From positions 1 to 17,241 of the forward strand of contig JASIAM010000264.1 in NCBI GenBank assembly GCA_030041985.1: a DNA stretch of 17,241 nucleotides, in the 5' to 3' direction. The stretch comes from Bryobacteraceae bacterium. Lineage in GTDB: Bacteria > Acidobacteriota > Terriglobia > Bryobacterales > Bryobacteraceae. Made by a program: the position numbers and the translations under genes. Within the stretch, counting starts at the first letter, position 1. The number at the start of each line of letters is the position of its first letter. Below the pieces are notes generated by a model. The model worked only from the letters and a program-made list of their open reading frames with translations, made no database searches and had not been told where the DNA came from. Of the stretch, positions 1-17,241 are shown piece after piece.

Positions 1-89
1 GGAAGGGCCCGCAGCGCGGTAAAAACGTGGAACGACGGGGTGTTGCCTTCGAACTGGCCCTGACTTCCTTGACTCGTCGTGCGGATCGG

Positions 90-755
90 TCAGGTTTCCT
101 TCTTCACAAATATCTGTGGCAGCAACTCTGGACGGTGGGTCAGCATGGTCGTCAACACGACGGAGGTCAATACGCCCTCTGCAACAGCCAAGGGCAGCTG
201 CATCGGCGCATAACCCATAAAGAAGATCACCCACTGCTTCAGCAGCGGCACATGGCCGTGCAGGCTCAAGGCCAACTCGAATGCGGCCACCAGGTAGGTC
301 ACCAAATCACCGACAAACCCGGCCACACCGGCCGCAAGCCACACCGGACACTCGATCGCACGCAGTATTTTCCAAAACACATAGCCCGACAGCCCGCCGC
401 AAATGCCCATGGAGAATGTATTGGCGCCGATGGTGGTTATTCCACCATGACCAAAGAAAATAGCCTGGAAAAACAAGACAATGGTGGAGATTACCGCGGT
501 GGCAAACGGGCCGATTAGAATCGCCGCCAACGCCGTGCCGCAGGGATGCGAACAGGATCCTGTGACAGGCACAGGTAGGTGCATGGCCGAGATCACAAAA
601 ACCGCGACACCCATCATGGCCAGAAACGGCTTGTACGACAGGTTTTCGCGGACTCGCCGCTTGATTTCGAAGATACCGGGCACCACAAACGCGACGGTGG
701 CTGCGTACCAACCTGCACATGCCTCTGCAGTTAGGATGCCGTCTTCGATATGCAT
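90..755 (-). CDS. cbiM: CbiM/NikM-like cobalt/nickel transporter substrate-capture membrane component
   Basis: Complete 221-aa ORF with stop at 90-92. The N-terminus MHIEDGIL matches the Met1-His2 metal-ligand N-terminal motif characteristic of CbiM/NikM. Strongly hydrophobic, multi-TM composition. Partner genes (cbiN/Q/O) would lie left of the window edge. Confidence 0.7.
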   Translation of the reverse strand: MHIEDGILTAEACAGWYAATVAFVVPGIFEIKRRVRENLSYKPFLAMMGVAVFVISAMHLPVPVTGSCSHPCGTALAAILIGPFATAVISTIVLFFQAIFFGHGGITTIGANTFSMGICGGLSGYVFWKILRAIECPVWLAAGVAGFVGDLVTYLVAAFELALSLHGHVPLLKQWVIFFMGYAPMQLPLAVAEGVLTSVVLTTMLTHRPELLPQIFVKKET

Positions 756-1061
756 TTAATCTCTCTCCTTTTCATTTGGCACGAGATGCGCCATTTTCCC
801 AAATGCTGCGACTTTTGCGTTTGACTTGATTGACATTCGGCTCGAAGCCGCCACAAAGGTGATTTGCTCCGGCTGAGAAATAGATACGAACCCCTGCCAA
901 CGTGGGCTCGCGGAACAGACAAACGCGGAAATTCATTGGAACGGAGCAACAAGTCTCCCTGCATTCACTGGATGAAACGGCTCATTCGGGCAGCAACTGG
1001 CCCTAGCATCCCGATTTTACATCTGAACACCTAACCGCCATAGGCCAAAGGGAGAATAGAG

Positions 1062-1085
1062 CGGTCACATGACGGTCACTGACCG
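1062..1085. promoter_or_regulatory. Overlapping GGTCA/TGACC inverted-repeat array (candidate operator)
   Basis: Sequence cGGTCAcaTGACGGTCAcTGACCg. It contains GGTCA-ca-TGAC and a perfect GGTCA-c-TGACC palindrome. It lies in the divergent cbiM / SPFH-ATPase intergenic region. Confidence 0.35.
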
Positions 1086-1170
1086 GCATGTAACCTATGA
1101 CAACCCAAACGAACTGCTCCACTTACGTATAAACGAACGTCGTGTCCAGACATCCCGTACTCCAGAGATT

Positions 1171-1179
1171 GTGCTAGAA
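1171..1179 (+). promoter_or_regulatory. Candidate extended -10 element (TGcTAGAAT)
   Basis: TGn-TAGAAT is ~205 nt upstream of the 1385 start codon in an AT-richer patch. There is no good -35. Confidence 0.2.
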
Positions 1180-1384
1180 TTTCGGCGATGGACATTTCGC
1201 CCTACGGTACCTTAGATGCGGGGGCGATTGACGCTCATCCATCACCGATTTAACTCAGCGGAGGCCGGTTCTGAATCTGCGTAAGACAGCCGCAGGCTTG
1301 GGTATTCCAAGCCGTCAGCTGCTCCTCCACTGGGGCATCGAGAGCGGGTAATAATCGAGGGCGTTTGTCCCTGGAGCACGATGT

Positions 1385-2497
1385 ATGTTTACCGATCAGA
1401 ATAATACCGACTTCCCCAACGAGGAGGAGCCGACCTTCCGGAAAGGGCTGCGCATCGGCGTAGCGGCCCTCGTTTTGGCTGCGGCGGTCGCTGCTGCTTG
1501 CATCGTAATGGTGCCGGCAGGTCAGGCTGAAGTCATTACGCGTTTCGGTAATCCCATTCGCGTCATTACGGAGCCGGGACTGGCATGGAAATGGCCGGCA
1601 CCGGTGGAAAGCGCGATTCCGATCGACTTACGTCTTCTTACCACGGCCACCGGGTTAGAGGATGTCGGCACGCGCGACGGTTTACGGGTTCTCGTGCAGG
1701 CCTATGTGGCTTGGCAGGTGCCGAGTAACCCTCAAGAGATCCGGCAGTTCCTGCGATCCGTGCGGAATCAGCCGAACGAGGCCGCCCGGCAGTTGCGCAG
1801 CTACGTCAATGCCGATCTGCACGTCATCTCGAGTAATTTTAACCTCGCCGATCTCGTGAATGTAGATCCGCAGAAGGTGCGTCTGAATGCCTTCGAGGAC
1901 CAGGTGCGTGCGAGGATCGCTCCCCGAATGCAGCAGGTGTACGGGATCGCTGTTCGGCAGATTGGGATCGAGCGGATGACATTGCCGGACGAAACGCTGG
2001 CGGCCACCGTGGCGCGTATGAAAGCCGATCGGGAAACCGTTGCCGCACAGCTAACGGCAGAGGGCCTTGAGAAAGCCGCTGCCATTCGCGCTGATGCCGA
2101 AAAAGAAGCGCGCGAAGTGGTGGCCGAGGCAAGCGAGAAAGCAGCGCGTACGGAGGCGGACGCTCAGCAGGCGGCGGCTCGCACCTACCAGCGCGCGTAT
2201 CAGAGTGACCCGAATCTCTACGAAACGCTGCGCTCGCTGGATACGATCAATCAGATCGTCAGCCACAGCACAAACCTTATTATGCGTACTGATGCGGCCC
2301 CATTCCGAATGCTGGTCGACGGGCCGCCGGGCGTAAAGAACGCCACTGCCAACGCCGCGTCTGTTGCCCAGCCGGCGTCCCCCGCGGCGAACTCGGCTAA
2401 TCCAACGGAGACGCCGGCTCCTGCAAAGGCTTCCCAAAAGCCGCCAGTTCCGAAGAAAAAAGACGCGAGTATCCCGGAGGTCGCCGGAAGGCAATGA
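1385..2497 (+). CDS. HflC-like SPFH/band-7 domain membrane protein
   Basis: 370 aa with one N-terminal TM helix (GLRIGVAALVLAAAVAAACIV). SPFH core begins VPAGQAEVITRFGNP...EPGLAWKWP. C-terminal region YGIAVRQIGIERMTLPDETLAATVARMKADRETVA...YQSDPNLYETLRSLDT aligns by eye with the HflC coiled-coil and C-terminal motifs. Stop overlaps the next start (ATGA at 2494-2497). Confidence 0.8.
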   Translation: MFTDQNNTDFPNEEEPTFRKGLRIGVAALVLAAAVAAACIVMVPAGQAEVITRFGNPIRVITEPGLAWKWPAPVESAIPIDLRLLTTATGLEDVGTRDGLRVLVQAYVAWQVPSNPQEIRQFLRSVRNQPNEAARQLRSYVNADLHVISSNFNLADLVNVDPQKVRLNAFEDQVRARIAPRMQQVYGIAVRQIGIERMTLPDETLAATVARMKADRETVAAQLTAEGLEKAAAIRADAEKEAREVVAEASEKAARTEADAQQAAARTYQRAYQSDPNLYETLRSLDTINQIVSHSTNLIMRTDAAPFRMLVDGPPGVKNATANAASVAQPASPAANSANPTETPAPAKASQKPPVPKKKDASIPEVAGRQ

Positions 2498-3606
2498 TAG
2501 GCGCGCCCGATTATTCGCCGGCCGGCGTGGACGAAGAGCCTCGCCGTGTTCTGGTTGGGCCGCAGCCCGGTCCGATCGCACAGTCGGTCGTGCTTGGTTT
2601 TCGGGCCTTGTATGTGGCCACAGTGCTGCTTGCGCTCTTCTGGGTCACAAGCGGTGTGCGCGAAATCGCATCCGACAGCCAAGTTGTCGTGCGCCGGTTC
2701 GGTCGCATCGTGCGTGCGCAGCAGACTGGTCTGCTCGTGGCGTGGCCGCGTCCTATCGAGCAGGTCCAGGTCTTGCCCGGACCGCAGCGGCAATTGACTC
2801 AAGACGTATCCGTGCTGCTCGCGCCCAGCGGAAAGTACCAGGAGGTGGTGTGGGGCGTCAACTCGAACACCAGAGCGTCGCGTACAGCCGCACCTCAGCA
2901 TGCCGAAGCATACCTGACAGGCGACGGCAACGTCGTACTCATCACGGCAAGCCTGATCTACCGGATCAACGATCCGATCGCGTACGCGCTCGAAGAGGAG
3001 CACGTCGGCCCCGCGCTCGATCGGCTTTTCCGTGCCACCGCAGTGCGGATCGCGGCCGGTAGAAACCTCAATGATTTTCTGGTCGTGCAGACCAATGCCG
3101 ATCAATCTCGCAATGGGCAAGCTCCCATCGCCCGGCGTAGTGAAGTCCGTGAGTCATCGCTTAGAGAGATAAACGATCGCCTACACGCTCTCGAGGCCGC
3201 CGGCGCCGGGCTGGGAGTGGAGATTGAGCAGATTAACCTGACGCCGTCATTGGCGCCCGCTGCCAAGGCCGCCTTTGATCAGGTGATTGTGGCGGATCAG
3301 ACTGCCGAGCGCGGCATGGCCAATGCGCGCACCGATGCCGAACGCCGCCGCCAGCAGGCCAACACCGAGGCCGAACAATTGGTCAGCGCCGCGGAGGCGA
3401 CAGCGAAGGAGACCGTAACCAAAGCTTCGGTCGATACGGCAAGCATCCTGGCACTCGTGCACGACGAGAGGACGTTTCAGAGCCGGGACAGTTTGTTATT
3501 GCGGGAATACCGTGCTCGAGTGGCGAGTATAATGAGCACCGGGCGAGTAACGTTAGTCGACCCAAAGAGCGGCGCGCGCGTCGTATTACCAGGAAAACAA
3601 CCATGA
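2494..3606 (+). CDS. HflK-like SPFH/band-7 domain membrane protein
   Basis: 370 aa with an N-terminal TM helix (ALYVATVLLALFWV). SPFH core is VVVRRFGRIVRAQQTGLLVAWPRPIEQV. HflK-like segments: YLTGDGNVVLITASLIYRINDPIAYAL and GVEIEQINLTPSLAPAAKAAFDQVIVADQTAERGMANARTDAERRRQQANTEAEQ. Translationally coupled on both sides (ATGA overlaps at 2494 and 3603). Confidence 0.8.
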   Translation: MIGAPDYSPAGVDEEPRRVLVGPQPGPIAQSVVLGFRALYVATVLLALFWVTSGVREIASDSQVVVRRFGRIVRAQQTGLLVAWPRPIEQVQVLPGPQRQLTQDVSVLLAPSGKYQEVVWGVNSNTRASRTAAPQHAEAYLTGDGNVVLITASLIYRINDPIAYALEEEHVGPALDRLFRATAVRIAAGRNLNDFLVVQTNADQSRNGQAPIARRSEVRESSLREINDRLHALEAAGAGLGVEIEQINLTPSLAPAAKAAFDQVIVADQTAERGMANARTDAERRRQQANTEAEQLVSAAEATAKETVTKASVDTASILALVHDERTFQSRDSLLLREYRARVASIMSTGRVTLVDPKSGARVVLPGKQP

Positions 3607-3651
3607 GTGCCACACCAGTTACCAGGGAAACAACCATGAGTGCCACAGCCA
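3586..3651 (+). repeat. 33-bp tandem direct duplication spanning the ATPase RBS/start and the upstream-gene stop
   Basis: TTACCAGGAAAACAACCATGAGTGCCACA (3586-3614) is repeated as TTACCAGGGAAACAACCATGAGTGCCACA (3619-3647). There is 1 mismatch in 29 nt, and the period of 33 nt is in frame. Confidence 0.85.
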
Positions 3652-5666
3652 GAATCGATCCGTCCTGCGCTCCTGGCGGTGGGACCTGTTTCGCGACGGC
3701 TGATGCCGTCACTTCGACTCTCCAGATTGACGCGACTCTCGGGACCGACCGATCAGGGCAGTTGCTGAATCGGGCCGAGCGTTTTGTGCTCGGTCTCCGA
3801 CTCACGCTGGCGCTCGCGGCGCTGTGTCTGGTCGCGGTTGCCAGTGGCGTGTATTTCTTCTTGCCGGCTGAGCGCGGGGTCGCCGATCTGGTGGCCGGTG
3901 TAGGCGCTGCTCTGGTTGCCGTTCCGGTATTCGTCGAGGCTTGGGCAAGCTTGAAGCATCCAAGCCTCGACGGCATTAGCGAGCGGTTGGTAGCTTTGGC
4001 GCTCATCGCCGCTTGGGCTACCGGCGATCTCATGACTGCTGCCATCCTGCCGATCATCATGACGATCGGCCATATATTGGAAGAGCGAAGCATGCTGGGT
4101 TCGCATGAGGCCATTAGCGCCCTGACCCGCTTGACCGAGGCTGATGTCCGGCGGCGACGGCCTGGTGGCGGCGTAGAAGTGGTGTCCGGCACGAATCTGC
4201 GGGTCGGCGACCTTATTGAATTGCGTGCCGGAGAGCGCGTGCCGGCCGACGGAATTGTGCGTCAGGGTGCCTCGACTCTTGACCTCGCCTCCTTAACTGG
4301 TGAATCGGTGCCGGTCGAAGTTGGCGAGGGTAACGAGGCACCGGCTGGCGCGATGAATCTGGATGGTCTGCTGCTATTGGAAATCATCCGTACCGGTGAA
4401 GAGAGCACCGTCGGACGGATCATTACTTTGATGCGGGACGCCGAGAGTTCCAAGCCACCCCTCACGCGGATGCTTGACAAATACGCTGGTCAGTACATGG
4501 CACTGGTTCTGCTCGTGGCCGGGGGCACATGGCTGATCAGCGGAAGCACGCCGGCGATGCTCGCCGTGCTCGTCGCGTCCTGCCCGTGCGCCCTAGTGCT
4601 GGCTGCGCCGGCAACCGCCGTCGCCGCTATCGCCGTGGCCGCGCGCCACGGCATCCTGATCAAGGGATCTGGCTTCCTGGAAAACCTGGCCGACATTTCC
4701 TCGGTGATCTTCGACAAAACCGGCACCCTGACCACGGGCAATCTGCATCTGGCGCGCGTCGAGCCGACCGAGGGTGCCGATCCAACTGTGCTCAAGCGTC
4801 TTGGTGCAAGTCTCGGTGCCGCAAGCAACCATCCGCTCAGTCGCGCCGCCGCCGCTGCGGTACCGAAAGAGGAGCGCCTGGGCCTCGAAGACGCTCGCGA
4901 GCTGGGCGGCTTTGGCGTTACCGGCATGTACGAGGGAGAAATCGTCGTGATGGGGCGCGCAGACTGGTTCGAGCGTCTCGGCATCGCGGTGCCCGCGCCG
5001 CCGGCGCACGTCGGGCCGATTGCCGGCGTCAGCCGGAACGGAAAGTTCTTAGGCTGGCTACTGTTTTACGATCAGTTGCGCAGCAGCGCTTCCGAAGCGG
5101 TGCAGGACCTGAAAGGGCTCGGCATCGAGCACATGGTGCTGTTGACCGGAGACCGGGCTGCAGTGGCCCATGAGGTGGCAGCCGAAATCGGTGTGGACGA
5201 AGTCTGGGCCGAGATGCTACCCGAGCAGAAGATGGATCGCGTTATGCGCGAGATCAAATCCGGCCACCGGCCCATGGTGGTCGGGGATGGCATCAACGAC
5301 ACGTTGGCGCTTCGCGCCGGGGCCGTCGGTGTGGCGATGGGCACGCAAGGATCTGATATCGCCTTGGCGTCAGCCGACCTCGCGTTGATGACCAACGATC
5401 TGCGGCGCCTCGGCACCTGCATTCGGCTCAGCCGCCGCTGCCGCCGGACGATCGCCGTCAACATCGTGATGGGCCTGGGATTCACGTTTGGCCTCGTGGC
5501 GCTGGCGGGCTTCAACGTTCTGGGCGCCTCAGCGCCGATCATCGCGGCGCTCCTGCACAACGTGAGTACGTTCCTGGGAATTGGCAACTCCGGTCGCTTG
5601 CTGCTCTTCGACGAGACGGATGCGGTTGCAGCAGCGACGGTCTCACAGACGCCAGTGACGACGTGA
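3603..5666 (+). CDS. P1B-type heavy-metal-translocating P-type ATPase, short form lacking an N-terminal HMA domain
   Basis: 687 aa. CPC motif in SCPCALVLAAP (P1B signature). Phosphorylation motif DKTGTLT. HP motif SNHPLS. Hinge motif GDGINDTLAL. Followed by MGTQGSDIALASADLALMTNDL. No GMxCxxC metal-binding domain at the N-terminus. An alternative in-frame start at 3636 is created by the tandem duplication. Confidence 0.9.
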   Translation: MSATPVTRETTMSATARIDPSCAPGGGTCFATADAVTSTLQIDATLGTDRSGQLLNRAERFVLGLRLTLALAALCLVAVASGVYFFLPAERGVADLVAGVGAALVAVPVFVEAWASLKHPSLDGISERLVALALIAAWATGDLMTAAILPIIMTIGHILEERSMLGSHEAISALTRLTEADVRRRRPGGGVEVVSGTNLRVGDLIELRAGERVPADGIVRQGASTLDLASLTGESVPVEVGEGNEAPAGAMNLDGLLLLEIIRTGEESTVGRIITLMRDAESSKPPLTRMLDKYAGQYMALVLLVAGGTWLISGSTPAMLAVLVASCPCALVLAAPATAVAAIAVAARHGILIKGSGFLENLADISSVIFDKTGTLTTGNLHLARVEPTEGADPTVLKRLGASLGAASNHPLSRAAAAAVPKEERLGLEDARELGGFGVTGMYEGEIVVMGRADWFERLGIAVPAPPAHVGPIAGVSRNGKFLGWLLFYDQLRSSASEAVQDLKGLGIEHMVLLTGDRAAVAHEVAAEIGVDEVWAEMLPEQKMDRVMREIKSGHRPMVVGDGINDTLALRAGAVGVAMGTQGSDIALASADLALMTNDLRRLGTCIRLSRRCRRTIAVNIVMGLGFTFGLVALAGFNVLGASAPIIAALLHNVSTFLGIGNSGRLLLFDETDAVAAATVSQTPVTT

Positions 5667-5795
5667 TCTTTGATCCGGGGTGGTTGAAGGAAGACCTTCT
5701 CGGCCAAGCGTGTTCGGTACTCGAAGCGAAATTGATCAAGCACCGGACATTGGGCACGACGCAGGCCGCTTTGGGTATACTCGGCCGACGACATC

Positions 5796-6497
5796 ATGGA
5801 TAGCATCCTCGAAGTAGGCCACCTCTCGGTGCACTTTGGCCGACGCCATGTGCTGCAGGACTTGAGCTTCAACGTCGAACGCGGAACCTCACTCGCCATT
5901 CTCGGGCCGAACGGCGCTGGCAAGACGGTTCTGTTCCGGTCGCTGATTGGTGCCACGCCCTATGACGGCACAGTACTCTGGGCCGCAGGCACGCGTATCG
6001 GCTATGTGCCTCAGAAACTGGATCTCGAACGTGACATCCCGATCACGGGACTCGATTTCTTAACGGCACGGACCGCGCTCGCGCATGGCATACGGACCGA
6101 TGTCTCGCGTGTGCTGGCGCTCGTCGGCATTCCCCCTGACGTGGCGAATCAGCCGATCGGCGTGCTCTCGGGCGGTCAGTTTCAGCGGCTGCTACTCGCC
6201 TTCGCTCTGGTCGGCGAGCCGAACGCGCTGCTGCTCGACGAGCCAACGGCGGGGGTGGACGAGCCAGGGCAGGAACAGATCAACGAGCTTGTCAGCGTTC
6301 TTCAGCAAAATCACGCGCTGACCGTCCTGTTCATCTCGCACGAGCTCACAGTGGTGAGCCGCTACGCCACCAACGTGCTCTGCCTCAGCCGTGGCGTATC
6401 GTGCTTTGGTCCGCCACGCACCATTCTCACGCCGGATCTCCTGCGTGATATGTACAGCACTGACATGCACTTCCACGTTCACGAGCACGACCGATGA
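5796..6497 (+). CDS. znuC: ZnuC/MntB-like metal ABC transporter ATP-binding protein
   Basis: 233 aa. Walker A GPNGAGKT, signature LSGGQFQRLLLAFAL, Walker B LLLDEP. His-rich C-terminal tail HFHVHEHD, typical of zinc/manganese-type ABC ATPases. Confidence 0.8.
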   Translation: MDSILEVGHLSVHFGRRHVLQDLSFNVERGTSLAILGPNGAGKTVLFRSLIGATPYDGTVLWAAGTRIGYVPQKLDLERDIPITGLDFLTARTALAHGIRTDVSRVLALVGIPPDVANQPIGVLSGGQFQRLLLAFALVGEPNALLLDEPTAGVDEPGQEQINELVSVLQQNHALTVLFISHELTVVSRYATNVLCLSRGVSCFGPPRTILTPDLLRDMYSTDMHFHVHEHDR

Positions 6498-7252
6498 CCG
6501 CTGACGCGCTGGCGCTCGCGGTGGCAATGGCCGTGGCCTCCGGCCTGATCGGCTGTTTTGCCGTGATGCGGCGGATGTCGCTCGCGGCCGACCCACTGTC
6601 GCACGTCGCGCTGCCCGGCATCGGCGTCGCCCTGGCGCTGCGGATCCATCCCATCTTCGGCGCCGTGGCGTTGCTGTTTTTCGGCGCGCTCCTGGTATGG
6701 GCCCTCGAGCAACGGACCCGAGCCGCCACCGAAACGATGATCGGGATTGTCTTCTCCGCGGCGCTGGCCGTAGGAAGCATGATGACCTCTGGCGAGAATC
6801 TGATCGAAGCGCTGTTCGGCGCCAGCGGCCCGCCCAGCACATCGGAATTGATCTTCGGCCTCGCCGGCGCATTCGCCGTAATCGTCTTCATCGTTACCCA
6901 ACGGGACAGCCTGATTGTGATGCTCGTCTCGCCGGAAGTGGCGCGCACGACTGGGATTAACGTTGGCCGGCTGAATCTGCTGTATCTTGAGGCCTTTGCA
7001 CTGACGATTGGGCTGGGGTTGCGCTACCTGGGCGTTTTGTTGATGGGGGCCCTGATTATCGTGCCCGCAGCCACCGCGAAGGGGATGGCACGCAATCTCA
7101 CGGGCATGCTCTACATGGCGGCCGGCATCGCTGTACTGGCCACCGTAGTCGGCACGTGGGCAGCGGTTTGGCTGCACCGGGCCAGCGGCCCGCTAATCGT
7201 GATGACAGCGACCGGCGTCTTCCTGCTGAGCCTTACGCGAAAACCCGCCTAA
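6494..7252 (+). CDS. znuB: ZnuB-like ABC-3 family metal transporter permease
   Basis: 252 aa, very hydrophobic multi-TM. ATGA overlap with the znuC stop (6494-6497). Size and composition fit the ZnuB/MntC/TroC permease family. Confidence 0.75.
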   Translation: MTADALALAVAMAVASGLIGCFAVMRRMSLAADPLSHVALPGIGVALALRIHPIFGAVALLFFGALLVWALEQRTRAATETMIGIVFSAALAVGSMMTSGENLIEALFGASGPPSTSELIFGLAGAFAVIVFIVTQRDSLIVMLVSPEVARTTGINVGRLNLLYLEAFALTIGLGLRYLGVLLMGALIIVPAATAKGMARNLTGMLYMAAGIAVLATVVGTWAAVWLHRASGPLIVMTATGVFLLSLTRKPA

Positions 7253-7269
7253 TTGATCGTCAGCTAGGT

Positions 7270-7310
7270 TCTATTCGATATCCCTTCCGCATACCGAGGG
7301 ATTGTGGTAG
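7270..7310 (+). terminator. Candidate stem-loop terminator after znuB
   Basis: ATCCCT (7270-7275) pairs with AGGGAT (7287-7292) around an 11-nt loop. It is followed by TGTGGTAGCATTTTAT, 18 nt after the znuB stop. Confidence 0.3.
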
Positions 7311-7384
7311 CATTTTATAGCTAGATATTTCGCCCCGATAAGCGAATACTAAGTCATTGGTATTGACGAGGTCTCCCGTAGTTC

Positions 7385-9370
7385 ATGTGGCTAATATTCC
7401 TAATCGTTTTTACGTGGTTCTGCGTACTCATCTATGACGTATTTTCGATAGGTGATCAACCGCCCGAATCGAAAGAATTTGTATTTCCCCGCGCCCATCG
7501 CCTGACGCGTGGACTGACATTGCTGTACGCCAGTGCGGTGATAGCAGTTGTGGTGTGGCTGACCCTCGGATCCCTGGGAATGAGCGCGCCGCGCGAGTGG
7601 GTTGAGGGTGGCTGGGGGGCCATCGCGTTGCCGACGCTCCTTGTGGCGCTCACTGGCTCGGTCGCCACACTAGCCCTGACCGGCGCGCGATTCCGGTACG
7701 CATCGGGTGGGGAGAGTCAGAATACCGAGACGCAACCGGGGCCGTTGCTCAAGTGGATGGTGAATCCCGGATTCGCCGCCCGGCAGGGACAAGCCATCAT
7801 TGTGACGACTGGTGCGGTGCTCGTATGGATCGCGGAGCGGTGGCTGTGGCCGGTGGAGACATCCCCAAACGCAGAAGTGGCGGCCAACGTCGGGATCGCC
7901 GTCGGTGCTGCGCTCGCGCTCGCCTTCGCATCGCTCATGGCGGAGCGCCTTGTGAACGCCTTCCCTGAGCCTCAGTTACCCGAGGCCCCGACGATTCGGC
8001 GTCTGTTGCTTTTTACAACTCTGATGCTCGTTGCGGGGGCATGTTTGGAAATTGTACATGGTGCGGGTGTCACGTGGCTTCGCTGGCTCGTCTGCGCCTT
8101 GGCTTGCCTCCCGGGGTTGATCGTGTTCGAGCTCATCCTGCGTGCGCTGGGCCGGCTCTTCCTCCCAGCACCGCTACCCGCCGCCGCCACCGCCGTCACG
8201 GATAGCTTGGTCGCTGCCTTGGTCACCAGGAGACCTCGAGCGCCTGGCACCATCCTTCGCACCCATCTCGGATTGGATTTTTCAAGGAGTTGGGCCCTTG
8301 CGTTCTTGAGCAAGGCGCTCCTACCGGCCATCTTCGGGACCGGTTTGCTGTGTTGGGGATTGAGCGGCGTGAAGCTGATCGATCTGGGGCAGCGCGACAT
8401 TTACGAACGATTTGGCGCTCCGGTCGCCGTGCTCGGACCCGGCCTCCACATGGTGCTGCCGTGGCCGATCGGACGGTTGCGTCCCGTCGAATACGGCACC
8501 ATTCACTCCGTGGCGATCGGCGTCGACCAGGCGGAACCGGACAAAGCGATGTCGGCCGATGCGGAGGCCCCGGCCCCGCTCGCCCTGAATCGACTCTGGG
8601 AAAGCTCACATCCGGGGCAGGCCTACTATTTAGTGCCGAGCGCGGGTATTGGTTCCGAAAGCGTCCAGGAAGTCGCCACTGAGATCAGTGTGCTGTACCG
8701 CGTCGGCTTGAGCGACGAGGCAGCTTTGAACTCGGTGTACAGGGTCGCCGATCCCGAATCGCTGATCCGAGACGAGGCTGGCCGCCTAGTACTTCGTTTT
8801 TTTAACTCGCGGACGCTCGAGGCGGTGATCGGGGCGGACCGCGAGAACATGGCGGGCGCGTTGCGCGATCAACTGGCGGCTGATATCGATTCGCATCAGG
8901 CGGGTATCGAAATCGTCTCTGTGCTCATCGAGGAAATTCATCCTCCGGCTGGTGCGGCCGCGGCGTACCACGCGGTTCAGGCGGCGCAGATCAATTCGAC
9001 GGCAAGTATCTTCGAAGAACAGGCACGGGCCGAACTCAAGGCCGGCACCGCGCAGCAGGAGGCACACCAGATGACGACCGCTGCGGATGCGAAAGCTGAC
9101 GAGACACGGCGTGTCGCCGATGCCGCAGCGTATCGCTTCGATGCGGATCGGCGCGCAGCGGCCGCCGGCGGGAAGGCCTTCGTGCTGGAGCGCTTCTACA
9201 GCAATCTGGATGCGGCCCTGTCGAAGGTTCCGGTGACGATCATCGATCACCGAATCAACTCGGCAGACGGCCCTATTCTCGATCTGCGTGAGGCAGCCGG
9301 AAGCATCGGATCTTCTAAGCCTGCACCCGTTCCGCCCTTGTTGCCCCCGGGGATTATGGACAAGCACTAG
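7385..9370 (+). CDS. Polytopic membrane domain fused to a C-terminal HflK-like SPFH/band-7 domain
   Basis: 661 aa. The N-terminal ~300 residues contain many hydrophobic helices. The SPFH core starts VKLIDLGQRDIYERFGAPVAVLGPGLHMVLPWPIGRLRPVEY. HflK-like motifs IEIVSVLIEEIHPPAGAAAAYHAVQAAQ and RFYSNLDAALSKVPVTIID follow. The first ~70 nt are unusually AT-rich, so the true start may be downstream. Confidence 0.65.
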   Translation: MWLIFLIVFTWFCVLIYDVFSIGDQPPESKEFVFPRAHRLTRGLTLLYASAVIAVVVWLTLGSLGMSAPREWVEGGWGAIALPTLLVALTGSVATLALTGARFRYASGGESQNTETQPGPLLKWMVNPGFAARQGQAIIVTTGAVLVWIAERWLWPVETSPNAEVAANVGIAVGAALALAFASLMAERLVNAFPEPQLPEAPTIRRLLLFTTLMLVAGACLEIVHGAGVTWLRWLVCALACLPGLIVFELILRALGRLFLPAPLPAAATAVTDSLVAALVTRRPRAPGTILRTHLGLDFSRSWALAFLSKALLPAIFGTGLLCWGLSGVKLIDLGQRDIYERFGAPVAVLGPGLHMVLPWPIGRLRPVEYGTIHSVAIGVDQAEPDKAMSADAEAPAPLALNRLWESSHPGQAYYLVPSAGIGSESVQEVATEISVLYRVGLSDEAALNSVYRVADPESLIRDEAGRLVLRFFNSRTLEAVIGADRENMAGALRDQLAADIDSHQAGIEIVSVLIEEIHPPAGAAAAYHAVQAAQINSTASIFEEQARAELKAGTAQQEAHQMTTAADAKADETRRVADAAAYRFDADRRAAAAGGKAFVLERFYSNLDAALSKVPVTIIDHRINSADGPILDLREAAGSIGSSKPAPVPPLLPPGIMDKH

Positions 9371-9382
9371 CCAAGGCGCCTT

Positions 9383-9425
9383 TTGTTGGAGCAGTTCCAG
9401 CGGCTGCTGCTCGCCTTTGCGCTCT
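9383..9425 (+). pseudogene. Possible relic of a znuC-like ABC signature motif
   Basis: The frame starting right after the stop of the 7385-9370 gene encodes ...LLEQFQRLLLAFAL..., matching GQFQRLLLAFAL of the znuC at 5796-6497. By eye, 28 of 33 nt are identical to 6177-6209, with differences mostly at third codon positions. There is no extended ORF. Confidence 0.3.
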
Positions 9426-9652
9426 CGTGGTGCCGCGTGCGGTCGGATAGTAACCGGTCACACCACGCTTGCGTTGCAGGTTGTGTGGATGGAAATCGAT
9501 ACCGTTTGACACAATCCTGTTACGGCTGATACGTCCACTATCATAAACTCTGCCGTTGTCCGGCGAAACCCGCCGAGGGTTCCCAAGCGATCGATGGCGA
9601 GCGGCGGTCACGCACTGCCGGAATAGGTTACTAACCGCAACTCAACATGGAG

Positions 9653-9683
9653 AGCGATGCCTGTTTAGCGATGCCGTGTTAGC
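9653..9683 (+). repeat. 14-bp tandem direct repeats upstream of the 4-TM gene pair
   Basis: AGCGATGCCTGTTT / AGCGATGCCGTGTT / AGC, 37-67 nt upstream of the ATG at 9720. An 11-bp palindrome GGTTAcTAACC sits at 9626-9636. Confidence 0.3.
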
Positions 9684-9719
9684 TTCACCAGAGTAGTAAG
9701 AAAGCGAACACGGAGGGGC

Positions 9720-10235
9720 ATGCACATTCTCAATTGGATTGAACAGACCTCATTCAGTACCTGGGTGCGGGAATCTCCTTCGCTTTTCGCATACCCTACA
9801 ATTCTCTTCTTTCACACCGTGGGCCTGGCATTTCTGGTCGGTCCAAGCATTGCAATTGTGGCAAGGGTGCTCGGGCTGGCTCCGAAACTACCGTTACGGC
9901 CTTTTGAGAAGTTCTATCGCATCATGTGGTTCGGATTTTGGATCAATGTGGTTTCCGGCATTGTGCTCCTCGCCGCGGACGCTACCACCAAGCTGATCAA
10001 CTGGGATTTCTACGTAAAGCTGGGGTTCATCTCAATTGCCGTAGTGGTTCTCAAACGGCTACGAAAACGCCTATTTCATAACCCACAATTGAAGGGGGAT
10101 TGGTCCATTCCGGAGAACGCGAAACCTCTGGGAATCGCGTTGCTCCTATGTTGGGCGGGCGCCATTGCGGCGGGAAGGTTTATGGCCTACCTCGGCCCTG
10201 TGTCCGGCGCGCCCGGACTAAACAATCGATTCTAA
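9720..10235 (+). CDS. Hypothetical 4-TM membrane protein (paralog A)
   Basis: 171 aa. Strong SD GGAGGGG 3-9 nt upstream of the ATG. Four predicted TM helices, with a conserved His in TM1 (FFHTVGLAFLVG). Paralogous to the next ORF. Confidence 0.6.
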   Translation: MHILNWIEQTSFSTWVRESPSLFAYPTILFFHTVGLAFLVGPSIAIVARVLGLAPKLPLRPFEKFYRIMWFGFWINVVSGIVLLAADATTKLINWDFYVKLGFISIAVVVLKRLRKRLFHNPQLKGDWSIPENAKPLGIALLLCWAGAIAAGRFMAYLGPVSGAPGLNNRF

Positions 10236-10265
10236 AATCAGCAATTCCCGAAACAAGGAGCGCGA

Positions 10266-10766
10266 ATGTATTTTGTCGATTTATTTTCCGATTTGCTCAA
10301 CCGAATCGGGCTTCACGGAGTCGTGGCCCACTATGCCTGGATTGTTCCGACGTGCCAAACCATTCATTTCTTTGGACTAGCCCTCCTGATGGGCTTCGTC
10401 GCCCTTTTCGACCTGCGCATGCTGGGGTTCGGAAAGGGACTCTCGATGTTGCATTTGAACCGTTTTCTTCCCTTGGCTGCCATTGGATTCGCCATAAACA
10501 TGATTACCGGCACAATCCTGTATGCGGGAGACCCCTCGATGTTCGGCCACAACGTTGCGTTCGGATTCAAGATGCTCTTCATTTTGCTGGCCGGGATCAA
10601 TGTGTTGGTGTTTTACATTAGCGGCACCGCCCGGACGGTCGAAGCTTTGGGGCCTGGGGATGACGCGCCGCTTGCCGCCCGGGTCATCGGAGGCACTTCG
10701 CTATTCCTGTGGGTGGGAGTCATGTTCTGGGGCCGCATGCTGCCTTTCATTGGCAATGCATTTTAG
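10266..10766 (+). CDS. Hypothetical 4-TM membrane protein (paralog B)
   Basis: 166 aa. SD AAGGAG upstream. Same helix layout as 9720-10235, with corresponding motifs (IHFFGLALLMG vs FFHTVGLAFLVG; AINMITGTILYAGD vs WINVVSGIVLLAAD). Confidence 0.6.
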   Translation: MYFVDLFSDLLNRIGLHGVVAHYAWIVPTCQTIHFFGLALLMGFVALFDLRMLGFGKGLSMLHLNRFLPLAAIGFAINMITGTILYAGDPSMFGHNVAFGFKMLFILLAGINVLVFYISGTARTVEALGPGDDAPLAARVIGGTSLFLWVGVMFWGRMLPFIGNAF

Positions 10767-10796
10767 CAGAGGAACGCCACTTTAGCTTAATTTTGC

Positions 10797-11192
10797 GTGG
10801 TTTGCGAACCCGAGATGTCAAAACACAAACTGAAAGCGTTCCGGCAAATTCTCATAGATAAGAAAGCTGAGATCGAGAATCGCTTGCGTCATCTTGAAGC
10901 AATCGCCAGCCAAACGAGCGCCGACGAACTCGACCGGATGCAATATTCGGCAGAACAGGCCGTCGCGGTTCACCACTTGAATTTCGAATCGGACACGCTC
11001 GTTGAAGTCATGGAGGCGCTGCAACGGGTCGATGAAGGGGATTTTGGCAAATGCGTTCGCTGTATGGAACAAATTAGCCGGAAACGGCTAATGGCCGTTC
11101 CTTGGACTCGTTTCTGCATCCAGTGCAGGACTTTGGGAACGTTAGAAAACTTGGGGAGGCGCCGGTCTCGCAAAGGGCCACTCCGGCATTGA
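10797..11192 (+). CDS. DksA/TraR-family C4-type zinc-finger protein
   Basis: C-terminal CVRCMEQISRKRLMAVPWTRFCIQC (CxxC-x17-CxxC), preceded by a predicted coiled-coil region. This is the DksA/TraR layout. An alternative start at the ATG at 10815 (MSKHKLKAF) is plausible. Confidence 0.65.
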   Translation: MVCEPEMSKHKLKAFRQILIDKKAEIENRLRHLEAIASQTSADELDRMQYSAEQAVAVHHLNFESDTLVEVMEALQRVDEGDFGKCVRCMEQISRKRLMAVPWTRFCIQCRTLGTLENLGRRRSRKGPLRH

Positions 11193-11432
11193 ACTCAATA
11201 AGGCGCTTACCGGCATGGCAACAAGCGTTTTGCCGCTCAGCCCAGTGAAAATTCTCAGAGACTCACAAAGCTTCTGCTAAGGGCCAGGTTGCGATTCTTC
11301 CGAACGCCCCCAAACGTTGAAGAGGCGAAAAGAGAAGCCCGCGCCCACTGGCACGATCCAGGCAGGTTCCGGGCCGGCCACGCGCGATAGTACGAGGAAA
11401 TATCCGCCCGTCAGCCTGCCGATAAAGATTGA

Positions 11433-12923
11433 TCATCGGCATAGTCCAAATTCCCAGTGAACTCTGGCCCCGAAAATTGACACCGGCCCGCGGTCACGGT
11501 TGAAAGCAGGATTCTCAACAAACTGGTAGTCCAATGTGAGATGGGTATTCCTCCAAACATTGAAATCGTAGTAAGTTTCCAGAACCCTCTCCCAGCCGTA
11601 ATTCAGCTTGCCGTCACCGTCGAGTATGTCTTCGCCACCGGCTTCGAGGAACCTTTGGTTGGCAGGCGACGCGCCGCTGAGGACGCCGCCGAGGCCGAAA
11701 GTATCCTGGGGGCGATGCCATAAGTTACCTTTGAGGCTTACACCTAGCGATGCAGTGTAATTGATATCGGTGAATGTCCACGCGTCCTGCTGGCCGTCAT
11801 TCCAGCCAAGGCGTGAAAAGACACCCACGTTTTGGCCAAGTTCCTGTTCCCAGTTTAGTCCGAAGCCGTACTTGAATTGATAGGAACGCAATGAGTCGGG
11901 GATGTCAGCGCCTGACCCCGCAGGTGCGTTGGGCCCGGGCGGATTGGCCAGCAAATATGCGGTCGCCACCCCGTAATTGACGAAGTTGGCTTGATCCAGC
12001 CACTCTAGAAACCGCACGGTCCCCGGGTGATGGTGAACGGTATAGCGGCGCTCGAATTCTGCAGCCATCGCCCATGACTTCAGAAAAGGGCCATAATGAC
12101 CCCGGGCGGGCCACATGAGATACTGGTCGTCCCCTGTGAAGCCATTCTTTACATCAGACATCTGGAAGAATGTGTAACGCAAGGCCCAGTGAGGCTGATT
12201 CAATTCAACTGCAATACCCGTACTAAACCCAACAGTATCCTGGCCATAATCGAAACTTGGGTTGGCCATGAGTCCCCAGTTCATAAATTGTGCGTGCGAA
12301 TCGCCGCCATAACTATTTTGGTCGACGATGTCCTCCGGGGTGAAGCGGCCGAGAGTAATTGTGAGCCGGCGAATGTCCTGCTTACCAGCAAGGGTAAAAC
12401 GGCCATCGGAAACTTCCTCCTGTTCACCGCCCAACCCGATGGTTTGCCGGATGAAGAGATGCGACAAAGTGCCGTTGGGAACTACGGTGCCGGCTTTAAA
12501 AGCGTCGCCATTGGGGAAATCTTCGATGCCAAATGTCTGGCTCAATCCGAACCCCTGCCACATCAACCCGTCCACGTGTGCCTCGGCGCCTGACCACAAC
12601 CGCAAGCCGGCATAGACATCGACGGTCACAGTTTGCTGGACCTGGCCCTGGCTGCTCAGGCTATTGGGGCCGGAATACTTCGCGGAAAAACCTGGGTCGC
12701 CCTGCACAACATCCGTGTTCTGAACGTAAAAGTTCCATCCAGATGAATCTTGTGCGTGTAATGGACGAGCCGAAACAAGGATGGCAATCTGGCTTACGAC
12801 AAAAAAGATAAAACGGATGCGCGTCTTTCGCGCATGGAAATCAAGCTGCACAATTCCTCCAAAATCAGCCTTCGCCGCTACCGCGGACAGTAATGTTGGA
12901 AAGCTTCGCCTGTGGACGCGCAC
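11433..12923 (-). CDS. Outer-membrane beta-barrel porin-like protein (OprB-like carbohydrate-selective porin family suspected)
   Basis: ~496 aa. Signal-peptide-like segment KTRIRFIFFVVSQIAILVSARPLHA-QD. Alternating aromatic/glycine-rich strands and a C-terminal aromatic end (RVHWEF). The annotated first codon is GTG (V translated as M), so the true start is likely an internal GTG just before the signal peptide. Confidence 0.55.
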   Translation of the reverse strand: MRVHRRSFPTLLSAVAAKADFGGIVQLDFHARKTRIRFIFFVVSQIAILVSARPLHAQDSSGWNFYVQNTDVVQGDPGFSAKYSGPNSLSSQGQVQQTVTVDVYAGLRLWSGAEAHVDGLMWQGFGLSQTFGIEDFPNGDAFKAGTVVPNGTLSHLFIRQTIGLGGEQEEVSDGRFTLAGKQDIRRLTITLGRFTPEDIVDQNSYGGDSHAQFMNWGLMANPSFDYGQDTVGFSTGIAVELNQPHWALRYTFFQMSDVKNGFTGDDQYLMWPARGHYGPFLKSWAMAAEFERRYTVHHHPGTVRFLEWLDQANFVNYGVATAYLLANPPGPNAPAGSGADIPDSLRSYQFKYGFGLNWEQELGQNVGVFSRLGWNDGQQDAWTFTDINYTASLGVSLKGNLWHRPQDTFGLGGVLSGASPANQRFLEAGGEDILDGDGKLNYGWERVLETYYDFNVWRNTHLTLDYQFVENPAFNRDRGPVSIFGARVHWEFGLCR

Positions 12924-13024
12924 AAACTCGCATCAGGAGCGCACTCGCGAAGACACAACTCCGCCGGGCGCGGCGATTAAAGGCGCACCACGGGCATTTC
13001 GATGACACGTGGACACCTCCTCGT

Positions 13025-13100
13025 AACTGGAATCTCTGGTCAAAGCTGCCGGAGATTCATGCTCCGGGAGGCGTTTCCAAGACTAAGGACACACGTGTCC
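13025..13100. promoter_or_regulatory. Two CACGTG-cored palindromic motifs upstream of the porin gene
   Basis: GACACGTGGACAC at 13025-13037 and GGACACACGTGTCC (6-bp inverted arms) at 13087-13100. They lie 100-180 nt upstream of the porin start at 12923 on the minus strand. Confidence 0.3.
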
Positions 13101-13481
13101 CCGCCATAGGAGATCCTTCGCTCGGTCGCTAAATTACGAGCGTGGATTTCCGAGAGTTAGGATCTGGGAGGGTGGTCGAAAGGAGCGGGTCTAGCTTCGT
13201 GGGGGGAGGGTGGCTCGATTGCATCTGCCGGTCTCACCAGTAGTGTCACTTCAAGCGAAAAGGGATGCCTCAAGACCACTGCGGCATCACAAAAACAATC
13301 GTGGTCATTCAGCCGGGGGTTAGTGTTAAGTTGCGATCCTGTCTGTAGTGAAGGCAGCGAAAGGCAATCGTCGAGATGAAGGGAACAGATCACAAAGTCA
13401 GCAGACGTGCAGAGGAACACTACCAGTGCAACTGCTCTAACGATTTGGAACCAACGGCTCACTGAATGCCTTCTAAGCTCT

Positions 13482-13520
13482 CTTGGCCGGAAGACTTAGA
13501 GGATACCTCTCCCGGCCAAG
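13482..13520 (-). other. Extended hairpin just downstream of the TonB-dependent receptor stop
   Basis: Perfect 9-bp inverted repeat CTTGGCCGG...CCGGCCAAG with an inner AGAGG/CCTCT stem in the loop. It begins ~23 nt past the stop. There is no U-tract, so it is not a canonical intrinsic terminator. Confidence 0.35.
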
Positions 13521-13542
13521 TACGAAAACGGGACTATATACT

Positions 13543-16500
13543 TCAAAACAGGAACTTCAAAGCAACCTGCACCAGACGGGGCGGCTGTGCATTGATCACA
13601 TAGCCGAAGTTGGCATCGAGAATCTCTCCTTGCACCGATTTGGGGCCGAAGAACTGCGCATGGTTGAAGGCGTTGAAGGCTTCGAAGCGAAACTGGAGCT
13701 GCTTCGTCTCGGTGACCTTGAAGTTACGCAGCAGGTCCAGATCGAAGTTCATCTCGCCCGGCCCGGCGAACGAACGCCGCGATGCAGTCCCGGGCTCGCC
13801 CAGCGCGTTTTGGCTGAACGCCGCGATATTGAAATACGGCTGTCCATTGCGCGGGTTGGAGTTGATTTGAAGCGGCAGACCATTATAGTCCGGCACATCA
13901 AGATAATGGTTGTTGACGCCATTGGGGCTGCTTCCCTGCAGAGAGTTGTCGGCATCGCTGTGCAGTGTCACAGGGAAACCCGTGGTGATGCGGGTGATTC
14001 CGCTAAGCTGCCAGCCGCTGGTGACTGGCCGCCAGTGGTTGGTCAAACGATAGAAAGGAAGGTTCACCGTGTAGGTGGCGACAAAGTTATGCGCGATATT
14101 GAAGGCCGAGAGAGCGCGCGTGCTGGCCAGGTCGTATGGATTGCCGGTGTCGGAGATGCTCGATGCCTGATCGATCGACTTGCTGAAGGTGTAGTTGAAA
14201 GAGAAGTTATAGTTCCTGCCCGCGTGGCGAAAGGCAGCCTGAAGGGAATTGTAGTTTGAGTTAGCGACAGTCGCATCGTAATCATCGTTTGCGTAGTCAC
14301 CGGTAACTCCAAGAGGGCCGGTGCGTGTCCCATTAATCGTCTGGCCGTTCGCCAGAAGGTACGTGTTGTTCTCAAGGCCCGGGCCGCAGGGTTGCGTGCC
14401 CTGCGCAAGAATCGACCCCGGCTGGCCATAAGGAACGCTGAGCTGCAGGCAAAGCTGTGGGTTGCCGGGATCGGCGGAATAAACGAGCAGCAGATGGTGC
14501 GCCTGCGAACCTACATAGCTGACGCTGAGCATCGTGTTCTCGGTGATCTGGCGCTGGATCGAAAGGAAGTAATTCTCATTATAAGGATACGTGTTCCATG
14601 GTTCCGGCGATGTCATGCCGGCTTGCGGAAGGAATATCCCGAATTGCTCAGGATTGGGATGGCTGGCTGTCTGATTCAACGTAGGAAACGCGAACGGATA
14701 CGGATTGCCTAGGAACGTGCCATTCCCTGCCGCTACGTACGGCTGGTCGAAGAGCGGCGGCGCCGGGCTGGTGTAGCTGAGGCCGTACGGAGGCTGTGGC
14801 TCGTCGATCGCCATAACGTTGCCCTCGATCACGGATTCGAAGATGCCGTAGCCTGCGCGAATGCTGGTTTTTCCGCCTCCGGGCGACCAGGCAACGCCGA
14901 TTCGGGGCGAAAAGCGATTCTTAGACGGCACAAGCGTGTTGGAAACTCCAGGATCGCCGGGATAGACTAGTCCCAGCGGCGCGTTCGGCCAAATGACCGA
15001 CTGCTCGCCTGGTATGTACGTGGGAATCTGGTTGAATTTTTCCGACCAGAATTCCATGTGGTCGTAGCGCACGCCGTAGTTAACCGTCAGGTTTGGTCTC
15101 AGGCGCCAGCTATCCTGCACATAAGCGCCCTCGTATCGGTGGCGTATATAGTAAGACTGCGAATCCTGCTGGTTGAAGTATTGCGGCGTGCCGATCAGGA
15201 AATCGGCGAAGTCGAGCCCGGTTTCCTGTCCCGAAAAAGTGAACGAACCGTTAAACATCGCGTCCGGCGTGACGTTCACCTGCTCATAGCTTGCTTCGAA
15301 ACCGGCTTTGAGCGAATGGTCGCCGATGACCCGGGAAAAGTTGTCGTTCGCGCTGTAGGTATTGTTCCACTGCTTCAAATTCGTTATCGGTAGCCCCATC
15401 GTGAATGCATTGAATTCGATGTTCTCGATGCCTTCGATCGCGGGGTCGAGCGGGTAAATCCCAGTCGTGCCAGCACCGGTAACAAAACCCTGCGATGCCA
15501 GGCTGGGGCCAACCCCCCCTTGAGGTTGCCCGACATTGTTGGCGTCACGCATATAGCTTAGGTGAAACTCGTTGACGGAAGTCGAGCCAATGGCCTTCGT
15601 ATGACTGAAGTTGAAGAGTTGCCCCCGGCCGAGATTGAGGGCGTTGAACCCTGGTACTGTGGCACCACCCTGGCCGGACGGATAGGGATTGTTTTGCGTG
15701 AAGTCGTCAAAGAAATAGTAGGCCGAAAACGTGCCGTAATGGTCTGTGTTCGCGTCTAAGCGAAAGCTCCCTTTGTCGTCGCGCGTAATCTGTCCTACTG
15801 CCCCGGTCGAGAATTCGTCGGAACCGACATTCGGCTGTGGGATATATTGCAGCAGGTGCTGGGCCGGTGACGACCAGGCGTACGATGGAATGACGGCATT
15901 GGGAAACACGCACAATTGTGGCGTGGTGCAACCCGGGAAGTAGTACGGCTCGCCGGCGGTAACGCCGTAGTTGAGCTTCTGCGTAAGGATATTGGCGAGG
16001 TAGGATCCGCTGACGCTGCCCGTGAGTTGGCTGGCAACGCCGCTGAGGTCCCCGGTGCGTTCCTGGACGCTGGGGACGGCGATCAGGCCGGTGTCGATTC
16101 CCTGGTTGGTGCGGGTGCCCTGGTAATCGACGAAATAGAAGATCTTATCCTTGCGAATCGGGCCGCCGACCGTGCCTCCAAACTGGTTCTGACGATAGAA
16201 GCTGCGATCCGGGGAGAAGAAGTTGCGGGCGTCGAGATCGGTATTGCGCAAGAATTCGAAGGCGCTGCCGTGAACTTCGTTCGCGCCGGATTTGGTGATC
16301 ACATTGACGATGCCGCCGCTGTAGTTCCCGAACTCGGCGTCAAAGTTATTGGTCAGAACCCGGAACTCGGCGAGCGAGTCGAGATCGGGAATAATTGTGG
16401 TTCCGCCGTTCATCAATTCTTTAACGTCCCCGCCATTGACGAGGTAGCCGTTAGCATCTTCGCGCTGGCCGCTGATCGATTGGTTACCGGCGTTCAGGCC

Positions 16501-17148
16501 GCCGGAGGGTTGTATCTGAACCGAAGCTCCAGCCATAATGACGGAATCGCCGGTCTGGGTTGACATGGGGACAATGCCGGGCTGGAGAGCCAGAAGATCG
16601 GTGTAGCTGCGGCCATTGAGTGCGACATCCGTCATCGTTTTCGCGGCTACCACATCGCCCATCTGCGTGCTGGCCTTCTCAATGTGCACTTCCACGTCGC
16701 CCGCGGTGTCGCTGACTGTAACCTGCTGCGTTTGCTCAGCTACCTGGAGGGTCATGTTCTGCGAGATATCGGCATTCGTGTCAACCACGAGACCCGTTCT
16801 TTTTTCGGAGCGGAATCCTTTCGCCACAAAAAGGATGTCGTAGGTGCCCACCGGGACGCTGGGAAAGACGTAGTCGCCGTGGTCGTCGGCTGTAACTTTT
16901 GTCTCGATTCCCTGCGCTGTATTGGTGATGCTGATTGATACCATAGGGATACCGGCTCCGCTAGTATCTGTTATCGTTCCGGCGATCTTGCCGGTGGTTG
17001 CGGCCAAGGCCGCTCCTGCGAAAGCGGAAGCAAGAAAAATAAGCCCGGCCACCAGCCGGCGGGGGCTTGCGCATAATTCCATTACACGTACTCTCCCTCT
17101 AATTAGCGTTGATACGTGCGAAAGTAGCACCAAATCGCCTCGCACCAT
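13543..17148 (-). CDS. TonB-dependent outer-membrane receptor with N-terminal carboxypeptidase-regulatory-like domain
   Basis: A probable signal peptide MELCASPRRLVAGLIFLASAFAGAALA starts at the ATG at 17080-17082, which is the likely true start. Carboxypeptidase-regulatory-like domain: KIAGTITDTSGAGIPMVSISITN...DHGDYVFPSVPVGTYDI. Plug-like segment DVALNGRSYTDLLALQPGIV. Very long barrel ending in the aromatic C-terminus LKFLF. Confidence 0.85.
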   Translation of the reverse strand: MVRGDLVLLSHVSTLIRGRVRVMELCASPRRLVAGLIFLASAFAGAALAATTGKIAGTITDTSGAGIPMVSISITNTAQGIETKVTADDHGDYVFPSVPVGTYDILFVAKGFRSEKRTGLVVDTNADISQNMTLQVAEQTQQVTVSDTAGDVEVHIEKASTQMGDVVAAKTMTDVALNGRSYTDLLALQPGIVPMSTQTGDSVIMAGASVQIQPSGGLNAGNQSISGQREDANGYLVNGGDVKELMNGGTTIIPDLDSLAEFRVLTNNFDAEFGNYSGGIVNVITKSGANEVHGSAFEFLRNTDLDARNFFSPDRSFYRQNQFGGTVGGPIRKDKIFYFVDYQGTRTNQGIDTGLIAVPSVQERTGDLSGVASQLTGSVSGSYLANILTQKLNYGVTAGEPYYFPGCTTPQLCVFPNAVIPSYAWSSPAQHLLQYIPQPNVGSDEFSTGAVGQITRDDKGSFRLDANTDHYGTFSAYYFFDDFTQNNPYPSGQGGATVPGFNALNLGRGQLFNFSHTKAIGSTSVNEFHLSYMRDANNVGQPQGGVGPSLASQGFVTGAGTTGIYPLDPAIEGIENIEFNAFTMGLPITNLKQWNNTYSANDNFSRVIGDHSLKAGFEASYEQVNVTPDAMFNGSFTFSGQETGLDFADFLIGTPQYFNQQDSQSYYIRHRYEGAYVQDSWRLRPNLTVNYGVRYDHMEFWSEKFNQIPTYIPGEQSVIWPNAPLGLVYPGDPGVSNTLVPSKNRFSPRIGVAWSPGGGKTSIRAGYGIFESVIEGNVMAIDEPQPPYGLSYTSPAPPLFDQPYVAAGNGTFLGNPYPFAFPTLNQTASHPNPEQFGIFLPQAGMTSPEPWNTYPYNENYFLSIQRQITENTMLSVSYVGSQAHHLLLVYSADPGNPQLCLQLSVPYGQPGSILAQGTQPCGPGLENNTYLLANGQTINGTRTGPLGVTGDYANDDYDATVANSNYNSLQAAFRHAGRNYNFSFNYTFSKSIDQASSISDTGNPYDLASTRALSAFNIAHNFVATYTVNLPFYRLTNHWRPVTSGWQLSGITRITTGFPVTLHSDADNSLQGSSPNGVNNHYLDVPDYNGLPLQINSNPRNGQPYFNIAAFSQNALGEPGTASRRSFAGPGEMNFDLDLLRNFKVTETKQLQFRFEAFNAFNHAQFFGPKSVQGEILDANFGYVINAQPPRLVQVALKFLF

Positions 17149-17241
17149 CTCCCGAAGAGGACAATTTAAGGCGAGTAACCGGCATGTGACCGCGCCGTAA
17201 CCACAAATGTTGTTTGTTTTCAGGCACTCAGAACACGCTTG

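Follow-up and report, generated by a model that had tools for sequence, protein, structure and literature searches.

In Pseudomonas aeruginosa, three genes of the HflC/K family lie beside the gene for the metal pump HmtA and are induced by zinc depletion (PMC4542158, PMC11761036, PMC9431628). Induction of the PA2439-PA2435 region reached 5.6- to 14-fold in a znuA mutant (PMC4542158 Table 2), a response to zinc depletion is also seen at the protein level (PMC11761036), and Zur binds the PA2439 promoter by EMSA (PMC8531726); in one study, however, zinc did not repress hmtA, whose mRNA stayed at a low level (PMC8531726). HmtA itself is described as a Zn/Cu importer (PMC8456098; also PMC4542158). 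Published work treats the SPFH genes as FtsH modulators, and our literature search found no paper testing a complex of SPFH proteins with the pump. Inward Zn/Cu transport by HmtA, together with metal accumulation on HmtA expression, was reportedly seen by Lewinson in 2009 in a heterologous study. The import direction of HmtA depends on that one study, and other P1B ATPases are exporters.

The E. coli HflK and HflC proteins (PDB 7vhp, 7wi3) are two paralogues that form a complex with FtsH; each is anchored in the membrane at its N-terminus, and its SPFH domain, in the periplasm, is followed by a long helical tail. SPFH-NfeD operons (QmcA/YbbJ, YuaG/YuaF) encode an SPFH protein and a membrane partner in tight linkage. 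The mycobacterial protein PacL1 shares an operon with the exporter CtpC, scaffolds it into membrane platforms and is needed for abundance and clustering of the pump (PMC9374683); PacL is a small DUF1490 protein rather than an SPFH protein, its foci are flotillin-independent, and PacL1-CtpC answers zinc excess and exports metal.

Here we describe a locus within a 17,241-nt stretch of DNA (the window) from an uncultured Acidobacteriota-like host, with closest relatives in the Bryobacteraceae (78%). It holds an Acidobacteriota version of a module of four genes that is conserved and moves horizontally, encoding three SPFH proteins (SPFH3, SPFH1 and SPFH2) and an HmtA-type ATPase.

SPFH genes of the module and their known relatives

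SPFH1 (1385-2497; 370 aa), SPFH2 (2494-3606; 370 aa) and the ATPase gene (3603-5666; 687 aa) are contiguous on the plus strand in the ORF list of the window and are coupled by ATGA stop/start overlaps, read directly at 2494-2497 and 3603-3606, as a first-pass annotation of this DNA had stated. Purine-rich stretches resembling ribosome-binding sites lie 5' of the junctions (GGAGG/GGAAGG before 2494, AGGAAA before 3603). A second in-frame ATG is available to the ATPase at 3636; we prefer the start at 3603 because the overlap is conserved.

The same annotation had called the first two products HflC-like and HflK-like SPFH proteins with one N-terminal transmembrane helix each, and its proposed profile searches, when run, recovered the Band_7, E1-E2_ATPase and Hydrolase domains. 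SPFH1, the HflC-like protein, consists of a single N-terminal transmembrane helix (residues 24-42), an SPFH domain (Pfam Band_7, E=2.7e-24) and a helical tail rich in Ala, Glu and Arg; its best NCBIfam model is hflC (TIGR01932, 106 bits against a cutoff of 134.4) and its nearest solved structure E. coli HflC (7vhp_G, 9e-18). Its homologues number 1733 at E<=0.001, with 67-94% identity among the 120 matches listed. The HflK-like SPFH2 likewise has a single N-terminal hydrophobic helix (31-49) and a Band_7 match (E=1.3e-9), with hflK as its best model (TIGR01933, 69 bits; cutoff 159.4) and E. coli HflK as its nearest solved relative (7vhp_E, 4e-7).

The earlier description of an SPFH pair was right in that two SPFH genes precede the ATPase, but the conserved unit has three paralogues, and the third had been missed. 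SPFH3 (7385-9370, plus strand; 661 aa) begins with a membrane domain of about eight helices (residues 1-330), followed by an HflK-like SPFH domain (Band_7, 1.1e-16, residues 332-548; TIGR01933, 60 bits, again below 159.4) and a coiled coil. AF2 modelled the N-terminal domain with pLDDT 85-96 and the SPFH part poorly. This N-terminal domain has no Pfam or NfeD match and no significant fold match in the PDB, was seen in 161 representative clusters only, and the listed matches covering most of it are mostly proteins of 600-700 aa; the eight-helix domain is specific to the SPFH3 family. In most genomes the module begins with SPFH3, which in the window is displaced behind znuCB-like genes, 1.7 kb downstream of the ATPase.

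All three proteins carry Band_7 with an N-terminal membrane anchor and align with the C-terminal halves of HflC/HflK, and positive-inside analysis predicts a periplasmic SPFH domain in each, as in HflK/C. The module thus repeats the anchor, periplasmic domain and helical tail of the E. coli proteins, but with one HflC-like and two HflK-like members, whilst E. coli has two paralogues, neither with an eight-helix domain; its invariant genetic partner is the P1B ATPase instead of FtsH. None of the three reached the TIGR01932/TIGR01933 equivalog cutoffs for canonical HflC/HflK. An SPFH-NfeD operon was rejected: no scanned ORF of the window matched NfeD, and the additional membrane domain of the module is fused to SPFH3 and is without a Pfam or PDB match. 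The likeness to PacL1-CtpC, an anchored Glu/Ala-rich helical scaffold or chaperone encoded with a P1B ATPase, is functional only (a logic that we also propose for the module), PacL having no homology to the window proteins; an effluxosome of that type was discarded as the genes 5' of the ATPase encode Band_7, not DUF1490.

In blastp comparisons with the P. aeruginosa locus (L165, which we take to be the PA2439-PA2434 region), SPFH3 was the orthologue of PA2439 (40% identity), SPFH1 of PA2438 (57%), SPFH2 of PA2437 (37%) and the ATPase of PA2435 (56%), and each window protein was the best window match of its counterpart. At the level of protein sequence, the window module is the counterpart of PA2439-PA2438-PA2437-(PA2436)-PA2435. 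The loci have in common the four protein families, the 4-nt overlap of SPFH1 and SPFH2 and a link to zinc-uptake genes. They differ in that P. aeruginosa has a 144-aa PA2436-like ORF between SPFH2 and the ATPase, absent from the window, and the overlap at that junction is therefore not universal; the window also has neither a PA2434/DUF4946 gene nor the His-rich stretch of the HmtA N-terminus, and its SPFH3 is not first but lies 3' of znuCB with its own promoter-like block. The flanks of L165 hold glyA-, sdaA- and gcvT-type genes and the Pfam family 'PA14_33160', an order that we take to match PAO1. The view that the gene set was not a described system is not supported by this comparison, as the set is that of the hmtA locus, listed as induced by zinc depletion and with a Zur-bound promoter. 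What is new is the Acidobacteriota member; the operon family is known, catalogued in P. aeruginosa and mechanistically unstudied.

The P1B-type ATPase

The third coupled gene had been annotated as a heavy-metal P1B ATPase with CPC, DKTGTLT, HP and GDGIND motifs, an identification borne out by the motifs and by TIGR01525 (heavy-metal P1B ATPase, 498 bits; cutoff 346). The protein has the E1-E2 (Pfam E1-E2_ATPase, 3e-47) and HAD (Hydrolase, 3e-19) domains, and all the P1B-type features are present: CPx in TM4 (CPC, 327-329), DKTGT (DKTGTLT, 371-377), HP (410-411) and GDGxND (GDGIND, 561-566). A Pfam scan found no HMA metal-binding domain on it. Its match to the P. aeruginosa HmtA-like protein spans 589 aa, and ACPCAL, LHNxST and GHxLEERS are common to both.

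The nearest solved structures are sCoaT (7qbz, 3e-78) and ZntA (4umv, 2e-74), and the core architecture is like that of P1B-4 (sCoaT/CzcP-type) and P1B-2 (ZntA-type) pumps, which gave the top structural-sequence matches. As in sCoaT, the HMA domain is absent, and the conserved His of the last TM aligns with the histidine of the sCoaT HEGxT motif. Assignment to ZntA (P1B-2) was rejected on the NF033775 equivalog (287 bits against a cutoff of 1240), and assignment to CoaT (P1B-4) on alignment to sCoaT, where the window protein reads CPC in place of SPC and HNVST in place of HEGST. An alignment of the window protein to 75 ATPases linked to the module gave a family signature of (A/S)CPCAL in TM4, LHN(V/L)(S/G)T in the last TM, GHxLEERS and GDG(I/L)ND(S/T/V)LA; module members thus carry CPC in TM4 where P1B-4 pumps have SPC, and HN(V/L)(S/G)T in place of HEGxT. 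Because this motif combination is kept across the aligned members, it argues for a distinct P1B subgroup of module-linked ATPases.

Linkage of the module and its zinc context

Survey of the SPFH side covered the best 80 of 551 tblastn-confirmed genome matches to SPFH1, which come from Acidobacteriota as well as from Alpha-, Beta- and Gammaproteobacteria. The ATPase was found in 74/74 of these loci with enough downstream DNA, and the order SPFH3-SPFH1-SPFH2-ATPase, on a single strand, in every surveyed genome locus with enough flank. From the ATPase side, 80 ATPase-selected metagenome loci, counted only where upstream DNA sufficed, had SPFH2 upstream in 65/65, SPFH1 in 51/51 and SPFH3 in 36/36. 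The neighbourhood survey that the first-pass annotation had called for thus gives a strict SPFH-P1B ATPase adjacency in both directions, one that is not unique to this genome. Among the genome loci (80, independent of one another), 59/77 keep the -4 overlap at SPFH1/SPFH2 and 62/74 keep it at SPFH2/ATPase (about 80%), and these conserved overlaps argue for co-translation of the module genes in fixed proportions. The module is also carried whole by a conjugative plasmid of Klebsiella, where it adjoins a Tn3 transposase. Gene linkage by itself cannot separate a client from a co-regulated neighbour.

Between the ATPase and SPFH3, and absent from the earlier annotation, lie genes for a ZnuC-like ABC ATPase (the ATP-binding subunit of a metal importer; 5796-6497, plus strand; ABC_tran 1.7e-22) and a ZnuB-like ABC-3 permease (6494-7252, plus strand; ABC-3 2.6e-48), the start of the second overlapping the stop of the first (ATGA). 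Their best NCBIfam models are ZnuC (158 bits, below the cutoff of 306) and ZnuB (119 bits, below 284). Orthologues of the ZnuC-like gene with 84-90% identity flank the module in four Acidobacteriota-type loci (L003, L004, L085 and L132), ZnuA-, ZnuB- and ZnuC-like neighbours recur across several lineages, and other neighbours of uptake type, a TonB-dependent receptor and CbiM, occur in the window or in several lineages.

Two promoter-like blocks precede the SPFH genes on the plus strand. Block 1 (1167-1202), 5' of SPFH1, has an extended -10 element, TG-n-TAGAAT (1172-1180), followed by ATTTCGCCC; block 2 (7300-7335), 5' of SPFH3, reads TG-n-TAGCAT and then ATTTCGCCC, and is a diverged copy of block 1. 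They are identical at 27/36 bases, a value reached in 0/200 shuffles (maximum 24), and an identical TTGTGCTAGAAT stands 5' of SPFH3 in a Bryobacteraceae locus (L003, at 7847); from these features we infer a promoter role for both. A Zur-box-like GTTATATCGTAAC lies 5' of SPFH3 and is conserved in 14/14 Pseudomonas loci, whereas neither the window nor any of the non-Pseudomonas loci examined showed a recognisable Zur box. Zinc regulation of the window module is therefore something we infer from orthology and from context (the znuCB-like genes and the TonB-dependent receptor) only.

Possible roles of the SPFH assembly

The reading that best joins these observations, to which we give a probability of a little over one half, is that the three SPFH paralogues form an HflK/C-like assembly that corrals the ATPase in zinc-limited metal acquisition. 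Under zinc limitation, SPFH1, SPFH2 and SPFH3 would come together, by way of their SPFH domains and coiled coils on the periplasmic side, in a ring or cage like that of HflK/C; this would confine the ATPase to a patch of membrane and stabilise or gate it, or control its turnover, and the pump would act together with the ZnuBC-like importer encoded next to it. A zinc-free FtsH paralogue would probably be an additional occupant in some lineages. A more specific version, in which the three proteins build an HflK/C-like cage in the periplasm that is dedicated to a P-type ion pump as its resident client and not to a protease, joined in some lineages by a zinc-free, proteolytically dead FtsH paralogue, is put forward tentatively, its odds falling clearly short of even.

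A rather unlikely alternative, though one with several points behind it, is that the SPFH proteins are zinc-starvation-specific modulators of FtsH-type AAA+ proteases (an alternative HflK/C for the housekeeping or the zinc-free FtsH), with the ATPase either carried along in the operon or degraded by FtsH as a substrate, and not housed in the cage. FtsH, itself a zinc metalloprotease, controls the stability of the P-type ATPase MgtA, a precedent for this reading. HflC and HflK are also the nearest of the solved homologues, the genes are called FtsH modulators both by PGAP and in work on P. aeruginosa (PMC9431628), and PMC13220708 cites papers on MgtA and MgtS. Moreover, the window has no ftsH or NfeD gene among its scanned ORFs, as the first-pass annotation had said, but the absence of an FtsH link does not extend to the family: at least eight related genome loci (L003, L004, L013, L019, L022, L026, L028 and L031) have an FtsH paralogue beside the module with intact Walker motifs and with REGGR in place of HEXXH, thus lacking the zinc ligands, and four metagenome loci (L095, L109, L128 and L140) have FtsH-like matches of 68-72% identity, their motif unread. 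Against this, ftsH is missing from the surroundings of the module in most loci (the window, 14/14 Pseudomonas and the Klebsiella plasmid copy included), the translationally coupled ATPase is present in every locus, the SPFH scores are under the HflC/HflK equivalog cutoffs, and Pseudomonas retains a separate canonical hflKC.

To our knowledge, all structurally characterised P1B ATPases are exporters, the nearest ones, sCoaT and ZntA, included. This favours the proposal of the first-pass annotation that the SPFH proteins scaffold a platform for a heavy-metal efflux or detoxification pump, much as PacL1 scaffolds the exporter CtpC (PMC9374683), and in Paraburkholderia the module adjoins genes for copper handling, PCu(A)C and DUF2946. 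We nevertheless consider it distinctly improbable: the P. aeruginosa locus is induced by zinc depletion, not excess, and its promoter is Zur-bound (PMC4542158, PMC8531726, PMC11761036), reviews describe HmtA as an importer (PMC8456098), the genes around the module, in the window as in several lineages, encode uptake components, and the scanned ORFs include no MerR/ArsR-type efflux regulator. Given the zinc-starvation induction and Zur binding of the P. aeruginosa locus, the pump probably serves metal acquisition in zinc limitation, not efflux.

Some P1B ATPases are dedicated to metallation, such as the FixI/CopA2 type, which serves cbb3 oxidase. Export of zinc (or copper) into an SPFH-enclosed periplasmic space, to supply enzymes of the periplasm or envelope with metal during zinc scarcity, would be a role in metal allocation as opposed to uptake or detoxification; it would reconcile P1B exporter chemistry with starvation-induced expression and suits SPFH domains predicted to face the periplasm. 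This reading has very little probability, being pure conjecture, with no candidate periplasmic zinc enzyme conserved beside the module in the neighbour survey, and at odds with the metal accumulation on HmtA expression that is reported according to PMC8456098.

Should the reading of a dedicated cage around the pump be true, this would be the first bacterial SPFH assembly specialised for a transporter, one that would enable a pump for uptake or allocation under zinc starvation to work, whether by stabilising it, by gating access to its periplasmic face or by timing its removal once zinc returns, to name examples.

The module genes and their setting in the window

A mechanical ORF listing gave three consecutive genes on the forward strand, SPFH1 (1385–2497), SPFH2 (2494–3606) and the ATPase (3603–5666), and since ATGA is read at each junction (GGCA-ATGA-TAGG between SPFH1 and SPFH2, AACC-ATGA-GTGC between SPFH2 and the ATPase, both preceded by purine-rich stretches) both are 4-nt start/stop overlaps, as the first-pass annotation had described. 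Profile searches agreed with its assignment of the first two ORFs to the SPFH family and of the third to the P1B ATPases: SPFH1 and SPFH2 matched Band_7/SPFH in Pfam (2.7e-24 and 1.3e-9 respectively), with hflC and hflK as top NCBIfam models, both scoring under the equivalog cutoffs, and the third protein matched E1-E2_ATPase and Hydrolase (Pfam) and the heavy-metal P1B ATPase model TIGR01525 (498 bits; NCBIfam). All four ATPase motifs reported earlier (CPC, DKTGTLT, HP and GDGIND) were found, Pfam detected no HMA domain on this protein, and topology prediction placed one N-terminal hydrophobic helix in each of SPFH1 and SPFH2, in keeping with the single transmembrane helix ascribed to each. 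A short direct repeat, AAACAACCATGAGTGC, at 3596–3614 and 3629–3647 duplicates the ATPase start region, which gives rise to MSAT...TTMSAT and to another in-frame ATG, at 3636; relatives keep the upstream ATG that overlaps the SPFH2 stop, not the one at 3636.

The description of these genes as an SPFH pair was incomplete, for although the two coupled genes exist, a third SPFH gene on the same strand (SPFH3, 661 aa, 7385–9370, Band_7 at residues 332–548) had been missed. SPFH3 follows a znuC-like ABC ATPase gene (5796–6497) and a znuB-like ABC-3 permease gene (6494–7252), both identified by Pfam and NCBIfam, which lie downstream of the ATPase on the same strand and share an ATGA junction; this pair had also been overlooked. 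A cbiM(NQO) cluster lies upstream in divergent orientation. Between SPFH3 and a DksA-like gene (10797–11192) are two adjacent small membrane proteins, polytopic and apparently paralogous (171 aa, 9720–10235; 166 aa, 10266–10766), one with a weak DUF6644 match. The DksA-like protein has an intact C4 zinc finger, and its identification as a zinc-free DksA2 was rejected, both CxxC pairs being retained. Pfam further identified an OprB-family porin and a TonB-dependent-receptor-like barrel of 1201 aa. The window is a complete metagenome contig of 17,241 bp, and its nearest named relatives in the SPFH1 genome scan were Bryobacteraceae and Acidiferrales MAGs.

By sequence, the nearest solved relatives are E. 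coli HflC for SPFH1 (9e-18) and HflK for both SPFH2 (4e-7) and the C-terminal half of SPFH3 (3e-4). Ahead of its Band_7 domain SPFH3 carries an N-terminal region of 330 residues (7385–8374, residues 1–330) with no Pfam match, and an AF2 model of SPFH3 shows residues 1–290 as a confident bundle of approximately eight membrane helices (pLDDT 85–96), the SPFH part being modelled poorly. Foldseek comparison of the model with the PDB returned no significant fold match (best E 0.09). A weak likeness to the transmembrane domain of ZnT1/YiiP was dropped because the conserved His/Asp metal site is absent, and an NfeD fusion was rejected for want of Pfam support. A search of 1.84 billion representative proteins found the N-domain in only 161 clusters, and the listed matches that cover most of the domain are mostly 600–700 aa long, which suggests an SPFH3-like architecture for its homologues. 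Charge distribution suggests that SPFH3 is N-out with eight helices and that SPFH1 and SPFH2 are N-in with one, which would put each of the three SPFH domains on the periplasmic side, the arrangement in HflK/C.

SPFH3 is usually the first gene of the module, and in the window it sits behind znuCB; the related locus L004, which has no SPFH3 before SPFH1, possibly shows the same displacement. A 36-nt block with an extended −10-like element occurs at 1167–1202 upstream of SPFH1 and again at 7300–7335 upstream of SPFH3, the two being identical at 27/36 positions, a level reached by none of 200 shuffles. The blocks read TGnTAGAAT and TGnTAGCAT respectively, followed by ATTTCGCCC, and their TTGTGCTAGAAT also precedes SPFH3 in the Bryobacteraceae locus L003. 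These predicted promoters suggest that the promoter region was duplicated and that co-expression of the split module is maintained in this way. Rfam gave no match at E ≤ 1 anywhere in the window, and hence no riboswitch in its long 5′ region. Scans for sigma-70 promoters and for terminators returned sites no more numerous than in shuffles, and proteobacterial Zur box patterns were unmatched in the window and in non-Pseudomonas loci. The element GTNACCGNCATGTNACC occurs three times in the window (three matches in 0/200 shuffles), as a tandem pair in the cbiM/SPFH1 intergenic region (1063–1079(−) and 1079–1095(+)) and as a third copy 27 nt ahead of the gene for the TonB-dependent receptor (17175–17191(+)). 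It was a candidate operator for an unnamed regulator, and was set aside because L003–L005, the related Acidobacteriota loci, lack it.

Linkage of the four genes across genomes

SPFH1 has 1733 homologues at E ≤ 0.001, with 67–94% identity among the 120 listed. Scanning an SPFH1 alignment against one genome per species gave 551 confirmed matches, the best 80 of which were analysed by calling ORFs in each locus and comparing them with the window proteins. These 80 came from Acidobacteriota, Steroidobacteraceae and other gammaproteobacterial MAGs, Acetobacteraceae, Xanthobacteraceae and Hyphomonadaceae, Paraburkholderia and Burkholderia, and 14 Pseudomonas species, and among them every locus with enough flank carried SPFH3, SPFH1, SPFH2 and the ATPase in that order on one strand. 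The −4 overlap was present at SPFH1/SPFH2 in 59/77 loci and at SPFH2/ATPase in 62/74. All-against-all clustering of the ORFs in these loci left the module's four genes as the only ones universally shared, and neighbouring-ORF clustering revealed no further universally conserved neighbour, many apparent clusters being antisense shadow ORFs. Sampling was then turned to the ATPase, which removes ascertainment via the SPFH gene: scanning metagenomes with aligned ATPases from the module gave 80 loci (56–85% identity), and wherever there was room SPFH2 (65/65 loci, one by manual inspection), SPFH1 (51/51) and SPFH3 (36/36) lay upstream of the ATPase. The adjacency seen by the first-pass annotation is thus kept in surveys from both directions and is not unique to this genome, and within the sampled range the partnership between SPFH proteins and ATPase is obligate both ways.

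Identities of the four module proteins to those of the window co-vary (r = 0.92–0.96), and cross-phylum identities of 65–78% suggest that the module was transferred whole, with which a plasmid copy is consistent. This copy, on Klebsiella aerogenes pYD-K10_1 (NZ_CP142847.1), a conjugative plasmid (MOBF/MPF_F), is a complete four-gene module (67441–73167) that lies 2.4 kb from a Tn3-family transposase and is annotated ‘protease modulator HflK / HflC / HflK / cation-translocating P-type ATPase’; it is direct evidence that the module is mobile horizontally.

Further neighbours were seen in particular lineages. In 14/14 Pseudomonas species (L051, L059–L082; e.g. L068:14068–15255 and L081:15277–16743) the ATPase is followed, in the same orientation, by a cyclopropane-fatty-acid-synthase-like gene, which is adjoined by a cardiolipin-synthase-like (PLD) gene on the opposite strand; the proximity of these lipid-modifying enzymes may have a meaning or may only reflect synteny within the lineage. 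On the Paraburkholderia sprentiae chromid pl1WSM5005 (L084, 72156–80076) the module is just downstream of DUF2946, PCu(A)C copper-chaperone and metal ABC permease genes, a context that hints at copper instead of zinc as the relevant metal in some lineages.

The P. aeruginosa hmtA locus and the FtsH paralogue

Orthology was tested directly by using a Pseudomonas SPFH1 query to retrieve a P. aeruginosa protein (P0323) and its contig (L165, GCA_015735305.1). The module there reads Band_7 (666 aa), Band_7 (341 aa), Band_7 (346 aa), a 144-aa ORF and a P-type ATPase (660 aa), with glyA-, sdaA- and gcvT-type genes and two ORFs without a Pfam match on one flank, and a DUF4946 gene and the Pfam family ‘PA14_33160’ beyond the ATPase. 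These flanking genes match what we take to be the PAO1 gene order around PA2439–PA2434, and the contig is read as that region. Its proteins are 40% (SPFH3), 57% (SPFH1), 37% (SPFH2) and 56% (ATPase) identical to those of the window, and the two ATPases have ACPCAL, LHNxST, GHxLEERS and GDGINDSLAL in common. The P. aeruginosa locus differs in that a PA2436-like ORF with a signal-peptide-like N-terminus (the 144-aa ORF, L165:9857–10291) is inserted between SPFH2 and the ATPase, breaking the overlap, and the N-terminus of HmtA is His-rich whilst that of the window ATPase is not. In this isolate the phosphorylation motif of the ATPase (L165:10320–12302) is DKTGPLT, not DKTGTLT; strain variation or an error in sequencing could account for the difference. 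A conserved GTTATATCGTAAC element lies directly upstream of SPFH3 in 14/14 Pseudomonas loci.

The nearest solved structures to the window ATPase are sCoaT (P1B-4) and ZntA (P1B-2), and it falls under both the ZntA and CopA equivalog cutoffs of NCBIfam. Module ATPases combine a TM4 CPC with HN(V/L)(S/G)T, where P1B-4 enzymes have HEGxT at the latter site, and this combination without an N-terminal HMA is kept across the aligned module-linked ATPases, which on these sequence features are best treated as a distinct HmtA-type subgroup.

The P. aeruginosa genes have been catalogued together, PA2435 (HmtA, ‘P-type ATPase importer’) being listed with PA2437 (‘HflC family’), PA2438 (‘HflC’) and PA2439 (‘HflK family’), all four 5.6- to 14-fold up in a znuA mutant, with mention of a weak Zur site (PMC4542158). 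Zinc depletion also raises PA2435, PA2438 and PA2439 protein (proteomics; PMC11761036), although hmtA transcript data conflict with this zinc-starvation picture (PMC8531726).

The window contains no FtsH gene, as the first-pass annotation had stated, yet an FtsH paralogue adjoins the module in related loci. In L003 it lies immediately upstream of SPFH3 (5836–7713(+)), with FtsH_ext, AAA and Peptidase_M41 domains and R-E-G-G-R in place of the zinc-binding HEXXH. This variant, which occurs in Acidobacteriota, Steroidobacteraceae-type and Hyphomonadaceae loci, is 67–74% identical across phyla, with Walker A/B intact, and recurs near the module at L013:13959–15791(−), L019:17494–19323(−), L022:9032–10921(−), L026:15891–17720, L028:5415–7430(−) and L031:7936–9759. 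A further copy (L004:14288–15078, 84% identical) is truncated ahead of the motif region, metagenome loci L095, L109, L128 and L140 hold FtsH-like matches by identity alone (68–72%, motif unread), and in a further three loci an FtsH with the normal HEGGH lies a few kb off. From its motif the REGGR paralogue may be an FtsH that binds no zinc, has lost protease activity and is co-expressed with a zinc-starvation module, and this accessory strengthens both the HflK/C analogy and the zinc-sparing theme. It also bears on the possibility that the SPFH trio acts on FtsH-type proteases with the pump as passenger or substrate, which we consider unlikely though the most serious of the alternatives: the paralogue is absent from most loci and so is not an obligate partner, that partner being the ATPase.

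Function and significance of the module

The best-supported reading is of a zinc-limitation module in which an HflK/C-like heteromer scaffolds, stabilises or regulates an HmtA-type pump. SPFH1, SPFH2 and SPFH3 would co-assemble, the ATPase would be the client of that assembly, and the pump would act in metal acquisition alongside ZnuBC-like transport. Orthology, linkage and coupling of the four genes are established by the loci themselves; zinc-starvation induction, Zur binding and the reported import are taken from the literature, for P. aeruginosa only. By analogy with PacL1/CtpC (PMC9374683) the module might instead form an efflux platform, closer to the first-pass annotation's cage around an efflux pump, which appears improbable beside the zinc-starvation induction and the znuCB-like neighbours. 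That the pump exports into a vault for periplasmic metallation, a role that the predicted periplasmic position of the SPFH domains would fit, seems more doubtful still.

The linkage also recasts HmtA, whose disputed transport direction and weak phenotypes merit re-examination with the whole module, because the sole evidence cited for P1B ‘import’ reportedly comes from expression in E. coli, apparently without its three constant SPFH partners. The claim that the system was undescribed holds in part: the cluster is already catalogued and routinely annotated and so is not categorically new, but a full-text literature search found no paper treating SPFH proteins and a P-type ATPase as one machine. 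The window extends this known gene cluster by a member from Acidobacteriota whose layout is rearranged, and the analysis contributes the strict two-way cross-phylum linkage, the set of three paralogues, one of them with a polytopic domain specific to the family, and the zinc-free FtsH accessory. That accessory, devoid of zinc ligands and situated beside the module, is a hint that quality control of membrane proteins is remodelled so as to spare zinc. [quoted passage not shown] Across two or more phyla, and on a conjugative plasmid as well, the constant genetic partner of the three SPFH paralogues, coupled to them in translation, is a pump, and the module, genetically tractable because it is present in P. 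aeruginosa, is a clean candidate for a second kind of SPFH client.

Follow-up and report, generated by a model that had tools for sequence, protein, structure and literature searches.

Where a stop codon and the next start codon share their letters, a short tandem duplication copies the end of one gene, the beginning of another, and the ribosome-binding site that serves the second. Such a repeat, with a period of 33 nt, lies at the junction of an SPFH-family gene and a heavy-metal P1B-type ATPase gene in an acidobacterial contig. The questions raised by this locus are whether the second copy is real, how and when it arose, and what it does to translation of the pump. An earlier note on this DNA had offered three readings, i.e., a slipped-strand or replication event, an assembly artefact, and a means of adjusting how efficiently the pump is coupled to the SPFH genes. 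We analyzed the window, i.e., the whole stretch of 17,241 nucleotides, and compared the junction with that of related loci. The second copy is real, and we consider it likely that it arose by a lineage-specific duplication of the slippage type that was tolerated and fixed, that coupled translation now likely starts at the first of two in-frame start codons, and that the effect is probably close to neutral. The features under discussion are collected in Table 1.

Table 1. Positions of genes, repeat copies and junction elements in the window
Feature	Position	Strand	Description
CbiM gene	90-755	-	upstream of SPFH1 and divergent from it
SPFH1	1385-2497	+	370 aa, SPFH/Band 7 membrane protein, HflC-like; PF01145, 86.6 bits; ATGA overlap with SPFH2
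SPFH2	2494-3606	+	370 aa, SPFH/Band 7 membrane protein, HflK-like; PF01145, 38.8 bits (cut-off 23.6)
Heavy-metal P1B-type ATPase	3603-5666	+	687 aa from ATG1, 676 aa from ATG2; PF00122, PF00702
Copy 1	3586-3618	+	33 nt; last six SPFH2 codons (LPGKQP), TGA, overlapping ATG1, ATPase codons 1-5 (long form)
Copy 2	3619-3652	+	34 nt; second SD-like site (AGGG), second ATGA, ATG2
ATGA stop/start overlap	3603-3606	+	SPFH2 stop TGA 3604-3606 and ATPase ATG1 3603-3605
Second ATGA	3636-3639	+	ATG2, 29 nt 3' of where SPFH2 terminates; contains a further TGA in frame with SPFH2
Older 18-bp tandem duplication	3715-3749	+	in frame; 3715-3731 and 3733-3749, repeat family D3, 76% identity, spacing 18

Structure of the repeat and the genes it joins

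The repeat finder aligned 3586-3614 with 3619-3647 at a spacing of 33 nt, with 28 of the 29 bases alike (97% identity). TRF reported 3586-3652 with a period of 33, 2.0 copies, 94% matches and 2% indels; the score of 120 is far above every other repeat score in the window. The identity of these adjacent, head-to-tail copies is far beyond chance: at least 28 matches out of 29, at positions no more than 100 nt apart, are expected about 5e-10 times in 17 kb. When one gap is allowed, the similarity reaches 3652 (31-32 of 34 positions, with one indel), and the layout is that of a 33-nt copy adjoining a 34-nt copy without a spacer. The TRF consensus unit is 34 nt, copy 1 being shorter by one base. 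Positions 3580-3655 read gtcgta TTACCAGGAAAACAACCATGAGTGCCACA ccag TTACCAGGGAAACAACCATGAGTGCCACA gccag aatcg. The sole mismatch in the core is at 3594 versus 3627, where copy 1 has GGA and copy 2 has GGG, and the longest exact stretch common to both copies is 20 nt. At the 3' ends, copy 1 reads CACA-CCAG, whereas copy 2 reads CACAGCCAG in the window and CACACCCAG in L002, one of the additional contigs described below.

Each copy contains an ATG in the frame of the ATPase, at 3603 (ATG1) and 3636 (ATG2), so that the longer form begins with 11 extra residues, MSATPVTRETT. An SD-like site lies 8 nt 5' of each ATG, AGGA in the case of ATG1 and AGGG in the case of ATG2. The pairing energies of -4.3 and -5.1 kcal/mol, scored against an assumed canonical anti-SD (the host 16S rRNA lies outside the window), are both weak and about equal. 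The description of the repeat in the earlier note is borne out in all its details. In the SPFH2 frame, copy 2 still encodes LPGKQP followed by a stop (TGA 3637-3639). We also considered an SPFH2-pump fusion produced by stop-codon readthrough or frameshift; it would be barred by this second TGA in the SPFH2 frame.

The assignment of the downstream gene to the P1B-type ATPases agrees with the SCPC (SCPCAL) and DKTGT (FDKTGTLT) motifs of its translation; the protein scores 498 bits against TIGR01525 (cut-off 346). The upstream protein had been called HflK-like, which holds as a statement of resemblance, the Band_7 profile being passed, and fails as an assignment to the HflK equivalog, for which SPFH2 scores 69 versus the required 159 bits (TIGR01933). 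SPFH1 likewise scores 106 versus 134 bits in the corresponding HflC comparison (TIGR01932). By these profile scores, SPFH1 and SPFH2 are predicted SPFH-family proteins, and not demonstrable orthologues of HflK and HflC.

The two-copy structure in other assemblies

The second copy could be the product of mis-assembly, e.g., of two strain alleles that differ by an A/G SNP and were joined in tandem. The data are metagenomic, and a SNP between the copies is what co-occurring strains would produce. However, exact-protein look-ups retrieved three further contigs, one from an NCBI assembly (L001, GCA_030044935.1) and two from Logan assemblies (L002, SRR21679867; L003, SRR21679866), and all three have the identical two-copy structure with the same A/G difference between the copies. 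These contigs are distinct from the window, with 42 mismatches in 3.8 kb, 31 in 5.2 kb and 22 in 4.1 kb, respectively (98.9-99.5% nucleotide identity). Differences are also found close to the repeat: L001 carries a synonymous SNP 10 nt 5' of copy 1, and L002 has C where copy 2 of the window has G (position 3648). Four contigs, which represent at least three assemblies or samples and differ in their flanking SNPs, therefore share this structure.

The properties of the repeat itself also speak against an artefact. Assembler k-mers are normally longer than 20 nt, so that an exact repeat of 20 nt cannot make a loop in the assembly graph, and the full repeat of ~67 nt is short enough for one short read. 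Moreover, the junction is imperfect (a 1-nt indel), unlike the product of a graph loop, the ORF remains open, and a separate in-frame duplication is found nearby. The repeat is thus neither confined to a single assembly nor exact over a k-mer length, and we reject the artefact reading of the earlier note, which has become extremely improbable.

Origin and age of the duplication

In a protein search, the nearest homologues of the ATPase are 87-88% identical and have 660-681 aa, compared to 687 aa in the window. The junction is present in a single copy in three of these relatives (L053, L054 and L056; 87-88% protein identity) and in L004 (81% protein identity), which comes from a Candidatus Acidiferrales MAG, with a clean 33-column gap in the alignment. 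The single-copy junction of these four loci reads ...GTCGTATTACCAGGAAAACAACCATGAGTGCTACCCCTAGT..., and their DNA runs on colinearly from copy 2 of the window (ATGAGTGC.AC.CC.AG.ATCGATCCG). We also searched 41 other independent loci, from Acidobacteriota, Gammaproteobacteria (mostly Steroidobacteraceae) and Alphaproteobacteria, and found an exact tandem run of at least 12 nt between -80 and +120 nt of the SPFH2 stop in none of them. Comparison with orthologous loci, which the earlier note had proposed as a check, thus gives one copy in the four nearest relatives, which serve as outgroups, and two copies in three strains of ~99% identity.

Searches for further members of the lineage gave little. 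An exact scan of metagenome contigs with the 20-nt core of the repeat retrieved L052 only, an unrelated chance match, and exact look-ups of the 676-aa ATG2 form of the ATPase, of SPFH1 and of the ABC ATPase encoded downstream retrieved neither a single-copy allele nor further contigs of this lineage. Clustering at 90% identity leaves the ATPase and SPFH2 each as the only member of its cluster. The copy number is exactly two in all four strains (the window and L001-L003); it should be noted that these four contigs probably come from one study, and "fixed" here refers to this small sample.

Judged from the distribution among these loci, the duplication is derived and confined to this lineage. 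By the same comparison, it is dated as younger than the split from relatives that are ~79-89% identical to the window in DNA, and as older than the ~1% nucleotide divergence among the four strains. The word "recent", used in the earlier note, therefore needs qualifying: the event predates the divergence of the strains, and the copies since differ by 1-2 substitutions and a 1-nt indel.

The differences between the copies can be polarized. The GGA of copy 1 (3592-3594) is ancestral, as in all relatives, and copy 2 has GGG. Copy 2 of L002 keeps the ancestral ACA CCC AG., in which the window has a G in place of a C. In copy 1 the sequence is ACA CC- AGT, and AGT at that codon is also found in the two nearest relatives; copy 1 is thus without one C of the CCC run that is found in copy 2 of L002 and in the nearest relatives. 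Provided that the ancestor had CCCAGT, as in L053 and L054, the microhomology at the breakpoint would be at most one T (GTA/T...CAG/T).

Representing the history of the junction as "ancestral-duplicated-fixed", we propose the following course of events: (i) the ancestral state would have been one TTACCAGGAAAACAACCATGAGTGCCACACCCAG junction, in which the SPFH2 stop overlapped the ATPase start (ATGA); (ii) an event of the replication-slippage or template-switch type would have occurred before a narrow acidobacterial (Bryobacteraceae-like) population diversified, in its ancestor, by the simplest route a head-to-tail doubling of the 34-nt unit TTACC...CACACCCAG, with copy 1 minus one C; (iii) the duplicated junction would then have been fixed. 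The missing C may reflect either two steps, in which a duplication of 34 bp was later compensated by the loss of 1 nt, or one imprecise event of 33 bp, and the data fit both paths. We infer the mutational mechanism from the products; the slipped-strand or replication-type duplication proposed in the earlier note is supported by the single copy in the relatives and by the clean insertion of 33 bases of duplicated sequence in the window. The locus is a clean, well-dated example of a short tandem duplication that fell on a stop/start overlap without breaking either gene.

Two in-frame starts of the pump

The N-termini of homologues, MSAT(R/P/Q)(N/S)IDPSCAPDGG.CF, align with MSATARIDPSCAPGGGTCF after the second ATG. 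Because the nearest relatives are single-copy and the homologue N-termini align at this point, ATG2 is the ancestral start of the ATPase. For annotation this matters in practice: the longest ORF, which gene callers pick, has 687 aa and starts at 3603, whereas the orthologous start is at 3636.

SPFH2 and the pump overlap by 4 nt on the same strand. An ATGA overlap between these two genes is found in 36 of the 41 independent related loci, and the same -4 overlap occurs at two other junctions in the window, between SPFH1 and SPFH2 (2494-2497) and between the ABC ATPase and ABC-3 genes (6494-6497). Overlaps of -4 nt bring about translational coupling by termination-reinitiation, and in published reporter experiments coupling needs the overlap and is nearly lost at ~20 nt (Huber et al. 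2023, PMC10666635; see also Huber et al. 2019, PMC6728339). By this requirement for overlap, ATG1 (-4 nt) is favoured over ATG2 (+29 nt).

Copy 1 leaves the C-terminus of SPFH2, its stop and the ATGA overlap unaltered, and copy 2 preserves the ancestral ATPase start, now 29 nt past the stop. We infer that coupled ribosomes probably start at ATG1: those finishing SPFH2 would most likely reinitiate there and produce the pump with MSATPVTRETT added to its cytoplasmic N-terminal tail. ATG2, with an equally weak SD of its own, may act as a minor, uncoupled start that gives a product of ancestral length.

A perfect 34-nt duplicate would place ATG1 at the head of a 33-codon ORF in another frame, which would cross ATG2 and stop at a TGA near 3702. 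Copy 1 has 33 nt, with one C missing, and ATG1 is therefore in frame. A conserved ATGA coupling would constrain which indels survive, and the frame-preserving version alone is observed.

The presence of two in-frame ATGs, each with an SD-like site of similar strength 8 nt upstream, is also what would be expected of an adaptive dual start, in which ATG1 yields pump that is stoichiometrically coupled to SPFH2, whereas ATG2 is SD-driven and independent, resulting in partial uncoupling or in two isoforms. The ATGA context is kept in both copies, both copies are retained in all four strains, and the frame-preserving 33 nt are expected under selection for a usable ATG1. However, two starts are found in one narrow lineage only, whereas the relatives, including the 41 other independent loci, have one. 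The 11 added residues, which result from translating the RBS and the end of SPFH2 in a different frame, contain no recognisable motif and are a by-product. Furthermore, the lone SD change between the copies (GGA to GGG) makes the site neither clearly stronger nor clearly weaker, and internal initiation at ATG2 would compete with ribosomes elongating from ATG1. Taken together, these observations make an adaptive dual start unlikely. A stronger version of it, in which pump translation would be split into an ATG1 channel locked to SPFH2 and an independent ATG2 channel, with the shortening of copy 1 selected as a compensatory change, is distinctly doubtful; if true, it would represent a natural micro-duplication that tunes the stoichiometry of a conserved SPFH-scaffold/P1B-ATPase module. 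The role of coupling modulator suggested in the earlier note may apply, but nothing requires it: the ancestral ATGA is intact, the copy number does not vary, there is no RNA structure, and the N-terminal tail is of variable length in homologues.

Tolerance of the pump N-terminal tail

The preferred reading, i.e., a duplication that was tolerated, agrees with the properties of the protein segment in which it falls. Homologues differ in both the length and the sequence of the ATPase segment that precedes the first membrane helix. In the window, the same tail contains the older 18-bp duplication, ~100 nt downstream of the 33-nt repeat, with units TCGACTCTCCAGATTGAC / GCGACTCTCGGGACCGAC that encode STLQID / ATLGTD. 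Both the window and L002 carry this second duplication, which is a clean insertion of 18 bases compared to all four relatives. The 11 and 6 inserted residues account for the length of 687 aa, compared to ~670 aa in relatives. Since the tail is length-variable among homologues and carries a second in-frame duplication, the 33-nt duplication is probably tolerated and, on the assumption that this tolerance of indels extends to the 11 residues, probably neutral or almost neutral overall.

The tail has another feature. A Cys pair (DPSCAP.GG.CF, C-x5-7-C-F) is conserved in the acidobacterial clade (window 3660-3700, ATPase residues ~20-32), and proteobacterial homologues have CC(T/G)P in its place. 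The Cys pair may serve as a short metal-binding motif in place of the usual HMA domain, for which no Pfam model gave a match in the ATPase.

The repeat as a nucleic-acid element

Direct repeats at a spacing of 33 nt are three helical turns apart, and could be a protein-binding site or part of an mRNA structure that controls translation of the pump. In this connection, the 11-nt segment TGGCACTCGTG (3449-3459, inside SPFH2) is 91% complementary to both CATGAGTGCCA copies in the two start regions (3602-3612 and 3635-3645; inverted pairs I4 and I5). This complementarity is probably due to chance; the local fold spanned 3560-3690. Within that interval the predicted fold has no excess stability over shuffled sequence (z = +1.2; 180 of the 200 shuffles gave an equally good or better fold). 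A search of the window against Rfam gave no match, and a scan of 700-7500 found no excess of promoter- or terminator-like sites over shuffles. On the basis of this z value and of the Rfam result, we reject a role of the repeat in RNA structure. In addition, all relatives that share the operon are without the repeat, and its content is fully explained by the duplicated coding and RBS sequence. A functional nucleic-acid element of either kind is thus very improbable.

Gene context

The duplication matters little in itself, and the gene context holds the more interesting biology. A module of SPFH1, SPFH2 and the P1B ATPase is found in every related locus for which upstream DNA is available (L004-L056), and its range includes Acidobacteriota, Steroidobacteraceae and other Gammaproteobacteria, and Alphaproteobacteria. 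Overlaps of -4 nt are reported to be enriched among subunits of heteromeric complexes (PMC10666635). Because the ATGA overlap is conserved in most of the related loci and because of this enrichment, the gene arrangement hints at a stoichiometric assembly of an SPFH scaffold and a metal pump. Within the library searched, nothing relevant was found on operons that combine SPFH and P-type ATPase genes.

The pump proteins of the acidobacterial lineage are 74-78% identical to those of many MAGs of Steroidobacteraceae and other Gammaproteobacteria (L005-L042), whereas the identity of SPFH2 is only 50-64%. The high identity of the pump across phyla suggests that the module may have been transferred horizontally.

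Downstream of the ATPase come the genes of an ABC ATPase and an ABC-3 permease, and that of a third SPFH protein, larger than the other two. In this protein (7385-9370, 661 aa) the N-terminal half is long and hydrophobic and precedes a Band 7 domain at residues 332-548; the protein is conserved 3' of the ABC/ABC-3 pair in L054 and L056. Further downstream, two adjacent ORFs (9720-10235 and 10266-10766) of ~170 aa each are strongly hydrophobic-looking and have no Pfam match. On the other side of the module, a 630-bp intergenic region (756-1384) separates the CbiM gene from SPFH1. This region has no Rfam match at the gathering threshold and no convincing promoter consensus in the scan from 700; regulatory sites that respond to metals may be located here.

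Comparison with known systems

The 33-nt repeat resembles bacterial micro-duplications that result from slippage or template switching: the copies are head-to-tail, without a spacer and of high identity, the length is a multiple of three, the site is in a length-tolerant protein tail, and the outgroups are single-copy. Unlike typical cases, it spans a gene boundary and contains stop, start and RBS, not only internal codons; in addition, the copies of 33 and 34 nt point to an imprecise event or to a later 1-nt deletion. A literature search on short tandem duplications retrieved no directly comparable case.

Several bacterial genes encode two isoforms from in-frame starts, e.g., infB (IF2 alpha and beta), clpB and cheA. 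In these genes, conservation extends to both starts, and a functional domain distinguishes one isoform from the other. The ATPase resembles them in having two in-frame ATGs with an SD-like sequence before each. However, its second start comes from a lineage-specific duplication, and the difference amounts to 11 residues without a recognisable function.

The phase-variable simple-sequence repeats of contingency loci are likewise tandem repeats close to a translation start. Here, in contrast, the unit is long, there are two copies only, the frame is preserved, and there is no switch behaviour; the copy number is constant among the four strains, and we rejected a phase-variable repeat as an explanation.

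Finally, the overlap of the SPFH2 stop with ATG1 is like that of ATGA-coupled gene pairs (PMC6728339, PMC10666635), the likeness here being one of sequence. Unlike such pairs, the locus has the overlap motif twice, 33 nt apart, and the ancestral start is the downstream, non-overlapping one. The 33-nt repeat therefore belongs to an ordinary class of mutation, and what is slightly unusual is its position, in which a stop, an RBS and a start were copied together.

Follow-up and report, generated by a model that had tools for sequence, protein, structure and literature searches.

To our knowledge, the only bacterial SPFH rings with defined partners are HflK/C-FtsH and QmcA-YbbJ. The 17,241-nucleotide stretch of Bryobacteraceae DNA analysed here (the window) carries at 7385-9370 an SPFH gene, called L in the following, whose HflK-like product is preceded by about 300 residues of membrane domain, which raises the questions whether such a protein is genuine and what its membrane part may serve. 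A preliminary description had noticed this fusion and had placed the gene downstream of an HflC/HflK-like pair and znuCB, a position which the assignments given below confirm. The P1B-ATPase gene at 3603-5666, unmentioned in that description, lies in the same co-directional string and belongs to the conserved partner set.

1385-2497, forward strand: SPFH_A (A), HflC-like, with a single N-terminal transmembrane helix (Pfam, TIGR01932); conserved module partner
2494-3606, forward strand: SPFH_B (B), HflK-like, with a single N-terminal transmembrane helix (Pfam/NCBIfam, synteny); conserved module partner
3603-5666, forward strand: P1B-type heavy-metal P-type ATPase (P) (TIGR01525, 498 bits; synteny); module partner
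5796-7252, forward strand: znuC-like and znuB-like ABC transporter genes (Pfam/NCBIfam)
7362-7364, forward strand: vestige of the ancestral start, ATG in relatives and ATT here (alignment, sequence)
7384-7460, forward strand: AT-rich insertion, about 77 nt long and specific to this lineage (DNA alignment with relatives, protein alignment)
7385-9370, forward strand: the long SPFH gene L, 661 amino acids, ATG start (ORF list and translation)
7457-8293, forward strand: family-specific core of the N-terminal domain, residues 25-303, six predicted transmembrane helices (hydropathy, AF2, invariant columns, conservation by region, positive-inside counts)
8294-8365, forward strand: predicted seventh transmembrane helix, residues 304-327, equivalent of the single anchor of HflK (invariant columns, hydropathy, AF2)
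8378-9028, forward strand: SPFH/Band 7 domain, residues 332-548 (Pfam PF01145)
8948-9226, forward strand: long C-terminal helix, residues 522-614 (AF2 helices 522-595 and 597-614; HflK alignment to residue 579)

L is a real and intact gene, and the HflK-like scaffold protein it encodes has about seven membrane helices in place of the usual single one. Its translation contains all three peptide strings quoted in the preliminary description, and about 300 polytopic residues are followed in it by the anchor helix, the SPFH/HflK-like domain and the long helix. In the AF2 model the membrane helices were found at residues 36-63, 77-111, 128-153, 169-191, 201-226, 233-257 and 304-327; pLDDT exceeded 90 over most of residues 36-290. 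The hydropathy profiles showed a family core of seven hydrophobic segments, to which the lineage of the window adds one further N-terminal helix. The homologue search gave 511 matches, more than 500 of them full-length, with 56-88% identity and the same architecture; among the 120 of these matches that were listed the lengths were 533-757 residues, nearly all above 590. The family was found in Acidobacteriota and in Alpha-, Beta- and Gammaproteobacteria. Homologues of 610-690 residues occur by the hundreds in cultured Burkholderia, Rhizobium and Enterobacteriaceae, where 6-7 hydrophobic segments precede the SPFH domain and the proteins are named 'protease modulator HflK'. For what is apparently the same Rhizobium gene, RefSeq starts lie about 100 codons apart (569 and 674 residues), so that part of the N-terminal domain is hidden. 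Judged by its sequence relatives, the family is thus widespread and already annotated, though uncharacterised, and the fusion is neither rare nor new. The architecture reported earlier as an unusual fusion is therefore real and conserved, and does differ from the single-anchor HflK/C, stomatin, flotillin and YqiK, but its supposed rarity did not hold.

The preliminary description had named one artefact that might account for such a gene, a frameshift joining the gene of a separate membrane protein to that of an ordinary HflK; a lost stop codon would have the same effect. The chance of either is negligible, since the same contiguous ORF recurs on numerous independent contigs drawn from several sources and the junction between the two halves is among the best conserved stretches of the family, with invariant columns spanning G296-I332. 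All the 85 representatives of at least 550 residues include the SPFH part. In a profile search of 1.84 billion representatives, no convincing stand-alone gene for the N-terminal domain appeared among the best 150 of 217 matches; there the domain was always fused to an L-type SPFH part, and the short matches were contig-end fragments or had frameshift-like tails.

In the C-terminal half PF01145 matched with an E-value of 1.1e-16 and 61.8 bits (gathering cutoff 23.6), the profile search reached the HflK chains 7vhp/7vhq with E about 1e-9 in an alignment extending to residue 579, and Foldseek with the AF2 model retrieved HflK (7vhq_E, E 5e-6, probability 1.0), followed by erlin, prohibitin, stomatin and flotillin and, more weakly, QmcA. 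Both the Band_7 score and the fold with its long helix place L in the SPFH/Band 7 superfamily, and according to the model the helix of residues 522-614 would be the counterpart of the wall-forming helix in SPFH cages. The SPFH domain and the long helix are common to L and E. coli HflK/HflC-FtsH (PDB 7vhp, 7wi3, 9cz2), its best match in sequence and fold. However, L is not HflK proper: it scored 59.9 bits with the HflK equivalog model TIGR01933 (cutoff 159.4) and 19.2 with PRK10930 (660), and seven or eight hydrophobic helices stand before its SPFH domain, in contrast to the one transmembrane helix of HflK. The name 'protease modulator HflK' is over-specific for this family.

The N-terminal domain belongs to no catalogued family and is thus no known fusion partner of band-7 domains, an explanation that had also been considered for it. 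Residues 1-330 gave no match in Pfam/NCBIfam at E-values up to 1, either as a single sequence or with 23 members, the profile search of PDB sequences with the domain found no relative, and Foldseek against the PDB returned nothing significant. Counts of lysine plus arginine were 4.1, 5.9, 3.1 and 4.8 in the N-terminal tail and alternate loops, compared with 1.1, 0.2 and 0.6 in the other loops; this charge distribution predicts seven transmembrane helices with the N-terminus inside and the C-terminus outside, so the SPFH domain would be periplasmic, as in HflK. Within the domain the highest conservation was observed in the juxtamembrane linker and in the loops predicted to be cytoplasmic: at least 90% identity was found in 63% of the columns of the loop 188-206 and in 45% of those of the linker 257-303. 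The conserved motifs of the cytoplasmic loops are PRxHRL, PGFAARQGQA, ERxxxxFPEPQLPEAP, RLFLP and HLGLDFxRSW. In the seventh helix C323 and W324 are invariant, and this stretch was weakly matched by the N-terminal part of Erlin-2 in the profile search.

The gene neighbourhood points to the likely partners of L. B overlaps A by 4 nt and P overlaps B by 4 nt; the ATPase carries an SCPC motif in its transmembrane region, is devoid of an HMA domain, and has sCoaT (7qbz) and ZntA (4umv) as its closest solved structures. In 47 of the 50 related loci with enough flanking sequence the order was L, HflC-like A, HflK-like B, P1B-ATPase P, the counterparts of SPFH_A (54-84% identity) coming after L; the suggestion of a link between L and the SPFH pair encoded upstream was therefore well founded, since in these loci L stands directly in front of that pair. 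In the window the order is permuted on one strand (A, B, P, znuC, znuB, L), and znuCB are likewise placed between the ATPase and L in the loci L005 and L006, while in L008 L has no A, B or P nearby. Strict co-transcription of L-A-B-P is therefore not universal. The L-A-B-P cassette also occurs on plasmids of Rhizobium, Klebsiella and Burkholderia, flanked by IS elements in the last, and such a near-universal linkage, surviving plasmid transfer, points to a specific client, the P1B metal ATPase. Further metal genes of the window code for CbiM, ZnuCB and a TonB-dependent-receptor-like protein, and those beside the module in related loci for CbtA, NicO, HupE/UreJ and ZnuABC.

With moderate confidence we propose that L is the third, membrane-rich subunit of an SPFH assembly which the L-A-B-P module encodes and which serves its metal pump specifically. 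L, A and B would co-assemble into a hetero-oligomeric ring or cage of HflK/C type at the periplasmic side of the inner membrane, with a base embedded in the membrane and made of the polytopic domains of L. The conserved cytoplasmic face of these domains may then serve as docking site for the P-type ATPase of the module or, in certain lineages, for an FtsH paralogue encoded next to it, and such docking could corral, stabilise or gate the pump during limitation of a metal, most likely zinc.

The part of FtsH in this scheme might be larger. L, A and B could be FtsH-directed modulators, with the N-terminal domain recruiting FtsH or presenting the ATPase as substrate, in which case the turnover of the pump and not its activity would be controlled; the FtsH housed would be a dedicated paralogue in loci with such a gene close by and otherwise the housekeeping enzyme. 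It agrees with this that the nearest solved relatives of L are HflK chains from FtsH-HflK/C complexes and that 15 of 81 loci, belonging to Acidobacteriota, Alpha- and Gammaproteobacteria, have an ftsH gene no more than 10 kb from the module, usually paired with a His_Phos_1 gene and, in L003 and L008, directly upstream of L. These loci are however a minority, no ftsH gene is present in the 17,241 nt of the window, the IS-flanked plasmid cassettes consist of L-A-B-P without the protease, and the TIGR hflK/hflC scores fall far under the equivalog cutoffs, so we regard this explanation as rather unlikely. The conservation of the cytoplasmic loops also bears on two other roles of the polytopic region. 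It could be an enlarged membrane anchor which thickens the transmembrane wall of the ring and has no specific binding partner, as the fast divergence of its first half (the Rhizobium and Klebsiella homologues are alignable only from residues about 174 and 234, respectively) and the keeping of the gene after an insertion had remodelled its extreme N-terminus would allow; but the many loop positions at which Arg, Pro, Glu or Gln is invariant, the 63%-conserved cytoplasmic loop and the retention of the domain across four bacterial classes or phyla make this improbable. Even more doubtful is that the N-terminal domain itself is the metal permeation path, a CDF-like six-helix transporter or channel with a merely regulatory SPFH part. 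The channel-like role proposed earlier finds little support in a domain conserved on its cytoplasmic loops, and the sole fold resemblance, to CDF/ZnT transporters, was weak and below Foldseek significance. A CDF/SLC30 identity (ZnT, YiiP) was rejected: Cation_efflux gave no Pfam match, TM2 and TM5 are without the HxxxD/DxxxD metal site, and the C-terminal domain of CDF proteins is missing.

A bolder version of the pump-dedicated assembly is a three-component SPFH vault, in which a palisade of polytopic L subunits would enclose the P1B-ATPase in a sealed periplasmic/membrane micro-compartment, where the pump would handle zinc in short supply, for instance by concentrating it locally, handing it on or metallating clients. 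We regard it as a speculative and unlikely extension; if true, this vault would be the first case of an SPFH cage whose transporter client is defined genetically, and it could account for the disputed 'importer' phenotype reported for HmtA.

In comparison with E. coli HflK/HflC, L shares the predicted periplasmic orientation and the encoding beside HflC-like and HflK-like partners, whereas the module has three SPFH genes instead of two and its conserved genomic partner is the P1B-ATPase, not hfq-hflX or FtsH. The SPFH-NfeD pairs (QmcA-YbbJ, PDB 8z5g; stomatin PH1511-PH1510) resemble L in the fixed genetic coupling of an SPFH scaffold to a membrane partner, but there the partner is a separate NfeD protein, while the extra membrane domain of L is fused and, having no Pfam match, unrelated to NfeD. 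Similar in concept is the mycobacterial PacL1-CtpC 'effluxosome' (PMC9374683, PMC13043812), where a P1B-ATPase is co-encoded with a scaffold/chaperone-like membrane protein organising pump platforms; unlike L, PacL1 is no SPFH protein but a small one with a single TM helix and a metal-binding motif, and PacL1-CtpC acts in metal excess by efflux, whereas the Pseudomonas counterpart of the L module answers zinc limitation.

This counterpart, PA2439-PA2438-PA2437-(PA2436)-PA2435 (hmtA) of P. aeruginosa (PaFlo5/6/7 in PA14), is likened to the module by gene order and annotation alone. It shows the same order of HflK-family, HflC, third SPFH and P-type metal ATPase genes (PMC4542158, PMC8531726, PMC9431628, PMC13086221), and the N-terminal polytopic domain is not discussed in these four papers. 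A metal-acquisition context is common to both, and the window contains the elements of a putative PA2439/PaFlo5-type module, two more SPFH genes, a P1B-ATPase and the fused polytopic N-domain of about 300 residues; it differs from the operon in its permuted order with znuCB inserted. When the window protein and its Klebsiella and Burkholderia homologues served as queries, the listed matches, like those of the cluster look-up, included no Pseudomonas entry.

The link to metal limitation comes from the published Zur binding and zinc-limitation induction of this same-order operon, together with the metal-uptake genes around the module, Zur control being shown for P. aeruginosa only. In a znuA mutant PA2434-PA2439 were induced 5.6- to 14-fold (PMC4542158), the PA2439 promoter was shifted by Zur, although hmtA mRNA itself was not zinc-repressed in one study (PMC8531726), and the PA2435, PA2438 and PA2439 proteins increased under Zn depletion (PMC11761036). 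A triple deletion of paFlo5-7 gave only subtle phenotypes, under conditions without zinc limitation (PMC13086221). In the window and its relatives no shared Zur-like operator was found upstream of L by 8-mer enrichment or as AT-rich palindromes; the palindrome AATAC-N10-GTATT at 7345-7364 had at least one match in 27 of 200 shuffles, and the adjacency of znuCB to L is only suggestive of zinc control. The window gave no Rfam match to a riboswitch or other RNA at E-values up to 0.1, and the scan of 7150-9800 detected no sigma-70 promoter or intrinsic terminator. In L, a ring subunit would carry a conserved domain of some seven helices for which the databases have no family; its module bears on the unexplained Zur-regulated PA2439-hmtA operon, and L-A-B-P offers a tractable test case for the client specificity of SPFH proteins.

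The 5' end of L deserves separate mention. The preliminary description had pointed to its AT-richness, which is real (GC 0.47 in 7200-7499, about 0.63 in the body of L), and had suspected an internal start. This start was rejected, since the stretch from 7385 to the invariant PRxHRL motif has no further in-frame ATG, GTG or TTG, and the alignments indicate that the AT-rich stretch is a lineage-specific insertion which supplied a new ATG after the ancestral ATG had become ATT. The frame from the vestigial start at 7362 runs into a TAA at 7392-7394. No other copy of the insertion, as a repeated element, was seen in the 85 fetched loci. In the DNA alignment it is absent from L003, L006 and L008 and present in L005. 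The ATG now in use (7385) lies in the insertion, which also encodes the extra hydrophobic helix of residues 1-24 (MWLIFLIVFTWF...), an extension which in the protein alignment was observed only in the window protein (P0001) and in P0002, P0003, P0005, P0007, P0008 and P0010.

The preliminary description had placed a third SPFH gene downstream of an HflC/HflK-like pair and znuCB. This gene, here called L, was present together with the three peptide strings quoted for it, and the pair (A, HflC-like, and B, HflK-like) and the znuCB genes were found upstream of it on the same strand; the gene of a P1B-type ATPase (P) was missing from the earlier gene list. The genes concerned are the following.

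90-755, minus strand: CbiM gene, part of the metal/nutrient uptake surroundings
1385-2497, plus strand: A, HflC-like SPFH gene, upstream of L
2494-3606, plus strand: B, HflK-like SPFH gene, upstream of L
3603-5666, plus strand: P, P1B-type heavy-metal ATPase (TIGR01525, 498 bits)
5796-6497, plus strand: znuC-like gene, upstream of L
6494-7252, plus strand: znuB-like gene, upstream of L
7385-9370, plus strand: L, uninterrupted open reading frame, 661 aa
11433-12923, minus strand: OprB-family porin, likewise of the metal/nutrient uptake surroundings
13543-17148, minus strand: TonB-dependent-receptor-like outer-membrane protein, 1201 aa, with CarboxypepD_reg and TonB-receptor-like barrel domains

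Between cbiM and A, the intergenic region of 630 bp (756-1384) gave no Rfam match. In the ATPase, the transmembrane region carries an SCPC motif, the N-terminal tail contains Cys (SCAPGGGTC) and the last TM helix contains HNVST, whereas an HMA domain is lacking; the nearest solved structures are those of the P1B-4 pump sCoaT and of ZntA.

The only Pfam domain of L is Band_7/SPFH at aa 332-548 (E 1.1e-16, 61.8 bits against a cutoff of 23.6), and the NCBIfam hflK match stays below its threshold (59.9 versus 159.4 bits). Residues 1-330 match nothing in Pfam or NCBIfam; the N-terminal domain is not a known fusion partner. Among 5.8 billion proteins searched, 511 homologues were found; the 120 listed are 533-757 aa long, nearly all above 590 aa, show 56-88% identity and are likewise annotated with Band_7 only. 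In an alignment of 104 sequences, invariant columns run across the supposed junction (G296 L297 D298 F299 R301 W303 ... C323 W324 ... K330 I332 R337 Y340 E341 R342). A profile of the N-domain only (aa 1-332) matched 217 of 1.84 billion representative proteins, 144 of them at E <=1e-10. Among the best 150 of these 217, which were inspected, the SPFH part followed in 85 of the 85 representatives of at least 550 aa, the shorter matches had contig-edge ends or Arg/Pro-rich frameshift-like tails, and the N-domain was found only fused to the L-type SPFH domain, neither alone nor with another partner. A frameshift-merged gene pair or other artefact is excluded by the homologues, the conserved junction and the lack of a stand-alone N-domain among those 150 matches. 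The architecture, earlier called unusual, is indeed real and distinct; it is not an oddity of this genome. It belongs to a widespread family whose existing annotation as HflK is too specific and which has been met repeatedly in Pseudomonas zinc studies.

The long polytopic N-terminal domain was also borne out. Hydropathy averaged over the family shows seven hydrophobic segments in the conserved core, with an extra one at aa 2-24 in the window lineage, and AlphaFold2 with the family alignment predicts helices at 36-63, 77-111, 128-153, 169-191, 201-226, 233-257 and 304-327, two short amphipathic helices within 275-294 and, past the anchor helix, the SPFH domain followed by a helix of about 90 residues (522-614). 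Over aa 36-290 the pLDDT mostly exceeds 90, and the N-domain modelled alone reached a pTM of 0.78. Mean K+R counts over 104 sequences alternate: 4.1 in the N-tail, 1.1, 5.9, 0.2, 3.1 and 0.6 in the loops TM1-2, TM2-3, TM3-4, TM4-5 and TM5-6, and 4.8 in the TM6-7 linker. These values fit the predicted N-in, 7-TM, C-out topology, which would make the SPFH domain periplasmic, as in HflK. The predicted cytoplasmic loop 188-206 is among the best conserved N-domain stretches, with 63% of its columns at 90% identity or more, compared with 45% in the linker 257-303, also predicted to be cytoplasmic, 50% in the anchor helix and 14-30% in the remaining TM helices. Acidic residues are present in TM5 (E222, nearly invariant) and TM6 (E249, invariant).

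An internal start had been suspected from the AT-rich 5' stretch of L. The stretch is real; the internal start is not supported, since, after the ATG at 7385, the frame offers no further ATG, GTG or TTG before the invariant PRAHRL motif. Homologues usually start with MDE..S..SAQSKEY.xPRxHRL, and the window protein (P0001) and six close relatives (P0002, P0003, P0005, P0007, P0008 and P0010) start instead with a hydrophobic extension, MWLIFLIVFTWF. DNA alignment of four acidobacterial loci with the window revealed an AT-rich insertion of about 77 nt (7384-7460), shared by the window and L005 and absent from L003, L006 and L008; no further copy of it was found in the 85 fetched loci. In the window the ancestral ATG has become ATT (7362-7364), the old frame stops at TAA 7392-7394, and ATG 7385 sits within the insertion, in frame with the rest of L. 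Judged from these sequences, the insertion supplied a new ATG and a predicted extra hydrophobic N-terminal helix in place of the ancestral start; the AT-rich stretch thus reflects lineage-specific N-terminal remodelling and not a mis-called start. Just 5' of the start, a palindrome AATAC-N10-GTATT (7345-7364) partly coincides with a leader motif, ACTAAGTCA, that is also kept in L003 and L008. The palindrome may serve as an operator or in translation initiation; at least one match of this type occurred in 27 of 200 shuffles. Start annotation of the family is inconsistent in public records, and the shorter calls cut into the N-domain: a Rhizobium 90%-identity cluster including Rhizobium sp. CF122 is given as 569 aa in RefSeq versus 674 aa in GenBank/JGI, and the Klebsiella protein as 568 versus 610-615 aa.

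Loci with L were collected by two exact-protein look-ups and a scan of 185,579 species genomes (79 distinct loci), and were compared with the window proteins by tblastn and ORF clustering. The order L, A, B, P on one strand was found in 47 of the 50 loci that extend 6.3 kb or more past the 3' end of L (41 by the strict test; six missed it on ORF-overlap thresholds only), and the permuted order A-B-P-znuC(-znuB)-L in the window and L006. The hosts are Bryobacteraceae and other Terriglobia, Steroidobacteraceae, Caulobacteraceae, Acetobacteraceae, Xanthobacteraceae and Micropepsaceae. Within the module, conservation by tblastn is highest for A (54-84% identity) and next highest for the ATPase (60-88%). 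Plasmids of cultured bacteria carry the four genes without other conserved genes: a Rhizobium tumorigenes plasmid (L of 672 aa), the conjugative Klebsiella aerogenes pYD-K10_1 (568-610 aa by the start chosen) and a conjugative Burkholderia ubonensis plasmid (631 aa), where IS5, IS110 and IS66 elements flank the cassette. Genomes of Kluyvera, Raoultella, Citrobacter, Salmonella, Pantoea, Burkholderia, Paraburkholderia and Trinickia also hold the family, as proteins of 610-640 aa named 'protease modulator HflK'; in those checked, six to seven hydrophobic segments precede the SPFH domain.

In 38-42 of 81 loci (e.g. L001 6769-9779, L021, L024, L042, L043) the module is flanked by a cytochrome c/PPIase (Rotamase_2)/HupE-UreJ_2 triad, which in most cases diverges from L and in some lies downstream of the ATPase. 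ZnuABC-like genes are near the module in 9-25 of these 81, NicO in 11, CbiM in 10 and CbtA in 9. An FtsH gene, which could be a dedicated paralogue, lies within 10 kb in 15, usually paired with His_Phos_1 (10). The His_Phos_1-ftsH pair recurs at this distance in Acidobacteriota, Alpha- and Gammaproteobacteria (L003 7328-9821, L008, L039, L060 and 11 more), often adjoining cbtA/cbtB.

The P. aeruginosa cluster PA2434-PA2439 resembles the module in its identical gene order and annotation, by which PA2439 would be the counterpart of L. It comprises PA2439 ('HflK family', first gene), PA2438 (HflC), PA2437 ('HflC family') and PA2435, which is HmtA, a P-type ATPase reported as a Zn and Cu importer; in a znuA mutant the genes rise 5.6- to 14-fold, and the same paper predicts a weak Zur site (PMC4542158). 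Purified Zur shifted the PA2439 promoter in a study in which hmtA mRNA itself, however, was not repressed by zinc (PMC8531726). The proteins of the cluster increase under Zn depletion (PMC11761036) and with the Zn chelator N-acetylcysteine (PMC9431628). A 2026 study named them PaFlo5-7, noted the operon and described a patchy, probably horizontally transferred distribution; the triple deletion had subtle phenotypes only, zinc limitation not being among the conditions (PMC13086221). These papers mention neither the polytopic N-terminal domain nor a mechanism, full-text searches found no dedicated study on SPFH proteins and P-type ATPases, and an analysis of the L architecture and its obligate metal-pump link is absent from the literature searched.

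The fused architecture, the topology prediction, the conservation on the cytoplasmic face and the linkage of the four genes incline us, by a modest degree, to a model in which L, A and B would together form a hetero-oligomeric, HflK/C-like ring on the periplasmic side. Its membrane base would consist of the polytopic domains of L, whose conserved cytoplasmic loops would interact with the P1B-ATPase of the module, and the likely setting would be metal (zinc) limitation. The main alternative is that the L-A-B assembly acts through FtsH, as HflK/C does, and controls pump turnover; it is supported by the 15 loci in which an ftsH paralogue neighbours the module, but the plasmid cassettes are protease-free, which argues against a general rule, and we regard it as rather unlikely. 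A purely structural role of the N-domain, as an enlarged anchor, seems less likely still. The channel-like role proposed earlier was not supported, and that the N-domain is itself a transporter appears the most doubtful reading. The ring model with the ATPase as partner would make the module a genetically defined SPFH-client pair. The membrane domain of L is undescribed, but none of these findings overturns current views.

Further downstream, 10797-11192 encodes a DksA-like protein with a GTG start, whose four-cysteine zinc finger (CVRC...CIQC) is intact, hence it is not of the zinc-independent DksA2 type. Directly downstream of L, two similar small polytopic membrane proteins of 171 and 166 aa are encoded at 9720-10235 and 10266-10766, with a GC content of about 0.52 over 9720-10766 versus 0.63 in the module. 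One of them matches DUF6644 weakly, and the second has weak relatives near L in L008, L037 and L042.
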